Shown here: in pieces, positions 1 through 64,000 of the stretch
How the letters are laid out: each line of letters begins with the position of its first letter
How positions within the stretch are numbered: position 1 is the first letter of the stretch
Assembly: GCA_023267215.1 (NCBI GenBank)
Contig: JAHFNS010000001.1
Coordinates: 22,043-86,042, forward strand
From: Candidatus Nomurabacteria bacterium
GTDB taxonomy: Bacteria > Patescibacteriota > Minisyncoccia > Phycocordibacterales > UBA9973
Length of the DNA: 64,000 bases
Direction of reading: 5' to 3'
Notes under the pieces: model-generated
Told to the model about the DNA's origin: nothing
The model's database searches: none
Seen by the model: the letters and a program-made list of their open reading frames with translations, nothing else
Program-made: the position numbers and the translations under genes

Positions 1-4
1 TATT

Positions 5-1564
5 TTGAAGTCTGAAGGTATTCACACAAGTATAGCCGAGAAATTCAAAGGTGTACCAGAAGATGTTATGTCTTATATGAAAGATCTGTCTATTAAGGCA
101 TCCAGTGAATTTGCAAAAGCTCAAGGTTTAGATAGAGAGTTGCAAAAACTTAAATCTAAACCTGAAGCTGAGGCTTTGTTGGTAAATAAAACTGCAGAAG
201 AAAATTCTGAAGAATTTGGGATTGTTAATTTTAAATCTGATTTTGTGTCCAACAAAAAAGAAGTTTCTTTTGTAATGGCAAAATATTTTGTTAGTAAATA
301 TCATATTAAAACAATTGGTCAAAAAATTCGTGATATTTATATATATGAAAATGGTGTTTATGTATTAGGTCAAAATATAATAACGTCTGAAATTCAATTA
401 ATACTTGAAAAAAATGCTGACAGTAAATGCAAAAACCATATCCTAGAAATGATTAAGGATTTAACCTTAACAAATAGAGAAGATTTTAAGGTGGACAAAA
501 ATTTGATCAACTTAAATAACGGAATCTTGAATATAGAAACTGAAGAATTAATCCCTCATAGTCCAGAATATTTATTTTTTACCAAAATACCCATCAATTA
601 CAATAAAGATGCCCAATGTCCTATAATTCAAAGATTCTTAAATGAAATACTACCAGAAGAGCATGTAAAAATAGTTTTTGAATGGTTTGGGTACTGTCTT
701 TACAGGTCTTATTTTATTAAAAAAGCCATTATATTTGTTGGTGAAAGAGATACTGGAAAATCTACTCTTATAAAATTATTTGTAAGGTTAATTGGTGTTG
801 AAAATACCTCGGTGGTATCTTTACAAAAAATATCTTCTGATAAATTTGCTTCGTCTAATTTATATAATAAACATATAAATGTTTATGATGATCTTGAAGC
901 TAAGGATGTGAATGATAATGGTATGTTTAAAATAGCTACTGGTGATGGAATAATAACTGGTGAAAAAAAGTTTAATGAACAATTTCAATTTCAGAATTAT
1001 GCAAAATTAACTTTTGCTTGTAATAAAATCCCGGAAGTAAAAGATATTAATGATCCAGCATATTTTAGTCGATGGATTATTATACCGTTTACAGCACGAA
1101 TAGAAAAAGTAGATAAATCTCTTAGCGACAAAATTAATACACCAGAAGAATTATCTGGCTTATTAAACATGGCTATTCTTGGTCTATCTGAGATCTTAGC
1201 AAAACAAGATTTTAGTTATAACAAGACGCCAGATGAAATAAAAATAGAAATGTTGCTTTCTGGATCTACAATAGCTAATTTTGCATATGAATGCCTTGAG
1301 GAGGATATTGGTTCATGGGTTAGTAAGGATGATATGTATGAAGAATATTCAAAATATGCTCAATCTAATAACTTACCAGTATTTGATAAAACAATGTTAG
1401 GCAGGAAACTTCCTGATCATAGTGGATATATTATCCATGGAACAAAACTAATAGGCAAAAAACAAGTTCAAGGCTGGAAAAATGTAAAAATTAAAGGAAA
1501 AAAAGAAACTTCTGACCAAGAGGGATATGAGGGTGATTTATCAATGTTTAATACAAATAATTAA
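5..1564 (+). CDS. Phage/plasmid primase, P4-family C-terminal NTPase (D5-like), 5'-truncated by the window edge.
   Basis: Walker A motif VGERDTGKSTL followed by DDLE (Walker B-like). The ORF is open at the window start. Confidence 0.55.
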   Translation: MKSEGIHTSIAEKFKGVPEDVMSYMKDLSIKASSEFAKAQGLDRELQKLKSKPEAEALLVNKTAEENSEEFGIVNFKSDFVSNKKEVSFVMAKYFVSKYHIKTIGQKIRDIYIYENGVYVLGQNIITSEIQLILEKNADSKCKNHILEMIKDLTLTNREDFKVDKNLINLNNGILNIETEELIPHSPEYLFFTKIPINYNKDAQCPIIQRFLNEILPEEHVKIVFEWFGYCLYRSYFIKKAIIFVGERDTGKSTLIKLFVRLIGVENTSVVSLQKISSDKFASSNLYNKHINVYDDLEAKDVNDNGMFKIATGDGIITGEKKFNEQFQFQNYAKLTFACNKIPEVKDINDPAYFSRWIIIPFTARIEKVDKSLSDKINTPEELSGLLNMAILGLSEILAKQDFSYNKTPDEIKIEMLLSGSTIANFAYECLEEDIGSWVSKDDMYEEYSKYAQSNNLPVFDKTMLGRKLPDHSGYIIHGTKLIGKKQVQGWKNVKIKGKKETSDQEGYEGDLSMFNTNN

Positions 1565-1693
1565 TTATATGAATATAAAATTTCTAATATATGACTTTAA
1601 ATTTACTATCTTATCTCTCTTTTGGAAAATAAAAAAATGAAAAAAGATGAAATACCCCCTTTTAAGGGTTCATTAATTTAAAAAGTAAAACAT

Positions 1694-2005
1694 ATGGAAA
1701 CAACTACTAAAACTACTAAAACTCCGAAAGCAAAGCAAAAATGGGGAAGATTCAAGTTTCCTTCAAGGCCAGAAGTGTACGAAAAATTCTCAAAATGGAT
1801 GGCCTATCCACCGTCAACTAGAGATCCAAAAACTCAAGGAGAATTTGCAAAATTGAATGAAGTTTCCCCTGACACATTGAGCGACTATAAAAAGAGACCA
1901 GAATTTTGGAAACTTGTAGCAGATAATAAGCAAAAACTACAATGGGAAATTGAAAGCAACCAATTATTGGATCGGGCTTTTAAGGATATGGAAAAAGAAA
2001 GTTAA
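1694..2005 (+). CDS. Hypothetical protein (mobile-element cargo)
   Basis: 103-aa ORF co-oriented with the primase and recombinase. No recognisable motif. Confidence 0.3.
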   Translation: METTTKTTKTPKAKQKWGRFKFPSRPEVYEKFSKWMAYPPSTRDPKTQGEFAKLNEVSPDTLSDYKKRPEFWKLVADNKQKLQWEIESNQLLDRAFKDMEKES

Positions 2006-2018
2006 TTAAAAACATTCA

Positions 2019-2210
2019 ATGCTGATCCAAGACATAACAAAAGAAAAAGTACGAATTAGACGGCCTAAAAGGCTAATAGTACCAACTTTGTCTTTTCATA
2101 TGGTTGAGGGAGCATCAGAAGGGGAGATTCAGCGAAGATTAGACAGCGCTTTTAATATTCTTTTTACAGAAGTTTTTAAAAATAACAAGGGTGTGGATAA
2201 ACCCATTTGA
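2019..2210 (+). CDS. Hypothetical small protein
   Basis: 63-aa ORF within the element. Its end overlaps the next ORF by 4 nt (ATGA-type coupling). Confidence 0.2.
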   Translation: MLIQDITKEKVRIRRPKRLIVPTLSFHMVEGASEGEIQRRLDSAFNILFTEVFKNNKGVDKPI

Positions 2211-2425
2211 CAATTATAGACAACTTCGTATATACTTTATTTATGGAATTTTTAACACGAAAAGAAGTAGCAAAATATTTTAGGGTTCACGAAAGAACCG
2301 TTGATCGCTGGATTGAAAGCGGTGTTTTAAAGAGCTATAAACTTGGAGATGGTAGAACATCACTTTTACGAATACCAAAATCTGAAATTAAAAAGTTTTT
2401 AGATAAAAGTAAAAATAAAAAATGA
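2207..2425 (+). CDS. Helix-turn-helix DNA-binding protein, excisionase (Xis)/MerR-like
   Basis: The segment TRKEVAKYFRVHERTVDRWIESGVLKSYKLG is a typical excisionase-family HTH. It sits immediately upstream of the recombinase and overlaps it by 4 nt. Confidence 0.55.
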   Translation: MTIIDNFVYTLFMEFLTRKEVAKYFRVHERTVDRWIESGVLKSYKLGDGRTSLLRIPKSEIKKFLDKSKNKK

Positions 2426-4077
2426 TAGAAGAAATTAAAAAACAAAATAAACTGATAGCAGTTTATGGAAGAGTCTCAACTTCAAACCAAGAAAATGAAG
2501 GCACTATTGAAACTCAACTTTCGGCCGTAAATCAATTTGCTGAAAAGAGTGGTTTTACTATTGTTCAAAAATATATTGATAACGGGTGGAGTGGCGATTC
2601 ACTTGCTCGTCCGGCCCTAGATCAGATGCGTGGAGATGCGAAAAAGAAAATCTGGGATGCGGTTTTAATCTATGACCCTGATCGTCTGGCCCGCCGATAT
2701 TCTTATCAAGAATTAGTAATGGATGAGTTAAAAGAAGCGGGCGTTGATGTGCTTTTTGTTACTATTCCGGAAGCTAAAAATGATGAAGATAAAATAATGT
2801 ATGGAATGAGAGGTTTATTTTCTCAATATGAAAGAATGAAAATAGCTGAACGATTTAGGCTTGGCAAGGTTCGCAAGGCAAGAGAAGGGCATATTATCGT
2901 GAGCGAGGCGCCTTATGGCTATACCTTTATATTAAAGAAGGGAAAAAGAGGGGACGCGGATTTTCTTCAAGGCCATTATGTGATTAATGAATACGAGGCG
3001 CAGATAGTTAAAAATATATTTTCTTGGGTAGACGATGAAGGATTGAGACTAAGAGGGATTGTTAAAAAACTTCAAGAACTTGGTATTCCTCCTCGTAAAA
3101 GTAAAAGAGGCGTTTGGAATACAAGCACCTTGAGTACTCTGTTAAGAAATAGAACTTATATTGGCGAAGGACACTATGGAGCGTCCTATGCCACTGTGCC
3201 AGTGAATCCAATTAAAAAAGAAGGTTACAGGAAAATTAAAAAAACTAGCCGAAGAATGAAACCAGAAAATGAATGGATCATAATAAAAACACCTAAAATT
3301 TTGGATAAAGATTTATTTGATAGAGTTGGGCAAAAGTTAAAAACAAATTTTCTATTGTCTTCTAGAAACACTAAGAATGAATATCTTTTGGCTGGTAAGA
3401 TTTGGTGTAATTGTGGTAAAAGGCGAGCCGGCGAGGGTCCACAAAGAGGAAAGCATTTATACTATCGCTGTACTGATCGAATTAAAAGTTTTCCTTTAGA
3501 ACATAAATGTAAAGAGAAGGGTTTAAATGCAAAGATATTAGATCCCCTTGTTTGGCAAGGACTTGTGAATCTTATGAGTTCTCCGAATCTATTGGTTAAA
3601 CAAATGGAAAGCTGGTTTAGTAGCCAGAATAAAGGAACCAGTACTTCAATAATAAATATTAAGGAAACAAAAAAGGAAATTGTGAAGCTAGAAGATCAAG
3701 TGAGTCGTTACGCCAAAGCTTATGGAGTTGGAACAATTAATCTTGATCAGCTTAAAGAATATACAAACCCTATTAAAGAAAGTATATCTTTATTTAATAA
3801 TCAGATAACTAAGGCAGAATCAGAGAGCGGACAAACATACGAGGCATTATCACCGAAATTAAATGAGATAGAAAACCTTGCGAAAGCATCAGAAGGACTC
3901 CGTAACTTGAAATTTGAGGCAAAAAAGGCGATAGTTAGAGATATTATAGATAGAGTGGTCGGAACAAGAGAAAATTTACAAGTTTATGGATATATTCCAA
4001 TAGTATCAAATATCAATGTCTTCTCTTTCAATCGGAATTGTGGGGTTGCCAAATGTCGGGAAATCAACGCTATTTAA
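2422..4077 (+). CDS. Large serine recombinase (integrase)
   Basis: N-terminal resolvase catalytic domain (AVYGRVSTSNQ with the catalytic Ser, then DNGWSGDSLARP), recombinase domain, Cys-rich zinc ribbon (CNCGKR...YYRCTD) and C-terminal coiled coil. GC content is higher than flanking genes. Confidence 0.85.
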   Translation: MIEEIKKQNKLIAVYGRVSTSNQENEGTIETQLSAVNQFAEKSGFTIVQKYIDNGWSGDSLARPALDQMRGDAKKKIWDAVLIYDPDRLARRYSYQELVMDELKEAGVDVLFVTIPEAKNDEDKIMYGMRGLFSQYERMKIAERFRLGKVRKAREGHIIVSEAPYGYTFILKKGKRGDADFLQGHYVINEYEAQIVKNIFSWVDDEGLRLRGIVKKLQELGIPPRKSKRGVWNTSTLSTLLRNRTYIGEGHYGASYATVPVNPIKKEGYRKIKKTSRRMKPENEWIIIKTPKILDKDLFDRVGQKLKTNFLLSSRNTKNEYLLAGKIWCNCGKRRAGEGPQRGKHLYYRCTDRIKSFPLEHKCKEKGLNAKILDPLVWQGLVNLMSSPNLLVKQMESWFSSQNKGTSTSIINIKETKKEIVKLEDQVSRYAKAYGVGTINLDQLKEYTNPIKESISLFNNQITKAESESGQTYEALSPKLNEIENLAKASEGLRNLKFEAKKAIVRDIIDRVVGTRENLQVYGYIPIVSNINVFSFNRNCGVAKCREINAI

Positions 4078-5014
4078 TGCGCTGACCAAAAAGAGCGTAC
4101 CGGCGGAAAATTATCCTTTTTGTACTATTGATCCATCAGTAGGTATCGTGCCTGTGCCAGATGAAAGAGTGCAAAAACTTTCAGATTTTTCAAAATCTAA
4201 AAAAACCATTCCGGCTGTTATAGAATTTGTGGATATAGCAGGACTTGTAGCTGGAGCATCAAAGGGAGAAGGTTTAGGAAATAAATTTCTGACTAATATA
4301 CGTGAAGTAGATGCTATCGCACATGTCGTGCGTACTTTCGAAGACAATTCTGTCATTCATGTTGCAAACAAAGTAGATCCAATGCAAGACATTGGAGTTA
4401 TAAATCTAGAACTCGTCTTGGCTGATTTTGAAACCATTACGAAAAGAATGGGAACCTTGGGGAAAGATCTAAAGAAGGGAGACAAAGAGGCTATTCTCGA
4501 AGAAGCTATTTTGAAAAAGTTAGCAAAGGTTTTTGAAGAAGGGAAAATGGCAACTGAAGCAAATTTAAATGATGATGAAAGATTTAAAATAAAATCTTTA
4601 AATTTGCTCACCTTGAAACCAATGCTTTATGTTTTGAATGTTTCAGAGGCGAACGAAAATATGGAAGTAGAGTTACCGAAAGGAAGTTTGTCAGTAAAGG
4701 TAGATCCAGTGTTTGAAAAAGGTTTTGATGAATTGATAAAACAAAGTTACACCCTTTTAGGTTTGGAGACTTTTCTTACTACAGGAGAAGATGAGACTCG
4801 CGCTTGGACTATAAAGATTGGTTCTACAGCACCTGTCGCAGGTATGGCTATACATACAGATTTCAAAGATAAATTTATACGGGCAGAAGTGATAGGCTGG
4901 GAGAAATTATTAGAAGCTGGTTCGAGAGCAAAGGCAAAAGAAAAAGGCTGGGTTAGAACAGAAGGGAAAGAGTATATTGTAAAAGACGGTGACGTTATAG
5001 AATTTTTGATATAA
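4016..5014 (+). CDS. ychF: Ribosome-binding ATPase YchF
   Basis: G1 motif GIVGLPNVGKSTLFNALT near the N-terminus, a G-domain and a C-terminal TGS-like region. Confidence 0.85.
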   Translation: MSSLSIGIVGLPNVGKSTLFNALTKKSVPAENYPFCTIDPSVGIVPVPDERVQKLSDFSKSKKTIPAVIEFVDIAGLVAGASKGEGLGNKFLTNIREVDAIAHVVRTFEDNSVIHVANKVDPMQDIGVINLELVLADFETITKRMGTLGKDLKKGDKEAILEEAILKKLAKVFEEGKMATEANLNDDERFKIKSLNLLTLKPMLYVLNVSEANENMEVELPKGSLSVKVDPVFEKGFDELIKQSYTLLGLETFLTTGEDETRAWTIKIGSTAPVAGMAIHTDFKDKFIRAEVIGWEKLLEAGSRAKAKEKGWVRTEGKEYIVKDGDVIEFLI

Positions 5015-5018
5015 ATGT

Positions 5019-6128
5019 ATGTTTAAGCGAATTTATTTTTTCTTTTTTACTTATATGTCGGCAATGTATTTTGCTCAAACATTGCTTGTCTTTTGGATTT
5101 TTAAAAATGGTTTTGGTTTTTCTGATCTGATTATTTTTTACTTAATTTCTTATGTGGTTGCTTTATTTTTTATTTTTCTTTTTCCACATTATAAATTTAA
5201 ATCAAAAAATTCTATTTTATATGGTGCTATATTTAGCGCTTTCAGTGTTTTAGTTTTAATAAAAATATTTAACCCTACTCAACTTTACCTTTCAGCAATT
5301 TTTAGTGGATTAAATATTATATTCTTCTGGATACCTTACAATATTATGCATTTTAAATATAGCGATGAAGAGAAAAGAGGTAGGCACAGTGGAATATATT
5401 TTTTAGCCACACCTATTATTGGTATTACTTTACAGCCTTTGACGGGAATCGTAGCAGAAAAGTTTGGTTTTGAAGTTATGTTTTTGATAGGAATTTTATT
5501 ATATTCTGTTCCCATATTTTTAATTAGATATCTTCCTCAATTTGAATGGGATTTAAATATAAAAAAAGAATTTTTGGCTCTCAAATTTAATTTCTCAACT
5601 TTTTTTCAAGGTATAACCTCTAGGGTTAGTTGGACATTGATTCCAATTTTTACTTTATTTTTTATAAAAACACCAAGCCAATTTGGTAGATTTTTCGGAT
5701 ATCTTGCATTGGTGACAGCTATTGCATCTGTGATTAATGGACATATTTCTGACAAAATGAAAAATAGAAGATATTTTTTCTATTTTTTTAGCTCTTTAGC
5801 GGTACTTAGTTTTCTACCTTTAGCTTTTGTGGAAAATTCATACTGTTGGGGTATTTTTGCTGGAATAAGTAGTTTATGTTTAAGTTTAGCAAATCCTTCT
5901 TGGCTCACATTTAATTTAGATTATTACAAAGAATTAGGGGTAGAAAAAAGTATAGTATTAAGAGAAGTTTTTCTAAATTTAGGTTATTTTTTTAATTTAT
6001 TTTTAGTATCTTTAATTTTTTATTTTACTTCTTCAACCAAGATTAGTTTATTGGTGATCTCTATATTGTGTTGTCTTTTGCCAGTTGTTTCTTATCTACA
6101 AGGGGTTTATCATGCTAAGATTAATTAA
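5019..6128 (+). CDS. Polytopic membrane protein, possibly an MFS-like transporter
   Basis: About 10-12 hydrophobic segments and a GRHSG motif between helices. Confidence 0.35.
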   Translation: MFKRIYFFFFTYMSAMYFAQTLLVFWIFKNGFGFSDLIIFYLISYVVALFFIFLFPHYKFKSKNSILYGAIFSAFSVLVLIKIFNPTQLYLSAIFSGLNIIFFWIPYNIMHFKYSDEEKRGRHSGIYFLATPIIGITLQPLTGIVAEKFGFEVMFLIGILLYSVPIFLIRYLPQFEWDLNIKKEFLALKFNFSTFFQGITSRVSWTLIPIFTLFFIKTPSQFGRFFGYLALVTAIASVINGHISDKMKNRRYFFYFFSSLAVLSFLPLAFVENSYCWGIFAGISSLCLSLANPSWLTFNLDYYKELGVEKSIVLREVFLNLGYFFNLFLVSLIFYFTSSTKISLLVISILCCLLPVVSYLQGVYHAKIN

Positions 6129-6130
6129 AT

Positions 6131-7069
6131 ATGAAAAACAAAATGAAAAAAGAAATTAAAATTTTTTGTGCAAAAGATTGGTCCGATTATGAAATGCTCG
6201 ATACTGGGGATGGGGAGAAGTTGGAACGTTTTGGTCCACATGTTTTTGTGCGTCCTTATGAAGATGCTGTTTGGAAAAAAACTTTGAGTGAAAAAGAATG
6301 GGGGAAAGCAGATGGAAAATTCTGGAGTTCTAAAGTTGGGGCGAAAGCTGGATGGAAATTTACCAAGGGGAACCCTTGGGGAAACTCTCTTAAGGGTTCC
6401 CCTTTAAAATGGGAGATGGAATACAAGGGTATAAAATTTTTAGCTTCGCCTACGCCTTTTCGACATTTGAGTTTTTTTCCTGAACAGGCAAGTCATTGGG
6501 ATTTTATCGAAAAAGAAATTTCCCGAGGGTTATCCTCGGGAAGAAGAATTAAATTTCTGAATTTATTTGGTTATACGGGTGTTGCGAGTTTATTTGCTTT
6601 GCGAGCTGGTGCGGAAGTGACACACATAGATGCTTCCAAACAAACATTGGAACAAGTAAAAGAAAATCAAAAGCTCAATGGTTTTGAAAAAATGCCTATG
6701 CGAATTATCTTGGATGATGTTATGAAATTCTTGGAACGTGAAATAAAAAGAGGAAATAAATATGACGCTGTGATAATGGATCCACCAAAATTTGGACGTG
6801 GTCCAAAAGGGGAAATTTGGAAAATAGAAAAAGACTTACCGAAACTTCTTGGAGAAGTACGAAAAGTTTTGAGTGACAAACCTCTTTTTGTAATATTAAA
6901 TTCTTATGCCATAGATTCATCTTCGCTTTCACTTGGTTATGCGCTAGAAGATGCCATGAAGGGGCTCAAAGGGGAAGTCACATCTGGCGAGCTTTGTTTA
7001 CTAGAAAAATCTAACGGCAGAAATATCTCTCTTTCAAATACAGCCATTTGGGAAAATTATGACAATTAA
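6131..7069 (+). CDS. Class I SAM-dependent RNA methyltransferase (RlmI/YccW-like)
   Basis: FGYTGVASLFALRAGA (motif I) and DAVIMDPPKF (DPPKF motif IV), as in RlmI-family methyltransferases. Confidence 0.6.
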   Translation: MKNKMKKEIKIFCAKDWSDYEMLDTGDGEKLERFGPHVFVRPYEDAVWKKTLSEKEWGKADGKFWSSKVGAKAGWKFTKGNPWGNSLKGSPLKWEMEYKGIKFLASPTPFRHLSFFPEQASHWDFIEKEISRGLSSGRRIKFLNLFGYTGVASLFALRAGAEVTHIDASKQTLEQVKENQKLNGFEKMPMRIILDDVMKFLEREIKRGNKYDAVIMDPPKFGRGPKGEIWKIEKDLPKLLGEVRKVLSDKPLFVILNSYAIDSSSLSLGYALEDAMKGLKGEVTSGELCLLEKSNGRNISLSNTAIWENYDN

Positions 7070-7161
7070 AAGATTTTAAGAGTCGTGTTGGTTCCCTGTC
7101 CTCACGGACTCCGAGGGCGAAGGCTCAGAAATCTTTTGAATTATGATAATTTTCATAATTT

Positions 7162-7728
7162 TTGTGTTATAATATTTATATGGAAACAAAACCAAAAGTC
7201 TTAAAGTGGGCTCTTATTATAGGTATTGTAGTGGTTTTAAATTTATTCTTTAATTATACTATTTCTCTATTTTATAAAGAGCCAGATTATAATGCTTATT
7301 TTCCACAGCAACAGGTCATTGAGCCGATAACTACTAGAGAAGCTTGTCTTGCTGTCGGTGGGCAATGGACAGAAAATCCGACTTATTATAAAGAGGGAAC
7401 AAACATTCCAGTTCCAGCTGGTTCTTCTCAAGTAAACAGTTATTGCAATCCTGATTTTACTAAACAGCAACAATTCAGTGAGGCACAGAAAGTTTATCAA
7501 AGAACGATTTTTATAATCCTTGTTATTTTGGGAGTGCTTTCACTTGTCACAGGAGCATTTATTGCTAATGAAATCGTTACCTTGGGCTTATCTTGGGGTG
7601 GAGTGCTCTCACTTGTCATCGCTTCTATGCGATATTGGTCTTCAGCTGACAATTTGATTAGAGTTTTGATTCTTGGTTTTGCTCTGGCAATACTCATTTG
7701 GTTAGCAGTTAAAAAATTTGGGAAATAA
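7162..7728 (+). CDS. Hypothetical membrane protein
   Basis: N-terminal TM helix plus C-terminal hydrophobic segments. Confidence 0.3.
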   Translation: MCYNIYMETKPKVLKWALIIGIVVVLNLFFNYTISLFYKEPDYNAYFPQQQVIEPITTREACLAVGGQWTENPTYYKEGTNIPVPAGSSQVNSYCNPDFTKQQQFSEAQKVYQRTIFIILVILGVLSLVTGAFIANEIVTLGLSWGGVLSLVIASMRYWSSADNLIRVLILGFALAILIWLAVKKFGK

Positions 7729-7751
7729 AACATTCTGACATTCTCAAGAAT

Positions 7752-10175
7752 GTGAGAATAAAAATTTGTATGAAGAATTACGATCATAAAAAAATTGAAA
7801 AGAAAATCCAAAAAGAGTGGGAAAAGAAAAAGATATATTCTGCTTCCGATAAATCTAAAAAGCCAAAATTTTATTCTTTAATCGAATTTCCATATCCATC
7901 TGGTGATGGACTTCACATTGGACATCCTAGACCATATACTGCAATGGATATTATTTCTCGTAAACGTAGAATGGAAGGATTTAACGTCCTTTTTCCTATT
8001 GGTTGGGATGCCTTTGGTCTACCGACTGAAAATTATGCAATAAAAACTGGTAAAAAGCCGGCAGTTGTTACAAAGAAAAATATAATTACATTTACTCGAC
8101 AAATAAAATCACTCGGTATTTCTTTTGATTGGTCTAGGGAAATTAATACAACTGACCCAGCTTATTACAAGTGGACGCAATGGATATTTTTGCAGTTCTA
8201 TAAAAAAGGTTTAGCTTATAAGGCCAAATCTTATATTAACTGGTGTCCAAAGGATAAGATTGGTCTTGCTAATGAAGAAGCGATAGGTGGTGTCTGTGAG
8301 CGTTGTGGAAGTGCTACAGAAAAGCGTGAAAAAGAGCAATGGATGCTTGCTATCACAAAATATGCAGACAGGCTCGATAAAGACTTAGACTTGGTGGATT
8401 ATCCAGAGAGAGTAAAATCACAACAAAGAAATTGGATAGGGAAATCAGAGGGAAGTGAATTGGAATTTAGCTTTTGTCCGTGTGCAAAAGAAAATTTACC
8501 AAATCTAAAAGAAGGAATAAAAGTGTTTACTACTCGTGCAGATACTCTTTTTGGTGTTACGTATGTTGTACTTGCTCCAGAACATGAATTGATTTCAAAA
8601 ATTCAATCAAGAATTACAAATTGGGATGAAGTTGAAAAATATATAAAAGATACAAAGAAAAAATCGGAGATGGAAAGGATGGCAGAAGATAAAACGAAAA
8701 CTGGGGTAGAGCTTAAAGGTGTGAAAGCAATCAATCCTGCTAATAATGAAGAAGTGCCAATTTGGATTGCAGATTATGTCTTAGTAGAATACGGCACAGG
8801 GGCTGTGATGGCAGTGCCAATGCACGACAAAAGGGATAGAGATTTTTCAGAAAAATACAATTTGCCCATCATAGATAGGCCACTTGTTGATGCGAAAGAA
8901 ATTACACAGAAGGTAGGAGGAAAAATTGTTACAAAATTTAAATTACGAGATTGGGTTTTTTCACGTCAGAGATATTGGGGTGAACCTATACCATTAGTCA
9001 ATTGTGAAAAGTGTGGACTCGTACCGATAGGAGAAAAAGATTTGCCAGTAAAGTTGCCGGAAGTAAAAAGTTATACACCGACAGATAATGGAGAATCACC
9101 ACTTGCGGGTATATCAAAATGGGTAAATACAAAATGTCCAAAATGTGGTGGTCCTGCTAAAAGAGAAACAGATACAATGCCAAACTGGGCAGGTAGCTCT
9201 TGGTATTATTTGAGGTATACAGATCCCAAAAATAGTAAAGAATTTGCAAGTAAAAAGAATTTAAAATATTGGACGCCGGTAGATTGGTACAATGGTGGAA
9301 TGGAACACACAACTCTCCACTTACTGTACTCACGTTTTTGGCATAAATTTTTATATGATTTGAAACTTGTGCCGACATCTGAACCTTACAAAAAAAGAAC
9401 TTCTCATGGAATGATATTAGGTGAAGGTGGAGTAAAAATGTCTAAGTCTTTAGGGAATGTTATAAACCCAGATGATATTGTAAAAACATATGGGGCAGAT
9501 ACATTACGTGTTTATGAAATGTTTATAGGTCCATTTGAAGAGGCTGCTCAATGGAGTACTGAGAGTATCATCGGCTCAAGGAGATTTATAGAAAAAGTTT
9601 GGAGGATAGGGGAGAAGATTTCAAAAAAGCTGCTTTCTCACGGCTCGCACTCGAACTTGAATGTGGTTAACGAATCTAATATTGCGTATGCCGAAAAAAG
9701 TTCTGCTTCGCAATCTCCTGTTTTAAAACTTTTACACAAAACAATCAAAAAAGTTTCAGAAGATATTGAAGATATGCGTTTTAATACTGCGATTTCTGCG
9801 ATGATGATACTTGCGACGGAGATGGAAAAAATTAACTTTATTGATTTAGAAGATTATAAAAAATTCTTACAAATTTTAAATCCATTTGCTCCGCACATTG
9901 CAGAATATATTTGGTTTGAGTTAGGGGAGAAGAAAAGTATAAACTTGTCTAGTTGGCCGAAATGGGATGAAAGTTTAATTAAGGATAAGGAAGTAAAAAT
10001 TGCTGTGCAGATAAATGGTAAAGTTAGAACTGAAATAACGATCCAAATGGATGAAAAAGAAGAGGAAGTAAAAAAGAAGGCTTTCGCTAACCAAATTGTT
10101 TTAAAATATATAGGACAACAAGAACCTAAAAAGATAATTTATGTCAAGAATAGAGTTATTAACATATTGAATTAA
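7752..10175 (+). CDS. leuS: Leucyl-tRNA synthetase
   Basis: HIGH-region (PYPSGDGLHIGHP), KMSKS, and C-terminal anticodon-binding region FNTAISAMM. The true start may be the internal Met at ~7770. Confidence 0.9.
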   Translation: MRIKICMKNYDHKKIEKKIQKEWEKKKIYSASDKSKKPKFYSLIEFPYPSGDGLHIGHPRPYTAMDIISRKRRMEGFNVLFPIGWDAFGLPTENYAIKTGKKPAVVTKKNIITFTRQIKSLGISFDWSREINTTDPAYYKWTQWIFLQFYKKGLAYKAKSYINWCPKDKIGLANEEAIGGVCERCGSATEKREKEQWMLAITKYADRLDKDLDLVDYPERVKSQQRNWIGKSEGSELEFSFCPCAKENLPNLKEGIKVFTTRADTLFGVTYVVLAPEHELISKIQSRITNWDEVEKYIKDTKKKSEMERMAEDKTKTGVELKGVKAINPANNEEVPIWIADYVLVEYGTGAVMAVPMHDKRDRDFSEKYNLPIIDRPLVDAKEITQKVGGKIVTKFKLRDWVFSRQRYWGEPIPLVNCEKCGLVPIGEKDLPVKLPEVKSYTPTDNGESPLAGISKWVNTKCPKCGGPAKRETDTMPNWAGSSWYYLRYTDPKNSKEFASKKNLKYWTPVDWYNGGMEHTTLHLLYSRFWHKFLYDLKLVPTSEPYKKRTSHGMILGEGGVKMSKSLGNVINPDDIVKTYGADTLRVYEMFIGPFEEAAQWSTESIIGSRRFIEKVWRIGEKISKKLLSHGSHSNLNVVNESNIAYAEKSSASQSPVLKLLHKTIKKVSEDIEDMRFNTAISAMMILATEMEKINFIDLEDYKKFLQILNPFAPHIAEYIWFELGEKKSINLSSWPKWDESLIKDKEVKIAVQINGKVRTEITIQMDEKEEEVKKKAFANQIVLKYIGQQEPKKIIYVKNRVINILN
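9639..9693 (+). repeat. 55-bp repeat core (about 87% identical to the core at 44895..44949), translated in-frame within leuS
   Basis: CACGGCTCGCACTCGAACTTGAATGTGGTTAACGAATCTAATATTGCGTATGCCG aligned to CACGGCTCGCACTCCAACCTGATAGTGGTTTACGAAATTAATATTGCGTATGCCG. Encodes part of ...SHGSHSNLNVVNESNIAYAEK... in the variable linker of LeuS. Confidence 0.8.
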
Positions 10176-10277
10176 AATAGTTGTTGTTAAACTTGATTAG
10201 TTTGTAGTATGATATAGATATTAATAAAGTCGTTATATTTATTAGTTTTTTTAATAGTAATTTAAAGTAAAAAATAT

Positions 10278-12410
10278 ATGTTATCAAATATTTTAGATAG
10301 AGTTTCTTTTTGGGCACTCTTTGCTGTTATTGTCTTATTACCAGTTTTCTTTTTACCTTTTAGTCAAATTCCAATTGAGACATCAAAAGGTTTACTTTTA
10401 GTGATGGGGTTGGTTGTTTCAATCATCTTTTGGATTGCTGCTAGATTTTCAGATGGTAAAATTAGTCTGCCTAGATCTCTATTTTTATTTTCTGGTTTAT
10501 GCTTACTCTTGGTTTTTCTTGTTTCTGCTTTGTTTTCTTCAGCCTCTCCAGTTTCTTTTTTCGGAATTATGTTTGATATAGGTACTTTTTATTTTATGTT
10601 GGGAGCATTTCTTTTAATGCTTATTTCTTCTGTTGTTCTAAAAGATAAAAAGAATGCAAAAACAGTCTTTTGGGGAGTAATTATTTCTTCTTTTGTCCTA
10701 TTTTTATTTCAAAGCTTACGTTTCTTTATGCCTGAGGCTTTATCCTTTGGTGTTTTGGGTGGAAAAACAGATAACCTTTTAGGGTCTTGGAACGCTCTTG
10801 GACTTTTCACTGGATTTTCTGTCATTATTTCTCTCTTTATACTTGAATTTTTCTCAGTTTCAAAATTAATTAAGTGGCTCCTAGGAATCTTGATTCTTTT
10901 TTCGATTTTATTGTGTGCAGCTGTTAATTTTGCTCTAGTCTGGGAGCTTCTAGGAGTTTTCTCTTTAATCATTTTCGTTTATAAAATTTCGTTTTCTTTT
11001 ACTAGAAAACAAAATGAAAATGAAAAAAAATATTTTCCAATTTTTTCCTTTGCAGTAGTTATGATATCTCTTTTGTTTTTTATGTCTAGTCAATTTATCG
11101 GTAGTATTTTACCAAATACTTTAGGATTATCGAATACAGAAGTTGGACCATCTTTTTCAACAACTATGTCTGTTACTGGTGGAGCTCTAATGAAGAATCC
11201 AGTTTTGGGTGTAGGTCCAAACAAATTTGGAGAAGTTTGGGCAATGTATAAACCATTATCTATCAATATGACACAGTTTTGGGATACTTCTTTTAACTCT
11301 GGTTCTGGATTATTACCGACTTTTGCTTCTACGACAGGAATATTGGGTATTTTAGCTTGGATCGCATTCTTTGTGTTATTTATGATTACTGGTTTGAGAT
11401 ATCTCTTTTTCAGTCTTAAGAATAATGCTGGTTGGGAAATAGTTATCTTTTTTGTAGGCTCTTTATATTTATTTATCTGTTCCTTCTTTTATTCGACAGG
11501 TGGAGTTGTATTTTTATTAGCTTTTGCTTTCACGGGTGTATTTATCGGTCTTTCTTCTTCTAGTCTCTCAAATGGAGAAATTCATATTTCTTTATTAGAT
11601 GATCCAAAGAGAAGTTTCTTCTCTGTACTTTCACTAGTTGTTTTGATGATTATTTCTGCTGCAGCTGGATTCAAATATATAGAACGCCTTGCTTCTGTTT
11701 CATATTTTGGTAGTGCTTTTTCTAGTCAGACAGTTGCACAAGCTGAAAACTCTATAGCAAAGGCAGTCTCTTTATATCAAAATGATTTATATTTGCGTAC
11801 TTATGCTCAAGTTTATCTTACCAAAATAAATACTATTGTCTCTAAAGGAGCTTCTTCTTTGTCTGATGCAGATAAAACAGAATTACAAACGGACATCAGT
11901 CAAGTTATTAATAGTTCACAAATGGCAGTTGATTACGATAAAACAAATTATTTGAACTATAGTTCTTTAGGTGTTGCTTATAATACCGTGGGGCTACTTG
12001 GAGTGAAAGATGCTAATGATAAATCAATTGAAGCTTATAAAACAGCATCAACTCTTAACCCATTTAATCCTGGTATTAAGCTTTCTATCGCTAGGGTTTA
12101 TTTGTCAGATAACAAAACAAAAGAAGCAAGAGATTTTGCCAAAGAAGCTGTTGCCTTAAAATCTGATTACGTTGAAGCTTATATCACTCTTTCCCAAATA
12201 GAAAAAGTTGATGGTAATAATTCTGCTGCTATTTCTTATGCAGAGACTGCTCTTTCTTTAGTTCCTGATAATAAAGATTTGATTCAATACGTAGCTTCTC
12301 TTAAAAATGGAAGTTCAGCCCCTGCTCCTACTATTGCTGCCCCTGGTACTACTCCTTCTTCTGCCCCTATTGTTCCTACTCCAAAAACTAATTCTAAAAC
12401 GAAACAATAA
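10278..12410 (+). CDS. O-antigen ligase-like polytopic membrane protein with C-terminal TPR repeats
   Basis: Many TM helices, then a soluble repeat-rich C-terminus ending in a Pro/Ala-rich tail. Confidence 0.45.
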   Translation: MLSNILDRVSFWALFAVIVLLPVFFLPFSQIPIETSKGLLLVMGLVVSIIFWIAARFSDGKISLPRSLFLFSGLCLLLVFLVSALFSSASPVSFFGIMFDIGTFYFMLGAFLLMLISSVVLKDKKNAKTVFWGVIISSFVLFLFQSLRFFMPEALSFGVLGGKTDNLLGSWNALGLFTGFSVIISLFILEFFSVSKLIKWLLGILILFSILLCAAVNFALVWELLGVFSLIIFVYKISFSFTRKQNENEKKYFPIFSFAVVMISLLFFMSSQFIGSILPNTLGLSNTEVGPSFSTTMSVTGGALMKNPVLGVGPNKFGEVWAMYKPLSINMTQFWDTSFNSGSGLLPTFASTTGILGILAWIAFFVLFMITGLRYLFFSLKNNAGWEIVIFFVGSLYLFICSFFYSTGGVVFLLAFAFTGVFIGLSSSSLSNGEIHISLLDDPKRSFFSVLSLVVLMIISAAAGFKYIERLASVSYFGSAFSSQTVAQAENSIAKAVSLYQNDLYLRTYAQVYLTKINTIVSKGASSLSDADKTELQTDISQVINSSQMAVDYDKTNYLNYSSLGVAYNTVGLLGVKDANDKSIEAYKTASTLNPFNPGIKLSIARVYLSDNKTKEARDFAKEAVALKSDYVEAYITLSQIEKVDGNNSAAISYAETALSLVPDNKDLIQYVASLKNGSSAPAPTIAAPGTTPSSAPIVPTPKTNSKTKQ

Positions 12411-12429
12411 TAATCTAATTTAATAAAAG

Positions 12430-14109
12430 ATGCAGAGAATCTTGAAAATTTTCAGTAAAGAATACGGAAACATAAATCAAGCTGCACTTTTGATGGGAGG
12501 TTTTACTCTTCTTTCTCAAATTTTAGCGCTCTTTCGTGATAGATTTATTGCCCATTTTATCGGTCCATCACCAGAACTTGATGCATATTATGCGGCTTTT
12601 CGAGTACCTGATTTGATATTTATTTCTATTGCCTCTCTTGCTTCTATTACTGTACTTATTCCTTTCATCGTAGAAAAAATGAGTGGAGAAACAGTTACGA
12701 AAGAAGCGCGTAAATTGTTGAATGACGTTTTTACTGTTTTTTTGGCAGCAATGGTTTTTATTTCCTTGGTAGCTTTTTTAATTATGCCTTATTTGGTATT
12801 TTTCATTGCACCAGGATTTACACCTTTAATGCAGGCGAAAGTAATTTTATTTTCTAGAATAATGCTTCTTTCTCCGATCTTAATGGGTCTCTCAAATTTA
12901 TTTGGCACAATTACTCAGCTCTTCCGTAAATTTTTTATTTATTCCCTAAGTCCAATTTTTTATAATTTTGGCATAATAACTGGTATTGTTCTTTTATATC
13001 CTATTTTTGGTATCAATGGTTTAGTCTTTGGTGTTGCACTTGGAGCTTTTCTACATTTTTCGATTCAGGCTTTTGCTTCTTTTCAATGTGGATTTACTCC
13101 CAGGTTTTCGTTCTCGATTGATTTTAAAGAAATAAAAAAAATAGCTCTTATTTCTCTTCCGAGAACCCTAGGTTTATCTTTTAATAGTATTTCTCTTATT
13201 TCGATTATTGCTTTTGCTTCCTATCTATCAAGTGGATCAATTTCAATTTTCAATTTTTCATTTAATCTTCAATCAGTACCTCTTAATATTATTGGTATAT
13301 CTTATGCTGTGGCAGCCTTTCCGACTTTAGTAAAATCTTTTAACAATCAGAAAAAAGATGAATTTAGAAATCATTTGAAATCTACTGGAAGACAAATAGT
13401 ATTTTGGTCACTCCCGATTATTTTTCTCTTTATTGTTCTTCGAGCACAAATAGTTCGAGTAATACTTGGTTCTGGTTCTTTTTCTTGGGAGAATACTCGA
13501 CTCGTAGCAGCTTCAGTTGCAGTTTTTTCTATTTCGATTTTAGCACAAGGAATGACGGCCCTACTTTCTCGTGCTTATTATGCGGCAGGTGATACAAAAA
13601 GACCCTTAACTGTCAATTTATTTTGTTCAATTTTAATTATAATTTTATCTTATGTTTTTTTACATATTTTTGAGAATGTTCCATTATTTCATTATTTTAT
13701 AGAATCATTATTGAAAGTTGAAAATATTCCTGGAACAGAAGTATTAATGCTCCCACTTGCATATTCTGTTGGTACAATTTTAAATTTTGTTTTGCATTGG
13801 TATTTTGTCCGCAGAGATTTCATGAAACACGAATCTTTTATTACTAAAACTTTTTTCCAAAGTTTAGGTGCTTCATTTTTTATTGGATTAGTGTCTTATT
13901 TAGGGCTAAATATTTTTTCCCCAATTTTTGGTACGACGACTGGCTGGGGAGTGTTCTTGCAAGGTTTTATTTCTGGTATCATGGGTGTTATAGCTGGTAT
14001 TATTATTCTTTACTTGCTAAAGAGTGAAGAACTGGCTGATTTAATAAAAGTTTTCAAAACCAAATTTTGGCGTACAGATGTCATTGTTTCTCCCCAAGAA
14101 GAACTTTAA
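12430..14109 (+). CDS. murJ: Lipid II flippase MurJ (MviN)
   Basis: N-terminus LLMGGFTLLSQILALFRDRFIAHFIGPSPELDAYYAAFRVPD is characteristic of MurJ. About 14 TM helices. Confidence 0.8.
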   Translation: MQRILKIFSKEYGNINQAALLMGGFTLLSQILALFRDRFIAHFIGPSPELDAYYAAFRVPDLIFISIASLASITVLIPFIVEKMSGETVTKEARKLLNDVFTVFLAAMVFISLVAFLIMPYLVFFIAPGFTPLMQAKVILFSRIMLLSPILMGLSNLFGTITQLFRKFFIYSLSPIFYNFGIITGIVLLYPIFGINGLVFGVALGAFLHFSIQAFASFQCGFTPRFSFSIDFKEIKKIALISLPRTLGLSFNSISLISIIAFASYLSSGSISIFNFSFNLQSVPLNIIGISYAVAAFPTLVKSFNNQKKDEFRNHLKSTGRQIVFWSLPIIFLFIVLRAQIVRVILGSGSFSWENTRLVAASVAVFSISILAQGMTALLSRAYYAAGDTKRPLTVNLFCSILIIILSYVFLHIFENVPLFHYFIESLLKVENIPGTEVLMLPLAYSVGTILNFVLHWYFVRRDFMKHESFITKTFFQSLGASFFIGLVSYLGLNIFSPIFGTTTGWGVFLQGFISGIMGVIAGIIILYLLKSEELADLIKVFKTKFWRTDVIVSPQEEL

Positions 14110-14178
14110 AATATTGACAACTAAAAAAAGAATCCGCTTTCTCTAGAAGATAATAGTATTTTCTGATAAGATAGGTTT

Positions 14179-16071
14179 ATGGATTTACAATATATACGAA
14201 ATTTCAGCATCATAGCTCATATAGACCATGGTAAGAGCACTTTGGCAGATAGAATGCTTGAAATAACACATACCATAGAGGCTCGTAAAATGCGTGACCA
14301 ATTTTTGGATAATATGGAGCTTGAACGAGAAAGGGGTATAACTATTAAGATGCAACCCGTACGTATGGAATTTACCCCAAATTCCCCGAAGCCCAGCTTA
14401 GGAGAAGTTTCCTTAAGCTGGGCTTCGGGGGAAGGCGAAACTTTTATTTTAAACCTTATAGACACGCCAGGCCACATAGACTTCTCTTATGAAGTATCTC
14501 GTGCCTTAAAGGCCGTAGAAGGCTCTATATTGCTCGTAGATGCAACTCAGGGTGTCCAAGCACAAACATTGACTACTTTAGAAATGGCTCGAGAAAGCGG
14601 GCTTGTTCTCATCCCTGTTTTATCAAAAATAGATTCACCATTAGCTCGAGTAGATGAAATAAAAATGGAAGTGGCAGTTTTGCTTGATATAAATCCTGAT
14701 ACAATTTTAGAAGTATCTGGAAAAACAGGGGAAGGTGTAGAGAATTTATTAGAAGAAATAATAAAAAAAATACCGCCACCTTCTTTGGATGAAAAATTAA
14801 TTCCTGATACTTTGCAAAATGTACGAGGAGAAGAAAGTTGTCGGGCTTTAGTTTTTGACTTTAAATATGATAGTCATAGAGGAGTTATTGTCTATGTTCG
14901 TCTTTTCAACGGTTCAATAAAAAAAGGGGACAATCTTCTTTTTTCTGTTTCGGGAGAAAGATTTATCGCACTAGAAGTCGGAATATTCTCACCAGAAGAG
15001 AATCCAAAAAGTTCAATTGGAATTGGAGAAATAGGTTATATTATAACCGGAATTAAAAAGCCTGGTATTGCTTCTGTCGGAGACACCATCACTTTTAATA
15101 AAAAACCACTACCTGCTTTACCCGGATATATGAATCCAAAACCGGTTGTCTGGGCTTCGGTTTATCCAGAAGATGCAGATGATTTTCCAAATTTAAAACT
15201 TGCTTTAAGTCGTTTAAAACTTTCTGATTCTGCTTTTTCTTACGAAGAAGAATCTTCTGGTACGCTTGGTAAAGGTTTTCGTTGTGGTTTTTTAGGAATG
15301 CTGCATCTTGAAATAATTACAGAACGCTTAAAAAGAGAATTTAATTTAAATTTGGTGGTGACGATGCCTTCTATTACCTATAAAGTAATTTTGAGAAATA
15401 ACAAAGAGTTGATGATATATTCTCCTCATTTTTTTCCAGATGATAGTCAAATCATAAAAGTTTATGAACCCTGGGTGTCAGTCAAAGTTATTACTCCACA
15501 AATGTATACCAGTGTATTAATGCCTTTTCTTTTTGACCATGAAGCAGAAGTACATATGACTGATAGCTTTGGAGACAACCGTTCAGTAATAAATCTAGAT
15601 ATGCCCTTGCGTGAATTAATGCGTAATTTTTTCGATGATTTAAAAAGTATTACTTCTGGTTATGCCTCCATTTCTTACGAAATTGGTAAATATAGAGATG
15701 CAGATGTTGTTCGATTAGATATCTTAGTGGCGGATGAATCTATGCCAGCTTTCTGTAGAGTTGTCTCAAGACGTAGGGTAGAAGAAGAAGCCCACAACCA
15801 AGTTGAAAAATTAAAAAAAATTATTCCACGACAACAATTTCCTTTTAAAATACAAGGTAAAGCATTAGGAAGAATTATTGCCTCCGAATCTGTCTCTGCT
15901 TTTCGAAAAGATGTTTTGATGCATGGTAGTAAAGTTGTTGGTGGAGGAGATGTTAGTCGAAAAAAGAAACTTCTAGAAAAGCAAAAAAGAGGAAAAGCTA
16001 GAATGAAAGAAAACGCAAAAGTAAACATTACTCAAGATGTTTTTCTAAAAATGATGCGTAGAGGGGAATAG
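14179..16071 (+). CDS. lepA: Elongation factor 4 (LepA)
   Basis: NFSIIAHIDHGKSTLADR, DTPGHIDF, and the LepA-specific C-terminal domain. Contains an in-frame 47-bp palindrome insertion at 14384..14430. Confidence 0.9.
   Translation: MDLQYIRNFSIIAHIDHGKSTLADRMLEITHTIEARKMRDQFLDNMELERERGITIKMQPVRMEFTPNSPKPSLGEVSLSWASGEGETFILNLIDTPGHIDFSYEVSRALKAVEGSILLVDATQGVQAQTLTTLEMARESGLVLIPVLSKIDSPLARVDEIKMEVAVLLDINPDTILEVSGKTGEGVENLLEEIIKKIPPPSLDEKLIPDTLQNVRGEESCRALVFDFKYDSHRGVIVYVRLFNGSIKKGDNLLFSVSGERFIALEVGIFSPEENPKSSIGIGEIGYIITGIKKPGIASVGDTITFNKKPLPALPGYMNPKPVVWASVYPEDADDFPNLKLALSRLKLSDSAFSYEEESSGTLGKGFRCGFLGMLHLEIITERLKREFNLNLVVTMPSITYKVILRNNKELMIYSPHFFPDDSQIIKVYEPWVSVKVITPQMYTSVLMPFLFDHEAEVHMTDSFGDNRSVINLDMPLRELMRNFFDDLKSITSGYASISYEIGKYRDADVVRLDILVADESMPAFCRVVSRRRVEEEAHNQVEKLKKIIPRQQFPFKIQGKALGRIIASESVSAFRKDVLMHGSKVVGGGDVSRKKKLLEKQKRGKARMKENAKVNITQDVFLKMMRRGE
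14384..14430 (+). repeat. 47-bp perfect-arm palindrome inside lepA (in-frame)
   Basis: CCCCGAAGCCCAGCTTA - 13-nt centre (GGAGAAGTTTCCT) - TAAGCTGGGCTTCGGGG. Confidence 0.9.
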
Positions 16072-16214
16072 AGTTCTATATTATTTGAGTCTAAATATTG
16101 GGGAATAGAGCAAAATCATACTTATTATAATCAGTACGCATACTATCGCCCAAACAACTTGAATTTTCTTTTGGTGTTTTTTATTGAAAAACATATAATG
16201 TATAATATCATATA

Positions 16215-16592
16215 ATGAGAAATTTTCAAAAAAAAGGAAAATGGAGCCAAATAATACAATCAAAATTTTTTTTGATATTTTTAGGTATGATTATTTTTAT
16301 TTTTATTTTTAGTATGTTTAGTTTGGTGTCAAAAATGGAAGAAACTATTCAAAACAAAAAAATAATAGCGAATAAAATTAAAGAATTGGAAAAAACAAGA
16401 AAAAATCTTAATTCGGAAATTGATAAATTAAAGACCAGTGAGGGAGTAGAAGAAAGTATAAGAGAAAAATTTGGTTTAGCGAAAAATGGAGAAAATATGA
16501 TTATGGTGGTAGATGACAAAAACAAGACAAAATCAGAAGAGAATACTACCTCTAATGGCTTTTTTAGTTTTTTAAAAAATTGGTTTAAATAA
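16215..16592 (+). CDS. Septum formation initiator, FtsB/DivIC-like
   Basis: Single TM helix, coiled coil, then the EESIREKFGLAKNGE motif. Confidence 0.5.
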   Translation: MRNFQKKGKWSQIIQSKFFLIFLGMIIFIFIFSMFSLVSKMEETIQNKKIIANKIKELEKTRKNLNSEIDKLKTSEGVEESIREKFGLAKNGENMIMVVDDKNKTKSEENTTSNGFFSFLKNWFK

Positions 16593-16612
16593 ATATGTTA
16601 TAATCATCGAAT

Positions 16613-17533
16613 ATGGATACAGGGATTAATTTAAAACAAAAAATAGCAGTGATTGGAGCTGGAGCAGTCGGCTCGACTGTTGCTTATACTTTGATGGCTA
16701 AAAATTTGGGTGGAGAGATTATACTGATAGACATTAATAAAGAAAAAGTTGAAGGCGAAGTTTTAGATATTAATGACGGGATCTCTTTTTCGGAGATAGA
16801 AAATATAAAAGTTGGTAGTTTTAAAGATGTAAGTAGCGCAGATATAATAGTTTTGACAGCGGGTGTTGCTCAAAAAACAGGTGAAACTAGACTCAATTTA
16901 GTAACAAAAAATAAAGAAATTGTCGATTCTATATTTAAAGAAATTGGACCGATTCAATCATCTGCTATTATTATTGTTGTAAGTAATCCAGTGGATATTA
17001 TAACTTATCTTGTACAAGAAATTTCTGGTTTACCCAAAAATCAAGTTTTTGGAACGGGTATGGGGCTTGATTCTGCCAGATTACGTTCAAAATTAGCTAA
17101 ACATTTTGCTATTGATAGCAAACAAATAGAAGGTTTTACTATAGGGGAACATGGCGATAGTGAATTTGTAGCTTGGAGTACTGTCAGTATCGGAGGAAAA
17201 ATGGTTGAAGATATGCTTGAACCAGAAGAAATGAATGATATTGAAGAAACAGTTAAAAAAGAAGCTTATGAAATAATTAATCGAAAAGGGGCGACTTATT
17301 ATGGCATAGCCATGGTAGTAGCAGATATTATTGAAGCTATTTTTTTTGATCAAAATAAAATCATACCCATTTCTCATCGTTTAAATAATTGGAATGGAGT
17401 AAGTGATATCTGTTTAGGAGCGCCAGCAGTTTTAGGAAAAAATGGAATCGTTAAAACTTGGGCTATTGAATTAACTTCAGAAGAAAAGGAGAAATTAAAA
17501 AAATCAGCAGAAATAATTAAGCAATATTTATAA
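16613..17533 (+). CDS. ldh: L-lactate dehydrogenase (LDH/MDH family; Gln at the substrate-specificity position)
   Basis: KIAVIGAGAVGST Rossmann motif, AGVAQKTGETR with Q rather than R, and IGEHGDS. Confidence 0.75.
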   Translation: MDTGINLKQKIAVIGAGAVGSTVAYTLMAKNLGGEIILIDINKEKVEGEVLDINDGISFSEIENIKVGSFKDVSSADIIVLTAGVAQKTGETRLNLVTKNKEIVDSIFKEIGPIQSSAIIIVVSNPVDIITYLVQEISGLPKNQVFGTGMGLDSARLRSKLAKHFAIDSKQIEGFTIGEHGDSEFVAWSTVSIGGKMVEDMLEPEEMNDIEETVKKEAYEIINRKGATYYGIAMVVADIIEAIFFDQNKIIPISHRLNNWNGVSDICLGAPAVLGKNGIVKTWAIELTSEEKEKLKKSAEIIKQYL

Positions 17534-17539
17534 AATAAT

Positions 17540-18856
17540 ATGGAATTACACAGTATCAAAAATTTTAATGAGCTTGCAACGACAGAAAATCGTAAAATAG
17601 CACTAGAGATAATTGAAGCTGGTATGGATGCCATAAATACAGAAAAGGTGATAAAATCATCAGTCATTTTGAAGAGTGATGTTTTGTCGATAGGAGATAA
17701 AGATTTTGATTTATCAAAATATAAAAATATAAAAGTCATAGGTTTCGGCAAATCTTCACCTGATGCAGCTCTAGTGCTAGAAGATGTACTGGGGTCCAAG
17801 ATTACGAAAGGAGCTGTCGTCGGCCTTAAAAAAGTTCCGTGTAGATATATAGAGACATTCATTGGTACACATCCCAGACCTTCGAGAGAGAACATAGAAG
17901 CCGGGAATAAAATATTTGAATTATTGGATGGATCCACTGCTCAGGATTTGATCATTGTTTTAGTTTCTGGTGGAGGTTCAGCATTGCTTTGCTATGGGGA
18001 GGGTGAATGCACAGAAGGTGCGAAGCTATATGATAACTTTTTATCTCTCGGTAAGACTATATCTGAAATGAATACAGTTAGAAAACATCTGTCTCTTTTC
18101 AAAGGAGGAGGATTGGCAAAAATAGCGTATCCAGCCACGGTCATAGGACTTATTTTTTCTGATGTTCCAGGGGGCGATTTTGCTAGTGTGGCTTCTGGTC
18201 CGACTTACAAAGATGAAACGAGTATAAAAGATGCTCAAAAGATAATAATAGAAAATAATTTAGGAAATTTTGATCTGATTGAAACACCTAAAGAAGATAA
18301 ATATTTTGAAAATGTTTTTAACTTTGTAGTTGTGTCGAATGAAATCGCAATAAACAAAATGGTAGAGAAAGCAAAGGAATTTAATTTTGAAACAAATATC
18401 GTTTCGACTGAATTATACGATGAGACGAACATAGCGCTTGATAAAATATTCCAAACGATGCCCCAAAGACGGTCTTCGGGGAATTCCCCGAAGACCGTCT
18501 TTGGGGTGGGTTCTGTTGTTCTAGCTGCTGGAGAGCCAAGTATTACTGTGACAAAAAGCGGGGGAAAGGGAGGGAGAAATTTACACATGGGACTTTTGTC
18601 TATAGAGAAAAATTTAATAGACGATGATTCAGTATTTATATCTTTTGCATCTGATGGTATGGACAATAGTGATGCAGCTGGGACAGTAGTCGATAAAAAT
18701 ACAGTGGAGAAAATAAATAAATTAGGTATAAATGTAAAAGATGCACTAGAAAATTTTGATTCGTATCCAGTATTTGAAAAGTCAGGCGATATCATAATGA
18801 CAGGTCCCACCGGAGCAAACGTGTCAGACTTGATGTTGCTTTTAAAGAGAAAATAA
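17540..18856 (+). CDS. Glycerate 2-kinase (MOFRL family)
   Basis: LVSGGGSALL and the overall MOFRL layout. Contains an in-frame 46-bp perfect palindrome at 18461..18506. Confidence 0.7.
   Translation: MELHSIKNFNELATTENRKIALEIIEAGMDAINTEKVIKSSVILKSDVLSIGDKDFDLSKYKNIKVIGFGKSSPDAALVLEDVLGSKITKGAVVGLKKVPCRYIETFIGTHPRPSRENIEAGNKIFELLDGSTAQDLIIVLVSGGGSALLCYGEGECTEGAKLYDNFLSLGKTISEMNTVRKHLSLFKGGGLAKIAYPATVIGLIFSDVPGGDFASVASGPTYKDETSIKDAQKIIIENNLGNFDLIETPKEDKYFENVFNFVVVSNEIAINKMVEKAKEFNFETNIVSTELYDETNIALDKIFQTMPQRRSSGNSPKTVFGVGSVVLAAGEPSITVTKSGGKGGRNLHMGLLSIEKNLIDDDSVFISFASDGMDNSDAAGTVVDKNTVEKINKLGINVKDALENFDSYPVFEKSGDIIMTGPTGANVSDLMLLLKRK
18461..18506 (+). repeat. 46-bp perfect palindrome inside the glycerate kinase gene (in-frame)
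   Basis: CCCCAAAGACGGTCTTCGGGG-AATT-CCCCGAAGACCGTCTTTGGGG. Confidence 0.9.
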
Positions 18857-18908
18857 AAAACTGTCTGTCACCGATGAATATCAGTGGCAGTTAATATTAA
18901 TAATAAGG

Positions 18909-19331
18909 TTATGGCAATAAATCTTTTAAGATCCTATCTCCTTCTTCAGAATTTTTTATTTCTGCCATATCTACAAAAACAGGAAAGAAATGTGGAAAAT
19001 TACCACATCTTTCTCCGTGTACATCATAAGCGATAGTGCCTGTCCTTTTTGTCTTCCAACCGACTTTCCAATAACTATCTAAACCAGAATTAGTTATAAA
19101 AACTTCATCCTTCATTCTTTCTGGGTGACGCTTGTTTGAATAAGCATAGAAAGAATATATTAAATAAATGCCGCGAGAGAAAAAGATTATTATTGTGAAC
19201 AATACTGTAAAAAACAGAAATGTATAATTCCATTTTACAATTAAGATAGCAGATGCTATTTCACTTAGAAACAGAAAGATGCCTGTCATTATAAACGAAT
19301 ACCCTTTTTGTTCTTTGTTGAGTTTTTTCAT
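18909..19331 (-). CDS. Hypothetical membrane protein
   Basis: Two or three TM helices. No motif. Confidence 0.3.
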   Translation of the reverse strand: MKKLNKEQKGYSFIMTGIFLFLSEIASAILIVKWNYTFLFFTVLFTIIIFFSRGIYLIYSFYAYSNKRHPERMKDEVFITNSGLDSYWKVGWKTKRTGTIAYDVHGERCGNFPHFFPVFVDMAEIKNSEEGDRILKDLLP

Positions 19332-19632
19332 TATTGACCTCTATATTGTTTATTGTTGTTGTTGAGTTATTTTTATCTCTAAGATTTAGAAGCAAAAATA
19401 ACCCAACAAATTATAAAAGAGGAATAGTTTTCAGAGATCAAAAGTCTGTGTATATAATACACCTTTTAATATAAAAAGTCAAGAGTTATGTAGTTAGTAA
19501 AATATAGTATAATTTATAATGAGGATTGTCTAAAAAAACGAAAACCCCTTGTGGGGGTTTCTCGGGGCTTTCGACAAGGAAAGCATTTACGAATAAAGTA
19601 TAGCAAATTATAGATAACTGTCAAGCAAAATT

Positions 19633-20850
19633 ATGCAAAACAAAATTACAAAAATTTGGGCGGAAGAGATAAAAGATTCTCGAGGGAATCCGACTATTAA
19701 AGTGACAGTCTGGTCTGAAGAAAAGTTCGATAGTTTTTCTGTACCTTCTGGCGCTTCTACGGGTCTCCATGAAGCACATGAATTACGAGATGCAGATGGT
19801 AAAGGTGTGAATGATGCAATAAATAAAATAAACAATATCATCGCTCCTGCATTAGTTGGTCAAGATATTTCAAATCAAAAAGAAATAGATAGAATAATGC
19901 TAGCCCTCGACGGTACACCTAATAAAGACAACTTAGGTGGCAATTCTACCATTGGTGTTTCCATAGCTTGCGCTAAAGCGGGAGCTAGGGCAACAGGTTT
20001 GGAAGTATTTGAACATCTACGCATGTTGAGTGAGATGAAGCCTTCCAGACGCATTCCGCATCTCTATATGAATCTGATAAACGGAGGTAAGCATGCCAAG
20101 AACAATTTAGCTTTTCAAGAATATCACGTTGTCTCAAATACAGAAGATGCGAGAGAGGCGGTAGAGATGGGAGTAAAGATACAAAATACATTGAAAAAAA
20201 TAATAACAAGAGAGCTGGGTGAAGATTCTCTAGTTTTAGGAGATGAAGGTGGCTATGCTCCGCTTGTGAGTGACATAGAAAAGCCACTTTTGTATTTAGT
20301 AGAAGCTATTAAAGAAAATAAATTGACAGGGAAGGTACGGCTTGCACTTGATGTCGCCAGTACCTCTTTTTATAATGATGGATTTTACAAAGTTGATGGT
20401 AAAGATATTTCAAAAGAAGATTTGAAAAATAAATATGAATATTTAATAAAAGATTTTAAATTGCTTTCCATAGAAGATCCTTTTTATGAAGAAGATTTTA
20501 CTAGTTTCAGAATATTGAAAGAAGACAATTCTCCTCTTCTTGTCGTCGGTGATGATCTGACGGTGACGAATACTTTGCTTCTAGATAAAGCGATAAATGA
20601 AAGTAGTATCAACGCGATGATAATAAAACCAAACCAAATAGGCACTCTCTCAGAGACGCTAGACACGATGAGAAAAGCTCGAGAAAATGGTATAGAGCTC
20701 ATAGTTTCTCATAGGAGTGGCGAGACAGATGATGATTTTATTGCAGACCTGGCTTACGCCTTTGGATGTTTTGGTCTCAAATCTGGCGCCCCATTAAAAC
20801 CTGAAAGAAAAGTGAAATATGATAGATTAATCAAAATTTCAGAGGGATAG
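19633..20850 (+). CDS. eno: Enolase
   Basis: SHRSGETDDDFIADLA and the overall enolase signature. Confidence 0.92.
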   Translation: MQNKITKIWAEEIKDSRGNPTIKVTVWSEEKFDSFSVPSGASTGLHEAHELRDADGKGVNDAINKINNIIAPALVGQDISNQKEIDRIMLALDGTPNKDNLGGNSTIGVSIACAKAGARATGLEVFEHLRMLSEMKPSRRIPHLYMNLINGGKHAKNNLAFQEYHVVSNTEDAREAVEMGVKIQNTLKKIITRELGEDSLVLGDEGGYAPLVSDIEKPLLYLVEAIKENKLTGKVRLALDVASTSFYNDGFYKVDGKDISKEDLKNKYEYLIKDFKLLSIEDPFYEEDFTSFRILKEDNSPLLVVGDDLTVTNTLLLDKAINESSINAMIIKPNQIGTLSETLDTMRKARENGIELIVSHRSGETDDDFIADLAYAFGCFGLKSGAPLKPERKVKYDRLIKISEG

Positions 20851-20881
20851 TTTCTGTTAAAATATGTTATAATAACCTTAT

Positions 20882-23314
20882 ATGGAAGAAAATAAAAATT
20901 TTGTAAAATGGTTTTCTGAAGTAGGAATCGAAGATGTTCCTATCGTTGGAGGTAAAAATGCTGCTTTGGGAGAAATGTTTCAAAATCTGGTGCCTCTTGG
21001 TGTAAATATTCCAGATGGTTTCGCTTTGACAGCCGATGCATACAGACATTTTTTTCAGAATACAGGACTTGATGAAAAAATAAAAAAAGTTCTTGCTGAT
21101 TTAGATACAAAAAATATAAAAAATTTACAAGTTCGTGGCAAACTCGTTCGTGAAGCTATCCTAAAAGCAAAATTACCAGAAGATCTTAAAGAAATAATTA
21201 CAAAGTCTTATGCGACGCTAGGAGAAAAATATGGGAAAGACAGAGCCGTGGCTGTACGTTCATCCGCAACAGCAGAAGATCTTCCAGGGGCTTCCTTTGC
21301 GGGGCAACAAGAGACATATCTAAATGTTCATGGTATTGAAAATATTCTCGTTGCTACAAAAAAGTGCATCGCTTCACTTTTCACCGACCGAGCTATTTCA
21401 TACAGGGCAGACAAAGGATTTTCACATTTTGATGCCGCTTTATCTGTCGGTATTCAATGTATGGTGCATTCCGATCTTTCTTCTTCAGGTGTCGCATTTA
21501 CAATAGACACAGAAACAGGTTTTGATAAAGTGATTGTCATCACGGGCATATATGGCTTGGGTGAATTCATTGTGCAAGGTAAAGTTATTCCTGATGAATT
21601 TATGATCTTTAAACCAGCTTTAGATAAAGGAAATAAAAACCCTATCATTGCGAAAAATATCGGAAAGAAAAATATAAAACTTATTTATGCGAAGAATGGT
21701 ACAAAAGAAGAAAAAGTTTCCTTGGAAGAGCAACAGAAATTCTCTCTGACAGACGAAGAAGTAGTAAAACTCGGTAAATGGTGTTATGAGATAGAAAAAT
21801 ATTTTTCAAAAAAGCACAACCATTATCAGCCGATGGATATCGAATGGGCCAAAGATGGTAAGACGGGGGAGCTTTTCATAGTGCAAGCACGCCCAGAGAC
21901 AGTCGCCTCCCTCCAAGATAAAAATGTCTTAAAAGAATATCAATTAGAGAAAAAGAGTAAAATATTGGTTTCTGGTATCGCTGTCGGTTCTAAAATAGGT
22001 AGCGGAAAGGTCCGTGTTTTATCTAGTGCAAAAAATATAAATTCTTTTGAAAAAGGAGAAGTTTTGGTGACAGAAATTACCGACCCAGATTGGGAGCCTA
22101 TCATGAAGATAGCTAGTGCTATCGTCACAGATAAAGGAGGACGCACTTCTCATGCCGCTATTGTCTCACGCGAGCTCGGTATACCTTGTATCGTAGGTTC
22201 TAATGATGCGACAAAGGTACTAAAAAATGGACAAGAGGTGACGGTGGATTCTTCAGGGGGCCAAATTGGTAACGTTTTCGAAGGAATTATCCCATTCAAG
22301 ATAATAGAACACCATTTAGACAAAATACCGAAAGTGGATACCAAGATAATGGTAAATATTGGTTCACCAGATGAAGCATTCAAGAATTTTAATCTTCCTG
22401 TGGACGGAGTAGGTTTGGGAAGATTAGAGTTTATTATTGCTTCGCACATTGGCGTACATCCAAATATTTTGCTTGATTATAAAAAATTAAAAGAAGAAAA
22501 TAAGGGAAAGAAAAATCCAGAATTAAAAAAAGTACTTGATAAGATTGATGAATTAACTCCTCTATATGAAGATAAGGCACAATATTATGTAGATAATCTC
22601 GCGAGGGGTATTGCGAAAATTGCCGCCACTTTTTATCCAAATAAAGTTATTATTCGTCTTTCTGATTTTAAAACAAATGAATATCGCACATTGCTTGGTG
22701 GAGATATGTATGAACCACATGAAGAGAATCCAATGTTGGGTTGGCGTGGAGCATCTCGGTATTATGATCCGAAATTCAAAGAATCTTTTGGTCTTGAGTG
22801 TAAAGCTATGAAGATTGTACGAGAAGATATGGGACTTACCAATATGATTCCAATGGTTCCTTTTTGCAGAACACCAGAAGAGGGGAAACAAGTTATAGAT
22901 ATAATGAAAGAATATGGACTAGATAGAGAAAAAGATAAAGAGCTCAAAGTCTATGTCATGTGCGAGATACCTTCCAATATTCTTTTGGCTGATGAATTTC
23001 TAGAAGTTTTTGACGGTATGTCTATAGGTTCCAATGATTTGACTCAGCTCACCTTAGGGCTTGATCGTGATTCTGGAATTGTCACGCATATTGCTAATGA
23101 AAATAATCCTGCAGTTAAAAAATTAGTGGCAGAGATTATTAAAAAATGTAAAGAAAAAGGTAAATATATAGGTATTTGTGGACAGGCTCCATCAGACTAT
23201 CCAGAGTTTGCAAAGTTCTTAGTAGATGAAGGAATAGAGAGTATGTCACTCAATCCAGATACTGTTATCAAAATTATTATGGCACTTGCAGAGAACAGTA
23301 ATAAAAAAGTATAA
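20882..23314 (+). CDS. ppsA: Phosphoenolpyruvate synthase (pyruvate, water dikinase)
   Basis: About 810 aa with the PEP-utilizing enzyme mobile domain (GGRTSHAAIVSRELGIP) and a C-terminal PEP-binding TIM barrel. Confidence 0.9.
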   Translation: MEENKNFVKWFSEVGIEDVPIVGGKNAALGEMFQNLVPLGVNIPDGFALTADAYRHFFQNTGLDEKIKKVLADLDTKNIKNLQVRGKLVREAILKAKLPEDLKEIITKSYATLGEKYGKDRAVAVRSSATAEDLPGASFAGQQETYLNVHGIENILVATKKCIASLFTDRAISYRADKGFSHFDAALSVGIQCMVHSDLSSSGVAFTIDTETGFDKVIVITGIYGLGEFIVQGKVIPDEFMIFKPALDKGNKNPIIAKNIGKKNIKLIYAKNGTKEEKVSLEEQQKFSLTDEEVVKLGKWCYEIEKYFSKKHNHYQPMDIEWAKDGKTGELFIVQARPETVASLQDKNVLKEYQLEKKSKILVSGIAVGSKIGSGKVRVLSSAKNINSFEKGEVLVTEITDPDWEPIMKIASAIVTDKGGRTSHAAIVSRELGIPCIVGSNDATKVLKNGQEVTVDSSGGQIGNVFEGIIPFKIIEHHLDKIPKVDTKIMVNIGSPDEAFKNFNLPVDGVGLGRLEFIIASHIGVHPNILLDYKKLKEENKGKKNPELKKVLDKIDELTPLYEDKAQYYVDNLARGIAKIAATFYPNKVIIRLSDFKTNEYRTLLGGDMYEPHEENPMLGWRGASRYYDPKFKESFGLECKAMKIVREDMGLTNMIPMVPFCRTPEEGKQVIDIMKEYGLDREKDKELKVYVMCEIPSNILLADEFLEVFDGMSIGSNDLTQLTLGLDRDSGIVTHIANENNPAVKKLVAEIIKKCKEKGKYIGICGQAPSDYPEFAKFLVDEGIESMSLNPDTVIKIIMALAENSNKKV

Positions 23315-23325
23315 TACACGTCTAT

Positions 23326-23529
23326 ATGCTTGTAGTCTCACAAACAATATTTTATTTAGTTTCATCAATAGCAATAATAGCTGTCGGGGCACTGTTGGTG
23401 ATTGTTATGTATTACTTGATTTGTATCTTGAAAGATACTCGCAATATAACAGATGATGTAAGTCAGACTTATAATAAAGTAAAGAGAAGTATTAAAAAAA
23501 TTATTAGCTCATTAACGAAAAAAAAGTAA
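23326..23529 (+). CDS. Small membrane protein
   Basis: 67 aa with one TM helix. Confidence 0.25.
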   Translation: MLVVSQTIFYLVSSIAIIAVGALLVIVMYYLICILKDTRNITDDVSQTYNKVKRSIKKIISSLTKKK

Positions 23530-23533
23530 AATT

Positions 23534-23857
23534 ATGGCAAAGAAAACAAAAAAAAGTTCAAAGTTTTTAAGTGGTGCATTAGTTGGGGCTACTCTTGGTA
23601 TAGCGGCAGGGATTTTTGCTAATTCAGCAAAAGGTAAGGAATTAAAAAAAGAAGTTAAAGATAAAATGGCAGATTTTTATAAAACAATTGCTCCGAAATT
23701 AAAAAATATGAAAGAAGTAGGAGAGAAAGAATATAAAACATTTATAAACAAAGCATTGGCTGATTACAATAAAAATGGCAAGTTTGATAAAGAAGATTTA
23801 AAAAATCTAGCCAAGCAAGCTCATGCTTCTTGGAAACATCTAAAGAAGCATTTGTAA
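23534..23857 (+). CDS. YtxH-like protein
   Basis: N-terminal GALVGATLGIAAGIF helix followed by a Lys/Glu-rich region. Confidence 0.4.
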   Translation: MAKKTKKSSKFLSGALVGATLGIAAGIFANSAKGKELKKEVKDKMADFYKTIAPKLKNMKEVGEKEYKTFINKALADYNKNGKFDKEDLKNLAKQAHASWKHLKKHL

Positions 23858-23876
23858 AAACTTATTTAAAAGCAAT

Positions 23877-23910
23877 AAAGCGGTTTGCTATAGAATAGCA
23901 AACCGCTTTT
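23877..23910. terminator. Rho-independent terminator hairpin (bidirectional, between convergent genes)
   Basis: GCGGTTTGCT-ATAGAAT-AGCAAACCGC followed by TTTT, with AAA before the stem. Confidence 0.7.
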
Positions 23911-23950
23911 GTTTGACCACAGTTGTTGAGAATTTCTCTTCGTGTTTTTT

Positions 23951-24439
23951 TTATAGCACTCCTTTAGTAATTTCTTTCGCTACTATTTTAAATGCATATG
24001 AAGAAAGTACTTTGTCGATTTTTTCCTTTAATATTTGTAGTGTAAAAGGTTTAATAATATAATCATTAATACATGGATTTTTACTACTAATTTCATCTTT
24101 CATTCCACGCGTTATGACCATAAGTATTGGTAAATTTAATAATTTTTCATTGCTACGTATTTTTTTTACCAATTCAAATCCAGAAATTCCTGGCATATTC
24201 CAGTCCGTAATGACGAAATTAATTGTTTTATCGTCAAATAGTTTTGCAAGGGCTGTTTCTCCATCATCAGTTTCAATAAAATTGTTATAGTCAAGCTGTT
24301 TTAATGAATTGATGAGTATTCTGCGCATTACGATAGAGTCATCAACAAGTAAGAATTTAAGATTAGGGATTTCTTTTTTGGGACCAAACTCGTCAAACCC
24401 CTTTAAATCATTATTTTTTGGACGGTATAACATAAGCAC
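23951..24439 (-). CDS. CheY-like single-domain response regulator
   Basis: LVDDS..., ITDWNMPGISG and the overall receiver layout. Confidence 0.7.
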   Translation of the reverse strand: MLMLYRPKNNDLKGFDEFGPKKEIPNLKFLLVDDSIVMRRILINSLKQLDYNNFIETDDGETALAKLFDDKTINFVITDWNMPGISGFELVKKIRSNEKLLNLPILMVITRGMKDEISSKNPCINDYIIKPFTLQILKEKIDKVLSSYAFKIVAKEITKGVL

Positions 24440-24521
24440 TCCTTTTATATTTTCAATGAAGTTAATTAAAAGTTGGTTTAATTATTTTCCTTTATACTAC
24501 AATAAAGCATAAAAAAAGCAA

Positions 24522-24561
24522 GAATTCCCTCATATACGCCATGGCTGATATGGGGGAATTT
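24522..24561. repeat. 40-bp GC-rich palindromic element (GGGGAATT/AATTCCC family), intergenic
   Basis: GAATTCCCTCATAT-ACGCCATGGCTG-ATATGGGGGAATT: 13-bp arms with one mismatch and a CCATGG centre. Confidence 0.55.
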
Positions 24562-24604
24562 TATTTTCTATATATTATAAAAATATGATAAAGTATAAAG
24601 TATT

Positions 24605-24675
24605 GCGGGATTAGTTTAGTGGCAGAATGAGTCCTTCCCAAGGATTAGACGGGGTTTCGATTACCCCATCCCGCA
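24605..24675 (+). tRNA. tRNA-Gly (anticodon CCC)
   Basis: Cloverleaf with acceptor GCGGGAT/ATCCCGC, anticodon loop TTCCCAA, T-arm GGGGT-TTCGATT-ACCCC. No encoded CCA. Confidence 0.75.
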
Positions 24676-24752
24676 CAAATTTTATAAAATAGGCAAAATT
24701 TTAGCCCTACAAAAAAGTAGGGCTATGGTGTCCTTTTAACACCGTTAATTTT

Positions 24753-26003
24753 TTATTTAATCAAAATCATTTTCTTAGTCTGGCTGAAATTTCCAGACTT
24801 TATTGTGTACACATACATACCGCTTGTTAGTTTTGAAGCATCGAATGTTGCTTCATGTTTACCAGCAGATTTTTGTTCATTAACTAGCATTGCAACTTCC
24901 TTACCAAGTATGTCGTAAATTTTTATATTTACGAATCCAGCATTCGGAAGTGAATAGCTGATTGTTGTTGTAGGATTGAACGGATTCGGATAATTTTGTT
25001 CTAGTTTGAATTCTGTTGGGACAGCAGCAGTTTTTTCTTGAACGGCAGTAGTCGTGGAAGAAATTTTTAATAATCTTCCTTCGTTTACAGTACCTGATAA
25101 TTCGACAGGAGCATTGGCAATTAGGATTGGGTTATTTACAGAATAATTTTGGTTTATAAAATAGATTTTTTTATCTATTTGTTTAAACATAGAACCAGTT
25201 CCGGAAATTTTTGCTGTTGTATTTTTAGCAATTAAATCACCGTTAGTAATTTTTTCTGTAGAAAATAAACCATATTTATTACCAAACTTTCTCCATTCTG
25301 CATTTACTGGAGTTGAAACAACTTTTCCAACGGCATTAATGTTTCCAAATATTGGCCAATAAGCATTTGAATCTACTATTTTGTCCAATAACAATTGCAT
25401 GTCCCAACTTTCTATTAAACTACCATTACCAGACAAACTGAGACAAACGGCAATTGTATCATTAGCAGGTATTGTACCAACGAAAGGGAATGCTTTTATG
25501 GCATCGCTAATATCTAATGGTTTATCACTTTTGTTTACATGCCCATATCTGTTGTAGGGTATATCCAATACTTTAAAATATGAGTTGGTATATCCCCAGT
25601 TTTCTCCATCAAACAAACTTGTTGACAGATTAGAATATTGCAGAAATGGCATATTCGAGATAAATAATTTAAGTTTTCCAATGTTTTCAGAATTGATATA
25701 CATTGGATTTCCGACAGCAGCAACCTTAAATGGATTTGAAAAATAAGGAGATGATGAAGGAGTCCAATTGTTTTGATAAAGTATTTCTCCTGATTCAAAA
25801 TATTCTATACCAAAATAACTTGAGGTACTTTCAATTTGGATTCCTTTGAAGTACCCATTTACGAATACATTAGCATTTACATGAGTTCCAAGTCCGATAG
25901 CTCTCCCAGGGATAAATATTTGAGGTTGAGTTGGTATAACCTGAGCAATGATATTACTCAGTGAAAATAATAGTACAACGAAAAGTAAAGATAACTTCTT
26001 CAT
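24753..26003 (-). CDS. Secreted protein with a T9SS-type C-terminal sorting domain (Por_Secre_tail)
   Basis: Signal peptide MKKLSLLFVVLLFSLSNIIAQ. C-terminus NYPNPFNPTTTISYSL...KIYDILGKEVAMLVNEQKSAGKHEATFDASKLTSGMYVYTIKSGNFSQTKKMILIK matches the T9SS C-terminal domain consensus. Confidence 0.6.
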   Translation of the reverse strand: MKKLSLLFVVLLFSLSNIIAQVIPTQPQIFIPGRAIGLGTHVNANVFVNGYFKGIQIESTSSYFGIEYFESGEILYQNNWTPSSSPYFSNPFKVAAVGNPMYINSENIGKLKLFISNMPFLQYSNLSTSLFDGENWGYTNSYFKVLDIPYNRYGHVNKSDKPLDISDAIKAFPFVGTIPANDTIAVCLSLSGNGSLIESWDMQLLLDKIVDSNAYWPIFGNINAVGKVVSTPVNAEWRKFGNKYGLFSTEKITNGDLIAKNTTAKISGTGSMFKQIDKKIYFINQNYSVNNPILIANAPVELSGTVNEGRLLKISSTTTAVQEKTAAVPTEFKLEQNYPNPFNPTTTISYSLPNAGFVNIKIYDILGKEVAMLVNEQKSAGKHEATFDASKLTSGMYVYTIKSGNFSQTKKMILIK

Positions 26004-26267
26004 TTTGAATCTCCTCTTAATGTTGAATGATTTTTGATTTTATTTTTAGGGAATTTTTCCCACTAATTTAAGGGCAAAAAGGGGATTTGACCCGCAAATT
26101 AGTGAGAATATACCCTTTATTGTCAAAGAATTTTTACTTGTGTATATTAGCACTTTTTAATAGAAAAGTCAAGACTTTTAACTTGACCCATATGATATAC
26201 TATAAAAGTGATTAATAATTAATTTTTCAGCCCTAGGCTGGATATCCGCTTTGGGCGGGAAAAACAT

Positions 26268-26504
26268 ATGAAAAATGTAACAATTTATTCGACACCAACT
26301 TGCCATTTTTGCCATTTAGCAAAAGATTTTTTTAAAGAAAAAAATATAGCTTATACAGAATATGATGTGATGAGTAATTTAGAAAAAAGACAGGAAATGG
26401 TAGAAAAAAGCGGACAGATGGGAGTGCCAGTTATTTTGATAGACAATGAAGTAATTGTAGGTTTTGATAAACCTGAAATTTCTAAAACACTAGGATTGAT
26501 TTAA
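26268..26504 (+). CDS. Glutaredoxin/NrdH-like redoxin
   Basis: 78 aa with the CHFC (CxxC) motif at the N-terminus of a thioredoxin fold. Confidence 0.7.
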   Translation: MKNVTIYSTPTCHFCHLAKDFFKEKNIAYTEYDVMSNLEKRQEMVEKSGQMGVPVILIDNEVIVGFDKPEISKTLGLI

Positions 26505-26544
26505 CGTTTTTAATGAGTTACTCCGTAAACAGAAGAGGGGTTAT

Positions 26545-27507
26545 GTGGTGATTAAAACCATGAAAAAAATATTTAGAATTATTGTTGTTTTAATTGCACT
26601 AGGTGTATTGTTTTTTTTGTCTCAATATCGAATTACACAAATTTTATCAATCGTACAGAATAAATACTCACCTTGTAGTCAGCCGATAACATATTCTCTT
26701 GGTTCTTTTGATACTAGATTTAATATATCCAAAGAAGAATTTTTAAAAAAGGTTAATATCGCAGAAAGTACCTGGGAACAATCTATAAATAAAGAACTTT
26801 TTACATATAAGCCAAATGGTGATGGTGTTTTAAAAATAAATCTTGTTTATGATGTTCGACAAGAAGCTAGTCAAAAATTAAAGGATATAGGTATTACGGT
26901 TAATGATAGTCGTACATCTTATGATGATTTAAAATTAAAATATGACTCCATGCAAAGCGCCTATATTAAATTTAAGAAAGATTTTGAATCAAGGGTTGTC
27001 TTGTTTCAGGATCGTCAAAATGTTTATGCCAAAGAAGTTGAATATTCAAATGCAAACGGGGGTGCTTCTAAAGAAGACTTTGATCGTTTGAATAAAGAGA
27101 AAGATTATTTAGATATAGAATTTGCAAGAATAAATAAATTACAAGAAGAAATTAATTCAAAAGTGGAAAATATTAATGCAATAGTTATTGTTTTAAATAG
27201 ACTTGTTTCTTCTTTGAATATCGAAGTTAAGAAATTTAATACTATTGGTAGTCAACTGGGTGGAGAATTTGAAGAAGGTACATATCAAGAAACTTCTAAC
27301 GGTAAAGAAATTGATATTTATCAATTTGATAATAAGGGCAAACTAGCAAGGGTTTTAACTCACGAATTTGGTCACGCCTTAGGTTTAGGTCATTTAGAAA
27401 ATCCTAAGGCTGTAATGTATCGACTAAATAATGGGGTTAATGAAAAATTAACGAGCGAGGACATCTTGGCATTAAAAACACATTGCGGTGTATCTATCTC
27501 ATTATAA
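26545..27507 (+). CDS. Secreted zinc metalloprotease (metzincin/matrixin-like)
   Basis: N-terminal TM/signal segment, coiled-coil middle region, and HEFGHALGLGH (HExxHxxGxxH) near the C-terminus. Confidence 0.6.
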   Translation: MVIKTMKKIFRIIVVLIALGVLFFLSQYRITQILSIVQNKYSPCSQPITYSLGSFDTRFNISKEEFLKKVNIAESTWEQSINKELFTYKPNGDGVLKINLVYDVRQEASQKLKDIGITVNDSRTSYDDLKLKYDSMQSAYIKFKKDFESRVVLFQDRQNVYAKEVEYSNANGGASKEDFDRLNKEKDYLDIEFARINKLQEEINSKVENINAIVIVLNRLVSSLNIEVKKFNTIGSQLGGEFEEGTYQETSNGKEIDIYQFDNKGKLARVLTHEFGHALGLGHLENPKAVMYRLNNGVNEKLTSEDILALKTHCGVSISL

Positions 27508-27514
27508 TATCTTG

Positions 27515-27586
27515 TGCCCTCACTCCGAATCGAACGGGGATCTATTCCTTAGGACGGAACTGTTCTATCCATTGAACTATGAGGGC
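27515..27586 (-). tRNA. tRNA-Arg (anticodon CCT)
   Basis: Reverse complement folds as a cloverleaf: acceptor GCCCTCA/TGAGGGC, anticodon loop GTCCTAA, T-arm CCCCG-TTCGATT-CGGAG. Confidence 0.7.
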
Positions 27587-27692
27587 ATTCTTATTAAAAC
27601 TATTATAATTTAACATAAAAAAGTCAAATTTGAAAACTTGTCCCGCCTAGCTTAGGCGGGGTGAATTGGCTTTTTAGTGAAGCTATGATAAA

Positions 27693-27968
27693 ATGTGCTC
27701 TATGGACCCTGAATCCAAACAATTACTTCAAAACACACTAGCTCTCGCTGAAGAAAACAATAAATTACTTCATAAAATAAGAGGTGTTCAAAGAAGAGAA
27801 GCTATTTGGGGTACATTAAAAATTATCGTGATAATAGCGATAGCCCTAGGGTCACTTTATTATATAGAACCATATTTAGATAAAATATTAAATCTATATA
27901 ATTCAGTTACAGGGATAGAACAAAAAGTAAACAGCAGTCCTTTGCAAGATTTGTTAAAGAAATTTTAG
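27693..27968 (+). CDS. Hypothetical small membrane-anchored protein
   Basis: 91 aa with one central TM helix. Confidence 0.3.
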   Translation: MCSMDPESKQLLQNTLALAEENNKLLHKIRGVQRREAIWGTLKIIVIIAIALGSLYYIEPYLDKILNLYNSVTGIEQKVNSSPLQDLLKKF

Positions 27969-27979
27969 AATTAAAATAT

Positions 27980-28051
27980 GCCTAGGTAGCTCAGTAGTAG
28001 AGCGTTCCCCTGAAGAGGGACAGGTCGGGTGTGCGATCCACCCCCTAGGCA
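27980..28051 (+). tRNA. tRNA-Phe (anticodon GAA) with an unusual T-loop (G at position 55)
   Basis: Perfect acceptor (GCCTAGG/CCTAGGC), D stem (GCTC/GAGC) and T stem (GGGTG/CACCC). Anticodon loop CTGAAGA. T-loop TGCGATC instead of TTCGAWT. Confidence 0.6.
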
Positions 28052-28053
28052 CA
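28016..28053 (+). repeat. Direct repeat copy 1 (38 bp; 3' half of tRNA-Phe from the anticodon stem to the discriminator)
   Basis: AGGGACAGGTCGGGTGTGCGATCCACCCCCTAGGCACA is identical to 28412..28449. Confidence 0.9.
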
Positions 28054-28107
28054 TGAAAAATAAAATAAACTTAACTCAACTAAAGAAATATAATTAGATA
28101 TAATTAT

Positions 28108-28410
28108 ATGTCTTGTTATGTTTATATGATAAAAAGCATAAAAGATAACAGTTATTATGTTGGTATTTCAGAAGATCCTATTAGGAGATTGAAGGAACAT
28201 AATAGCGGTAAATTAAAAAGAACAGCTAAAAATAAACCACATAAGATTGTATTTATAAAAGAACACTTAGATTATAAAAAGGCGAGAATACACGAGATTT
28301 GGCTTAAGAAGAAAAATAAAGAATATAAGGACAAAGTGGCTGATTTCGATGCGAAAAATAAAAATTATGTAGAGCATTCCCCCTTGCCCCGCCCATTACG
28401 GGCGGGGTGA
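28108..28410 (+). CDS. GIY-YIG nuclease family protein (YhbQ/UPF0213-like)
   Basis: CYVYMIKSIKDNSYYVGISEDPIRRLKEHNSG parallels E. coli YhbQ [31 protein letters not shown]: GIY...YIG spacing and conserved Arg/Glu/Asn. Confidence 0.8.
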   Translation: MSCYVYMIKSIKDNSYYVGISEDPIRRLKEHNSGKLKRTAKNKPHKIVFIKEHLDYKKARIHEIWLKKKNKEYKDKVADFDAKNKNYVEHSPLPRPLRAG

Positions 28411-28411
28411 A

Positions 28412-28449
28412 AGGGACAGGTCGGGTGTGCGATCCACCCCCTAGGCACA
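28412..28449 (+). repeat. Direct repeat copy 2 (displaced duplicate of the tRNA-Phe 3' half)
   Basis: Exact 38/38 match to 28016..28053. Preceded by the hairpin CCCGCCCATTACGGGCGGG. Confidence 0.9.
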
Positions 28450-28452
28450 AAA

Positions 28453-28932
28453 TTAGATAGATCTAATCTTAATGGTGTTCTTTTTTTCTTTATCTACTTT
28501 TTGGATTTTAATAGTTAAAAGTCCGTGTTTTTCTGTAGCTTCTACTTCTTCTGGTTCTACTTCCTGGGGGAGAAGAATAGTGCGAGAAAATTTACCCCAA
28601 TAAAGCTCTTTAACAAAATAATTTTCTTCATCAATATTTCTGTTTTCCTCTCTCTTACCTTTGATGGTTATCAAATCTCTTCCTATCGTAAGTTCTAAGT
28701 CATCTGGTTTTACACCAGCGACCATTGTTTGCACGATGATATCTGTTGGTGTTTGATAGACATCGACAGTTAATTCCATTTCTTCATTTTCTTCTTCCAT
28801 CCAATCGTTCCCATTGCCATTTTTTTTATCTGCTCTTCCCGGCAAATCTTTTATCTCTTCATACTCTTCTTCAACCCGAATACTACCCGTTAATCTATCT
28901 AAAAAACTTCTTTTTTTATTTTGTGTATTCAT
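28453..28932 (-). CDS. Hsp20/alpha-crystallin family small heat-shock protein
   Basis: Alpha-crystallin domain: ...ITIKGKREE...FSRTILLPQEVEPEEVEATEKHGLLTIKI. Confidence 0.85.
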   Translation of the reverse strand: MNTQNKKRSFLDRLTGSIRVEEEYEEIKDLPGRADKKNGNGNDWMEEENEEMELTVDVYQTPTDIIVQTMVAGVKPDDLELTIGRDLITIKGKREENRNIDEENYFVKELYWGKFSRTILLPQEVEPEEVEATEKHGLLTIKIQKVDKEKKNTIKIRSI

Positions 28933-29006
28933 CCTATTAAAAATTTTAATTAATAAACCATTTAGATTATAACCTGTCCGTTGAATTTTTAACGGGACAA
29001 GTAATT

Positions 29007-29699
29007 TTAATTTTTCACGCTCATTCTTCTTAATTTTTCAAAAACTAGTATTATAATAATTGTAACGACCCAAAGAAAACCTAAAATTCCCAAAATATTA
29101 TTTCCACTATTATTCATTATAAAAAAATTAAAGATACTATGCAAGGTGATAGCGAGTAAAAGTCCTACCAATAAATATATTTTTTTTATAAATTTCCCCA
29201 TAAAAAAGGAGAGCCCTAAAGCAACACCTATAATACCACTCGATACAGCATGAAGAAGAGTAGAACCTAAAAATCTTAATTGCCCAGTAAGTAAGCCCAC
29301 GGTAGTTTCATTTAAAGAGAGTGGTTTAATCAAAAACATTGAATTTTCTAGGGCAGCGAATCCTAAACCAGCGGTGATTAAAAAAATTGGCCAATCTATT
29401 GGTTCATCGATTCGGTTTGATTTGTAAAGTAAAATTAATACACTTAAATATTTAATTAATTCTTCTGCACTTGCCCAACTTATTATTTGCCATTGAGATG
29501 AAAGCACATGACTTTGAATAAATTTTTGAATTGGAATGACAAAAATAACAGAAATCATTCCAATAATAAATATAGTTGCGATAAGTTTTTTTGGTTCTGG
29601 TTTTTGATTATCTTCTTTTAGCCAAAACCAAAGCCAAAGTAGGGCCGGAGTTATTCCTCCCAAAAGTGCTAAACCTAAAATTTTAGGATCGCTAATCAT
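29007..29699 (-). CDS. PrsW-family intramembrane protease-like membrane protein
   Basis: Polytopic membrane protein with an EELIKY (EExxK-like) motif and GFAALENSMF (FxxxE-like) resembling PrsW/CPBP motifs. Confidence 0.45.
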   Translation of the reverse strand: MISDPKILGLALLGGITPALLWLWFWLKEDNQKPEPKKLIATIFIIGMISVIFVIPIQKFIQSHVLSSQWQIISWASAEELIKYLSVLILLYKSNRIDEPIDWPIFLITAGLGFAALENSMFLIKPLSLNETTVGLLTGQLRFLGSTLLHAVSSGIIGVALGLSFFMGKFIKKIYLLVGLLLAITLHSIFNFFIMNNSGNNILGILGFLWVVTIIIILVFEKLRRMSVKN

Positions 29700-31899
29700 C
29701 GATTCTATTTTTACTGTTATCTAAAGGCCATTTTTCGACTAATAATAATTTTTTATTTATAGTAGATAAGATTAACCAAATTTCTTCAGTGATGAATGGT
29801 ATAAATGGGTGAAGTGCTTTAAGAAGAGTTGTAAGTTGTATATAAAGTATTGCTTTAGCGGAATCAGCATTCTTATTTTCTAGTATTTTTTTCTTTGATC
29901 TTTCAATAATAATATCGGCAAAAGTGTGCCAGAAATAATGGTAGAGTTTTTCTGCTACGATAGAATATCTGAATTCATCCATTTCTTTGGAAATTTCAAT
30001 GATTAAGTCTTCTAGCTCTTTCTCATTTATTTTATCTTCTTCGTCTAAGTTTGGTAAGTTTGATATATCAAGATCTTTAGTTTGTTCAATAACAAATCTT
30101 GATGCATTCCAAATTTTGTTAGCAAATTTTGAGTATCCACGAATATCATTTTCATTTAGTTTTAAATCATTTCCAGGAGTGTTTCCTACAATCATTGCCA
30201 TACGAAGTGCATCATTTCCATATTTTTTTATAATATCGAGTGGGTCTGTAGCTTTTTCACCTAACGATTTAGACATCTTTTTTCCGTCAGCTGTACGTAC
30301 CATTCCATGAAAATAAACATTTTTAAATGGAATTTCTCCCATTATGTATTGAGACATTAAAATCATTCGAGCAATCCAAAAGAAAATAAGGTCATACATT
30401 GTTTCAAGTACGGTTGTAGGATGGTATGTTTTTAGATCTCCAGTTTTTTCTGGTTTACCCGCTATGGTTTTAACGGCGGTGGGCCAACCTAGCGTAGAGA
30501 AAGTCCAAAGCCCAGAAGAAAACCATGTATCTAAAGTATCTTCATCTTGAGTCCACCCAGCTTCTTTTGGAGCTTCTATGTCGCAATATATTTCATTGTT
30601 ACGATACCAAACAGGAATTCTGTGTCCATACCATATTTGACGAGAGATACACCAATCACGTAAATTTTCGATCCAATTATAATAAACTTTTTCAAAATGA
30701 CCTGGTAGAATTTTTATTTTTCCATCTCGCACAGGTTCTAACATGAGTTCTTTCAAACTTTTATTTTCCCTAGAAGGGATTTTTTTATTTACATCTATAA
30801 ACCATTGGAGCATTATTTGTGGTTCTATCATTCCACCAGTTCTTTCAGCTGTGGCTACTCTGTTTATATAATTTTCATCAATTGATACAAGTAATCCCTT
30901 TTCTTTTAATTTTTCTACTATTTTTTCACGAGCATCATTTATTTTCATTCCTGCAAATTCTCCTGCTATTCCAAGTAGTTTTCCATATTTATCAATAATT
31001 TGTTCTTTGTCTAATTTATATTTTTCTGCAAGAGCAAAATCTTCGTGTGAATGCCAAGGGGTGATGGTCATAACTCCAGTACCGAATTCCATATCAATCA
31101 TTTTATCTTTTATTACAGTAGCTTCTATTGGTCCATTAATCCATTCTAAATTTATTTTTTGTCCATGTTTCCAGTCTAGGTATCTTTTATCATCTGGATG
31201 CATTACTACATATTTGTCTCCAAATTTTGTTTCTGGTCGAGCGGTGGCTATTTCAAATGGGCCATATTTAAAAGTATAGAATTTATTTTTTCTTTCTTCA
31301 TAGACAACCTCGTCATCAGAAATAACTGTTTGACCTTTAGGATCCCAATTTACTATACGATGTCCTCGATAAATAAGACCATCATCATACATTTGTTTAA
31401 AAGTTGTTCTTACAGCTAAATTCCTTTTTTCATCTAGGGTATATGCTTCTCGAGACCAATCTAAAGATGCTCCCATTTTTTTACATTGATTGACAATAGT
31501 GTCATGAGAATCTTGCGCAAATTTTTCTACTCGTTTTAAAAATTCTTCACGTCCAAGGTCACTTTTGCGGATACCTTCTTTTTCTAAAAGTTTTTCTACT
31601 TTTGATTGAGTAGCTATGGCAGCGTGATCAGTACCTGGGAGCCATAGGGTTCTTTTTCCCTGCATTCTTGCATGACGAGTCATTATGTCTTCAATTATTA
31701 AAACGAGGGCATGCCCTGTGTGAAGATTACCCGTCACGTTTGGTGGGGGGAGTACCATAGAAAAAACTGGAGCATCAGGTTTGGTTACTCCTTTTTCTAT
31801 ACATATATCAGGGTTAAAAAAACCGCTCTCTTCCCAGATTTTATAAATTTTATCTTCCGTTTCTTTTGGATCGTAGGGCTTTAGTAATCTTTCATCCAT
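29692..31899 (-). CDS. valS: Valyl-tRNA synthetase
   Basis: PPPNVTGNLHTGHAL (HIGH region) and KMSKSLGE. Class I editing synthetase layout. Compact at 735 aa. Confidence 0.85.
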   Translation of the reverse strand: MDERLLKPYDPKETEDKIYKIWEESGFFNPDICIEKGVTKPDAPVFSMVLPPPNVTGNLHTGHALVLIIEDIMTRHARMQGKRTLWLPGTDHAAIATQSKVEKLLEKEGIRKSDLGREEFLKRVEKFAQDSHDTIVNQCKKMGASLDWSREAYTLDEKRNLAVRTTFKQMYDDGLIYRGHRIVNWDPKGQTVISDDEVVYEERKNKFYTFKYGPFEIATARPETKFGDKYVVMHPDDKRYLDWKHGQKINLEWINGPIEATVIKDKMIDMEFGTGVMTITPWHSHEDFALAEKYKLDKEQIIDKYGKLLGIAGEFAGMKINDAREKIVEKLKEKGLLVSIDENYINRVATAERTGGMIEPQIMLQWFIDVNKKIPSRENKSLKELMLEPVRDGKIKILPGHFEKVYYNWIENLRDWCISRQIWYGHRIPVWYRNNEIYCDIEAPKEAGWTQDEDTLDTWFSSGLWTFSTLGWPTAVKTIAGKPEKTGDLKTYHPTTVLETMYDLIFFWIARMILMSQYIMGEIPFKNVYFHGMVRTADGKKMSKSLGEKATDPLDIIKKYGNDALRMAMIVGNTPGNDLKLNENDIRGYSKFANKIWNASRFVIEQTKDLDISNLPNLDEEDKINEKELEDLIIEISKEMDEFRYSIVAEKLYHYFWHTFADIIIERSKKKILENKNADSAKAILYIQLTTLLKALHPFIPFITEEIWLILSTINKKLLLVEKWPLDNSKNRIDD

Positions 31900-32011
31900 C
31901 TTTAAATTATATCATTTTATTGATGTTTTTAGACCTTGACTTTTTAAAAAATACTTATATAATGGGGTATAGAAAAGAACATTAAGTTCTTTCACAAATT
32001 ACCAACTTACT

Positions 32012-32497
32012 GTGATAGTAAGTGATTTAAAACAATCAATTCGACGAAAGGTCGAGGAGGTAAAAATGGCTACTGTAAATAACGAAAAGACAGAGAATGG
32101 TTTTCTGAAAAAAAGAGAAATTCATAATATTGATTTCTCAATTTCGGCTGTTGTTTGTTTTTTAGATCAGGTTATCCAACCTATCCAAGGAAAAAGAATT
32201 AAATTAATTAGCGGAGGATTTAATGCTTGTATAATAAACGGATGTACTTTAAAAGGTGGTGCATTAAATTTTCTCATAGAGATAAAACCGTTTTCTTGGG
32301 AAAAAGGGTATTCTGTTATTATCAGGCTAATGAAAATTGATAGTAGCTTTAATTGGTGGCTATGTTATATTGGTTTTCGTTTCATCGATAAATGCGATGA
32401 AACTTTTAGAGTAGAACATCCAGTGTGTTATATTAATTTTTCGAAAGTTCTCGTAGAAGAATGCAGAACTTTTTTGACCAATATCTTAAAGAATTAA
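32012..32497 (+). CDS. Hypothetical Cys-rich protein
   Basis: 161-aa ORF divergent from valS. No motif recognised. Confidence 0.25.
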   Translation: MIVSDLKQSIRRKVEEVKMATVNNEKTENGFLKKREIHNIDFSISAVVCFLDQVIQPIQGKRIKLISGGFNACIINGCTLKGGALNFLIEIKPFSWEKGYSVIIRLMKIDSSFNWWLCYIGFRFIDKCDETFRVEHPVCYINFSKVLVEECRTFLTNILKN

Positions 32498-33723
32498 TTT
32501 TTTCCTAGTTTTAAGTTTCCATCGGCCCGTATTTCTTTTTTTGGAATGCGGGCTTTATTCTTTATATAATTTAAATATCCAGCTACGCCTATCATTATAG
32601 AATTATCTCCAGTTAATGCTTTTTCGGGGAAAAGTAATGTTGTCTTTTTATCTATCGTTTTTTCCATTTGTCTTCTTAAGTGTTCGTTGCAAGAGACTCC
32701 ACCGGCTACTATTATTGTTTTTACTTTAAATTTTTCTGCTGCCTTTGTTGTTTTGTGAATGAGAACATCAACTACAGCATTTTCAAATTCTAGTGCTATT
32801 TTTTGTTTTATTTCTTCTTTTTCTAAGATATTTGGATTTTCTTTTTTTAAATCACGTATCAAATACAAAACGGCAGTTTTTAATCCAGAAAAAGAAAAAT
32901 CAAAATTTTTACTATACATCATAGGGCGGGGAAGAACTGCAGAAAAATCAATCTTTTTGGGGTCGCTGTCTCCGCTTACTAGCGGAGCGCTGCCTCTCGG
33001 CCCGTCGGCCTGCGAGACACCCCATAAAGATTGTTTTTCTGCAGTTCTGACTTCCTCTGCTAACCTTGAAATTTCTGGTCCACCAGGATATTTTAGACCC
33101 ATCATTCTCGCTACCTTATCATAGGCTTCTCCAGCGGCATCATCTAATGTTTGTCCCAATATTTTATATTGTATCCAATTTTTTGAGAGAATGAGTTCAG
33201 TGTGTCCACCTGAGACGAGTAAAGATAATGTAGGGAATTTCATTTTTGGAATTTTAAAACTTCCTTTGTTTTTAGCAAAAACAGAAAATATATGTCCCTC
33301 CATATGATTCACTGGTACGAGAGAGATGTTCCATTTTTTTGCGAGCTCTTTCGCGAAAACTATTCCACTCCAAAGTGAAGGCTCTAGTCCAGGGCCATAT
33401 GTGACGGTTATTAAATCAATTCCAGCTGGATTAGTATCAAAGGCAAGGCCTTTTTGAATTCTTAAGGCCTTGCCTTTTAAAAAAGCCTGGCTTTTGGAGA
33501 ATTTCTTTAAAACTTCTTCTAAAAGTATAGGTAAATTTTTTATGTGTTCTCGTTTTGCAAGGGCAGGGAAGACTCCGCCATATTCTGCGTGTATTTTTAT
33601 TTGTGAATTAGCAGCATTGGCCAATATCTTAAAAGAGGCATTATTATTTTTAATGTCTCCTTTGGCTTCCAATATACTTATTGCTGTGTCGTCGCAACTT
33701 GTTTCAATACTTAAAATTTTCAT
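32494..33723 (-). CDS. tsaD: tRNA N6-adenosine threonylcarbamoyltransferase TsaD, carrying an in-frame repeat-element insertion
   Basis: MKILSIETSCDDTAISI, HMEGH, YPGGP...LPRPM, FDFSFSGLKT. 409 aa versus ~340 typical. The extra segment corresponds to the element at 32933..33048. Confidence 0.85.
   Translation of the reverse strand: MKILSIETSCDDTAISILEAKGDIKNNNASFKILANAANSQIKIHAEYGGVFPALAKREHIKNLPILLEEVLKKFSKSQAFLKGKALRIQKGLAFDTNPAGIDLITVTYGPGLEPSLWSGIVFAKELAKKWNISLVPVNHMEGHIFSVFAKNKGSFKIPKMKFPTLSLLVSGGHTELILSKNWIQYKILGQTLDDAAGEAYDKVARMMGLKYPGGPEISRLAEEVRTAEKQSLWGVSQADGPRGSAPLVSGDSDPKKIDFSAVLPRPMMYSKNFDFSFSGLKTAVLYLIRDLKKENPNILEKEEIKQKIALEFENAVVDVLIHKTTKAAEKFKVKTIIVAGGVSCNEHLRRQMEKTIDKKTTLLFPEKALTGDNSIMIGVAGYLNYIKNKARIPKKEIRADGNLKLGKN
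32933..33048. repeat. ~116-bp inverted-repeat element (26-30-bp AT-rich arms, GC-rich core) inserted in-frame in tsaD
   Basis: AGAACTGCAGAAAAATCAATCTTTTTGGGG - GC-rich core (CTCCGCTTACTAGCGGAG, GGCCCGTCGGCC) - CCCCATAAAGATTGTTTTTCTGCAGTTCT. Arms match with 2 mismatches. Confidence 0.8.
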
Positions 33724-33733
33724 AATATTTTTG

Positions 33734-33806
33734 TGCGCGATACAGGATTCGAACCTGTGACCTACCCCACGTCAAGGGGTCGCTCTACCAACTGAGCTAA
33801 CCGCGC
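33734..33806 (-). tRNA. tRNA-Val (anticodon GAC)
   Basis: Reverse complement: acceptor GCGCGGT/ATCGCGC, D-arm AGCTCAGTTGGTAGAGC, anticodon loop TTGACGT, T-arm CAGGTTCGAATCCTG. Lies 10 bp upstream of tsaD. Confidence 0.85.
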
Positions 33807-33827
33807 ATTAAAATACACAAAACCTGA

Positions 33828-34586
33828 TTATACAGCAAAATCCTCTAATATTTCAAGCTCTTCTTTTGAATTGATAGCCAAGGCTTCACTCGGGTCTATG
33901 TTTATTGATTCTATATTTTCTTTTTCTTCTATCACTTTTTTTACTAAGTCTGTCAAGTAATATTCTTTCTGAGCGTTATTATTTTTTAAATTTCTTAATT
34001 CTTTCAAGAGCCACACAGCATCAAAACAAAAATAACAAGGATTTATTTCTTTTATTTTTTTTTCTTCGTCATTTGCATCTCTAAATTCAACTGATCTTAA
34101 AATTTTTCCATCTGCATCTCTAACTATTCTAGAGAAGTTTGTATAAAAAAAAGCACGCCAATCTTCAAAATCTGGTAAAGAAACTGTCGCCATTGTTATT
34201 TTATTTTTAAATTTTAAATGTTCTTCTGCCAACTTTTTTATAGTTTCTGGGGTTATGTAAGGATTATCTCCATATAATACTAAAACGCCGTCAGTATCAT
34301 CCTTGAGATAATCTTGTGCACAGAGGACTGCATGTCCAGTACCAAGTTGTTCTTCTTGAACAGCATAATCATATTTATCACCAAGTTCTTTCTTTACCAA
34401 TTCTTTACCATAGCCAACGACTATGCATGGTTTTTCACAGACGCCGGATTTTTCTACTGACTCTAGTAGATATTTTATCATTGGTTTTCCTTTTAATGGG
34501 ACTAAAACTTTTGGCAAATCGTGTTTCATTCTTGTGCCTTTACCAGCAGCCAGAATAAGGATCTTAATTTTGTTTTCTTTCTTCAT
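33828..34586 (-). CDS. Sugar-1-phosphate nucleotidyltransferase, GlmU N-terminal-like, without the acetyltransferase domain
   Basis: ILAAGKGTRMKHDLPKVLVPLKGKPMI closely matches the GlmU N-terminus. 252 aa. Confidence 0.65.
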   Translation of the reverse strand: MKKENKIKILILAAGKGTRMKHDLPKVLVPLKGKPMIKYLLESVEKSGVCEKPCIVVGYGKELVKKELGDKYDYAVQEEQLGTGHAVLCAQDYLKDDTDGVLVLYGDNPYITPETIKKLAEEHLKFKNKITMATVSLPDFEDWRAFFYTNFSRIVRDADGKILRSVEFRDANDEEKKIKEINPCYFCFDAVWLLKELRNLKNNNAQKEYYLTDLVKKVIEEKENIESINIDPSEALAINSKEELEILEDFAV

Positions 34587-34727
34587 GTTTTAAGATTATA
34601 CACTAAAAATTCTTTTTTAAAAGAAAGATATTTTTTACCTTGTTGTGTAATTTATATTTAATATAGCCGTCATTATATACGAGTATTCGAACTCAAAATT
34701 ATTAATAATATTAATCAAATAAAATTT

Positions 34728-35405
34728 ATGTTAAAAAATAATAAATTTATGTTCTTAGGAATAATAGGAAGCCTTGTATTTGCTTTAGCTTTTGTTGTTG
34801 CTCCTCTATCTACAAAGGCATCAAGTTATTCACAAATTAATGGTAGTGCAACCTTAAAAGTCGGATCTAGAGGTGTAGATGTAACATCTTTACAACAGTT
34901 TCTAGGTTCCAATGGTGATATTTATCCAGCTGGTTCTGTCACTGGATATTTTGGCTCGATGACCAAAGCGGCAGTTATACAATTTCAACTTGCCAATGAA
35001 CTTTCAGCTGATGGTATTGCAGGTTTAAATACTCGCAATAAAGTAAATAGTGCTATTTTAGCTGGACATGGTATTGATGTTTATGCCCCAAGTATAAGCA
35101 ACTTATCTGTTGTTCCATCTGGAAGAAATGTTAGCTTGTCTTTTAATAGTAATGAATTAGTAAAAGCTACTGTCTTTTATGATGTGAATGCTATTAATTG
35201 GAGTAATTGGGATGATTCAAAAATGTCACTTGCTACTCCTCTAATTTCAGGAACTGCAAACGGAGATAATACTTTTAGTTCAAATAAACAATTTACTTTA
35301 AGTAATCTTTCTGCTGATTCAGTTTACAACTATACAATAACTGCTACAGATCAAAGTGGTAATACTACAGTTATTTGGCCTACTACTTTTAGAACAGGAC
35401 AGTAA
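34728..35405 (+). CDS. Secreted protein with a peptidoglycan-binding (PG_binding_1-like) domain
   Basis: Signal/TM N-terminus. LKVGSRGVDVTSLQQFLG...GYFGSMTKAAVIQFQ resembles the PGBD fold. Confidence 0.5.
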   Translation: MLKNNKFMFLGIIGSLVFALAFVVAPLSTKASSYSQINGSATLKVGSRGVDVTSLQQFLGSNGDIYPAGSVTGYFGSMTKAAVIQFQLANELSADGIAGLNTRNKVNSAILAGHGIDVYAPSISNLSVVPSGRNVSLSFNSNELVKATVFYDVNAINWSNWDDSKMSLATPLISGTANGDNTFSSNKQFTLSNLSADSVYNYTITATDQSGNTTVIWPTTFRTGQ

Positions 35406-35450
35406 AATTCTAATAGTATTAAAAAACACCCCATATGTATAGGGTGTTTT

Positions 35451-35963
35451 TTAATTTTGATATAGTAACTTAAGTTTTTCAAGTCCTCGATGTATTTGTA
35501 CGGCAATAGAATTTTTTGATTGACCAGTAAGGAGAGACATCTCTTTTAATGATAGATCTTGGATGTATCGCATACGCATTACTTTTTGATATATCTTTGG
35601 CAAGCGTACTATCAAAAGAAGAGCCGCTTTTCCATCTAGTGCATTAAAAATATTTTCTGATGAGTCATTAGTTTTTGGTTCAAAACCTTTCTCGATTAAT
35701 AAATCCAAAGAAGTTGTTTTATGTTTTCTATATTGATCCACGATAAGATTATTCAGAACGTGGTACAGAAAAGCTTTCATCATCTCAATTTTTCCTCCTT
35801 TTAGAAGGTAGCTCCATGTTTTAATAAAAGTATCTTGTACTAAATCTTCACTAATCATATGATTGTTTGTTTTAAAAAATGCACGAGCGTTAAGCCCTTT
35901 CTCAAAATCAGAGTGGGCTACAGTCAATTCTGTTTTTATTCTTTTTTCTTGTTTTGGAGTCAT
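35451..35963 (-). CDS. ECF-type RNA polymerase sigma-70 family factor
   Basis: Region 2 (DLVQDTFIKTWSY) and region 4 HTH (LSLKEMSLLTGQSKNSIAVQIHRGLEKLK). Confidence 0.75.
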   Translation of the reverse strand: MTPKQEKRIKTELTVAHSDFEKGLNARAFFKTNNHMISEDLVQDTFIKTWSYLLKGGKIEMMKAFLYHVLNNLIVDQYRKHKTTSLDLLIEKGFEPKTNDSSENIFNALDGKAALLLIVRLPKIYQKVMRMRYIQDLSLKEMSLLTGQSKNSIAVQIHRGLEKLKLLYQN

Positions 35964-36194
35964 ATCTTATTTAATTGAAGCCGAACGCAATGAAGCTTTA
36001 TTACAATAAAATTACAATGATAGATAAATAGTTAGGAAATATAAGTGTAATTAAGAATAGTAAAGAAATATTATATTACACAAGTATTACTAAAATAGCG
36101 ATGCGGAGAAAAAGTTGTATGTACAAAGAATTATAACATTTTCTAGGTTGTATAGCCAATGTAATAGTTTAAGTTTTCTCTCGTCATACTTATC

Positions 36195-37343
36195 ATGAAT
36201 GTACATAAAAATAAAATTAAAAAAAATATTTTGAAAGAATTTCAGAGTCTTCAAAAAAAAGCTCTGAATGAAGCAATACTTTCGAGTATCGGTGATGGAT
36301 TGGTGGTAGTCGACAAAGAAGGGAGAATCACATATGTAAATCAAGCTTTTGAAAAAATGGTTGGTTGGAAATCAGAAGAAGTATTAGGTAGGCGTGTGGT
36401 GGAAGTTGTTCCGCGAGAATCTGAAAAAGGCGAAGTGGTATTGTTTAATGAAAGAATTTTAACTAAAGTTTTATCTGGGGAAGTTGTTATTGCTGATTTG
36501 ACTAATCCTTTTTATTATATACGTAAAGACAAAACTCGTTTTCCGGCTAGTAGTATTGTTAATCCAATTCTTCTTGGAGGAGAGATTATTGGAGTGGTAG
36601 AAACTTTTAGAGATATTACTAAAGAAAAGGAAATTGATAAAGCTAAAACAGAATTCGTTTCTCTGGCTTCACATCAACTTCGTACCCCACTTTCGACTAT
36701 TAGTTGGTATACAGAAATGCTTTTGGCGGGGGATGCTGGAAAACTAAATTCTGAGCAAGCAAAGTATTTAGATGAAGTATATAAAGGCAATCAAAGGATG
36801 ATAAGTTTAGTGAATGCACTTTTGAGTGTTTCTCGTATGGATCTCGGTACTTTTGTCTTAGAACCAGAACCGACAGATGTCGTTTCACTTGTAAAAAGTG
36901 TAGTGATAGAACAAAAACCTCAAATAGATAGAAAAAAAATTAAATTTTCTTTTGAATTTGAAAAAAATATTCCCCTTATACAAGTAGATCCAAAACTTTT
37001 GAGTATGGTGGTGCAAAATCTTTTATCAAACTCAGTTAAATATACTGTAGATAAAGGAAAAATAAAAATATCACTTATTTTAGATAATAAAAAGAAAACT
37101 CTTCTTTTTAAAATTTCTGATAATGGTTATGGTATACCAAAAAACCAACAAGATAAAATATTTACTAAACTTTTTAGAGCAGACAATGTTCGCGGGAAAG
37201 ATACAGAAGGTACAGGTCTCGGACTTTATATCGTCAAAGCTATTATTGATAGTTCTGGTGGAAAAGTTTATTTTGAGTCAAAAGAAGATGAAGGTACTAC
37301 TTTCTATGTGACTTTACCTTGTAATTCATTAATTAAAAAATAA
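36195..37343 (+). CDS. PAS-domain sensor histidine kinase (no obvious TM segment)
   Basis: PAS region, HisKA H-box (FVSLASHQLRTPLSTI) and HATPase_c motifs (N box, DNGYGIP, GTGLGL). Confidence 0.8.
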   Translation: MNVHKNKIKKNILKEFQSLQKKALNEAILSSIGDGLVVVDKEGRITYVNQAFEKMVGWKSEEVLGRRVVEVVPRESEKGEVVLFNERILTKVLSGEVVIADLTNPFYYIRKDKTRFPASSIVNPILLGGEIIGVVETFRDITKEKEIDKAKTEFVSLASHQLRTPLSTISWYTEMLLAGDAGKLNSEQAKYLDEVYKGNQRMISLVNALLSVSRMDLGTFVLEPEPTDVVSLVKSVVIEQKPQIDRKKIKFSFEFEKNIPLIQVDPKLLSMVVQNLLSNSVKYTVDKGKIKISLILDNKKKTLLFKISDNGYGIPKNQQDKIFTKLFRADNVRGKDTEGTGLGLYIVKAIIDSSGGKVYFESKEDEGTTFYVTLPCNSLIKK

Positions 37344-37360
37344 TAATATTTTTAAAAAAT

Positions 37361-37822
37361 ATGATTAAAAAAATAAAAAATAAAAAAACAATATTAGTAA
37401 TTGAAGATGAACGATCTTTACTTCTAGCAATAAAAATAAAACTAGAAAAGAATGATTTTAAAGTTATAACTTCTCGCAGTGTAGAAAGAGCTTTCAGTAC
37501 TCCTATTAAAAAAATTACACTTTCTAGTGTAGAGTTGGCCTTAAAACATCTTGAAGAATTAGAACAAGTTGATGCTATTTGGCTTGATCACAATCTTTTA
37601 GGAGAAGAAGATGGTCTTGATTTTGTAACCAAATTTAAAGCTAATGGTGGTAAATGGAGTACAGTTCCTATTTTTGTTGTTTCTAATACAGCTAGTGCTG
37701 ATCTAGTAAAGACATATAAAAAATTGGGAGTGAATCATTATTATGTAAAAGCTGAATTTCGTTTAGAAAAGATTATAGAAGAAATAAACTTATCTCTCGA
37801 TATAAAAAAGAAAAAAATATGA
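37361..37822 (+). CDS. Stand-alone receiver-like domain protein (divergent)
   Basis: ILVIEDE..., with WLDHNLLG at the phospho-acceptor position. No output domain. Confidence 0.5.
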   Translation: MIKKIKNKKTILVIEDERSLLLAIKIKLEKNDFKVITSRSVERAFSTPIKKITLSSVELALKHLEELEQVDAIWLDHNLLGEEDGLDFVTKFKANGGKWSTVPIFVVSNTASADLVKTYKKLGVNHYYVKAEFRLEKIIEEINLSLDIKKKKI

Positions 37823-38217
37823 TTTTAAAAACAAAAATATCTACAATTTTAATTGTTGAGGATGAAGTGTCATTGAGAAATGCTTTGCGTGATAAATTTA
37901 TTCGAAAAGGTTTTAAAATCCTTCTAGCAAAAGATGGTGAAGCAGGTTTAATTATTGCTGTCCAAGAACAACCAGATTTAATTTTATTAGATATTATTAT
38001 GCCCAAGATGAATGGTATGATAATGCTTAAAAAATTAAGACAGGGAAATAAATGGAGTAAAAATGTTCCTGTAGTTTTACTTTCAAATCTTGGAGCTGAT
38101 GATGAAAAAATGATGAAAGAAATTTCCGAAGATAAATTGGCTTTTTATTTAGTGAAATCAGATTGGTCTCTTGATGGTTTAGTAATAAAAATTAGAGAAA
38201 AAATTTCTTTAATATAA
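37819..38217 (+). CDS. Stand-alone response-regulator receiver domain
   Basis: ILIVEDE, DLILLDIIMPKMNG, and a conserved Lys region. No output domain. Overlaps the upstream gene by 4 nt. Confidence 0.75.
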   Translation: MILKTKISTILIVEDEVSLRNALRDKFIRKGFKILLAKDGEAGLIIAVQEQPDLILLDIIMPKMNGMIMLKKLRQGNKWSKNVPVVLLSNLGADDEKMMKEISEDKLAFYLVKSDWSLDGLVIKIREKISLI

Positions 38218-38310
38218 AAATTATAAAAATGAGAAATAATGTAATATTTATTTCTCTAAAACGGCTATATTATTGTAGGATTTATTATAATTTTTAACAA
38301 ATAAATTTAT

Positions 38311-38565
38311 ATGGGAATTATTATTTGGATTATATTTGGTGGATTGGTTGGTTGGGTTGCTTCTCTTGTTATGGGGACTGATCCAGAACAAGGTATTGTG
38401 TTAAATATCGTTGTTGGAATTATTGGTGCTATTTTAGGTGGATTTGTTATGACTTTTTTTGGTGAAAATGGTGTGACCGGTTTCAATCTCTATAGTTTTA
38501 TAGTTGCCTTACTTGGTGCTATTGTCCTTATTACGGTCGTTAAGGCCTTGAGACATATTACCTAA
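38311..38565 (+). CDS. GlsB/YeaQ/YmgE-family (transglycosylase-associated) membrane protein
   Basis: 84 aa with Gly-rich TM helices: IIFGGLVGWVASLVMG...VVGIIGAILGGFVM. Confidence 0.7.
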   Translation: MGIIIWIIFGGLVGWVASLVMGTDPEQGIVLNIVVGIIGAILGGFVMTFFGENGVTGFNLYSFIVALLGAIVLITVVKALRHIT

Positions 38566-38595
38566 TTAAAAAAGTTATCTATAAATAAAATTATT

Positions 38596-38859
38596 ATGAA
38601 AAAAATAAATATATTATGTATAAAATTAATATCAGCAGGAATTTTTTTCGTAATAGTGTTTATGTTTATAACTATTCAAAAAGTAAATGCAAATGTGCTT
38701 AATTTTACTTCAATAAAACTTAATTTAAATGAAGATTCAATGCCACTTGAACAATTCTTATTTACCAATCCTGTGACTATTGAAGGTCTTCGATCAAATG
38801 TTTCTTATGATTATTATTACCATTTTACTCGGTCGATAAATAAATCAGAGAAACGCTAA
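38596..38859 (+). CDS. Hypothetical small secreted or membrane protein
   Basis: 87 aa with an N-terminal TM/signal segment. Confidence 0.2.
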   Translation: MKKINILCIKLISAGIFFVIVFMFITIQKVNANVLNFTSIKLNLNEDSMPLEQFLFTNPVTIEGLRSNVSYDYYYHFTRSINKSEKR

Positions 38860-38895
38860 AATGTTTTATTAAAAATTTAACAATAATCTAAAATT

Positions 38896-39606
38896 ATGAA
38901 AAAAAATAAATTTGTTTATGTTTTGTCAACAGTATTGATTTTAGGAAGTTTAGCCTTTGTTGGTTTGGTTTCAGCTAATAACAACAACGATAGAAGTGGG
39001 GAAGATAACGGTAATAGTTGGCAAGCCAAAGAGGCTCATGTAAATGGTTCTACTCTAGAGGTGCATATTGGAGATAATGGAAAAGTTCTTGTTCGTGGAG
39101 CGAAAGTAACTGCTATTTCAGGAAATACTATCAGTGCATTTACTTCTTGGGGTTCCGTTAATTTAAATTGGACCGTGAATGTAATGTCTAATTCACAGAT
39201 GGTTAGAAAATTTGGAGGCAATAGTAATCTTTCCGAAATTGCAATTGGGGATTATTTAAGTTTTCAAGGAACATTGGTCACCACCTCTTCTTCTCCTTTT
39301 GTTGTTAATGCCAGTTTTATAAAAAATTGGTCAGCACAAAAGAATTTAACAGTTCGTACTACTATTGAAGGAACTCTTAAATCATTAGTCAGTGTTAATT
39401 CTCCTACCACCATGGTAGTAAATTCTGGTAATAAAGATTATACAGTAAGTATTGCGACGAATACTTCTGTTTTAAATTCATTATGGCTTCGAGCGATATT
39501 AAGTTCATTTACAATTGGTGATAAGGTTAGAGTATATGGCGTAGTCAACACTACAAGTTTGACTATGGATGCGACAGTAGTTAGAAATGTTAGTTTATTG
39601 AAATAA
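38896..39606 (+). CDS. Hypothetical secreted protein
   Basis: Signal peptide followed by a Ser/Thr/Asn/Val-rich, probably beta-rich, sequence. Confidence 0.3.
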   Translation: MKKNKFVYVLSTVLILGSLAFVGLVSANNNNDRSGEDNGNSWQAKEAHVNGSTLEVHIGDNGKVLVRGAKVTAISGNTISAFTSWGSVNLNWTVNVMSNSQMVRKFGGNSNLSEIAIGDYLSFQGTLVTTSSSPFVVNASFIKNWSAQKNLTVRTTIEGTLKSLVSVNSPTTMVVNSGNKDYTVSIATNTSVLNSLWLRAILSSFTIGDKVRVYGVVNTTSLTMDATVVRNVSLLK

Positions 39607-39629
39607 TTTATTTGTTTAAGGTTATATAG

Positions 39630-39657
39630 AAAAAGAGCACAGCAGTGTGCTCTTTTT
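39630..39657. terminator. Bidirectional rho-independent terminator
   Basis: AAAAA-GAGCACA-GCAG-TGTGCTC-TTTTT between the + strand gene and tRNA-Glu on the - strand. Confidence 0.7.
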
Positions 39658-39672
39658 CTAGTAAGTGCTTTG

Positions 39673-39744
39673 TGACCCTACAGAGAATCGAACTCTGATT
39701 ACCGCCTTGAAAAGGCGATGTCCTAACCGTTAGACGATAGGGCC
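39673..39744 (-). tRNA. tRNA-Glu (anticodon TTC)
   Basis: Reverse complement GGCCCTATCGTCTAACGGTTAGGAC-ATCGCC-TTTTCAA-GGCGG...GGTTCGATTCTCTGTAGGGTCA resembles canonical tRNA-Glu. Confidence 0.8.
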
Positions 39745-39813
39745 AAATTTCTAAAACATTTTACATCATAACATTTTTTGAAAAAATCGCAAAAAATGTT
39801 AGATTACTAATAC

Positions 39814-39898
39814 GGAGATGTGGCAGAGTGGTTGAATGCACCGCTTTCGAAAAGCGGCATACCGAAAGGTATCGGGGGTTCGAATCCTCCCATCTCCG
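39814..39898 (+). tRNA. tRNA-Ser (anticodon CGA), long variable arm
   Basis: Acceptor GGAGATG/CATCTCC, D-arm TGGCAGAGTGGTTGAATGCA, anticodon loop TTCGAAA, variable arm CATACCGAAAGGTATCG, T-arm GGGGTTCGAATCCTCC, discriminator G. Confidence 0.85.
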
Positions 39899-39952
39899 CA
39901 AAAATTTTATGTTATAATGTATTTCTTATCAGTTAATATACAAAATAAAAAT

Positions 39953-40372
39953 ATGAAAAATATAAAAACACCTATTGTTATTGCTCTAATTGTAGTTTTA
40001 GTAGGATTATTTTTAGTTTCTAAATATAGTAGAAATGATACAAGTGATACTAATGCCAATATCAATACTAATACCACTGTTAATACCAATACAAACAATA
40101 ACATACCAGTTAAAAAAGTTGTAAAAACAACAACACCAGGTCAATTTACCATGATTGATGTATCTACCCACAATACTGAATCAAGTTGCTGGACAGCCAT
40201 TAACGGCTCTGTGTACGATGTTACAGCTTGGATATCAGCACATCCAGGAGGAAAAAGATCAATTATTGGACTTTGTGGTATAGATGGTTCGGATGCATTT
40301 AATGGTAAACATGGCGGACAAGCCAGACCTGCCTCAGAACTTGCAACCTTTAAAATAGGAATACTAAAATAA
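39953..40372 (+). CDS. Cytochrome b5-like heme-binding domain protein (membrane-anchored)
   Basis: N-terminal TM helix. C-terminal VYDVTAWISAHPGGKRSI...GIDGSDAFNGKHG (HPGG motif). Start trimmed to 39953 because the longer ORF overlaps tRNA-Ser. Confidence 0.6.
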   Translation: MKNIKTPIVIALIVVLVGLFLVSKYSRNDTSDTNANINTNTTVNTNTNNNIPVKKVVKTTTPGQFTMIDVSTHNTESSCWTAINGSVYDVTAWISAHPGGKRSIIGLCGIDGSDAFNGKHGGQARPASELATFKIGILK

Positions 40373-40380
40373 TAAAAAAT

Positions 40381-40421
40381 AAAAGCTCGACATTCTATGA
40401 TTATAATGTCGAGCTTTTTTT
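40381..40421 (+). terminator. Rho-independent terminator
   Basis: AAAAGCTCGACAT-loop-ATGTCGAGC followed by TTTTTTT. Confidence 0.75.
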
Positions 40422-40790
40422 AAATTTTTCTTTTAATAATTGGTCTCTCAAATACCAGAAAAGAGAGGCCAGTAAAATTATAGCAATTCCAACGCTGTAA
40501 AAAATAGCGTTAACAATAATTGCAATAATTATTACTATTATGAAATAATCTTTTATTTTCAAACGACCTCCTTTTTATTTATTTTTTTTCCGAGAACAGT
40601 TAAGATGGAAAAAATTAAAAAAAGTATAATTCCAAAAATTTTATTTTTATTATTTTCAGCTATTATTGAGAATGATAAAAATAAAATCAAAAACCCAAAA
40701 AGTATGGATATCAAATGTTTTTTCATTTTATTTTTCCTTTTTTAAAATCTAAAATTATTATAGCACTAAATAGACTATTTTGTCAAAAAT

Positions 40791-41738
40791 TTATTTAGTA
40801 TGTATATATAGATATATATCTTCAAGTGCGCGGACAGCATCGCCGGCAGCTATATTGTTTTGATGATACAAAATATTAGAACAATCACCAGCAGCCCAGA
40901 TACCTGCGGTTTCCGTTTTTTGATTTAATGGATTTATTTTTATACGTCCTACTTCATCCAAGGGGACTAAATCTTTAACGAAATTAGTATTTGGAATTTG
41001 TCCGATTTCCACGAAAATTCCTGAGATTTTTAATTCTGTATCTTTACCAGTAATTTTATCTTTATAGGTTATTCCTTCTACAAATTTATCACCGGTTATT
41101 TCTAATATTTCAGCATTTTTTACTGCTTTCATTTTGGGATTTTTAAGAACTTTTTCAACTGTGATTTCATCAGCACGAAAGGTATCACTTCTATGTATAA
41201 GTGTTACAGATTTACAATAAGCGAGGAGTTGAGCTGCACTTTCAAAAGCAGCATTACCACCACCAACGACAACAACATCCATATCAGCAAAAAGGGGACC
41301 ATCACAAGAAGCACAATAGGTGAGTCCTTTATGTTCTAACCTATCTGCGCCTTTTACTTCTAATTTTCTATGTCCACTACCTGTAGTTATTAAAATTGTT
41401 TTAGTTAAAAATTCTTCACCAGATTCTGTTTTAACAGAAAAAACATCAGCATTTTTTGTTAGCATATTTACTCTTTCTCCATCTTTGACTTCTAAGGTTT
41501 GTAGGGCTCCAGTATTTTCTAAAACATGTTTTTTTAAATTATTTGCCAGCTCTTGTCCAGAAATAGAAACAGAGCCAACCCAGTTGAAAATCTGTTCTGA
41601 CACGACAGATTGACCACCCCATTCGGAGGTTATAAATAAGGTTTTAAGTCTTTTACGAGCAGCATAAACAGCAGCAGCACTACCTGCTGGACCACCGCCT
41701 ATAATAATCAGATCATAGTTCATGAGTTTATTATACAC
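40791..41738 (-). CDS. trxB: Thioredoxin reductase
   Basis: FAD motif YDLIIIGGGPAGSAAAVYA, redox-active CASCDG, and NAD(P)H motif VVVVGGGNAAFESA. Confidence 0.85.
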   Translation of the reverse strand: MYNKLMNYDLIIIGGGPAGSAAAVYAARKRLKTLFITSEWGGQSVVSEQIFNWVGSVSISGQELANNLKKHVLENTGALQTLEVKDGERVNMLTKNADVFSVKTESGEEFLTKTILITTGSGHRKLEVKGADRLEHKGLTYCASCDGPLFADMDVVVVGGGNAAFESAAQLLAYCKSVTLIHRSDTFRADEITVEKVLKNPKMKAVKNAEILEITGDKFVEGITYKDKITGKDTELKISGIFVEIGQIPNTNFVKDLVPLDEVGRIKINPLNQKTETAGIWAAGDCSNILYHQNNIAAGDAVRALEDIYLYIHTK

Positions 41739-41752
41739 TAAATTTTAGTTTT

Positions 41753-42958
41753 TTAACTTTTTTTACGTCGCAAGAATGCTGGAACAGCACTCCAATCCTC
41801 ATTATCATCATCAATAATTATTTCTTCTACTCCATTAGCCTTTTTTTCCATTTTTTTCATAAAATCATTATTGATACTATTGGAAGAATTTACGTTTTTA
41901 ATAGTATTATGTATTTCTTTTACTGCTTTCTCAACATTTTCTTCTTTCAATATTGTTTGATTTAAAACATTGGTGCCACTAAAAAGATTTTTACGAGGAA
42001 GATCATTAGTAAAACTTGTAGCAATGACTGTCACTTTTAATTCACCTTTTTTTAATTTTTCATCATGAATAGTTCCAAAAATGACTTTAGCGTCTTTATC
42101 TATTGATTCGGTAATTATTTTTGCTGCTTCTTGTATTTCATGAATAGTTATATCGTCTCCACCAGAGATAGCAAAGAGTACTCCTTTAGCACCATTAATT
42201 GAAACTTCAAGAAGAGGGGAATTAATAGCTTGCAAAGCTGCTTTTGCGGCTCTTCCGTCTCCAGAAGCTAAACCTATACCCATAAGAGCACTTCCAGCAT
42301 CTGACATAATGGCTCTAATATCTGCGAAATCGACATTAATAACACCCGGAGTAGTAATAAGATCAGAAATACCTTCCACTGCTTGACGTAAAACATCATC
42401 ACAATTAGCAAAAGCATCTTTGAAGTTTGTGGTTTTATCAGCTAATTGAATTAGTTTATCATTTGGAATAATAATAATGGCATCTACTTCTTTAGCTAAA
42501 TCTTCAATACCTTTTTCTGCAATCTTCATTCTATTATTACCCTCAAAAAAGAAAGGCTTGGTAACGACAGCAACAGTCAAGATGCCTTGTTCTTTAGCAG
42601 CTCGAGCTACAATAGGAGCTGCACCTGTGCCTGTGCCTCCACCCATTCCACATGCGATAAAAATCATGTCGGAACCTTTGATGGTATCTTGAATTTCAGA
42701 TTTAGTTTCTTCAGCAGCTTTTCTTCCGATTTCTGGATTCATTCCAGCTCCAAGTCCCTTTGTAAGGTTTTTTCCAATATGGATTTTTTTCTCAGCTAAA
42801 GAGTGATGCAAATCTTGAGTATCTGTATTCATGCAAATGAAAGAGACTCCCTTAACTTTGGAGTTAATCATGTGGTTAATAGCATTTTTCCCAGATCCTC
42901 CAATTCCGATGACCATTATACGAGCAAAACTTTGTATTTCAGGGTTTAATTTAGGCAT
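41753..42958 (-). CDS. ftsZ: Cell division protein FtsZ
   Basis: GIGGSGKNAINHM, tubulin signature GGGTGTGAAPIVA, C-terminal tail. Confidence 0.9.
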   Translation of the reverse strand: MPKLNPEIQSFARIMVIGIGGSGKNAINHMINSKVKGVSFICMNTDTQDLHHSLAEKKIHIGKNLTKGLGAGMNPEIGRKAAEETKSEIQDTIKGSDMIFIACGMGGGTGTGAAPIVARAAKEQGILTVAVVTKPFFFEGNNRMKIAEKGIEDLAKEVDAIIIIPNDKLIQLADKTTNFKDAFANCDDVLRQAVEGISDLITTPGVINVDFADIRAIMSDAGSALMGIGLASGDGRAAKAALQAINSPLLEVSINGAKGVLFAISGGDDITIHEIQEAAKIITESIDKDAKVIFGTIHDEKLKKGELKVTVIATSFTNDLPRKNLFSGTNVLNQTILKEENVEKAVKEIHNTIKNVNSSNSINNDFMKKMEKKANGVEEIIIDDDNEDWSAVPAFLRRKKS

Positions 42959-43045
42959 ATATTTTAATGTTATTTATTGATAAAATCGGCTCAATTTATA
43001 TATAACCCATAATAGCAGAAAATTTTATTTTGGCTAGTCCCTGAT

Positions 43046-44209
43046 TTATGGCATCAACTGTTTTATGTTTGACTTTAAAATACCTTTCAGATTTTTGAAA
43101 AAATTTTTAAATGATCCATCGGGATAAGAATCGTTACCATCATCTGGAACTATGAGACCAAGAACAGTAAACCAAGATGGATCACGAAGTTTTGTTTTTA
43201 TATTACCAAAAATATCTGTTGAACCTATTTTGGAAGGAAGTCGGAGAGCTTCTTTTGAAAATTCCTCGAGCGACGGAATATTTGCAGAGCCTCCAACAAA
43301 TACAACACCTGCTGGCAAGAGCTCGTTACGTTTTATTTTTTTTAAATGATTTTCTATTAATTCAAAAATATCAAAAAGACGTGCCTCGATAATTTCATCC
43401 AATTTTTTCTTTGAAAATTCTTCGGTAAAATTTCCGAGTTTTAAATGCTCTGCATTCTCTAGAGAAACTTTCATCCCAAGAGCAATATCATTTGTGATAT
43501 CGGCCCCACCGATGGAAAAAGTATGAAAAGAAACTATAGCGCTATCCTCAAAGACAGAAAGGGTGACAGTTTCAGAACCGATATTGACCAAAGCACTTCC
43601 CACCATTTTTTGTTTAGGAGATATGGCAATTCGACTTCCTGCTTCTCCTCCCGCTATTACATCTACTGGTTCTATGCCTGCCAAAATAACGACTTCCATT
43701 AAATCTTCAAAATGTGAGTTGGAACAATTTAAGAAAAGAGCTTTTACCTCGAGTTTTGTTCCACGCATTCCTTCTGGCCTACCCAATATTTCTTTACCAT
43801 CAAGTTTAAAAGAGATAGGAAATGTTTTAATTACTTTTTTATTATTTAAATTTAAATTATCTTCACAATCTTGCAAAGCTTTGTTGATGTCGAGAGTAGT
43901 TACTTCTCCATCTGCTTTGGAGATAATGCTTACACCATTTGCCATATCACCACGTAAAGTTACTCCACCTATTGAAATAAAGGCACGTTTAATTTTCATA
44001 CCAGAATTTTTCTCTGCCATGACGATTGCATTTTTAAGAGAGATGACAGTTTCAGAAACATTTATAATGTATCCATGTCGGACACCTTTTGTTTCACTTT
44101 CTCCTATTCCAATTATCTTTGGATTTTTTTCTCCTTTTAAAAATTCTCCCACCACGACTCTTGTCGTAGTAGAACCGATATCTATACCTATAGAAATGTT
44201 TCTAATCAT
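43046..44209 (-). CDS. ftsA: Cell division protein FtsA
   Basis: Actin-like ATPase: IGIDIGSTTTRVVVGE, internal DIGG..., and position directly upstream of ftsZ. Confidence 0.85.
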   Translation of the reverse strand: MIRNISIGIDIGSTTTRVVVGEFLKGEKNPKIIGIGESETKGVRHGYIINVSETVISLKNAIVMAEKNSGMKIKRAFISIGGVTLRGDMANGVSIISKADGEVTTLDINKALQDCEDNLNLNNKKVIKTFPISFKLDGKEILGRPEGMRGTKLEVKALFLNCSNSHFEDLMEVVILAGIEPVDVIAGGEAGSRIAISPKQKMVGSALVNIGSETVTLSVFEDSAIVSFHTFSIGGADITNDIALGMKVSLENAEHLKLGNFTEEFSKKKLDEIIEARLFDIFELIENHLKKIKRNELLPAGVVFVGGSANIPSLEEFSKEALRLPSKIGSTDIFGNIKTKLRDPSWFTVLGLIVPDDGNDSYPDGSFKNFFKNLKGILKSNIKQLMP

Positions 44210-44257
44210 CCAAGTACTAAAATTTAAATTCTAATATTTGTTATTATATCACTAAAT

Positions 44258-44590
44258 TTAAAATTTAGTACGGGACAAGTATTTTGCTTCCATTTTCTCC
44301 ATTTTTGCACCGTGGTCAAAGCCCTTCAAATGAAGCATTCCATGGACAACTAAAAAGTTTACTAGCTCTGGTAATGTTTTATCAAATTTTTTTAACTCTT
44401 TTTTGATTACATTTTTACACAAGATTATTTCTCCAGCATCTTCATGCAAGGCAAAAGAGAGAACATTGGTTGGCTTATCTATGTTCCTATATTTTTTATT
44501 TATTTCTCTAGATTTTTTTTCGCTCACAAAAGCAACAGACAAAGAGTATTCTTTACCCAATATATCCTGCTTTATTTTATCAAATTTCAT
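44258..44590 (-). CDS. ybeY: rRNA maturation endoribonuclease YbeY
   Basis: HGMLHLKGFDH (HxxxHxxGxxH metal site). 110 aa. Confidence 0.8.
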   Translation of the reverse strand: MKFDKIKQDILGKEYSLSVAFVSEKKSREINKKYRNIDKPTNVLSFALHEDAGEIILCKNVIKKELKKFDKTLPELVNFLVVHGMLHLKGFDHGAKMEKMEAKYLSRTKF

Positions 44591-44617
44591 ATTTTTACCC
44601 CGAGTAAAATAGAGGGG

Positions 44618-44845
44618 TTATTTTATTTTACCGAGTTTGCGAAGTTTTTCTATTTCTTTTCTTCGTCCTAATCTTTTTAGAGTACCTTTTTTAACCGTGA
44701 GTTTTGATTCTTTTCTTTTGTTATATCGAGAACCTTTTACTTTTTGAATTATATTTGATTCTTGAATTTTACGAGAAAAACGACGCAAGATACTTGCATT
44801 ATTTTCGTTTGCGTTTTTATTTACCTCAATTACTGTTTTTGCCAT
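44618..44845 (-). CDS. rpsU: 30S ribosomal protein S21-like
   Basis: ILRRFSRKIQESNIIQKV parallels S21 ALRRFKRSCEKAGVLSEV, followed by a basic tail. Start trimmed to MAKTVIEV. Confidence 0.5.
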   Translation of the reverse strand: MAKTVIEVNKNANENNASILRRFSRKIQESNIIQKVKGSRYNKRKESKLTVKKGTLKRLGRRKEIEKLRKLGKIK

Positions 44846-44870
44846 ATATTGTAAGATATCATAGTTTTTT

Positions 44871-44976
44871 AAAAAATGCAAAATAATACTTTTTCACGGC
44901 TCGCACTCCAACCTGATAGTGGTTTACGAAATTAATATTGCGTATGCCGAAAAAAGTATTATTTTGCATTTTTTAC
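44871..44976. repeat. ~106-bp inverted-repeat element (23-bp AT-rich arms, 55-bp GC-richer core) in the rpsU upstream region
   Basis: AAAATGCAAAATAATACTTTTT-core-AAAAAGTATTATTTTGCATTTT with perfect rc arms. The core CACGGCTCGCAC...GCGTATGCCG is also present in leuS at 9639..9693. Confidence 0.8.
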
Positions 44977-45011
44977 TAGACTTTTTTGCAAAAAAAAGCT
45001 AAGATTATTAT

Positions 45012-45479
45012 ATGAAACAAGCTGGTAATTATATAACTGAAGAAAAAAGAAAAGCCTTAGAAGTTGAATTAGAAGATTTAAAAGGACCTAAAAGAAAAGA
45101 AATTTTAGACGCTTTAGCTTATGCGAAGTCATTAGGTGATCTTTCTGAAAATGCAGAATATCATCAAGCCAGAGAAGATCAAGGCAAGCTTGAAGAACGT
45201 ATTTCAAGAATTGAACAAGTGCTGGGATCATCAGAAGTTGTTTCTGGGGGCGGTGGAGATGTTATCGAGATTGGTTCCAAGGTAGTAGTTATAAAAAATG
45301 GAGAGAAAGAAGAAAAGACTTATCAAATAGTTGGTTCTGAAGAATCAGATATGTCTCAAGGGAAAATTTCTAACAGATCTCCTTTTGGCGAAGCACTCTT
45401 TGGAAAAAAGAAAGGTGATGACGTTTCTTTTAAAACTCCAAACGGAGAAGTAAATTATAAAATAATAAATGTATCTTAA
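45012..45479 (+). CDS. greA: Transcription elongation factor GreA
   Basis: N-terminal coiled coil with SENAEYHQAREDQGKLEERI and a C-terminal FKBP-like domain. Confidence 0.85.
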   Translation: MKQAGNYITEEKRKALEVELEDLKGPKRKEILDALAYAKSLGDLSENAEYHQAREDQGKLEERISRIEQVLGSSEVVSGGGGDVIEIGSKVVVIKNGEKEEKTYQIVGSEESDMSQGKISNRSPFGEALFGKKKGDDVSFKTPNGEVNYKIINVS

Positions 45480-46966
45480 TGTCTTCAATTGATGAAATTA
45501 GGGACGCTAGAATAAAAAAAATTAGCCTCTTAAAAGAAAGAGGTATGGAACCGTACTCATCATTCTCAAAAAGAGAACTGTCTTTAGAAGAAGCTATTAG
45601 TAAATTTGATAGTTTAGAGAAAGAGGCTCTAGCGAAATGGATTGGAGGACGTATTATGTCTATGCGTGGACAGGGAGCAATAATATTTATTACATTAAAT
45701 GATGGTACAGCAACTTTTCAAGGACTCTTAAAAAAAGATGTAATTGGCGAAGAAAAATTAAATTTCTTTAATGAAGCAGTAGACATAGGAGACTTCGTAG
45801 AGATACAAGGAACTTTCTTTACTACAAAAAGGGGAGAGAAAACACTTGAAGCTAAAGATTGGAGGATGCTCTCAAAGAGCTTACTTCCGTTACCTGAAAA
45901 ATGGCATGGCTTACAAGATGTAGAAGAAAGATTTAGAAAAAGATATTTAGAAATTTTAACTGATAAAGAAGTTTTTGATCGTTTTGTTTTGCGTACCAAA
46001 GTAATTAAGGAAATCAGAAAGTTTTTTGATGATTTAGGGTTTTTAGAAATTGAAACACCAATATTAAAAAATAATGCCGGTGGAGCAATGGCAGAACCAT
46101 TCTTAACTCATCACAACGATTTGAATATTGATATGAAGCTTCGCATTTCTTTAGAAATCGAACATAAAATGTTAATGGCAGGTGGTTTTCCGGCTGTATA
46201 TGAGATAGGTAAGAATTTTAGAAATGAAGGTTCAGACCCAACACATATCCAAGAGTTCACTATGATGGAATGGTACAGCGCTTATCACACACTTGAAGAT
46301 AATATTGTTTGGACTGAGAATCTTTTGAAACACTTAGCTAAAAATGTCATTGGTAAAAGTAATTTTATGGTTTATGACAAAAATGGAAATGGAGTAGAAG
46401 TTAATTTTGATACTGTTTGGCCAAGAATAAAATTTAGTGATTTACTTCTTAAGTATGCAAATATTGATATGGCAAATATTTCTTTAGCTGATTTACAGAA
46501 GGAAGCTTTGAAACATGGCATTGAAAAAGATGAATTAGCAAAAACAGGCAGAGCTAATTTATTAGATTTTATATTTAAACATGCAGCTCGTCCTAATCTT
46601 ATTGACCCTGTTTTTGTGATTGATTATCCAGGGGATTTGAAACCATTAGCTAACCAAAATGATGACGGCACCGCAAAAGTTGCACAGCTCATCATCGGTG
46701 GAGCAGAGATCACCAATCAATATTCAGAATTAATTGATCCGATAAAACAAAGAGAACTTTTAGAAGCTCAAGCAAAGGCAAAAAGTGCAGGGGATAAAGA
46801 AGCGATGGAATTTGATGAAGACTTCATCACGGCTCTCGAATATGGTGTGCCTCAGATGACAGGCTTCGGTATGGGTATAGACAGATTGCTTGCAATATTT
46901 TTCGAACAAAAAAATCTTCGCGAAACTATTTTCTTCCCAATAATGCGTCCAAGAAATTTGGAATAA
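45479..46966 (+). CDS. lysS: Lysyl-tRNA synthetase (class II)
   Basis: OB-fold N-terminus, motif 2 (FRNEGSDPTHIQEFTMMEWY) and motif 3 (GFGMGIDRL). Confidence 0.9.
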   Translation: MSSIDEIRDARIKKISLLKERGMEPYSSFSKRELSLEEAISKFDSLEKEALAKWIGGRIMSMRGQGAIIFITLNDGTATFQGLLKKDVIGEEKLNFFNEAVDIGDFVEIQGTFFTTKRGEKTLEAKDWRMLSKSLLPLPEKWHGLQDVEERFRKRYLEILTDKEVFDRFVLRTKVIKEIRKFFDDLGFLEIETPILKNNAGGAMAEPFLTHHNDLNIDMKLRISLEIEHKMLMAGGFPAVYEIGKNFRNEGSDPTHIQEFTMMEWYSAYHTLEDNIVWTENLLKHLAKNVIGKSNFMVYDKNGNGVEVNFDTVWPRIKFSDLLLKYANIDMANISLADLQKEALKHGIEKDELAKTGRANLLDFIFKHAARPNLIDPVFVIDYPGDLKPLANQNDDGTAKVAQLIIGGAEITNQYSELIDPIKQRELLEAQAKAKSAGDKEAMEFDEDFITALEYGVPQMTGFGMGIDRLLAIFFEQKNLRETIFFPIMRPRNLE

Positions 46967-46988
46967 AAATTCCACTATATAAACAAAA

Positions 46989-47011
46989 AGCAGTACTATA
47001 AAATAGTACTG
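46989..47011. terminator. Bidirectional terminator hairpin
   Basis: GCAGTACTAT-AAA-ATAGTACTGC between convergent lysS and the gene at 47024..47341. Confidence 0.6.
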
Positions 47012-47023
47012 CAGGAAAACATT

Positions 47024-47341
47024 TCACTCTTGAACCCAGAAGAAGAGTGTTTCTTTATAAAAACGTAAATCTTCTATTTTTATAAAAGTAACAACAAATT
47101 TTGCCGTACTTTTAGAAGGGTTATCAAAAACAATCATGATGATATCATTGTCATGATTGTTTTCTTGTTCAACTGCCAACACGTGAAAAGAGCAGGAAGT
47201 AAAACTTTTATTGTTTCTTCTAAGCGTATTTATTACTTCTTCAATGTTTGGGGATTTTTGTTTTTTCTCTACCATTTTTTTTATAAAAGAAGAGAGATTT
47301 TTATATCCACCAATATCTGTTAGGATATTATAAAATAACAT
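47024..47341 (-). CDS. Hypothetical protein
   Basis: 105-aa ORF with no motif. Confidence 0.3.
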   Translation of the reverse strand: MLFYNILTDIGGYKNLSSFIKKMVEKKQKSPNIEEVINTLRRNNKSFTSCSFHVLAVEQENNHDNDIIMIVFDNPSKSTAKFVVTFIKIEDLRFYKETLFFWVQE

Positions 47342-47697
47342 TTTAACCTCGATTTGTGAAAGAAATTATTTTATATAATTTAACATTATTGTAACAAATA
47401 AGTCAAGTTTGAAGTTATTAATAAAGAGGAAAAAAAGGGGGAGCAAAAAACGGAAGCTAAAATAATTTAGCTCCCGTTAACCTAACCAGAGGGATTCCAA
47501 AGATCCAGATAGATAAGTTTAACTGTTCATTTTTTGAACAGTATGTTTCTCTATGCCAGCGTCACCCAGATACATCCCGTATCTTTAAGGGTTTAGACAT
47601 AAGGAAATGTGTTTTCTAAAAAACGAAACGAACACTTTCTTGATTAATACAATAAATTATATATAAAATAAGTCAAATTTTGACCATTAATACTTAT

Positions 47698-47829
47698 CTC
47701 CCACACCTATAATACTGTCATTCTGCTTTTTCAATAAGAACACCTAAGATATCATGGTTTTTAGTATAAAAAATATTACTTTTTAATTTTTTAGCAGAAC
47801 AAAAAGTAACAGTATTATAGGTGTGGGAG
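47698..47829. repeat. 132-bp MITE-like element with 20-bp perfect terminal inverted repeats flanked by TTAT direct repeats
   Basis: Left end CTCCCACACCTATAATACTG; right end CAGTATTATAGGTGTGGGAG (exact reverse complement). TTAT immediately outside both ends. Subterminal TCATTCTGC/GCAGAA. Confidence 0.65.
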
Positions 47830-47854
47830 TTATCCACAGATAGGGTTTTGCGTT

Positions 47855-47900
47855 GTGGGGGATAGTGGTTTACAATATATATCAAGTGGGAAAAGGTGGG
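47855..47900 (+). promoter_or_regulatory. Candidate MraZ operator: GTGGG direct repeats upstream of mraZ
   Basis: GTGGG at 47855, 47886 and 47896. The last two are spaced 10 bp apart (AAGTGGGAAAAGGTGGGAAA). A TATAAAAT -10-like box follows at ~47924. Confidence 0.5.
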
Positions 47901-47938
47901 AAATTTTAAAGAGCGTAAGCGACTATAAAATTTCACCA

Positions 47939-47992
47939 CCCCGTTAAATAATTTTTGCAAAGCAAAAATTGCCCAAAGGGCATTTAACGGGG
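47939..47992 (+). ncRNA. Structured leader element upstream of mraZ (11-bp outer stem enclosing two hairpins)
   Basis: CCCCGTTAAAT [ATTTTTGC-AAA-GCAAAAAT] [GCCC-AAA-GGGC] ATTTAACGGGG, 40 bp upstream of the mraZ start. Confidence 0.4.
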
Positions 47993-48032
47993 TAATGATT
48001 TTTATGTTCGCTTTGCTCACTAAAAATCAATT

Positions 48033-48476
48033 ATGCTTATAGGAGAATACATACACACAATAGACGAAAAAAATCGGGTATCTCTACCCGTAAAGTTTCG
48101 CAAAGAGCTCGGCAAAAAAATTATTATCACACCTGGCCTAGACCAGTGTTTGTTTATCTTTACAACTGAAGAATGGAAAAAGGTTTCTAAAAGACTTTCT
48201 GATTCCGATTCAGATCTTTCTTTTCTTAAAGCAGACAAAAGAAGTTTCAATCGATTTATGTTCGGACGAGCAGCCGAAGTAGAAGTGGATGCTATTGGAA
48301 GAATTTTGATTCCTGATTTTTTGAAAGAAAGAATTAAATTAGAAGGTAAAGCAGCAATCATTGGAGTAGAAGATAGAGTTGAAATTTGGAATGACAAGAC
48401 ATGGCTTTCATATAGAGATGTAGTGGAAAAACAAGCAGATCAATTAGCAGAGAAGTTAGGGAATGAGAATTTATAA
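48033..48476 (+). CDS. mraZ: Transcriptional regulator MraZ
   Basis: MLIGEYIHTIDEKNRVSLPVKFRKEL, and a second DxxxR repeat (EVDAIGRILIPDFLKE). Confidence 0.85.
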   Translation: MLIGEYIHTIDEKNRVSLPVKFRKELGKKIIITPGLDQCLFIFTTEEWKKVSKRLSDSDSDLSFLKADKRSFNRFMFGRAAEVEVDAIGRILIPDFLKERIKLEGKAAIIGVEDRVEIWNDKTWLSYRDVVEKQADQLAEKLGNENL

Positions 48477-49392
48477 GATGGCAAAAGAAAGTGTACACAA
48501 GACAGTTCTTTTAAATGAAACAATAGAAGGTTTAGAACTCTCCCGAAGCCTGGCTTCAGAAAAGATTGTTTTAGATTGTACTTTTGGAGGAGGAGGACAT
48601 AGTTTAGAAATTTTAGAAAGATATCCAAAAGTAAAAGTGATTGCTTTAGATCAAGATAAAAGTGCTTGGGAAAAAGCAAAGAATAAATTCAAAGGACGAG
48701 AAAAAAGAATTTCTTTTGTGAATAATAATTTCAGGGATATAGATGAAGCTTTACAAAAGGAAGGAGTAGAAAAAGTAGACGGTATTATTTTTGACTTAGG
48801 TTTGAGTTCGGATCAGTTGGAGAATTCCGGACGAGGATTTTCTTTTATGAAAGATGAGCCATTACAGATGACCATGAAAGAAAATCCTCTGCCAGAAGAT
48901 TTGACGGCAGAAGACATAGTAAACGGCTGGAGCGAAAAAAGTTTAGCCGACATTATCTATGGATATGGTGAAGAAAGGTTTAGTCGAAAAATAGCGAAGG
49001 GGATAGTGGAAAGTAGAAAAAAAGAAAAAATAGAGAGGACAGGTCAGTTGGTGAAGATTATAGGAGAAAATGTTCCGAGTGCATACAGGAAAGGGAGATT
49101 GCACTTTGCTACAAAAACCTTTCAGGCATTAAGAATCGCAGTAAATGATGAATTAGGGTCATTACAGCAAGGATTAGGAAAAGGGTTGGAAGCCCTAAAG
49201 AAAGGAGGTAGGATGTCAGTCATTTCATTTCATAGCTTGGAAGACAGAATAGTAAAAAGATTTTATAAAGAAAAAGAAAAGGAAGAAAAAGTAATTTTAA
49301 TAAATAAAAAACCGATAATAGCGAAAGAAGAAGAAATAAAAAATAACCCGAGATCAAGAAGTGCAAAGTTAAGAATTTTGGAGAAAAAATAA
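48463..49392 (+). CDS. rsmH: 16S rRNA (cytosine1402-N4)-methyltransferase RsmH
   Basis: HKTVLLNE, DCTFGGGGHS, DLGLSSDQL, FHSLEDRIVK. Confidence 0.9.
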   Translation: MRIYKMAKESVHKTVLLNETIEGLELSRSLASEKIVLDCTFGGGGHSLEILERYPKVKVIALDQDKSAWEKAKNKFKGREKRISFVNNNFRDIDEALQKEGVEKVDGIIFDLGLSSDQLENSGRGFSFMKDEPLQMTMKENPLPEDLTAEDIVNGWSEKSLADIIYGYGEERFSRKIAKGIVESRKKEKIERTGQLVKIIGENVPSAYRKGRLHFATKTFQALRIAVNDELGSLQQGLGKGLEALKKGGRMSVISFHSLEDRIVKRFYKEKEKEEKVILINKKPIIAKEEEIKNNPRSRSAKLRILEKK

Positions 49393-49396
49393 AATC

Positions 49397-49762
49397 ATGA
49401 AACAAGCAAGTTTAAAACTAAAAAGTTATGCGAATCATGTAAACACAAATGTGCATATTATTGATAATGGCAACTTACAGCAAAGGATTTTTAAGATTAT
49501 GCTTTGGATGTTGGGAATATTAGCGGTGTTTTATGTTTTATTTTTAGGGAATATGGTTTTCAATATCATAGAACGCAAGTCCATGGAAAATTATGCTCAC
49601 ACCTTATCTAATGAAGTTGGAGGTTTGGAATTAGAATATCTTTCAGAATCTCAGAAAATTGATTTAAATTTAGCAGATTCTTTAGGTTTTAAAGAAATAA
49701 AAACAAAATTTGCAACTCGTAAAACTCTTGGCAGTATAAGTATTGCTAAAAATGAAATATAA
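49397..49762 (+). CDS. FtsL-like cell division protein
   Basis: Small bitopic protein with one TM helix located between rsmH and ftsI. Confidence 0.35.
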   Translation: MKQASLKLKSYANHVNTNVHIIDNGNLQQRIFKIMLWMLGILAVFYVLFLGNMVFNIIERKSMENYAHTLSNEVGGLELEYLSESQKIDLNLADSLGFKEIKTKFATRKTLGSISIAKNEI

Positions 49763-51467
49763 TTTTCTTTCTAGAACTAGAGTCATATTTTTATGTATTT
49801 CAATTTTTGCCACCATTTTAATAGGCAAAATTTTTTTAATACAGGTGGTACATAGTAGTTCTTATTCTGAAAAAGCAGATAGACAATATTCAACTCCTTC
49901 ATCCAATATTTTTGAACGTGGCACTATTTATTTTTCAAGAAAAGATGGTCAACTTGTTTCGGCTGCATTACAGACTACTGGTTTTAAAGTAGCTATAAAC
50001 CCTACTAAAATTCTTGTCAAAGAAAGTGTTTATCAAGAACTCTCTAAAATAATAACTCTTGATTATAATGATTTTATAACAAAAGCTAGTAAAGAAAATG
50101 ATCCATACGAAGAAATAGCAAACCATCTCACTAAAGAAGAAGCAGATGCTATATCTTCATTAAAAATTCCAGGACTTTCTATTTATAAAGAAAAATGGCG
50201 TTTTTATCCTGGAAATTATTTAGCTTCACAAACGCTTGGTTTTGTAGCTTATAAAGGAGATGAACTAGAAGGACGTTATGGTCTTGAAAGACAATATAAT
50301 AGTACTCTCTCTATGAATAAAGATAATCCTTATGTTAATTTTTTTGCTGAAGTTTTTTCGAATATTAGCGATACTATTTTAAATAGCAAAGATGAAGAAG
50401 GAGACATCGTGACAACCATCGAACCAGGAGTTCAGAGTTTTTTAGAAAAAACTTTGCAAGATGTCAAAGATAAATATCAAGCTGACTCTATGGGTGGTAT
50501 AATAATGAATCCAGAAGATGGATCTATTTATGCATTAGGGAGCAAGCCAGATTTTGATTTAAATAATTTTTCAAAAGTTAAAAATAATGCTACTTTTTCA
50601 AATCCATTAGTAGAAAATGTTTTAGAATTTGGATCAGTGGTAAAGCCTCTAGTCATGGCAGCTGCCATTGATAAAGGGGTAGTGACAGCAAATACGACTT
50701 ATGACGATAAAGGTTCAGTGCTAGTTGAAGACCACACTATATATAATTTTGACAAAAAAGGGCGTGGACCAGGTACGACTATGCAAGAAGTATTAAGTCA
50801 ATCACTAAACACCGGTATGGTTTTTGTAGAAAAAAAATTAGGTAAACAAAGTATGCGTGATTATTTTATTTCTTATGGCATTAAAGATAAGACAGGTGTT
50901 GATTTACCAAACGAGACAAGTAATTTGGTTTCTAATTTCTTAATAAGTCCAAGAGAGATTGAAGACGCTAATGCTGCTTTTGGACAAGGAATAGCTTTGA
51001 CACCAATAGGGATGATTCGAGCCTTGGCCTCACTTTCAAACGGTGGGAATTTAGTTGTGCCACATATTGTACAAAAAATAAAATATAATAACGGTACAGA
51101 AAAAGAAATGATTTATGAAAAAAAACCAGTAAAAATATCAAAAACAACTGCAGAAGAAATTACTAGAATGCTTGTGAATGTTATGGATAAAGGAGTAGAA
51201 GGTGGAAAACCACAATTAGAACATTATAGTGTGGCAGTAAAAACAGGTACAGCGCAAGTTGCCAATAATGAAACAGGAGGATATTATGAAGATAGACATA
51301 CTCATTCATTCTTTGGGTATTTCCCAGCTTATAATCCAAAATTTATAATTTTTCTTTATGCGGTGAATCCAAAAGGTGTGCCTTATGCTGTACAGACTTG
51401 GGCGAATCCATTTTTAAGTATCACCAAGTTTTTGATTAATTATTATGAAATTCCACCAGATAGATAA
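49743..51467 (+). CDS. ftsI: Penicillin-binding protein (FtsI-like transpeptidase)
   Basis: N-terminal TM helix. SVVK (SxxK), SLN (SxN) and KTG motifs. Sits in the dcw cluster. Confidence 0.75.
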   Translation: MLKMKYNFLSRTRVIFLCISIFATILIGKIFLIQVVHSSSYSEKADRQYSTPSSNIFERGTIYFSRKDGQLVSAALQTTGFKVAINPTKILVKESVYQELSKIITLDYNDFITKASKENDPYEEIANHLTKEEADAISSLKIPGLSIYKEKWRFYPGNYLASQTLGFVAYKGDELEGRYGLERQYNSTLSMNKDNPYVNFFAEVFSNISDTILNSKDEEGDIVTTIEPGVQSFLEKTLQDVKDKYQADSMGGIIMNPEDGSIYALGSKPDFDLNNFSKVKNNATFSNPLVENVLEFGSVVKPLVMAAAIDKGVVTANTTYDDKGSVLVEDHTIYNFDKKGRGPGTTMQEVLSQSLNTGMVFVEKKLGKQSMRDYFISYGIKDKTGVDLPNETSNLVSNFLISPREIEDANAAFGQGIALTPIGMIRALASLSNGGNLVVPHIVQKIKYNNGTEKEMIYEKKPVKISKTTAEEITRMLVNVMDKGVEGGKPQLEHYSVAVKTGTAQVANNETGGYYEDRHTHSFFGYFPAYNPKFIIFLYAVNPKGVPYAVQTWANPFLSITKFLINYYEIPPDR

Positions 51468-52764
51468 AATGAAGACAACTTTTAAAAAAATAATAACTTA
51501 CATTTTACGAGTAGAATCACAACTCGTTCTTTGGAAATATAAACCGAAGATTGTTGCTATTACTGGAACAGTCGGAAAAACTTCAACCAAAGATGCTGTT
51601 TATGCTGTCGTCTCTGGAATTTCTTATGTTCGAAAAAGTGAAAAAAGTTACAACAGTGAAATAGGTTTACCCTTAACTATTTTAGGAGTGCCTAACGGCT
51701 GGAATAATCCTCTTATTTGGTTTTTAAATATTTTAAAAGGTCTTTGGCTTTTTATTGGGCCTCATAAATATCCCAAATGGCTTGTACTTGAAGTAGGGAT
51801 TAGTAAACCTGGAGATATGCGTCGTACTGCTTCTTGGCTTAAAACAGATGCAGTTATTATAACTATGATAGGTGATACTCCTGCCCACATAGAATTTTTT
51901 GATTCACATAAACATTTAGTAGAAGAAAAGAGCAGTTTAATTAAAACTTTGAAAAAAGATGGGATTTTAATATTAAACAATGACGATGAAGTGGTCAGAG
52001 GAATGAAAGAAAAAACAAAAAATTGTATTGTAACTTTTGGTTTTAAAGAAGATTCAGATTTGAAAGGGTTAGGAGATAATATTTTTTACAATAATCTTGG
52101 AGTTCCAGAAGGATTGATTTTTAGAATAGATGAAAAGGATAATAGTTTTCCCGTTGTCATCGAAGGAGTTTTTGGTAGGAATCATATTTATGCTTCACTT
52201 GCAGCTTTAGCTTTTTCTTCTGGTTTGAAATTCAATATGATTGATGCTATTAGTAAATTGAAAAATTATAGTGTTCCGCCTGGACGTATGCGTCTTTTAG
52301 AAGGTATAAATAATTCTTTTATCATAGACGATACTTACAATTCTTCTCCATTTGCTTTATTGTCGGCACTTAAAACTTTAGGAGAAGTAAAATGTTTGGG
52401 AAAGAAAATAGCTGTTTTAGGTGATATGTTAGAACTTGGTAAACATACTGAAGAAGCACATAAAAATGTAGGTTTAATTGCTAAAGAAAATACAGAAGTG
52501 TTAATTGTTGTTGGTCCAAGAGCACAGAAGATAAAAGAAGGGGCAATAGAGGCGGGAATGAATATAGAAAATATTTTTGAATTTTTGAATTCAAAAGAAG
52601 CAGGGGAATTTCTTAAGACTCTTATACAAAAAGATGATCTTGTGCTTATTAAAGGGTCACAAGGAATGCGCATGGAGTATGCAGTAGAAGCAATACTTTT
52701 AGATAAAAAAAATAAAAAAAATCTCCTTGTTCGTCAGGATGAAGAGTGGAAAAAGAAGAAATAA
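51445..52764 (+). CDS. murF: UDP-N-acetylmuramoyl-tripeptide--D-alanyl-D-alanine ligase (MurF-like Mur ligase)
   Basis: P-loop ITGTVGKTSTKD and a Mur ligase C-terminal domain. 439 aa, immediately after ftsI. Confidence 0.7.
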   Translation: MKFHQIDKMKTTFKKIITYILRVESQLVLWKYKPKIVAITGTVGKTSTKDAVYAVVSGISYVRKSEKSYNSEIGLPLTILGVPNGWNNPLIWFLNILKGLWLFIGPHKYPKWLVLEVGISKPGDMRRTASWLKTDAVIITMIGDTPAHIEFFDSHKHLVEEKSSLIKTLKKDGILILNNDDEVVRGMKEKTKNCIVTFGFKEDSDLKGLGDNIFYNNLGVPEGLIFRIDEKDNSFPVVIEGVFGRNHIYASLAALAFSSGLKFNMIDAISKLKNYSVPPGRMRLLEGINNSFIIDDTYNSSPFALLSALKTLGEVKCLGKKIAVLGDMLELGKHTEEAHKNVGLIAKENTEVLIVVGPRAQKIKEGAIEAGMNIENIFEFLNSKEAGEFLKTLIQKDDLVLIKGSQGMRMEYAVEAILLDKKNKKNLLVRQDEEWKKKK

Positions 52765-52773
52765 AAAGCAAAA

Positions 52774-52804
52774 GGACGAAAGAATAATCTTTCGTCCAGT
52801 TTTA
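52774..52804 (+). terminator. Rho-independent terminator after murF
   Basis: GGACGAAAG-AATAAT-CTTTCGTCC followed by AGTTTTAT. Confidence 0.7.
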
Positions 52805-53193
52805 TGGTCGTGATCAAAATTAGTTTATGGGATAAGGTTGCGTAAGAATTTTTTAAAATTCCAATTACAACTTTTTAATCCTATTTTTATTGCAATAATA
52901 GTTAATATGATTATAACTATGCTTGCAACTTGGTATGGTTCAAGTAAATTTAACTTTTCCCACATAAGAACTCCTAAGGCTGGTTTGGATATTCGTATAT
53001 AAGTATATCATATCTAAAATATTTGTCAAGTATTGATTTATTTTTTAATAAATTGTAATCTATATTTTGGATATGCTCTTTATAGAAAGAAACTTGATTT
53101 TAGTATCAATACTAGGCCTCAAATCCTATTGTATTGAGAAAATACTAAATCAGGGTCTAATATAGACCTTTCTATGCACAATGAGTAATCTAA

Positions 53194-53478
53194 TTGCCTC
53201 GTAAAACAACATGGGGCAATTTTCTTTTAAATTTAAAAATAGTAGGAGGAAATATGTTTATTTTCACGCCATTTTTACCATATATTTATATAGGAATCAT
53301 TCCTTTGTCTTTGATTATTGCTTTTTTAATCAATTATGTTTTGAAGGCTAAAGGAAGAAGAAAAGAATTTAGATTTTTTCTCCAAAAATTCTTTTATATA
53401 TGGCTTTTTAGTTCTATCACAATTTCAATAATTACAAAAATTACTGAAATTTATATAAACGGTTGGAAAGTTTTGTAG
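53194..53478 (+). CDS. Hypothetical small membrane protein
   Basis: 94 aa with 2-3 TM helices. Confidence 0.2.
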   Translation: MPRKTTWGNFLLNLKIVGGNMFIFTPFLPYIYIGIIPLSLIIAFLINYVLKAKGRRKEFRFFLQKFFYIWLFSSITISIITKITEIYINGWKVL

Positions 53479-53494
53479 CACGCATTTATGTGTG

Positions 53495-53986
53495 CTACTT
53501 TTTTATTTCAAATTCTGCTTTGTCTTTTTCTTTTAGTACCTTTATAAAGGCTGTTGAATGTGATGGACTTGAAGTAAAAGAATCGTAAGTTATTTTTTTT
53601 AATCCAGATTTTAGTTCTTCTAATGTTTTAGACTCAAATTCAGCTATCTCACTATTATGTTTTTCACTGTCAAAAATTATTCCGTAAAAAAGCCTATCTT
53701 TTAGATTTTCTAGTGTATAAAATATAACATACTGATCTTCTGTCATAGTGGTAGAAGCTGTTTTGAAATTATTTTTTGCTTCCATCTCAATACTATAATC
53801 TATTAACTCTCTACCGTTTTTAACCCTAGGCTTGTCTTCTTTTGGTCTTGTTCCATTTGTTGGTTCTTTAGCATCCTTTTTTATTTTATAGAAATTTCTA
53901 TTTTCAGGAGGCATTTCATAAATATTAGCCATAAATTTAAAATAAGTTATTAATAAACTACTTGTGTATTGTACAATGAAAATCAA
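53495..53986 (-). CDS. Hypothetical protein
   Basis: 163 aa with no motif. The start could instead be at MANIYEM. Confidence 0.3.
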   Translation of the reverse strand: MIFIVQYTSSLLITYFKFMANIYEMPPENRNFYKIKKDAKEPTNGTRPKEDKPRVKNGRELIDYSIEMEAKNNFKTASTTMTEDQYVIFYTLENLKDRLFYGIIFDSEKHNSEIAEFESKTLEELKSGLKKITYDSFTSSPSHSTAFIKVLKEKDKAEFEIKK

Positions 53987-54004
53987 AATAAATAAACCCT
54001 GTAT

Positions 54005-54256
54005 TTAACGATGAATACAGCCAGCCCAACAGCATGGTCTTCTCATTCCATTTTTTAGTTTTGATAGACCAACTTTTATTCGGCGGTTTCGTGTTCCTAT
54101 TTGCTTTGCAGAAATGACCCAACATATCCATTCATTACGTGCGAGCGGAGTGATGTCTTCCCAGGTAGTGAGTATCTTAGAGTCAGCAAGAAGAGCCTTC
54201 TTAAAATCTGCTGGAATTTTGTGCACCACGCCGGTTGAATTTTTTTCTTTATTCAT
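54005..54256 (-). CDS. YdeI/OmpD-associated family protein
   Basis: ...TTWEDITPLARNEWICWVISAKQIGTRNRRIKVGLSKLKNGMRRPCCWAGC matches the OmdA/YdeI C-terminal consensus. Confidence 0.55.
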   Translation of the reverse strand: MNKEKNSTGVVHKIPADFKKALLADSKILTTWEDITPLARNEWICWVISAKQIGTRNRRIKVGLSKLKNGMRRPCCWAGCIHR

Positions 54257-54337
54257 AAGTTTATTATAGCAAAGTTAAGATGAAGTCAATGAATTATGCG
54301 AGATTGGAACCTGATTTCCAATCAAATTAAGGTGTTT

Positions 54338-55285
54338 TTAAACAATTATGCGTATAGTTTTAAAGTTCTTTGAGTCAAGCCCTTTCATATTGATATTTTC
54401 TTTTACAAATTTAGCAGTTTCTATTTGTTGGGGTGAGTATATGTATTCTATAAAATTATCTCCATTCTTTTTCAAAACCCCTGTTCCAACTTGGAATTGA
54501 ACGACTGATGTTTTTGTTGTTCCTATTGGGATGCTAGTTCTTTTACCAAATGGAGTAGCAGATATTGAAATTCTGTCGGAGGTTTGATGATATGATCTTC
54601 TTTTACTTATAGACATATAAGCGTCATGAATAAGATGATTTTCTTCTAGATTTATCTCCTCTTTTTTGTTTGTTTTAATATTCTCCTGTATTCTTCTTAT
54701 GTCTTTCTCTGTTAATTGGGTTGTTCCATTCTGCTTTAATCTGTTTATTTGGTCATTTAAATCAGCCATAAATTCTTCCTTGGAACTATACCTCTCTCCG
54801 ACAGGACTAAAAGTAAATTTAAAATTTTCAGGCAGATAAGGTTGTATGAATTTTATTAAATCTCTAAACACTTTTTTGTATTTGTTTGTGTCTTCTTCGG
54901 GTATACTGTTCATTAATTCTAAAATTGCATCGTCACCACAAAAATCAAACCATACTCCTTCCTTATATATATCGGTTATAGGTTTAAGCCAGTAAGCATA
55001 ATAAATCATAGCAAAAAGTTCTGCCCAGTCTGGCTCTGGGCTTTCATCAAATTTCCATAATTTATATGAACCAAACGGAATGACAATTTTTATAGGTTCG
55101 TTATTTTTAATATTTAACTCTATTGCTTCACGGATTTTAGGATAAGTTTCTGGGTTTACGCTATATTTTCTAAACTTTTTTGACATTATTGTGTCATATA
55201 TAAAACCAGCAAGATTTCCTTCTTGCTTAACTTTTTTATCTTTTATGCCTTTTAATCTTTGTTCGATATATTCTTGTGCAGTCAT
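54338..55285 (-). CDS. Hypothetical protein with a possible minimal nucleotidyltransferase-like motif
   Basis: IPFGSYKLWKFDESPEPD (GS-x10-ExD) followed by FDFCGDDAI. Speculative assignment. Confidence 0.3.
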   Translation of the reverse strand: MTAQEYIEQRLKGIKDKKVKQEGNLAGFIYDTIMSKKFRKYSVNPETYPKIREAIELNIKNNEPIKIVIPFGSYKLWKFDESPEPDWAELFAMIYYAYWLKPITDIYKEGVWFDFCGDDAILELMNSIPEEDTNKYKKVFRDLIKFIQPYLPENFKFTFSPVGERYSSKEEFMADLNDQINRLKQNGTTQLTEKDIRRIQENIKTNKKEEINLEENHLIHDAYMSISKRRSYHQTSDRISISATPFGKRTSIPIGTTKTSVVQFQVGTGVLKKNGDNFIEYIYSPQQIETAKFVKENINMKGLDSKNFKTIRIIV

Positions 55286-55287
55286 AG

Positions 55288-55357
55288 AGATGTGGGTAGG
55301 AGTTGAACCTACGATTATCCCTTGCGGGGATACGCCTTACCGTTTGGCTACCACATC
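55288..55357 (-). tRNA. tRNA-Cys (anticodon GCA)
   Basis: Reverse complement: acceptor GATGTGG/CCACATC, anticodon stem-loop TATCC-CCGCAAG-GGATA, T-arm GTAGG-TTCAACT-CCTAC. C at position 33 is atypical. Confidence 0.6.
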
Positions 55358-55567
55358 GATTTTATAATATCATAAAAATGTAATATTGAAATGCTTCGCA
55401 TGCAAAATTTATGTGGTCACAAATCACTAAGTATAATTTTTTGCTATGCTCAAATTCTACGTAAGTGTTTGCCGACCCCGGCTCGGCTATTTTTCTACTG
55501 AAAAATTAGGCCTGTGCCTTCACAAATCGCTCACAAATAAAGCAGTTTATTTGCTTTGCACGATTTG

Positions 55568-55639
55568 TGACCCTACAGAGAATCGGACTCTGATTTTATC
55601 CTTGAGAAGGATACGTCCTAGCCGTTAGACGATAGGGCC
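55568..55639 (-). tRNA. tRNA-Glu (anticodon CTC), a paralog of the tRNA-Glu at 39673..39744
   Basis: Reverse complement GGCCCTATCGTCTAACGGCTAGGAC-GTATCC-TTCTCAA-GGATA...GAGTCCGATTCTCTGTAGGGTCA. Confidence 0.8.
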
Positions 55640-56023
55640 ATAAAAAGAATATAACATTTTTTGGTATATAAAAAAATGGCACGATACTTCATTTGAAGCA
55701 CCGTGCTGTAAGTTAGGAAATTAGATGAAGCCTAGTTTTGACAAAGAAGATGAGAGGTCCTTTTCATTAGTAACCTGTAGTGTTTTGATTTTTTCTTTTT
55801 GTTCCTCAGTCAGGGAATTATTTTTAAAAACCCTTTTTAAAGTCGTTCTCATTTTGAGAACCTCTCTTGAACAGCAACTAGTTTTAGCCATAACATGCTC
55901 CAAATAAATTTTTTAGAAAATTTAATTAGCGGACTCAAAGAACATTGAGTTATTGAATCCGAGTATATTATACATTACTTTATTATAAATAGCAAAGAAA
56001 TTGTGGAAAAGTCTTTTAGATTG

Positions 56024-57091
56024 CTAATCTTCCAATTTAGGTTTTTCGATAGATAGGGTAGAGAGTTCAGGTGAAGTGCCAGCAATGCGAAGGACATCTT
56101 TATCTATCTTTTTCAGTTCTTTATTTGATGCATTGTAGTGATTCACGACAGTGCCCAATGCATTACCAAGTTTGTCGTGATATTCATCAAAAGATTTTAG
56201 GTGTTTTCCTAGGTCTTCCACTTTTTTGATTATCTCTTTTGCTGATTCTTCTATTTTAAGAGCCTTGAGTCCTTGCAACACAGTTTGTAAATATGCCAAA
56301 AAAGAAGTTGGCGAAGTGATGATGACTTTATATTTTCCGGCTGCTCTTTGAATCAAATTTTCATTCTCGCTGTCGTTTATATTTGTAGCTCCGACTTTGT
56401 TTGTGAGTAGGTCATAATAAATAGCTTCATGTGGAATAAACATAAAAGCGAAATCTGTCGTGCCTTTACTTGGTTGAATATATTTTGCAGTCTCTGTGAT
56501 TCTATTTTTGAGGTCGTTTACGAAAATAGTTTCCAATTTTTTCTTTTCAGCTATGTTTTGTTCTTCAGCCATCTTATTATAATTTTCAAGAGAGAATTTA
56601 GAATCCACAGGAATTATTTTATCTTTCACGAAAACCACAGCGTCCACGATAGTGCCATCAGGAAAAGGGTATTGCATTTGATAAGATCCGGGAGGAAGAA
56701 CATTTTTTAGAACTGTTTCTAAATAATATTCACCAAGGATTCCACGTTGTTTTGGATTTTTAAGAACATCTTGCAAGCTTTGAAGTTGATCAGCAAAAGA
56801 GATGACCTGTTTATTTGTTTCGTCTAATCTCGTGAGTCTTTCTGTCACATCACGAATTATTTCATTTGATTGAGAAGAATGAAACTTCAAACTTTCTTGC
56901 ACTTGTTTATGTGATTCGCCAAGCTTGTTGTCTACTGTGCGGGAGAGTTCGTTTAATTGAGTTAATATCAAATTTAAACCTGTATCGTTTTGAGTTTGTT
57001 TTTCTTTTTTACCAAATAAAAAATAGGCCAAAAAGAACATACAGATGCTTCCAATTAAAATTCCTATTACTATCAATAATGTATTTTCCAT
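56024..57091 (-). CDS. rmuC: DNA recombination protein RmuC
   Basis: N-terminal TM helix, long coiled coil, and C-terminal RmuC nuclease-like region (DFAFMFIPHEAIYYD). Confidence 0.75.
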   Translation of the reverse strand: MENTLLIVIGILIGSICMFFLAYFLFGKKEKQTQNDTGLNLILTQLNELSRTVDNKLGESHKQVQESLKFHSSQSNEIIRDVTERLTRLDETNKQVISFADQLQSLQDVLKNPKQRGILGEYYLETVLKNVLPPGSYQMQYPFPDGTIVDAVVFVKDKIIPVDSKFSLENYNKMAEEQNIAEKKKLETIFVNDLKNRITETAKYIQPSKGTTDFAFMFIPHEAIYYDLLTNKVGATNINDSENENLIQRAAGKYKVIITSPTSFLAYLQTVLQGLKALKIEESAKEIIKKVEDLGKHLKSFDEYHDKLGNALGTVVNHYNASNKELKKIDKDVLRIAGTSPELSTLSIEKPKLED

Positions 57092-57853
57092 TTATGTTAA
57101 TTTATTTAAATAATGTTTTAATGTATAAATCCAATCTTCATCTCCAGGATTTTCTCTCTCTTTTGTATCCAAAAACCATTGTAGATAGCCACGATCTATT
57201 TTCGAAACATCTTCCACTGTCTTACCAGCGTGTTTGCCGAAAGAGAATGAATGCATTAGTGAAGGCCTAGAAGATATTTCTATCATTTTTTGAATCACTG
57301 GATCTTCTCCCTCCTGCGAAGGGGGAGTACCCTTTAGGGTGAGGGGGTCTTTTTGTGTTTCTTCTTGAATTTTTTTATACAGTCTTTCAAATAATTTTTC
57401 TAACACTAAAACATCGCCGAGTGCATCGTGTGCAGTAGCATCTATTTCTATCTCCAAAAAGTAACGAAGAAATTGGAGCTTATGCTGAGGGAGTTTGTTT
57501 TCTTTGTCTAACGCACGAGCTACACGTAATGTGCAAATGATATTTTTTGGCTTAATTCCTTCTTTTGTTATTATTGCTAAATCAAATTTTGCATTATGTG
57601 CAACTAATATTGAGTTTTTATCTTCAAAAAGAGTTTTTATCTTTTTGAATTCAGGACTTTTCTGAAAAGGCATTTTGTCTTCTACCATTTTGTTTGTGAT
57701 GTGGTGCACAGCAGAAGCTTCTGCTGGGATCTTTATTTCTGGTTTATATAATTCACAAAATATTTCATTATTAGTTTTATAAGCTAATTGACACAAGAAA
57801 TCTGTACTGTCTACTCCTGTCGTTTCCGTATCAAAAAATATAATCTTTTGCAT
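57092..57853 (-). CDS. DnaQ-like (DEDDh) 3'-5' exonuclease
   Basis: FFDTETTGVD (Exo I), HNAKFDL (Exo II) and HDALGD (Exo III). The C-terminal extension contains GC-rich hairpins at 57305..57348. Confidence 0.7.
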   Translation of the reverse strand: MQKIIFFDTETTGVDSTDFLCQLAYKTNNEIFCELYKPEIKIPAEASAVHHITNKMVEDKMPFQKSPEFKKIKTLFEDKNSILVAHNAKFDLAIITKEGIKPKNIICTLRVARALDKENKLPQHKLQFLRYFLEIEIDATAHDALGDVLVLEKLFERLYKKIQEETQKDPLTLKGTPPSQEGEDPVIQKMIEISSRPSLMHSFSFGKHAGKTVEDVSKIDRGYLQWFLDTKERENPGDEDWIYTLKHYLNKLT

Positions 57854-58046
57854 TAGTATATTTTAACATATTTTGTTATAATTTAGTAAGAATATTGTTT
57901 TTAGAAAGTCTTGCGCAGGAGCTTAGAAAATAAAAGCAGTACTCTGCTTATTATTTTCTTGAGTGACGAGCAGTTCGCTGGTAAAGCTTTACCAGATAGA
58001 TTGCTTTATAAAAATAATATTTTACTAAATTATATAAACACACAAT

Positions 58047-58496
58047 ATGCTACATGAAAAAATAAAAAATAGTATAAAAGAAGCAATGTTGGCAAAAAAT
58101 GCAGTTTTGCTGGAAACTTTGCGTGCCATGGTCTCTGCTTTTACTAATGAGTTAGTTTCCAAAAATAGAAAACCAAATGAATTTTTGAATGATGAAGAAG
58201 TTTTGACTGTTATCACTCGCCTTTCAAAACAGAGAAAAGATTCTATTGAACAATTTAAAAAAGGGAATCGCGAAGATTTAGTCAAAGTGGAAGAAGCGCA
58301 GCTTGCTATACTGGAAACTTATTTACCAAAATTGATGGAAAAGAGTGAAATAGAAAAAATAGCTAAGAATAAAAAAGAAGAATTGGGTATTAGTGATGTT
58401 GCAAAGAAAGGAATGTTGATGCAAGCTTTAATGAAAGATTTAAAAGGTAAAGCAGATGGTGGAACAGTGAAAGAGGTTGTAGATGCATTATTTTAA
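58047..58496 (+). CDS. GatB/YqeY domain protein
   Basis: LKEAMLAKNAVLLETLRAMVSAF...LSKQRKDSIEQFKKGNREDLVKVEEAQLAILETYLP. Confidence 0.8.
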   Translation: MLHEKIKNSIKEAMLAKNAVLLETLRAMVSAFTNELVSKNRKPNEFLNDEEVLTVITRLSKQRKDSIEQFKKGNREDLVKVEEAQLAILETYLPKLMEKSEIEKIAKNKKEELGISDVAKKGMLMQALMKDLKGKADGGTVKEVVDALF

Positions 58497-58501
58497 TCTA
58501 T

Positions 58502-59125
58502 ATGTACACAGTCAAATTTTTAACTACCCTCGTAGAACATCATCAAATATTAGCCTATGCTATTATTTTTTTAGGACTTATTCTTGAAGGAGAAGTCGTC
58601 GTCATTACGACGGGTGTTTTGGCTTATCTAGGGGCGCTTGATTTTTGGCTTTCTCTAACTCTTATTTTTGCTGGTAGTTTTGTAAAAACTTTTGTACTTT
58701 ATTATTTAGGAGAACAAATGAATAAGAAATTTAGTCAGAGTAGATTTTTTCAATATGTTGAGAGAAGAGTTCTTTATTTTATGCCACGATTTAAACAAAA
58801 ACCTTTTTGGTCTATTTTTTTGTCAAAATTTATTATGGGAACAAATTATTTAGTAATTATTTTTTCTGGATATAATAGAATTAAATTAAAAACTTTTTTA
58901 AAAGCAGAAATCATTTCGACTATCATCTGGGCACCCGCTCTTTTATCTTTGGGATTTTTCTTTAGCCAGACAGCTATATCTGTCAGTAAAGAAATTAGCA
59001 AATTTTCCATGGTTATATTTATTTTAATCATAGTATTTTTGCTTTTTGATAAGATCGTTTCTTCCTCTTATACTTTTTATGAATATTTAAAAAATGGCAT
59101 TAATGGAAATGGACACAAAGAATAA
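58502..59125 (+). CDS. DedA/SNARE-associated family membrane protein
   Basis: Polytopic. LEGEVVVITTGVLAYLG core. Confidence 0.6.
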   Translation: MYTVKFLTTLVEHHQILAYAIIFLGLILEGEVVVITTGVLAYLGALDFWLSLTLIFAGSFVKTFVLYYLGEQMNKKFSQSRFFQYVERRVLYFMPRFKQKPFWSIFLSKFIMGTNYLVIIFSGYNRIKLKTFLKAEIISTIIWAPALLSLGFFFSQTAISVSKEISKFSMVIFILIIVFLLFDKIVSSSYTFYEYLKNGINGNGHKE

Positions 59126-60014
59126 TAAAATTAAATTAGTCACACACAATGGGTCTTTCCATGCAGATGATATTTTTGCAGCGGCCACGCTTTCTTTGTT
59201 ATTAGAAAAAAAGGGGAAAGCTTTTGAAATAATTCGCACACGAGATATTGAAACTATAAAAGCAGGGGATTATGTTTTTGATGTAGGTGGAATATATGAT
59301 GAAAGTATAAATAGTTTTGATCATCATCAGAAAGAATTCAACAAAAAAAGAGAAAATGGCATTATGTATTCTTCTTTTGGTCTTGTTTGGAAAAAATTTG
59401 GTAAAGAACTAACTGAATCAGATAAAATTGTTGAATTAATAGACAAACATCTTGCCGCTCCGGTGGATGCATCGGACAATGGTTTTGATTTAGTTGAAGC
59501 TAAATATGATATTTTACCGTATTTTATTCAACATTTTTTTTCTTCAATGCGTCCCACTTGGCGTGAGACTAATGTGACGAATGACGAAAGATTTTTAGAA
59601 TGTGTGAAAATTGCAAAAGTGGTTTTATCTAGAGAAATTATTCAAGCCAAAGATTCTGTTTTGGCGGAAGAAAAAGTAATATCAATCTATCAAAATGCAA
59701 AAGATAAAAGAATAATTGTTCTAGATGAAGATTATCCATATCAAGATATTTTAGACAATCTTCCAGAACTTTTATTTATTATTTATCCTAGAAACAACGA
59801 TGATCTTTGGGGGGTGCGAGCTGCCAGAAAAGATAAAACAACTTTCAAAAATAGAAAAGATTTTCCGGAGGGTTGGGCTGGACTTCGAGACCAAGAATTA
59901 CAAAAAGTGACAGGAATATCTGATGCTGTATTCTGCCACAAAGCACTTTTCTTAGCTGTTGCGAAATCTAAAGAAGGAGCTTTCAAATTAGCAGAATTAG
60001 CACTTTTAGTATAA
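59094..60014 (+). CDS. MYG1/UPF0160 family metal-dependent hydrolase
   Basis: THNGSFHADDIFA...IIRTRD...DVGGIYDESINSFDHHQKEF. Confidence 0.65.
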   Translation: MALMEMDTKNNKIKLVTHNGSFHADDIFAAATLSLLLEKKGKAFEIIRTRDIETIKAGDYVFDVGGIYDESINSFDHHQKEFNKKRENGIMYSSFGLVWKKFGKELTESDKIVELIDKHLAAPVDASDNGFDLVEAKYDILPYFIQHFFSSMRPTWRETNVTNDERFLECVKIAKVVLSREIIQAKDSVLAEEKVISIYQNAKDKRIIVLDEDYPYQDILDNLPELLFIIYPRNNDDLWGVRAARKDKTTFKNRKDFPEGWAGLRDQELQKVTGISDAVFCHKALFLAVAKSKEGAFKLAELALLV

Positions 60015-60053
60015 AATTAAGAAAATCAAAAATTTTGGTTTTCTTAATTTTAT

Positions 60054-61085
60054 ATGGCTTTTATAGATGAATTAAAAATATATGGGGAAGCGGGAACCGG
60101 TGGAAACGGCGTTGTTCGTTGGCGACAGGAAAAATTTGTGCCAAAGGGTGGGCCTGCAGGGGGCGACGGTGGCCGTGGTGGCGATTTTTATGCGAGAGCA
60201 GTGCGCGATGTGCACGTACTTTCTAAATACAAAGCAAAGAAAAGTTTCTATGCTGAAAAAGGCGAGGACGGCGGGAACAAAAGTCTGCATGGTAAAAAAG
60301 GGGAAGATTTCTTTTTAGAATTGCCTATCGGTTCCATCATTACAAACTTAGATACAGATGAAAAATGGCAGCTTTTAGAAGAAGGGCAAGAAGTTTTGCT
60401 TTTGAAGGGTGGCTATGGTGGATTTGGTAATGAACACTTCAAGAGTTCGACGAATACTAGCCCGAAAGAATGGCGTCCTGGAGAAACAGGTGAACGCGGT
60501 AATTTTCATATTGAGCTTGAACTTTTTGCAGACATAGGGCTTGTGGGGCTTCCAAATGCTGGTAAGTCATCATTATTGAACGCAGTAACGAATGCTGATG
60601 CAAAAGTGGGGGATTATGCTTTTACGACACTAGACCCCAACCTAGGAGACTTTTACGGCTATACAATAGCAGACATTCCAGGACTCATAGAAGGAGCAAA
60701 TACTGGCAAAGGTCTCGGTGTGAAATTTTTACGACATATCAAACGTACAAAAATGATCGCGCATTTGGTGTCATTTGAAAATTTGTCCAAAGGTTCAACA
60801 GGTATGATGAAAGTTTATAAAGAAATAAGAAAAGAACTCGAAAAATATGATAAAAATTTAGGCTTAGGAGACGAAGGACTTTCTCAAAAAGAAGAAATAA
60901 TAATTCTTACGAAAGCTGACACAGCAGAAGATCAAAAAATTATTGATAAAAAAGTGACAGAGTTTAAAAAATTAAAAAAGCTTGCCCCGGCCAGCAAAGG
61001 CGGGGTATTTGTGCTTTCTTTGTATGACGATAAATCTGTGAAGAAATTCAAAGACGAATTAGTGAAAATTTTAAGTAAAAAATAA
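60054..61085 (+). CDS. obgE: GTPase Obg
   Basis: Gly-rich Obg fold (GGNGVVRWRQEKFVPKGGPAGGDGGRGGD) and G-domain ADIGLVGLPNAGKSSLLNAVT. Confidence 0.9.
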   Translation: MAFIDELKIYGEAGTGGNGVVRWRQEKFVPKGGPAGGDGGRGGDFYARAVRDVHVLSKYKAKKSFYAEKGEDGGNKSLHGKKGEDFFLELPIGSIITNLDTDEKWQLLEEGQEVLLLKGGYGGFGNEHFKSSTNTSPKEWRPGETGERGNFHIELELFADIGLVGLPNAGKSSLLNAVTNADAKVGDYAFTTLDPNLGDFYGYTIADIPGLIEGANTGKGLGVKFLRHIKRTKMIAHLVSFENLSKGSTGMMKVYKEIRKELEKYDKNLGLGDEGLSQKEEIIILTKADTAEDQKIIDKKVTEFKKLKKLAPASKGGVFVLSLYDDKSVKKFKDELVKILSKK

Positions 61086-61353
61086 AAAATGGAGACATTT
61101 AGTTATATCTCCATTAATTCTTTGTCATTATATTAAATGACATATCAGGAACATTAATATTCCTGTTCCCAACAGCCAACATCCAAGAATTATCTGCTGT
61201 CTTTTTTTAGAAGACAAATGTGGCTTTTTTGTTGGTAAATATAATGCTTGCAACATACTATCCTCCAGTTTTTAAATTAATCACATAGATCTCTCTGTTA
61301 TTTATCATACTATTTTTATTTTTTTAGTCAACCTATTAGTAATCGGGTTTATT

Positions 61354-62799
61354 TTGTATAATAAACACATGGCTAAAAAATACTATCCTACAATCGGGCT
61401 CGAAATACATGCAGAATTGAAAACGCAGACGAAAATGTTTTGTGGTTGCAAGAATAATCCTGATGAAGAGAAACCAAATGTAAACATTTGTCCTGTCTGT
61501 ATGGCACATCCTGGGACATTGCCTGTGATAAATAAAAAAGCTATTGAAAATGTTATTAAAGTTGGCTTGGCTATCGGTGGCACGATTGCAGACTTTACAG
61601 AATTTGATCGTAAAAATTATTTTTACCCAGATATTCCGAAAGGTTATCAGATTTCTCAATACAAATATCCGATAGTTTCTGGCGGGCACCTCGCAGGCTT
61701 CGACATCACTCGAGTGCATCTAGAAGAAGATACAGCAAATAACAAACACGATAGAGGGGATTTCTCATTAATTGATTTCAATCGAGCTGGCGTACCTTTG
61801 ATGGAGCTCGTGACAGAGCCAAATACTTTCGATGAGGCAGATGTCGCTGCGAAGACCACTTCGAATTTTGCAAAAGAACTTCAGCTTATCCTTTGGTATC
61901 TCGGAGTATCAGAAGCAAACATGGAAAAAGGTGAAATGCGTGTGGAAGCAAATATTTCTGTTTCAGAGGATAAAAATAAATTAGGTACGAAAGTTGAGGT
62001 GAAAAATTTGAACTCTTTCAAGAGTGTTGAAAAAGCAATTAAGTTTGAATTGGATAGAATGATAGAGCTTCACGAGAGTGGAAAGGGAGAAGAAATAGTG
62101 CAGGAGACTCGGGGCTGGGATGAAAGCAAACAGAAAACATTCTCTCAGAGAAAGAAGGAGTCTAGTCATGATTATAGATATTTTCCAGAGCCAGATTTAC
62201 CAAAAATGTTTTTGCACGAAGCATTTCCATTAGAAAAAATTAAAAAAGAACTAGGGGAGTTGCCTGTCGAAAAACGTACAAGATATAAGAAAGATTTTGG
62301 AATAAAAGATGAGGATATAGAAAGCTATATTAATGATAAAGAATTAGGTGTTTGGTTTGAAGAAGTTGCAAAAATGTTAGATAGTGGAGATAAAACAAAA
62401 ATAGCATCAAATTACATAACTTCTGACTATATGGGTCTCAAGAAAAACAACTTGGAGGCCTTGCCTCCAAGTGCTAGAAATTTTGCAGAACTTATAAATT
62501 TAGTGGCAGATAATAAAATTTCATCTCGCGTAGCGAAGGATATTTTAGCGATGATTATTTTGAAAGACGAGTCACCACTTCAAATTGCGACAGAAAAAAA
62601 TTTATTACAAAAAAATGATGAAGGATCAATAAAGATAATTGTAGAAAAAATAATCAATGAAAATCCTGACGTAGTCTCTATATATAAAGGAGGTAAAGAA
62701 AATGCTATAATGTCTCTAGTTGGTAAAGTTATAAAAGAAAGTAATGGCAGCGCAAATCCTAAAATGGTTATTGAAATGCTAAAAAATTTATTAATTTAA
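61354..62799 (+). CDS. gatB: Asp/Glu-tRNA(Asn/Gln) amidotransferase subunit B
   Basis: YYPTIGLEIHAELKTQTKMFCGCKN...CPVCMAHPGTLP. The start is probably at MAKKYY (61369). Confidence 0.9.
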   Translation: MYNKHMAKKYYPTIGLEIHAELKTQTKMFCGCKNNPDEEKPNVNICPVCMAHPGTLPVINKKAIENVIKVGLAIGGTIADFTEFDRKNYFYPDIPKGYQISQYKYPIVSGGHLAGFDITRVHLEEDTANNKHDRGDFSLIDFNRAGVPLMELVTEPNTFDEADVAAKTTSNFAKELQLILWYLGVSEANMEKGEMRVEANISVSEDKNKLGTKVEVKNLNSFKSVEKAIKFELDRMIELHESGKGEEIVQETRGWDESKQKTFSQRKKESSHDYRYFPEPDLPKMFLHEAFPLEKIKKELGELPVEKRTRYKKDFGIKDEDIESYINDKELGVWFEEVAKMLDSGDKTKIASNYITSDYMGLKKNNLEALPPSARNFAELINLVADNKISSRVAKDILAMIILKDESPLQIATEKNLLQKNDEGSIKIIVEKIINENPDVVSIYKGGKENAIMSLVGKVIKESNGSANPKMVIEMLKNLLI

Positions 62800-62811
62800 A
62801 TTTCTAACAAG

Positions 62812-63672
62812 ATGATAAAAAGTCTACGTGAATATATTAAAGAAGCGGAAGAAAAAAAAGTAGCTATTGGGCACTTTAATATTTCAAATTTAGAAGCTTT
62901 ACATGGTATCTATAATGCAGCTAAAAAACTAAATGTACCTATAATAATTGGTCTTTCGGAAGGAGAAGAAGGTTTTATCGGTAAAGAAGAAGCTGTGGCT
63001 CTTATTCATGCAGTTCGAGAAAGAGATAATTACCCGATATTTTTGAATGCAGATCATCATTATAATTTCGAAAAAGTAAAAGAAGCATTAGATGCCGGAT
63101 ACGATTCTGCAATTGTTGATGCTGTTCAATTACCATTTGAAGAAAATATTATACTTACTAAAAAATGTGTAAAATATGCCAAGAGTTTAAATAAAGATGT
63201 ACTTATTGAAGCAGAGCTTGGTTTCATAGGCACTTCTTCAAAACTTTTAGATAAAATTCCGGATGGAGTCGGGGAAGAAACAATGACAAAAGTTGAAGAT
63301 GCAGTATATTTTGTAAAAGAAACCGAGATTGATTTACTCGCACCATCTGTCGGAAATGTTCATGGAATGGTGAAGGGAGGAAATCCAAAGCTTGATATAA
63401 ATAGAATAAAAAAAATTAAACAGGTTTGTGATGTGCCGCTTGTTTTACATGGTGGTTCTGGAATCTCAGATGATGATTTTAGAGAAGCCATAAAAGCTGG
63501 AATTTCTATTATTCATATAAATACAGAAATTCGTGTTGCTTACAAAGAAGCATTAGAAAAATATTTAAAAGATAATCCAAATGAAGTCGCACCATATAAA
63601 ATATTACAACCTGCCGTAGATGCTATAGAAAAAGTCGTAGAAGCAAGATTAAAATTATTTAATAATTTATAA
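62812..63672 (+). CDS. fba: Class II fructose-bisphosphate aldolase family protein
   Basis: VAIGHFNISNLE, LNADHH, LEAELGFIG, LVLHGGSG. Confidence 0.8.
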   Translation: MIKSLREYIKEAEEKKVAIGHFNISNLEALHGIYNAAKKLNVPIIIGLSEGEEGFIGKEEAVALIHAVRERDNYPIFLNADHHYNFEKVKEALDAGYDSAIVDAVQLPFEENIILTKKCVKYAKSLNKDVLIEAELGFIGTSSKLLDKIPDGVGEETMTKVEDAVYFVKETEIDLLAPSVGNVHGMVKGGNPKLDINRIKKIKQVCDVPLVLHGGSGISDDDFREAIKAGISIIHINTEIRVAYKEALEKYLKDNPNEVAPYKILQPAVDAIEKVVEARLKLFNNL

Positions 63673-63788
63673 TAAATAAAATGTATTTTCAAATATTCAA
63701 TATCATTAAAAATTTTTTGCACTTGGTTCAAATCTTTTTGGATTAGTTAGTATTCTAATATTCTATAGAATTATAGAATAGATAAAAT

Positions 63789-64000
63789 ATGAAAAAGACA
63801 AATAGGGAATTAGAAAGAATAGTGAAGGGGTTTGCAAATCATAGGAGATTACAAGTTTTAGGGCTTTTATATGAAGAACCAGAATTGTCGGTTCAAGAAA
63901 TTTCTGATAAACTAAAGTCAGCATTTAAAAACATATCAGCTCACATAAATAAAATGGCGATTGCTGGATTGGTTATGAAAAGAAATGAGGGAAATATTGT
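63789..64000 (+). CDS. ArsR/SmtB-family HTH transcriptional regulator (3'-truncated by the window end)
   Basis: FANHRRLQVLGLLYEEPELSVQEISDKLKSAFKNISAHINKMAIAGLV is a typical ArsR HTH. Confidence 0.5.
   Translation, partial: MKKTNRELERIVKGFANHRRLQVLGLLYEEPELSVQEISDKLKSAFKNISAHINKMAIAGLVMKRNEGNI

Follow-up and report, generated by a model that had tools for sequence, protein, structure and literature searches.

We find that a perfect 46-bp palindrome translated within the glycerate 2-kinase gene of a Candidatus Nomurabacteria bacterium, one of the ultra-small CPR/Patescibacteria, is probably a non-autonomous element of the REP/REPIN type, tied to a RAYT-like transposase and retained in a tolerant loop of the protein. 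The palindrome lies at positions 18461-18506 of the window, by which we mean the whole 64-kb stretch of DNA that was analysed. A sequence-only reading of this DNA had already taken it for an in-frame insertion. What goes beyond that reading is the make-up of the 46-mer, which combines two copies of a 21-nt unit, the tie between this unit and a RAYT-like transposase, and the status of the kinase site as a hotspot.

The palindrome reads CCCCAAAGACGGTCTTCGGGG-AATT-CCCCGAAGACCGTCTTTGGGG and is flawless, exactly as the sequence-only reading had described it, with 21-bp arms around AATT. Because this central AATT is self-complementary, the 46-mer is also a perfect 23+23 palindrome, and it is in this form that it appears in the inverted-repeat listing of the window (arms of 23+23 nt, 100% complementary, no spacer). 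Perfect palindromes with 23-bp arms are expected by chance at 1.3e-8 per 64 kb of DNA of the window's composition. That reading was equally accurate on two further points, the translation of the palindrome inside a glycerate kinase and its richness in GC within an AT-rich gene: G and C make up 28 of its 46 nt (61%), where the gene as a whole has 37% and the window 32.5%. Folded as single-stranded DNA, the 46 nt reach -28.5 kcal/mol; of 200 dinucleotide shuffles, none does as well (z = -10.0). The only Rfam matches at gathering score within the window are 8 tRNAs, and the palindrome has none. It was flagged as an intrinsic terminator by a pattern scan, and this was rejected as its main function: it stands in the middle of a gene, upstream of the conserved MOFRL domain and 116 codons before the stop of the kinase, and its tail, GGGTTCTGTT, makes a poor T-run.

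Each arm of the palindrome is itself nearly palindromic, and the whole can be described as two 21-nt hairpin units in inverted, head-to-head arrangement, similar to a REPIN. Unit 1 (18461-18481, CCCCAAAGACGGTCTTCGGGG) differs by one mismatch, G5>A, from the consensus CCCCGAAGAC-S-GTCTTCGGGG of the unit, and unit 2 (18486-18506, CCCCGAAGACCGTCTTTGGGG) is its exact reverse complement, with the mirrored change C17>T. The junction between them, AATT (4 nt, 18482-18485), corresponds to the A-A and T-T flanks that are typical of single units, and when both units are oriented by their central base, their T-flanked ends face the central AA|TT. The mirrored changes G5>A and C17>T each spoil the stem of their own unit, so that unit 1 alone, its stem broken by G5>A, folds only weakly (-3.5 kcal/mol), and yet the 46-nt hairpin stays perfect. 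This points to the doublet, rather than the single unit, as the entity that is copied or that is maintained by selection. REPINs are likewise defined by the doublet as the copied entity (PMC3116915).

The gene that carries the palindrome (17540-18856, plus strand) encodes a glycerate 2-kinase of 438 amino acids, which matches the Pfam families DUF4147 (E 4.5e-56) and MOFRL (E 7e-27), and whose homologues are annotated as glycerate 2-kinase from Candidatus Paceibacterota or Nomurabacteria. The palindrome is in frame and encodes residues 308-322 (PQRRSSGNSPKTVFG, that is P308-QRRSSGNSPKTVF-G322), in a loop between the helix 296-305 and the strand 325-331. In an alignment with 119 non-self homologues (62-70% identity), the spacing from KIF to VVLAAGEP is exactly 7 residues in 73 of the 119 and at most 9 in 77, against 21 in the kinase of the window. 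The closest syntenic relative, represented by contigs L002-L004, has the same gene order as the window, lepA-divIC-(dehydrogenase)-kinase-enolase-PPDK, and its kinase of 426 amino acids is devoid of the palindrome segment. The comparison of orthologues shows that the segment is an insertion, which adds about 14 amino acids. As the nearest insertion-free relative shares only about 70% protein identity, the exact boundaries of the insertion, a target duplication and its age are unreadable from this comparison; the flanks of the palindrome in the window (...GATG | TGGG...) show no target-site duplication. In an AlphaFold2 model built on 58 sequences (mean pLDDT 87.5), the sole stretch below 50 is that of residues 309-321, and the homologous PDB structure 1x3l has a gap at the inserted segment. 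On this model, the insertion sits in a predicted disordered linker or loop between the two domains of the kinase.

Fold-back chimeras can make perfect palindromes, and a chimeric join during assembly could thus be suspected. The chance that this happened here is negligible: two more ENA contigs from the same population, each assembled independently, encode this 438-aa kinase as well; one of them (L001) is 99.99% identical to the window over 19.9 kb, palindrome included, and neither the reading frame nor the conserved domain downstream is disrupted. The identity of the gene on these two further assemblies is what sets the artefact aside. No empty-site variant, without the 46 bp, was found among these two contigs.

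The 21-nt unit is not restricted to the kinase. Its consensus with flanks is YT-CCCCGAAGAC-S-GTCTTCGGGG-AR, and its four basal pairs are all G-C; the criterion of Quentin et al. for REPs reportedly asks for at least three G/C among the four basal pairs. A search for the pattern of either arm in one genome per species (596 Gb) gave 12 sites in 10 loci, for about 2 chance matches over the whole collection by our own estimate. Eleven of these 12 sites are in metagenome-assembled genomes (MAGs) of Patescibacteria (Saccharibacteria and Nomurabacteria), and all of them are a perfect CCCCGAAGAC-[C/G]-GTCTTCGGGG, a perfection that is partly a product of the search, since the scans demanded exact 21-mers. 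Metagenomes yielded 15 more loci, 14 of which have a low GC content, and viral contigs yielded no copy. Once 30 non-redundant copies had been oriented by their central base, a T was found at -1 in 27 of them and an A at +1 in 20, with Y at -2 and R at +2. These 30 copies carry no GTAG or CGTC end tag, CGTC being present only at the hairpin apex, and they show no consistent target-site duplication. The doublet of the kinase has a counterpart on contig L026 (2813-2859), where a second head-to-head doublet, with a 5-nt spacer, is also in frame (z = -8.4).

This distribution bears on a local, de novo origin of the palindrome, in which template switching or snap-back replication would have perfected and enlarged a quasi-palindrome of the linker, without the arrival of an outside element. 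The arms are indeed nearly palindromic, and they are exact reverse complements of each other down to the variant that they share, which is the outcome expected of an inverted duplication. However, the same 21-mer, one base different, is found at unrelated loci in other genomes, the GC content of the segment departs widely from that of its gene, and no precursor sequence is present at the site in the orthologues without insertion. We therefore hold a purely local origin to be highly improbable, while an inverted duplication of a single imported unit may still have produced the doublet.

In other genes, the unit is found alone and in frame. Such solo units are present in the gene of an M1 aminopeptidase (five contigs, same site), in purL (three contigs, same site), in recR (three contigs, two of them at the same codon and one a few codons off in another frame) and in holB; no insertion-free orthologue was found for these four units among the loci compared. 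The unit is exactly seven codons long and is free of stops in all six frames, and its three sense readings have all been seen, as PRRPSSG, as PEDGLRG or PEDRLRG, and as SPKTVFG. Two of these three readings are used in succession by the palindrome of the kinase. The unit does not always add seven clean residues, as an alignment of RecR with its PDB homologue gives a net gain of 3 residues at the unit.

The link to a transposase comes from at least five distinct contigs (L016=L030, L012/L033, L017=L032, L020 and L024), in which the unit is found around and within a gene of the HUH/Y1 type that encodes about 230 amino acids. One copy of the unit immediately precedes the start codon and is followed by TATAAT, a second lies within the gene, downstream of the HUH motif, and a third is found at the stop codon or just past it. 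The proteins flanked by the unit are 67-77% identical to one another and 50-57% identical to the product of a Y1 gene on contig L007 (5251-5907), which is matched by Pfam Y1_Tnp when that of L016 is not. Their sole NCBIfam match is NF047646, the REP-associated tyrosine transposase, at 35-48 bits, below the equivalog cut-off of 80, and the sole PDB match is 4er8, the TnpA-REP of E. coli, a weak one (E = 0.07) in which the HUH motif (HFH) and the tyrosine motif YIHLNPIK are aligned opposite their counterparts. Within the proteins aligned, neither the HUH motif nor the YIxxNP motif varies. The family comprises 6,587 protein cluster representatives at E <= 1e-10, and its named members belong to Patescibacteria, Paceibacterota, Nomurabacteria or Zambryskibacteria, several of them being labelled RayT by JGI. 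Among its members, the loop downstream of the HUH motif is hypervariable, with peptides that read like translated palindromes.

Besides the contigs that carry the 21-nt unit, four further lineages have a RAYT-type gene with hairpins of its own. In L035/L036, CCCAAAAGACGGTCTTTTGGG is present three times, upstream of the Y1 gene, inside it and at its 3' end. In L037, CCCACATGTCWGACATGTGGG, that is CCCACATGTC-W-GACATGTGGG, is found upstream and inside, with a variant at the 3' end, while L038 carries GCCAAAGTCGGACTTTGGC twice upstream and once inside. In L007, GCGTTAGGTCTTGCCTAACGC stands on both sides of the Y1 gene in inverted orientation, and a third copy is 5 kb away. A hairpin inside the RAYT gene of contig L034 is one mismatch away from unit 1 of the window. 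This co-variation of the hairpin with the lineage of the transposase is the strongest argument that enzyme and hairpin would belong together. Dispersed units are also found in MAGs that bear such genes: the MAG CAYIUH has the Y1 locus of L016 and a solo unit on L018, and the MAG CAYITR has three solo copies. MAGs other than that of the window have 2-3 dispersed copies each, and the window has one doublet and one hairpin that shares its stem foot. For three further hairpin families (F2-F4), no dispersed copies were found within 10-20 kb around three RAYT loci, which indicates low copy numbers.

The same observations can be set against an explanation by a palindrome of the RPE or MITE type, which would have been moved by another machinery or by recombination, the hairpins next to the Y1 genes being ends of the IS200/IS605 kind that share their sequence with it by descent. 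RPEs, for which no transposase is known, do land in frame in genomes that are reduced and AT-rich (PMC3733652). The window itself, searched by tblastn with two Y1 proteins, holds no RAYT homologue, and the absence of a GTAG or CGTC tag would also fit. Against this, solo units are present in other genes of the Y1-bearing MAGs CAYIUH and CAYITR, the hairpin and the Y1 lineage vary together in five lineages, and neither terminal inverted repeats beyond the hairpin nor a target-site duplication could be found. We consider this explanation quite unlikely.

The linker of the kinase is itself a recurrent site of insertion. At least 15 residues are present at exactly the same spot in 35 of the 119 homologues, and in the four of these long-linker homologues that were compared at the DNA level, the spot holds each time a strong hairpin (-28 to -59 kcal/mol) whose sequence is unrelated. 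The hairpins of L005 and L006 have a common outer stem, CAAAACCARTGAA, and that of L007 is CCCCTAAGTTAGACTTAGGGG. The element of L008 has AGACGTTGGACATC ends, and it recurs just downstream of the same L008 gene and at an intergenic spot in L007. It is because other orthologues hold unrelated hairpin insertions at the same site that the linker qualifies as a hotspot. In a neighbour-joining tree made with the linker left out, the insertion classes are scattered among insertion-free sequences in a patchy fashion, and the commonest class occupies more than 10 separate places, although this tree, with short internal branches and without bootstrap support, is suggestive only. It is hard to avoid the conclusion that insertions have been repeatedly gained and lost at this linker.

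A hotspot of this kind would also fit a selected structural role of the hairpin at the domain boundary of the kinase, where it would act on the mRNA (by attenuation, as an RNase III site, or through a pause in translation that helps each domain to fold in turn) or on the DNA, with mobile hairpins serving as raw material. The 35 long linkers and the four unrelated but equally placed hairpins fit this idea, as do the stability of the segment of the window as RNA (-56.5 kcal/mol), its terminator-like appearance in the consensus scan and the mirrored changes that keep the long stem. However, 77 of the 119 orthologues do without any insertion and presence on the tree is patchy; the existence of the same 21-mer in unrelated genes and beside a transposase gene accounts for the structure without any function, and a transcript that ended there would lack the conserved MOFRL domain. 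A selected role of the hairpin is not needed to explain the data, and we regard it as unlikely.

Elsewhere in the window, the gene lepA contains a 51-nt (17-aa) in-frame insertion with a related hairpin, made of AATT followed by a 47-nt hairpin (14380-14430, the hairpin itself being at 14384-14430) with the foot CCCCGAAG/CTTCGGGG and with a different and longer apical part. This 17-aa insertion is absent from four orthologues, and a fifth, that of L007, has an unrelated insertion of 172 amino acids in the same loop. The elements of lepA and of the kinase share an 8-bp stem foot and AATT, and the 12-mer AATTCCCCGAAG is found three times at these two loci (14380; 18474/18482), when 0.01 occurrences are expected. 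The motif that the sequence-only reading had seen in common between the two palindromes is thus well founded. The resemblance that it proposed with the arm ends of an element in tsaD is weak and was not supported, as CCCCAAAG is not enriched: it has 3 matches, a number that 18 of 100 shuffles also reach, where 1.5 are expected. The GC island of tsaD (32953-33035) is different, with a three-way structure, and a diverged form of it exists in the tsaD of another genome. The claim of a second in-frame insertion of one element family hence stands for the kinase and lepA, whose segments are absent from most and from four orthologues respectively and share the 12-mer, and is not supported for tsaD. 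A kinase segment conserved among orthologues and with no related copies elsewhere would have spoken against this claim; the spacing in the MOFRL kinase alignment and in the closest syntenic relative supports an insertion, and copies of the unit exist elsewhere. Further GC-rich hairpins of other sequences are in frame in the window, in genes for a SAM methyltransferase, for gatB and for tsaD, and perfect stems that contain GC and reach 9 bp or more number 18 in the window, where local shuffles give 6.4 +/- 2.5.

We can propose how a REP/REPIN-type element associated with a RAYT-like transposase would have come to be translated in the kinase. Two copies of the 21-nt, GC-footed hairpin, fused in head-to-head orientation, fold as a single hairpin of 21-23 bp. 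A Y1 enzyme would recognize the folded hairpin on single-stranded DNA, and would cut and paste it or copy it in trans, as IS200/IS605 enzymes have been shown to do and as has been proposed for REPINs. The REP/REPIN-RAYT systems count among the commonest bacterial repeats, and in the literature, the recognition of their hairpins and the mobilization of REPs by RAYTs are for the most part inferred. Because the genome is almost entirely coding, most landings would occur inside genes, and the survivors would be those that keep the frame, are free of stops and fall in a tolerant surface loop. The copy in the kinase would have survived in this way in the disordered interdomain linker, to be translated as about 14 extra residues. 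We infer that a transposase of this type moved the element into the kinase, at whatever time it arrived, and that the resulting peptide is neutral.

The resemblance to the REP/REPIN and RAYT (TnpA-REP) systems of Proteobacteria (PMC2817692, PMC3116915, PMC3333891, PMC3479197) concerns the unit, a GC-footed hairpin of 20-40 nt, the inverted pairs of units that fold as one long hairpin, and the fact that the hairpins flank a single HUH/Y1 gene, with a hairpin proper to each transposase lineage. There are also clear differences. The copies of Patescibacteria are mostly intragenic and translated, whereas REPs are extragenic, with known intragenic exceptions; their unit has no unpaired GTAG or CGTC tag, that is no guide tetranucleotide; the spacer of the doublet is 4-5 nt instead of the tens of nt of REPINs; their copy number is apparently low; and their transposase gene carries an in-frame unit right after the HUH motif.

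Intragenic REP dimers that encode 20-30 amino acids in linkers or loops have been described in Opitutus terrae (GTAG) and in Rickettsia conorii (RPE-4 and RPE-6, CGTC), where singles and dimers are located wholly inside the ORFs of known proteins, in flexible linkers or loops that are thought to be tolerant, and where the hosts include DNA replication and repair genes, as recR and holB do here (PMC3733652). Those elements differ from ours in that they are tagged, that their CGTC families have no associated transposase and that their sequences and lineages are unrelated; nor has the recurrent use of one orthologous site by several families been described for them. Another palindrome of Rickettsia, RPE-1, was reportedly found by Ogata et al. 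in 2000 to be in frame in many protein-coding genes of a small genome rich in AT, where it occupies sites on the protein surface that the fold can accommodate. It measures about 100-150 bp, and no transposase is known for it. By its description, with which alone it was compared, it has in common with the kinase element that a palindromic repeat is translated in frame in a protein-coding gene, and it differs from it in that 46 bp is far shorter and that the host is here a MAG of Patescibacteria. Since in-frame REP dimers and RPE-1 have already been described, the kind of element reported here is known.

IS200/IS605 elements and their non-autonomous derivatives, the PATEs, also involve a Y1 HUH transposase that recognizes subterminal hairpins on single-stranded DNA, with no target duplication. 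The hairpins of these elements, however, form the ends of a segment that is moved in its entirety and inserted after a defined tetra- or pentanucleotide, whereas Patescibacteria have dispersed solo hairpins of 21 nt, with no more than a loose YT conserved on the 5' side of the foot. MITEs differ in that their DDE-derived terminal inverted repeats and target-site duplication are absent here, and in that the associated gene is a Y1 gene. The GC clusters of yeast mitochondrial DNA are likewise mobile palindromes rich in GC, housed by a genome that is very rich in AT, and some of them are inserted in frame within a protein gene; they differ by their eukaryotic organelle, their unrelated sequence and the absence of a Y1 transposase. 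No published link of REP/RAYT or of in-frame palindromes to the CPR/Patescibacteria was found in our literature search. Four aspects appear to be new: the host phylum, the family of untagged 21-nt units with its sister families, the presence of an in-frame copy within the transposase gene, and the repeated use of the same loops.

A broader proposal, which we put forward tentatively and as possible rather than probable, is that Patescibacteria host a large undescribed system of RAYTs and hairpins, in which each transposase gene carries its cognate hairpin in frame directly behind the HUH motif, in co-variation with the flanking copies, in which the hairpins reside for the most part within essential genes, and in which insertion is targeted to recurrent loops. 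The loops concerned are the linker of the kinase, the beta-turn of lepA and the fixed sites of recR, purL and the M1 aminopeptidase. The targets could be, for example, existing hairpins or particular single-stranded DNA contexts, and targeting would then act beyond the filtering by selection.

If the association with a RAYT-like transposase is true, Patescibacteria would contain thousands of natural pairs of a transposase and a hairpin, with the cognate hairpin in the gene and beside it, and would thereby provide a ready co-variation data set for the rules of hairpin recognition. Part of the puzzling insertions in CPR proteins would also be explained. For annotation, the warning is that GC-rich inserts of 7-15 residues in the housekeeping proteins of the CPR may be scars of mobile elements and not functional motifs. 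Selfish hairpins would persist by being translated in tolerant loops, in genomes where intergenic space is nearly nil, and if insertion is in addition targeted, they would continually supply these minimal genomes with variation in protein length.

Identical copies of the 21-nt hairpin unit were found at the same position in orthologous housekeeping genes whose flanks share just 53-78% protein identity. This is the case for the M1 aminopeptidase of four comparison contigs (L013:2533, L015:3562, L023:362 and L027:8151), for purL (L018:1591 and L029:1150) and for recR (L014:1860, L025:1898 and L021:9704), where two copies lie at the same codon and one a few codons away in another frame. Such shared sites could reflect re-insertion of the unit at one site, or old copies that have been homogenised. 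For the M1 aminopeptidase, the L013 and L015 proteins, which carry the unit at the same site and come from MAGs labelled Nomurabacteria and Saccharibacteria, share 68% identity across a compared stretch of 180 aa. This is surprisingly high for such distant lineages and could indicate gene transfer or a binning error.

Hairpins are also found within RAYT-like transposase genes. At five loci (L016:2740-3492, L017:3961-4717, L035:9968-10700, L037:9974-10313 and L038:146-525), a copy of the gene's own flanking hairpin sits in frame directly behind the HUH motif, in a loop that is hypervariable among 120 homologues, and a TATAAT box adjoins the upstream hairpin copy. A Y1_Tnp gene also lies directly upstream of lepA in another Paceibacteria genome (L007:5980-8340). 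In this 786-aa LepA, the very beta-turn (VRMxY...YILNLIDTPGH) that bears the palindromic 17-aa insertion in the window lepA (14370-14440) instead contains an in-frame insertion of 172 aa, a PDDEXK_3 nuclease-like domain.

The window contains further in-frame GC-rich hairpins (6365-6404, 6520-6542, 62451-62471, 33441-33475 and 32953-33035), hosted by a SAM-dependent methyltransferase gene, gatB and tsaD, and their sequences are unlike the kinase unit. The tsaD island (32953-33035) adopts a three-way fold and has a diverged counterpart in the tsaD of contig L036. Elsewhere, at 27980-28452, the 3' end of tRNA-Phe (27980-28052) recurs over about 38 nt at 28415-28452, directly after a 100-aa GIY-YIG ORF (28108-28410) and a GC hairpin. 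This arrangement has the appearance of a small cassette that integrated into the tRNA-Phe 3' end.

Finally, some of the glycerate 2-kinase orthologues classed as having no linker insertion (P0004, P0032, P0057 and P0074) carry a stretch of 7-9 residues that finishes with QKPF.G or KS..D. These residues are similar to the 3' end of the class-B insertion, a common one, and may be the deletion scars of a hairpin that the linker once carried.

What the first reader, a model, noticed from the sequence alone, without database searches (positions are those of the whole stretch)
28016..28449. YhbQ-like GIY-YIG nuclease gene bracketed by an exact 38-bp duplication of the tRNA-Phe 3' half
The 38 bp from the anticodon stem to the discriminator of tRNA-Phe (AGGGACAGGTCGGGTGTGCGATCCACCCCCTAGGCACA) occur identically at 28016..28053 and 28412..28449. 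The ~360 bp between them contain only an A-rich leader and a 100-aa GIY-YIG nuclease ORF whose stop abuts the second repeat. This is the classic footprint of site-specific insertion into a tRNA gene that restores the tRNA 3' end. However, there is no integrase; the only cargo is a GIY-YIG nuclease, a homing-endonuclease fold. It could be a minimal homing or tRNA-targeting selfish cassette. The shared noncanonical T-loop (G55) in both copies argues for a recent event or selection.
Basis: partly seen in the sequence, partly recalled or inferred. Interest (0 to 1): 0.75.

Follow-up and report, generated by a model that had tools for sequence, protein, structure and literature searches.

The report
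Tiny nuclease cassette embedded in tRNA genes
A 396-bp insert in a tRNA-Phe gene carries only a miniature Slx1/YhbQ-type nuclease gene and a hairpin-interrupted spare copy of the tRNA's 3' part, and it belongs to a widespread, apparently undescribed family of such cassettes found beside many different tRNA genes in CPR bacteria and Bacteroidota.

Summary
The 38 bp at 28016-28053 recur exactly at 28412-28449, bracketing a 100-aa GIY-YIG ORF.

Eight related genomes have the empty site (tRNA-Phe, then Hsp20), so the 396 bp are an insertion. Other relatives carry diverged versions at the same site.

Among 80 related loci plus the window, 71 of 89 homologous ORFs lie within 200 nt of a tRNA gene, always on the same strand. 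Of 70 ORFs tested, 52 have a fragment of that tRNA on their other side, against 0 of 1,586 control windows.

- The second copy extends back to tRNA position 18.
- A 25-nt GC hairpin interrupts it in the anticodon loop.
- The ORF's last 14 codons are read-through into this fragment.

Similar hairpins fall almost only in the single-stranded loops of the spare tRNA copy, across two phyla.

The protein is Slx1/YhbQ-type (structure-specific nuclease family) with no DNA-binding domain, and it is under strong purifying selection. G55 is a lineage trait, not a sign of recency.

Best reading: a bacterial, tRNA-targeting counterpart of mitochondrial mobile endonuclease ORFs that duplicate their target gene's end. 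The hairpin component is unexplained. I found no publication describing it.

The parts
27942..27971 (+). Promoter-like site (TTGCAA-18-TAGAAT) ending 9 nt before tRNA-Phe. Candidate promoter for tRNA-Phe and, by read-through, the GIY-YIG ORF.
   Evidence: Consensus scan. No + strand promoter-like or terminator-like site lies between the tRNA and the ORF. This is weak evidence.
27980..28052 (+). Intact tRNA-Phe(GAA), the functional copy. Its T-loop is TGCGATC (G at canonical position 55).
   Evidence: ARAGORN; Rfam RF00005 60.6 bits; cloverleaf MFE -30.4 kcal/mol. The same tRNA is single-copy in 8 relatives.
28016..28053 (+). Repeat copy 1: tRNA-Phe positions 37-74 (3' side of the anticodon loop to 2 nt past the discriminator).
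   Evidence: Exact 38-nt repeat; 0 matches in 100 shuffles.
28054..28107 (+). A/T-rich leader between the tRNA and the ATG. It is the variable slot, which in relatives holds a cargo gene (glyoxalase, RidA, aldo/keto reductase).
   Evidence: Similarity to L089 begins only at the ATG.
28108..28356 (+). Core of the GIY-YIG nuclease ORF (residues 1-83), Slx1/YhbQ (UPF0213) type.
   Evidence: PF01541 E=1.2e-12. PDB 1ZG2 and 1YWL at E~1e-10, then SLX1. Foldseek finds BH0048 and Slx1, rmsd 1.7 A over 72 columns. Y6, Y17, G19, R27, H31 and E63 are invariant in 24 homologs. dN is 0.076 against 0.20-0.29 for neighbouring genes. pLDDT is 80-91.
28357..28410 (+). Non-native C-terminal tail of the ORF (residues 84-100), read through the decayed D-arm region, tRNA positions 18-31 and the hairpin. 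The stop codon is the TGA just past the hairpin stem.
   Evidence: Homologs end near residue 86-89, at a TAG inside the tRNA D-arm. pLDDT is below 50 for residues 84-91 and averages 46-51 over 81-100.
28339..28367 (+). Decayed remnant of the D-arm 5' strand and D-loop hairpin that homologs carry at this position (GCTGAT + ttcgatgcgaaaaataaaaatta against consensus GCTCAG + CTTGCCCCGCC..GGCGGGGTGAA).
   Evidence: Alignment with L093 and L089; alignment with the intact tRNA. Inferred; the similarity is weak.
28369..28382 (+). Second-copy tRNA-Phe positions 18-31 (GTAGAGCaTTCCCC), 13 of 14 identical to the intact gene.
28383..28411 (+). GC-rich hairpin unit CTTG-CCCCGCCC-ATTAC-GGGCGGGG-TGAA in the anticodon loop of the second copy. 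The terminal TGAA coincides with the loop's own TGAA. It is one member of a hairpin family that co-occurs with these ORFs.
   Evidence: RNA dG -22.1 kcal/mol, z=-5.1; DNA dG -11.8, z=-4.3. The same hairpin at the same position occurs in L089. Family enrichment is 0.92 per kb near ORFs against 0.054 per kb elsewhere.
28412..28449 (+). Repeat copy 2: the 3' part of tRNA-Phe, adjoining the native downstream flank (Hsp20 stop 3 nt away).
   Evidence: In the empty-site relative L086 the single tRNA-Phe ends about 7 nt from the Hsp20 stop.
27637..27665 (+). Solo hairpin unit of the same family (CTTGTCCCGCCTAGCTTAGGCGGGGTGAA) in the tRNA-Arg/orf91 intergenic region. It is an insertion relative to relatives.
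   Evidence: L086 and L082 read ...tttggaattgg... uninterrupted at this point. The whole 64-kb window holds only these two CCCGCC hairpins.
28453..28932 (-). Hsp20 gene, the conserved native flank that defines the insertion site. It is not part of the element.
   Evidence: PF00011. Synteny orf91 > tRNA-Phe > Hsp20(-) > PrsW(-) holds in all 8 empty-site relatives; the filled relatives L089, L091 and L093 share the Hsp20(-) > PrsW(-) flank.

Best explanation
Window 28016-28449 is one copy of a widespread family of very small gain-and-loss cassettes that live inside tRNA genes.

A cassette consists of:
- an ~80-90-aa stand-alone Slx1/YhbQ-type GIY-YIG nuclease gene with no promoter of its own and often no stop codon of its own;
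- a complete, functional copy of the tRNA on one side of that gene;
- a redundant partial or full copy of the same tRNA on the other side, broken up by short GC-rich hairpins.

Shown for this window: the cassette is a 396-bp insertion into a conserved tRNA-Phe/Hsp20 site. The upstream tRNA-Phe is intact. The downstream copy (positions 18-74) carries a hairpin in its anticodon loop. The ORF reads through into that copy.

Inferred mechanism: it works like the mobile endonuclease ORFs (mORFs) of fungal mitochondria. The nuclease is expressed by read-through from the tRNA promoter and breaks a cassette-free tRNA allele. It probably recognises a structural or generally conserved tRNA-gene feature and not a long specific sequence, because it has no recognition domain and family members sit at 17 or more tRNA species. 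Repair then copies the cassette, using the two flanking tRNA copies as homology arms. That would explain why ORF lineages track tRNA type. One tRNA copy stays intact because the gene is essential. The redundant copy is free to collect hairpin units. Recombination between the flanking repeats amplifies the unit in tandem or deletes it precisely, regenerating empty sites.

The hairpins are a companion mini-element that depends on, or is generated by, the same nuclease and repair activity.
For: - Insertion: 8 relatives have a single tRNA-Phe followed directly by Hsp20, with no GIY-YIG gene and no second half.
- Old and polymorphic: L089, L091 and L093 (and L090, whose downstream flank is not on the contig) carry the cassette beside tRNA-Phe with differently decayed second copies. 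L089's host nests among empty-site genomes.
- Family-wide pattern: 71 of 89 ORFs are within 200 nt of a tRNA, and all 71 tRNAs are on the same strand. 52 of 70 ORFs have a >=12-nt exact fragment of that tRNA on their other side, against 0 of 1,586 control windows. Mirror classes A and B interconvert between sister taxa, and the hairpins are always in only one of the two copies.
- Recombinogenic repeats: tandem units are 100% identical in L015 and L070.
- ORF tree: it clusters by tRNA type, with occasional switches.
- Nuclease likely active: catalytic residues are invariant and dN is 0.076 with saturated dS.
- Slx1/UPF0213 type. No extra domain is present (80-90 aa).
- Expression: in many loci the ATG lies 0-20 nt after the tRNA. 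The stop codon is taken from the tRNA's TAG. The window has a promoter-like site only upstream of the tRNA.
- Hairpins: they are 17-fold enriched near the ORFs and absent from the ~41 kb of empty-site relatives. 38 of 44 lie in unpaired cloverleaf positions, against ~51% expected. Some replace loop nucleotides, as imprecise repair would.
- Geometry: it is identical to mitochondrial mORFs carrying a duplicated gene 3' end (PMC3630166).
Against: - No cleavage activity or target site is known, and mobility is inferred only from comparative patterns.
- Synonymous sites between the closest cassettes are saturated (pS 0.69, the same as host genes). So there is no evidence of recent transfer, and vertical descent with repeated precise loss would also fit the filled/empty pattern.
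- The nuclease is more constrained than its host neighbours. That is unusual for a purely selfish homing gene and suggests a host-level or addictive role.
- The intact tRNA copy beside the ORF should itself be a target unless something protects it. I have no explanation for that immunity.
- In the mORF model the upstream 3' part should be foreign, yet here the two 38-bp copies are identical.
- The test of whether the D-arm and hairpin module travels with the ORF gave mixed results: L007 supports it and L008 does not.
- No phage or plasmid vector was found.
Confidence: 0.6

Rival explanations
1. Domesticated or commensal system, not a homing element. The small Slx1/YhbQ-type nuclease is a long-term resident kept by purifying selection for a host-level role at tRNA genes. 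Possible roles are resolving structures at heavily transcribed tRNA genes, maintaining the hairpin repeats as RAYT transposases maintain REP/REPIN elements, or promoting gene capture next to tRNAs. The tRNA duplications would then be by-products of its activity at its own locus.
For: dN is 0.076 against 0.20-0.29 for the neighbouring host genes, with equally saturated dS. The same site is occupied in several deeply diverged lineages. The prokaryotic Slx1 family is described as mainly vertically inherited (PMC1564403), and E. coli YhbQ is an ordinary chromosomal 'DNA damage response nuclease'. Different cargo genes lie between the tRNA and the ORF in L089, L090 and L091. The nuclease and hairpins co-occur.
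Against: Eight relatives lack it at this site and in the surrounding 1.4-14 kb, so it is dispensable there. Copies are found at 17 or more different tRNA species, with tandem arrays and truncated copies, for example the L033 ORF cut to 42 aa. That is the signature of a proliferating element. No conserved partner gene is present.
Confidence: 0.22
2. The hairpins are an independent MITE-like parasite unrelated to the nuclease. They accumulate in the redundant tRNA copy only because it is a neutral safe haven. The cassette itself would be a plain free-standing homing endonuclease gene.
For: A solo hairpin at 27637-27665 is inserted in an intergenic site with no ORF. 19 of 84 family hairpins lie more than 300 nt from any ORF. 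Hairpin number in the second copy varies from 1 to 3 among relatives at one site.
Against: A neutral safe haven predicts insertions anywhere in the pseudo-copy, yet 38 of 44 are in unpaired positions and T-loop insertions are always at GTTC|GA. No hairpins occur in the ~41 kb of ORF-free relatives. The D-loop hairpin is translated as the conserved C-terminus of most CPR members, in two different frames, so it is an integral part of the unit. CPR and Bacteroidota members each have their own hairpin sequence type travelling with their ORF clade.
Confidence: 0.12
3. Remnant of an integrase-mediated tRNA-targeting island. The duplicated tRNA 3' end would be an attL/attR pair, the integrase has been lost, and the GIY-YIG gene is a leftover passenger.
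For: Direct repeats of a tRNA 3' end flanking foreign DNA are the classical integrase footprint (established knowledge). Cargo genes occur in L089, L090 and L091.
Against: No integrase is present in the window. The nuclease ORF is in fixed register with the tRNA fragment in dozens of loci. Duplications extend to the D-loop or the whole tRNA, and in L019 beyond the 3' end. Class B loci duplicate the 5' end instead. The whole insert is only 396 bp.
Confidence: 0.03
4. RNA-level function. The hairpin-studded tRNA fragment is a structured 3' UTR or processing module for the nuclease mRNA (stabiliser, RNase P/Z entry site), or an RNA cofactor that directs the nuclease to the cognate tRNA gene.
For: The ORF and fragment share a strand with the tRNA and probably a transcript. 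The fragment folds with the hairpin stacked on the retained anticodon stem and an intact T-arm (dG -39.2). Inserts spare the helices. Fragments stay 93-100% identical to the neighbouring tRNA in many loci.
Against: No covariation supports this. The G.T against A.C test was inconclusive and the flanking TTG/TGA positions change to non-pairs. Many fragments are truncated or decayed, including the D-arm region in the window. An 80-aa catalytic domain has no obvious RNA-binding module.
Confidence: 0.08

Closest known systems
Mobile endonuclease ORFs (mORFs) of fungal mitochondria that carry a duplicated 3' end of the host gene (Allomyces macrogynus atp6; Glomus atp6, atp9, cox2, nad3; PMC3630166)
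   Same: The geometry is identical: gene 5' part + replacement 3' end, then the endonuclease ORF (GIY-YIG in atp9), then the displaced native 3' end. The host gene stays functional, no intron or integrase is present, and sites are polymorphic (filled or empty) among relatives.
   Different: Here the hosts are bacterial chromosomes, not organelles, and the targets are tRNA genes, not protein genes. The nuclease is the minimal Slx1/YhbQ type, not the I-TevI-like or LAGLIDADG type. The two duplicated parts are identical and not foreign-versus-native. Mirror-image 5' duplications also occur. The displaced copy is colonised by GC hairpins.
Phage T4 SegB, a free-standing GIY-YIG homing endonuclease in the tRNA gene cluster (PMC2330249)
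   Same: It is a free-standing GIY-YIG gene located among tRNA genes. It cleaves within a tRNA gene region and drives preferential inheritance of itself and its flanks.
   Different: SegB is a larger, sequence-tolerant homing enzyme of the I-TevI/UvrC lineage with a DNA-binding part. It is not bracketed by duplicated tRNA fragments or hairpins and is phage-borne. The present family is virtually absent from the phage collection.
Prokaryotic Slx1/YhbQ/YazA (UPF0213) proteins, e.g. BH0048 (1ZG2), EF2693 (1YWL), E. coli YhbQ
   Same: The protein belongs here by sequence (E~1e-10 to 1ZG2 and 1YWL; 29% identity to YhbQ) and by fold. It has the same minimal single-domain architecture.
   Different: E. 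coli yhbQ is an ordinary chromosomal gene with no tRNA nearby. The family has been viewed as vertically inherited repair proteins, and the selfish GIY-YIG enzymes have been derived from the other (UvrC+) lineage (PMC1564403). The subfamily here is tRNA-embedded, multi-copy and polymorphic.
REP/REPIN elements and their RAYT transposases
   Same: Short GC-rich palindromic hairpins co-occur with, and flank, a single small nuclease-type gene. That gene is maintained by purifying selection over long periods.
   Different: RAYTs are HUH/Y1 transposases, not GIY-YIG enzymes. REPs are dispersed in intergenic regions at high copy number and are not concentrated in the loops of tRNA gene copies. This comparison rests on my own knowledge of the REP/RAYT literature and was not tested here.
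Integrase-mediated tRNA-targeting genomic islands and prophages
   Same: Foreign DNA sits next to a tRNA gene, flanked by a direct repeat of the tRNA 3' part that keeps the tRNA intact.
   Different: There is no recombinase, the insert is 396 bp, the repeats have variable extent including whole-tRNA and 5'-end duplications, and the nuclease ORF is fused in register to the tRNA fragment.
Group I introns in Patescibacteria tRNA genes (PMC13011429)
   Same: Mobile insertions in the tRNA genes of the same bacterial group, some with homing endonuclease genes.
   Different: No group I intron is present here (Rfam E-value search). The functional tRNA is uninterrupted. That paper does not mention GIY-YIG genes, hairpins or duplications.

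Membership tests
GIY-YIG nuclease superfamily, Slx1/YhbQ (UPF0213) clade | GIY-YIG catalytic domain detectable above the curated threshold | tested here: met
   PF01541 at 48.4 bits against a cutoff of 22.6, E=1.2e-12.
GIY-YIG nuclease superfamily, Slx1/YhbQ (UPF0213) clade | Conserved catalytic residues (Tyr of GIY, Tyr of YIG, Arg, metal-binding Glu) | tested here: met
   Y6, Y17, G19, R27, H31 and E63 are invariant in 24 homologs. The assignment to catalytic roles is by analogy.
GIY-YIG nuclease superfamily, Slx1/YhbQ (UPF0213) clade | Closest sequence and fold relatives are UPF0213 and Slx1, not I-TevI or UvrC | tested here: met
   Profile against PDB: 1ZG2 at 9e-11, 1YWL at 1.1e-10, SLX1 at 8.5e-5. 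Foldseek: BH0048 and Slx1 at the top, with I-TevI and UvrC at E~1. 29% identity to E. coli YhbQ.
GIY-YIG nuclease superfamily, Slx1/YhbQ (UPF0213) clade | Absence of the C-terminal Asn typical of the UvrC+ lineage (PMC1564403) | tested here: inconclusive
   A semi-conserved N/S lies 7 residues after E63 (pattern WLKKK[NS]). This does not match the UvrC/I-TevI spacing as I recall it (about 12-15 residues after the catalytic Glu; from memory, not checked here). It was not resolved structurally.
GIY-YIG nuclease superfamily, Slx1/YhbQ (UPF0213) clade | Nuclease activity | not testable with these tools
   Needs biochemistry.
Free-standing homing endonuclease gene | Presence/absence polymorphism at an otherwise conserved site | tested here: met
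   8 empty and 4-5 filled tRNA-Phe/Hsp20 sites among relatives.
Free-standing homing endonuclease gene | Site-specific cleavage of the cassette-free allele, and immunity of the occupied allele | not testable with these tools
The occupied allele still contains an intact tRNA copy, so how it would be immune is unexplained.
Free-standing homing endonuclease gene | DNA-recognition module besides the catalytic domain, giving a long specific target | tested here: not met
   The proteins are 80-90 aa, with the catalytic domain only. Targets span 17 or more tRNA species.
Free-standing homing endonuclease gene | Element phylogeny discordant with host phylogeny (horizontal spread) | tested here: inconclusive
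   A filled genome (L089) nests among empty ones, but dS is saturated for both element and host genes.
mORF-type element (endonuclease ORF with duplicated target-gene end) | ORF lies between a functional gene end and a displaced duplicate of that end | tested here: met
   Window. 52 of 70 family members against 0 of 1,586 controls.
mORF-type element (endonuclease ORF with duplicated target-gene end) | The inserted gene end is foreign and the displaced one is native (the two diverge) | tested here: not met
   The two 38-bp copies are identical in the window, and copies are 93-100% identical in many loci. One hint of co-transfer: the window and L089 share an acceptor-stem variant absent from the other relatives.
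Integrase-mediated tRNA-targeting island | Tyrosine or serine recombinase gene within the repeat-bounded segment | tested here: not met
   The only ORF between the repeats is the GIY-YIG gene, and the neighbours are housekeeping genes.
Group I intron with homing endonuclease in a tRNA gene | Group I ribozyme core interrupting the tRNA | tested here: not met
   No group I intron hit even at E<=10 in 27400-28700. The tRNA-Phe is contiguous.
REP/RAYT-like or MITE/autonomous-element pair | Short palindromic units share their ends with, and flank, the protein-coding partner | tested here: inconclusive
   In L013, L017 and L018 the ORF lies between CCCCGCCAAT and ATTGGCGGGG. In most loci the hairpins are complete units beside the ORF, not around it.
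REP/RAYT-like or MITE/autonomous-element pair | HUH/Y1 or DDE transposase | tested here: not met
   The only associated protein is GIY-YIG.

The most novel reading that the evidence does not exclude
A transposase-free and integrase-free mobile system that reads tRNA genes by shape. A minimal Slx1-type structure-specific nuclease would cut the single-stranded loops of tRNA genes when the DNA is extruded or displaced as a cloverleaf, for example the non-template strand during heavy transcription. The breaks would be patched either with a GC hairpin unit or with the whole ORF cassette. The flanking tRNA copies would act as exchangeable homology arms that set the target. That would make target choice programmable by the element's own flanks, and would make the hairpins footprints of a new insertion chemistry.
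Probability: 0.2. Interest if true: 0.9.

Novelty: new variant of a known kind. Interest (0 to 1): 0.78.

Why it matters
- It would extend the "endonuclease ORF that brings a spare gene end" strategy from fungal mitochondria to bacterial chromosomes and from protein genes to tRNA genes.
- It would show that the minimal Slx1/YhbQ branch of GIY-YIG nucleases, long treated as vertically inherited repair proteins of unknown function, includes a large tRNA-embedded, gain-and-loss subfamily. The profile used here finds about 2,000 clusters (50% identity) at E<=1e-10, though how many of them are tRNA-linked was not tested. That gives the orphan family a testable function.
- The GC hairpins land almost exclusively in the single-stranded positions of the cloverleaf of a DNA gene copy. 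This is hard to explain by sequence recognition alone and points to structure-directed cutting or insertion at highly transcribed genes.
- These cassettes create tRNA pseudogene fragments, borrowed stop codons and chimeric ORF tails that will confuse annotation of CPR and Bacteroidota genomes.
- They mark sites where extra cargo genes accumulate.

Tried and rejected
- **Horizontal transfer from identity discordance.** The GIY-YIG proteins of the window and L089 are 87% identical, against 64% for the host flanks. I withdrew this argument after dS proved saturated for both (pS 0.69 against 0.68-0.72). The difference reflects constraint, not recency.
- **G.T against A.C mismatch test for a sense-strand fold.** 58 against 18, but the count is dominated by the repeated TTG/TGA flanks, which change to non-pairs (TCG/TAA) in a variant. 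Inconclusive.
- **Test that the D-arm and hairpin travel with the ORF.** L007 and L006 support it, L008 contradicts it, and most loci are uninformative. Inconclusive.
- **Group I intron.** None found.
- **Integrase remnant.** No recombinase.
- **Curated libraries.** NCBIfam gave no hit. PADLOC gave only weak sub-threshold hits. PHROGs gave generic endonuclease families.
- **Phage carriers.** Two weak Listeria phage hits only.
- **Strain-level polymorphism.** Look-ups with the window's exact Hsp20 and orf91 found only the same two contigs, or nothing.
- **L051 and L056 as evidence of intragenomic spread.** The 99.3% identity spans 3.3 kb of flank as well, so this is a segmental duplication or an assembly repeat.
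- **Literature.** Searches for GIY-YIG + tRNA + hairpin, Patescibacteria or Bacteroidetes, for YhbQ, and for the 20-nt palindrome found no description of this arrangement. The library omits most subscription journals, so prior description cannot be excluded.
Full report
**1. The observation**

The 38-mer AGGGACAGGTCGGGTGTGCGATCCACCCCCTAGGCACA occurs exactly twice in the window, at 28016-28053 and 28412-28449. None of 100 shuffles gave a match. The first copy is the 3' part (raw positions 37-74) of tRNA-Phe(GAA) at 27980-28052 (ARAGORN; Rfam tRNA 60.6 bits). Between the copies lie a 54-nt A/T-rich leader and ORF 28108-28410 (100 aa). The ORF matches Pfam GIY-YIG at E=1.2e-12, and its TGA ends 1 nt before copy 2. 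No integrase is nearby.

**2.

- Similarity to the tRNA continues upstream of copy 2. Positions 28369-28382 (GTAGAGCaTTCCCC) match tRNA positions 18-31 at 13 of 14 bases.
- This stretch is separated from copy 2 by a 25-nt insert, CTTGCCCCGCCCATTACGGGCGGGG, at the position of the anticodon loop.
- The insert forms a very stable hairpin: RNA -22.1 kcal/mol, z=-5.1; DNA -11.8, z=-4.3.
- The ORF's last residues are translated from this tRNA fragment and hairpin.
- Homologs are about 86-89 aa. The AlphaFold model is confident for residues 1-83 and poor for the tail.
- A second hairpin of the same type lies at 27637-27665. These two are the only CCCGCC-type hairpins in the 64-kb window.

**3. It is an insertion: empty and filled sites**

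I scanned metagenome contigs for this tRNA-Phe's variable loop and T-arm and found eight relatives, L081-L088.

- All eight have the synteny orf91 > tRNA-Phe > Hsp20(-) > PrsW(-).
- All eight have one tRNA-Phe, no second 3' half and no GIY-YIG gene.
- In L086 the Hsp20 stop is about 7 nt from the tRNA end, against 3 nt from copy 2 in the window.

The closest protein homologs sit at the same site in other relatives:

| Locus | Identity to window protein | Layout |
|---|---|---|
| L089 | 87% | tRNA-Phe, glyoxalase gene, ORF, fragment with anticodon-loop and T-loop hairpins, Hsp20 |
| L091 | 77% | tRNA-Phe, aldo/keto reductase, ORF, T-arm fragment with hairpin, Hsp20 |
| L093 | 73% | tRNA-Phe, 59 nt, ORF, full second tRNA-Phe with hairpins in all three loops |
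| L090 | 81% | tRNA-Phe, RidA, ORF, second tRNA-Phe with only a D-loop hairpin |

On a Hsp20+PrsW tree, the filled L089 nests among the empty L084, L087 and L088. The site is therefore polymorphic and the cassette is old there.

The G55 T-loop is a lineage trait. It is present in the single-copy genes and in L089 and L091, which were found independently of the tRNA pattern.

**4. The family-wide pattern**

One scan of species-representative genomes found at least 536 loci, and I analysed the best 80. The hosts are CPR/Patescibacteria, Bacteroidota and a few others.

- Of 89 ORFs detected with the family profile, 71 have a tRNA within 200 nt, always on the same strand. Thirty are upstream, 18 downstream, and 23 overlap the ORF's 3' end. 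Seventeen or more tRNA species are involved.
- Of 70 ORFs with an adjacent tRNA, 52 have a >=12-nt exact fragment of that tRNA on their other side. None of 1,586 control windows do.
- Two mirror classes exist. Class A is intact tRNA, ORF, then 3' fragments. Class B is 5' fragments, ORF, then intact tRNA.
- Sister ORFs can belong to different classes. L049 and L063 are exact mirror images: tRNA copy, ORF, tRNA copy, with the hairpins in one copy or the other.
- The ORF usually has no stop codon of its own. It ends at the TAG of U8-A9-G10 or of the D-stem GTAGAGC of the downstream tRNA copy.
- The conserved C-termini ...LAQLAPPxxGGVK and ...PRLxQAG are the D-arm and hairpin read in two different frames.
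- The ORF tree clusters largely by tRNA type (Phe, Thr, Lys, Arg, Glu), with occasional switches.
- Tandem units are 100% identical in L015 and L070. The flanking repeats therefore recombine, and the same process would delete the cassette precisely.

**5. The hairpins**

The spare tRNA copy is broken into collinear pieces by inserts of about 20-30 nt. In CPR the insert is CCCCGCC-loop-GGCGGGG with CTTG and TRAA flanks. In Bacteroidota it is mostly the perfect palindrome CCTGCCTGCCGGCAGGCAGG.

- Of 44 cleanly defined inserts, 38 are in unpaired or boundary positions of the cloverleaf: 27 in the D-loop, 8 in the T-loop (always GTTC|GA), 6 in the anticodon loop and 2 at junctions. One insert lies deep inside a helix and falls into none of these categories. 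The 43 region labels also include five of the six inserts scored as within a helix strand, because labels were assigned from the flanking +/-3 nt. About 49% of junctions lie inside helix strands, so about 51% unpaired would be expected. Five of the six exceptions are within 1-2 nt of a loop; the sixth (L021, position 63) lies inside the helix.
- Family hairpins are 17-fold denser within 300 nt of the ORFs (0.92 against 0.054 per kb).
- They are absent from the ~41 kb of empty-site relatives.
- Some replace loop nucleotides. The T-loops of L089 and L093 are replaced, and G36 is lost in the window. That looks like imprecise break repair and not cut-and-paste.
- The solo hairpin at 27637-27665 is an insertion relative to L086 and L082.

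The counts are not independent events, because many D-loop hairpins are inherited with their ORF clade. The restriction to loops still holds across different tRNAs and two phyla.

**6. The protein**

- The nearest solved relatives are UPF0213 BH0048 (1ZG2) and EF2693 (1YWL), then the SLX1 nuclease domain.
- Foldseek agrees: Slx1 at rmsd 1.7 A over 72 columns, with I-TevI and UvrC at E~1.
- It is 29% identical to E. coli YhbQ. That gene is not tRNA-linked.
- Y6, Y17, R27, H31 and E63 are invariant.
- Between the window and L089, dN is 0.076 with saturated pS of 0.69. Hsp20 and PrsW have dN of 0.20 and 0.29 with the same pS. The nuclease is functional and strongly constrained, and there is no sign of recent transfer.
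- The profile finds 16,529 clusters (50% identity) at E<=1e-3 and 2,012 at E<=1e-10.
- PMC1564403 treats prokaryotic Slx1-like proteins as minimal, mostly vertically inherited domains. It derives the selfish GIY-YIG enzymes from the other lineage. It also records a fusion to a TrmH-type methyltransferase that modifies position 18 of tRNA.

**7. Mechanism**

Shown:
- The cassette is an insertion into a conserved site.
- One tRNA copy is retained intact.
- The spare copy is interrupted by hairpins.
- The flanking repeats recombine.
- The nuclease is constrained.
- ORF and tRNA are always co-oriented, with an ATG often 0-20 nt after a tRNA. In the window a promoter-like site exists only upstream of the tRNA.

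Inferred:
- Expression is by read-through from the tRNA promoter.
- The nuclease breaks cassette-free tRNA alleles. Recognition is through structure or generally conserved tRNA-gene features, because the protein has no recognition domain.
- Repair copies the cassette using the two tRNA copies as homology arms.
- Hairpin units are patched into breaks in the redundant copy.

This is the geometry of mitochondrial mORFs that bring a replacement gene end (PMC3630166). It is also reminiscent of T4 SegB in the phage tRNA cluster (PMC2330249).

Unexplained:
- how the intact copy next to the ORF escapes cutting;
- why selection on the nuclease is so strong;
- why the hairpins avoid helices.

**8. Rivals**

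- A domesticated, RAYT/REPIN-like resident nuclease is the main alternative (0.22).
- Hairpins as an unrelated parasite (0.12).
- An RNA-level role for the fragment (0.08).
- An integrase remnant (0.03).
- A group I intron is excluded.

**9. Novelty and verdict**

I found no description of this arrangement in the searchable literature. That library is incomplete.

I classify it as a new variant of a known kind: a mobile endonuclease ORF with duplication of its target gene's end. It has three new aspects: bacterial tRNA genes as targets, a Slx1/YhbQ-type nuclease, and loop-restricted GC hairpins.

Interest: 0.78.

Noticed in passing
window 27637-27665: Solo 29-nt hairpin unit (CTTGTCCCGCCTAGCTTAGGCGGGGTGAA) between tRNA-Arg(CCT)(-) and orf91(+). 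It is absent from the equivalent spot in L086 and L082, which read tttggaattgg uninterrupted. It is also flagged as terminator-like because a T-rich run follows it.
   Followed up: partly
L089:131-565, L090:359-766, L091:610-1479: At the same tRNA-Phe site, three relatives carry three different cargo genes (glyoxalase, RidA/L-PSP, aldo/keto reductase) between the intact tRNA-Phe and the GIY-YIG ORF. The window and L093 have only a ~55-nt leader there. The slot looks like a gene-capture hotspot.
   Followed up: partly
L010:2214-2340: An intact tRNA-Thr(GGT) is nested inside the loop of a D-loop hairpin (...ctcagcttgccccgcc-AGA-[tRNA]-ggcggggtgaagtagagc...), which itself sits in a tRNA-Thr-like fragment after the ORF.
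   Followed up: no
L013:2975-3290, L017:2985-3245, L018:2975-3260: In three CPR loci with no tRNA nearby, the ORF lies between CCCCGCCAAT and ATTGGCGGGG(CAAG). That is the loop of a hairpin unit in inverted orientation, as in an autonomous element with MITE-like derivatives.
   Followed up: no
family-wide; window 28368-28410: The ORFs borrow their stop codon from the tRNA (TAG of U8-A9-G10 or of the D-stem GTAGAGC). In the window the frame has slipped past that TAG, so translation runs on to the TGA beside the anticodon-loop hairpin and adds a 14-residue low-confidence tail.
   Followed up: yes
window 28032-28038; L081-L089, L091: tRNA-Phe of this clade has G instead of the near-universal U at T-loop position 55 (TGCGATC or TGCGATT). 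More distant relatives (L090, L093) have canonical T-loops. The functional consequence is unknown.
   Followed up: partly
L093:1300-1554, L094:1009-1263: A second GIY-YIG ORF (84 aa) on the opposite strand lies between the hairpin-laden tRNA-Phe copy and Hsp20.
   Followed up: no
window 27514-27586 against L081, L082, L085, L091: The neighbouring tRNA-Arg(CCT) is inverted relative to tRNA-Phe in some relatives and co-oriented in others, so local rearrangements around this tRNA cluster are frequent.
   Followed up: no
L051 and L056, positions 1-3315: Two contigs of one Sunxiuqinia MAG are 99.3% identical over 3.3 kb. The identity ends exactly at the 3' end of the tRNA-Arg(ACG) that follows the GIY-YIG ORF. 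This is a segmental duplication or an assembly repeat bounded by the tRNA.
   Followed up: partly
window tRNA-Phe position 5 and its pairing partner; L089:1-63 and 931-944: The window and L089, which have the most similar cassettes, share an acceptor-stem variant (ccTaggc; A5:U pair in the window). All empty-site relatives and L090, L091 and L093 have ccCaggc. This single-site hint suggests the tRNA allele may travel with the cassette.
   Followed up: partly
window 24753-26003 (-): A 416-aa ORF has a Por/T9SS C-terminal secretion tail (PF18962), which is unexpected in a genome whose other markers point to Candidatus Nomurabacteria.
   Followed up: no
L082 (oriented so tRNA-Phe is +) 3081-3524: One empty-site relative has a 445-nt spacer between tRNA-Phe and Hsp20, where the others have 7-110 nt. 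Rfam at gathering threshold found no family in the spacer. Its content is uncharacterised.
   Followed up: partly

Follow-up and report, generated by a model that had tools for sequence, protein, structure and literature searches.

Genes and features around the mraZ promoter

The DNA analysed here, a stretch of 64 kb to which we refer as the window, was judged from the names on its closest homologues to come from a low-GC (32.5%) member of the Paceibacteria/Nomurabacteria within the Patescibacteria. In the part under study the gene order is lysS (plus strand), a 105-aa ORF (minus strand), a spacer of 691 bp, and then mraZ, rsmH, a small ftsL-like gene, a PBP gene and murE. The spacer contains a gene-less palindrome of 132 bp at positions 47698-47829, designated E1. 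Its components and the neighbouring control elements of mraZ are listed in Table 1.

Table 1. Components of E1 and features of the mraZ control region, with positions in the window.
Feature	Position	Strand	Remarks
Left flank ACTTAT	47692..47697	+	Left copy of the duplicated target; start of the homology between the three copies
Left terminal inverted repeat CTCCCACACCTATAATACTGT	47698..47718	+	Contains an inward-facing TATAAT hexamer
Left subterminal block TCTGCTTTTT	47722..47731	+	Invariant in all copies (alignment)
AT-rich variable centre	47732..47790	.	49-63% identity between copies; without conserved ORF
Outward promoter-like site TTAGCA-16-TATTAT	47791..47818	+	9/12 matches; overlaps right block and right arm
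Right subterminal block GCAGAAyAAAAAG	47794-47806		Invariant in all copies
Right terminal inverted repeat ACAGTATTATAGGTGTGGGAG	47809..47829	+	Perfect over 21 nt with the left arm
Native DnaA-box-like motif TTATCCACAG	47830..47839	+	Insertion target of E1; first four bases are the right duplication copy
mraZ promoter TTGCGT-17-TACAAT (predicted)	47848..47876	+	Read from the sequence; hexamers kept in L019, L023, L026, L030
MraZ-box-like direct repeats	47855..47900	+	GTGGG 47855, GTGGT 47865, GTGGG 47886, GTGGG 47896; conserved in relatives
E2, ~115-nt palindromic insert in the mraZ 5' leader, unrelated to E1	47908..48022	+	Absent from relatives' leaders
mraZ, first gene of the dcw cluster	48033..48476	+	PF02381

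The initial annotation had described E1 as a 132-bp element with perfect terminal inverted repeats of 20 bp. The element was confirmed, with a perfect repeat of 21 nt (47698-47718 and 47809-47829) and an interior of 90 nt; when one mismatch is allowed, the repeat extends to 24 nt (47695-47718 and 47809-47832). The G+C content of the interior is 22%, as against 32.5% for the window as a whole. The sequence CTCCCACACCTATAATACTG occurs exactly twice in the 64 kb, at 47698-47717 on the plus strand and at 47810-47829 on the minus strand, and 100 shuffles yielded 0 matches. According to our own estimate, 64 kb of the same composition would contain a perfect inverted repeat of 21 nt, with both arms inside 150 nt, with a chance probability of ~3e-5. 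No second copy of E1 was found within the window.

Across the element, the window reads ...ACTTAT / CTCCCACACCTATAATACTGT - 90 nt - ACAGTATTATAGGTGTGGGAG / TTATCCACAG..., with TTAT flanking both ends (47694-47697 and 47830-47833), and the right-hand TTAT is part of the native motif TTATCCACAG. The coordinates bear out both the flanking TTAT and the distance of 25 bp from the right end of E1 to the first GTGGG box (47855), as originally described. For the inward TATAAT boxes of the two arms no conserved -35 hexamer was found on either strand. The outward promoter-like site has counterparts in the two other copies described below, i.e. TTGGCA-16-TATTAT (10/12) in L003 and TTAGCA-16-CATTAT in L013, the latter read from the sequence and lying under the scanner threshold. 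This conserved outward-facing site may be a promoter, which we regard as a possibility rather than a finding. By-eye readings of the subterminal sequence for an IHF site and for DnaA-trios gave no convincing match.

The mraZ promoter, the DnaA-box-like motif and the four GTGGG/GTGGT boxes were all left uninterrupted by E1, and the upstream DNA of mraZ was pushed 136 bp further away by the insertion. The right arm also sets a GTGGG (47823-47827) 7 nt ahead of the box. Side effects of the insertion on mraZ might thus come from the displaced upstream DNA, from the added outward promoter-like site and from the extra GTGGG. In addition, the window has ATAGGG at 47840-47845, where all the examined relatives have GTGGGG right after TTATCCACAG at the mraZ promoter; the change from GTGGGG to ATAGGG means that one GTGGG box has been lost beside the insertion.

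When positions 46967-47690 of the window are compared with the relatives, the content of the slot from lysS to mraZ proves variable. The window has the 105-aa ORF at this place and L023 an ORF of 234 aa; in L026 the slot is filled by a Por_Secre_tail protein and a 71-aa ORF, and in L019 it is empty. The same part of the window contains a candidate sRNA of ~200 nt on the minus strand (47445-47645), whose body folds well (z = -4.9) and has no Rfam match. It is preceded by a promoter-like TTGACT-16-TATTGT (47676-47649) and ends in a strong intrinsic terminator (47478-47449; a 13-bp stem followed by a T-run), which lies upstream of the 105-aa ORF.

Empty and occupied sites in related genomes

The mraZ loci of four related lineages (L019-L031), in which MraZ is 91-96% identical, were compared with the window; their DNA is ~75-78% identical to it over the aligned parts. 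No E1 arms were found in these loci with <=5 mismatches in up to 20 kb searched. At the insertion point of E1 the relatives have one uninterrupted AGTTATCCACAG, and their mraZ control region reads ...(g/a)AGTTATCCACAgGTGGGgttttgc(g/t)..GTGGGaagnaGTGGTtTACAAT....GTGGGaaaagGTGGG, with the promoter and the GTGGG boxes as in the window. The distance from TTATCCACAG to the -35 hexamer is equal in the window and in the relatives without E1. In the window, E1 adjoins TTATCCACAG on the left and is itself preceded by a second TTAT, and the more distal left flank, aataaattatatataaaataagtcaaattt, is common to the window and L019. At the level of sequence, this comparison shows E1 to be an insertion in this lineage and not a native part of the mraZ locus. 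The relatives used are different species, and therefore the insertion is not datable. Two further loci, L001 and L002, were set aside as uninformative, as their MraZ is identical and they are 100% identical over the 691-bp intergenic region.

Other copies of E1 were found in two collections. A scan of one genome per GTDB species for exact matches to 18 nt of the arm gave seven matches, of which one is a full homologous element in Candidatus Nomurabacteria (PFOY01000016.1; L003/L032); this sole E1-carrying GTDB representative genome has one stretch with an exact-arm match. The JGI metagenomes, scanned with a 19-nt arm pattern, gave nine matches, including the L003 locus again and a new locus, L013. 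The remaining matches (6/7 in the genomes and 6/9 in the metagenomes) were discarded as solitary chance matches, which belong to unrelated organisms of higher GC and have no second arm. The L003/L032 copy lies between comM and an operon of a small ORF and lexA, whose promoter has a Cheo-type LexA box, and the L013/L044 copy lies upstream of the promoter TTGCTT-17-TATAAT of a conserved sRNA-like sequence of ~90 nt.

In the alignment of the three copies homology extends from (A)GTTAT on the left to TTATCCACAG on the right, with no similarity beyond these limits. The left flank is AGTTAT in the other two copies and ACTTAT in the window. Between their flanking repeats, the other two copies measure 133 and 136 bp (interiors of 91 and 94 nt), and the left arm of the window is matched in them at 19-21 of 21 positions. 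The two arms of a copy match each other at 21/21 positions in the window and at 19/21 in both L003 and L013. All three copies have the same orientation and abut the 5' side of an AGTTAT/CCACAG motif.

Relatives without the element were found for these two loci as well. At the lexA locus (LexA 83-85% identical) the empty site of L040-42 reads aatgAGTTATCCACAG-9 nt-TTGACA-LexA box-TATACT; the occupied locus is spaced alike, and L043 has the same spacing. At the sRNA locus, the relatives L047 and L050 have AGTTTTCCACTG and AGTTTTCCACAA, respectively, 4 nt before the same promoter; as their motif is a 1-3-nt variant and the spacing is off by 1 nt, the empty site is only approximate here. The empty sites at all three loci, together with the one shared motif position, argue that the copies go back to three independent insertions, which took place at the same position of the motif and in the same orientation. 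The initial annotation had interpreted E1 as a mobile element and had set against this a structural feature of the locus, present in all relatives and with no other copies anywhere. The opposite pattern was observed, i.e. the upstream region of mraZ in the relatives is without E1 and homologous copies exist at two non-orthologous loci, which supports the interpretation as a mobile element.

The exact-arm scans of GTDB representatives and JGI metagenomes yielded three distinct loci in total, with one copy of E1 in each genome sampled. A profile search of the 0.56 Mb of fetched loci revealed no further copies. Neither the exact-arm scans of the large collections nor the examination of arm pairs in the fetched loci brought up an autonomous IS with matching ends or a transposase, and the search of the fetched loci for diverged copies or an autonomous partner (arm pairs with <=5 mismatches, blastn-short, nhmmer) gave nothing. 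One weak nhmmer match, at 49819-49890, lies inside the PBP gene; it is conserved coding sequence and was judged to be a chance match. Viral contigs gave 0 matches with both the single-arm pattern and the two-arm gapped pattern, and in phage and plasmid collections there was no meaningful match, only AT-rich 37-nt matches to Bacillus plasmids.

The sRNA-like sequence of the third locus (GTGTCTGAGGGGCGTCAGCTCTATCTGRCCA...GACAGGCACAC; L013, 330-430) is also present in L044, L047 and L050, downstream of a 180-aa gene. A terminator hairpin comes next, with a T-run that overlaps the last codons of the 180-aa gene in antisense, and the DnaA-box-like motif stands just upstream of its promoter (TTGCTT-17-TATAAT). 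No Rfam match was obtained for it.

Target motif, conservation and proposed mode of insertion

The sequence TTATCCACA at 47830-47838 agrees with the DnaA-box consensus at 9/9 positions. The same full agreement is seen at the mraZ and lexA promoters of the relatives, and the relatives at the third locus carry a variant of the target motif, TTTTCCACA. In ~189 kb of non-redundant Paceibacteria sequence TTATCCACAG occurs 12 times, versus ~0.4 expected by chance (our own composition-based estimate), and almost every occurrence is followed a few nucleotides further on by a -35 hexamer, also at promoters other than those of mraZ and lexA. This excess and this placement make it a genuine promoter-upstream motif in the Paceibacteria sampled. 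DnaA is a candidate for the protein that binds it, and the motif could also belong to another regulator.

Some further sites of this kind were noted. The sequence (A)GTTATCCACA(G), a perfect DnaA-box consensus, recurs a few nucleotides before the -35 hexamers of several unrelated Paceibacteria promoters (L019 12893, minus strand; L023 8921, plus strand; L026 15843, minus strand; and the mraZ and lexA promoters). L023 contains, 1 kb apart, two copies of an extended version of 40 nt, AAAACGTCAA..TGAGTTATCCACAGGTGGGGTTTTGC. Such recurrence of a box before -35 hexamers suggests a regulon controlled through it.

The copies of E1 differ in a characteristic way. Identity between copies is 87-97% at the ends (arm plus subterminal block) and 49-63% in the 60-nt centre, and the ORF lists revealed no ORF common to the copies. 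In the 21-bp stem that the arms can form, none of the changes among the four distinct sequences is compensatory: 3 pairs are broken, and 4 changes are one-sided (G-U); two G-U-compatible changes in the L003 arms seemed suggestive at first, and true mismatches are present in L013 and L037. Judged from this alignment, conserved ends with a drifting centre are the pattern expected of transposon ends that are recognised as DNA sequence; an RNA helix or a protein-coding insert would look different. Neither subterminal block mirrors the other, so that E1 is asymmetric, in keeping with its fixed orientation.

The reading that we prefer, to which we assign a probability of about 0.78, takes E1 to be a MITE-type mobile element, non-coding and non-autonomous, which inserts site-specifically at a promoter-upstream DnaA-box-like motif and regenerates this motif. 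E1 is small, has terminal inverted repeats and no coding capacity, the duplicated sequence is single in the empty sites, and the element is present or absent at three loci. We hypothesize that a transposase supplied in trans binds the arms and the subterminal blocks, and that insertion is sequence-specific for the motif. This specificity might stem from the likeness between the motif TTATCCACAG and the tip of E1 together with its flank, TTAT-CTCCCACAC; some IS elements choose sites beside sequences similar to their own ends. The duplication and the terminal AG of E1 would then rebuild a complete AGTTATCCACAG beside the -35 hexamer, thus keeping the native promoter module intact, which is a plausible reason why such a landing site is tolerated in compact genomes.

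The TTAT at both ends, initially proposed as a target-site duplication, is indeed a direct repeat that corresponds to a single AGTTATCCACAG in the empty site. As E1 ends in AG and the target is AGTTAT/CCACAG, the length of the duplication is ambiguous between 2 and 6 nt, and TA, TTAT and AGTTAT all reproduce the data. The target specificity rests on three insertion events, 3/3 of them at the same 12-nt promoter motif. The copy number is very low, which is not MITE-like and constitutes a point against this reading.

The same low copy number lends some weight to the main rival explanation, in which E1 is moved not by transposition but by conservative site-specific recombination, catalysed by a host Xer-like or another tyrosine recombinase. 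In such a model, the joined ends of E1 would form two inverted arms around the asymmetric core GTTATC, which recombines with the chromosomal AGTTATCCACAG and leaves the shared core at both junctions. The joined ends, TATAGGTGTGGGA-GTTATC-TCCCACACCTATA, do have a lox/dif-like 13-6-13 layout, a 6-nt direct repeat AGTTAT flanks 2/3 of the copies, position and orientation of the insertion are identical at the three loci, only one copy was seen per genome sampled, and a conserved gene of the Phage_integrase family is present in these genomes. On the other hand, the target has no conserved arms resembling those of E1, as the empty sites have nothing in common on their left sides. E1 has no linked recombinase, and the footprint is explained equally by a target-site duplication. 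We therefore consider recombination unlikely, although it is the explanation that competes most seriously with a MITE-type element.

Explanations in which E1 belongs to the locus itself fare considerably worse. The presence of GTGGG/CCCAC in the arms and the position directly upstream of the promoter, beside a DnaA-box-like motif, could indicate a native regulatory palindrome of the dcw promoter, for example a cruciform, or a looping operator whose inverted half-sites belong to MraZ or DnaA, and in L019 a short inverted repeat does occur at this place (CCCCACCTG...CAGGTGGGG). This is very improbable, since E1 is absent from all examined relatives despite their kept promoter, box and GTGGG repeats, and since it also occurs at the lexA and sRNA promoters, which lack MraZ boxes. 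The initial annotation had likewise pointed to the coincidence of the arm ends with the MraZ box; as GTGGG/CCCAC is also found in the copies away from mraZ, it is intrinsic to E1 and was therefore not created by or for MraZ. That the arm GTGGG serves as an added MraZ site is possible, but unsupported. A replication origin or unwinding element, composed of a DnaA box and an AT-rich palindrome, would account for the perfect TTATCCACA beside a stretch of 22% G+C. We regard it as extremely improbable and rejected it: there is a single box here, the 64 kb contain 23 near-matches versus 19 expected, the cumulative GC skew rises monotonically across the site with no turning point or switch, and the box is native to promoters, the AT-rich part being the insertion.

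The alternative already named in the initial annotation, a long structured RNA, would make E1 a hairpin sRNA or a leader element transcribed together with mraZ. A strong hairpin is indeed predicted for the single-stranded E1 region (-44 to -49 kcal/mol; z ~ -7.4 with either strand), and the arms contain promoter-like hexamers. Yet each of the five arm substitutions is uncompensated or one-sided, with three pairs broken, E1 lies upstream of the conserved -35 and -10 hexamers of mraZ, and transcripts started from the inward TATAAT boxes would miss the 5' arm. No Rfam family reached its gathering score for E1, and the E-value mode returned only generic plant-miRNA hairpin models, far under their thresholds. 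A role as structured RNA thus seems highly doubtful, and this alternative of the initial annotation is not supported.

Comparison with known elements and other inserts in the window

As far as its behaviour is concerned, a MITE-type E1 appears closest to the known bacterial MITEs, such as Correia, ERIC and RUP. The Correia elements of Neisseria (CREE/NEMIS) are gene-less palindromes of ~100-155 bp with inverted repeats of ~20-26 bp, flanked by a short TA-containing duplication and located in intergenic positions beside genes, and the hexamers in their ends can fire outward. A genome contains hundreds of them, as against the single copy of E1 seen per genome; their insertion is not known to be tied to a promoter motif of 10-12 nt, and they belong to a host phylum other than the Patescibacteria/CPR, E1 coming from a Paceibacteria MAG. 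The arm CTCCCACACCTATAATACTGT appears unrelated to the Correia repeat, and the likeness is one of behaviour only, with no sequence similarity. ERIC/IRU, RUP and other bacterial MITEs are, like E1, small and non-coding, have terminal inverted repeats and show presence/absence polymorphism between related genomes. However, they are multi-copy and for several of them a parent IS has been identified, neither of which applies to E1 so far.

Some insertion sequences resemble E1 in their choice of target. IS1397 and ISKpn1, which insert into REP/BIME loops, use one defined short target and one orientation, and IS30 and IS911 insert beside sequences like their own ends, just as the tip and flank of E1 resemble its target. 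These target-specific IS hit a repeat or an IS end, whereas the target of E1 is a DnaA-box-like motif upstream of promoters; as no transposase was found for E1, the likeness is again behavioural only. Elements derived from IS200/IS605 (PATEs, REP/REPtron) also share the fixed orientation and the position immediately 3' of a fixed tetranucleotide, which could here be read as TTAT. In these elements, however, each end has its own subterminal hairpin, while a long terminal inverted repeat and a duplication are missing, and membership of E1 in this group was rejected because of its 21-nt terminal inverted repeat and flanking direct repeat. Integron attC sites and Xer-dependent dif modules are likewise small palindromic DNA recombined at a short core shared with the target. 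The flanks of E1 do not fit the attC core (GTTRRRY / RYYYAAC) and no cassette ORF is present, so that an attC site was rejected; unlike dif, the target of E1 occurs several times per genome, at promoters. By sequence E1 belongs to no named family, and it thus constitutes a new family within a well-known kind of element.

E1 in itself is an ordinary kind of object. Its interest lies in that it defines a sequence-specific insertion system, which could be traced to its enzyme, and in that it is a natural marker of a conserved DnaA-box-like regulatory motif before the operons of mraZ (cell division) and lexA (SOS). The mobile elements of CPR/Patescibacteria genomes are poorly described, and in full-text literature searches we found nothing on MITEs in this group and nothing on MITEs that target DnaA boxes. 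More tentatively, E1 might represent a class of non-autonomous elements of CPR/Paceibacteria that home specifically to DnaA-box-like motifs at the promoter edge, by end-mimicry or by recognition of the protein-bound box, and rebuild the box; this is a speculation that we put forward with considerable reserve. If it were true, such motifs would offer a safe harbour in very compact genomes, and key operons, such as those for cell division, the SOS repressor and a conserved sRNA, would gain an outward promoter and extra regulator-like boxes. Taken with the inserts E2 and E3 described below, it would mean that tiny site-specific elements routinely reshape the promoter regions of these reduced genomes.

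E2 has the layout GAGCGTAAGCGA...ACCCCGTTAAAT...ATTTAACGGGGT...TTCGCTTTGCTC. The mraZ leader of the relatives is only ~20-25 nt long and is without E2, and a sequence homologous to E2 is present in the leader of the lexA operon of L040-42, oriented alike with respect to transcription. Two compensatory stem changes were noted by eye, from CCCCG/CGGGG to CCCTG/CAGGG and from GCCC/GGGC to GCTC/GAGC. E2 may therefore be a mobile structured leader element. The dcw control region of this genome has been rebuilt by two independent inserts, upstream of the promoter (E1) and in the leader (E2), with which annotation and expression studies should reckon.

A third palindromic insert, E3, lies 3 kb upstream, at 44852-44966 of the window, between a divergent 75-aa ORF and greA. 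Its arms are 32 nt long and 91% complementary, and it is absent from L019, L023 and L026. In L030 the same intergenic site has a homologous, GC-richer core (CACGGCTCGCACTC.AACCTGA...GCGTATGCCG) in the opposite orientation and with different arms. Given E1, E2 and E3, small palindromic inserts may be a recurrent feature of the intergenic regions of this genome.

Elsewhere in the window a perfect 46-nt palindrome was found at 18461-18506, formed by two 23-nt arms with no spacer (CCCCAAAGACGGTCTTCGGGGAA/TTCCCCGAAGACCGTCTTTGGGG). In addition, positions 5-4077 hold a block that, according to by-eye readings, resembles an integrated mobile element. It encodes a 519-aa ORF that appears primase-like, of phage or plasmid type, small ORFs including one for a 72-aa excisionase-like HTH protein, and a 551-aa ORF resembling a large serine recombinase.
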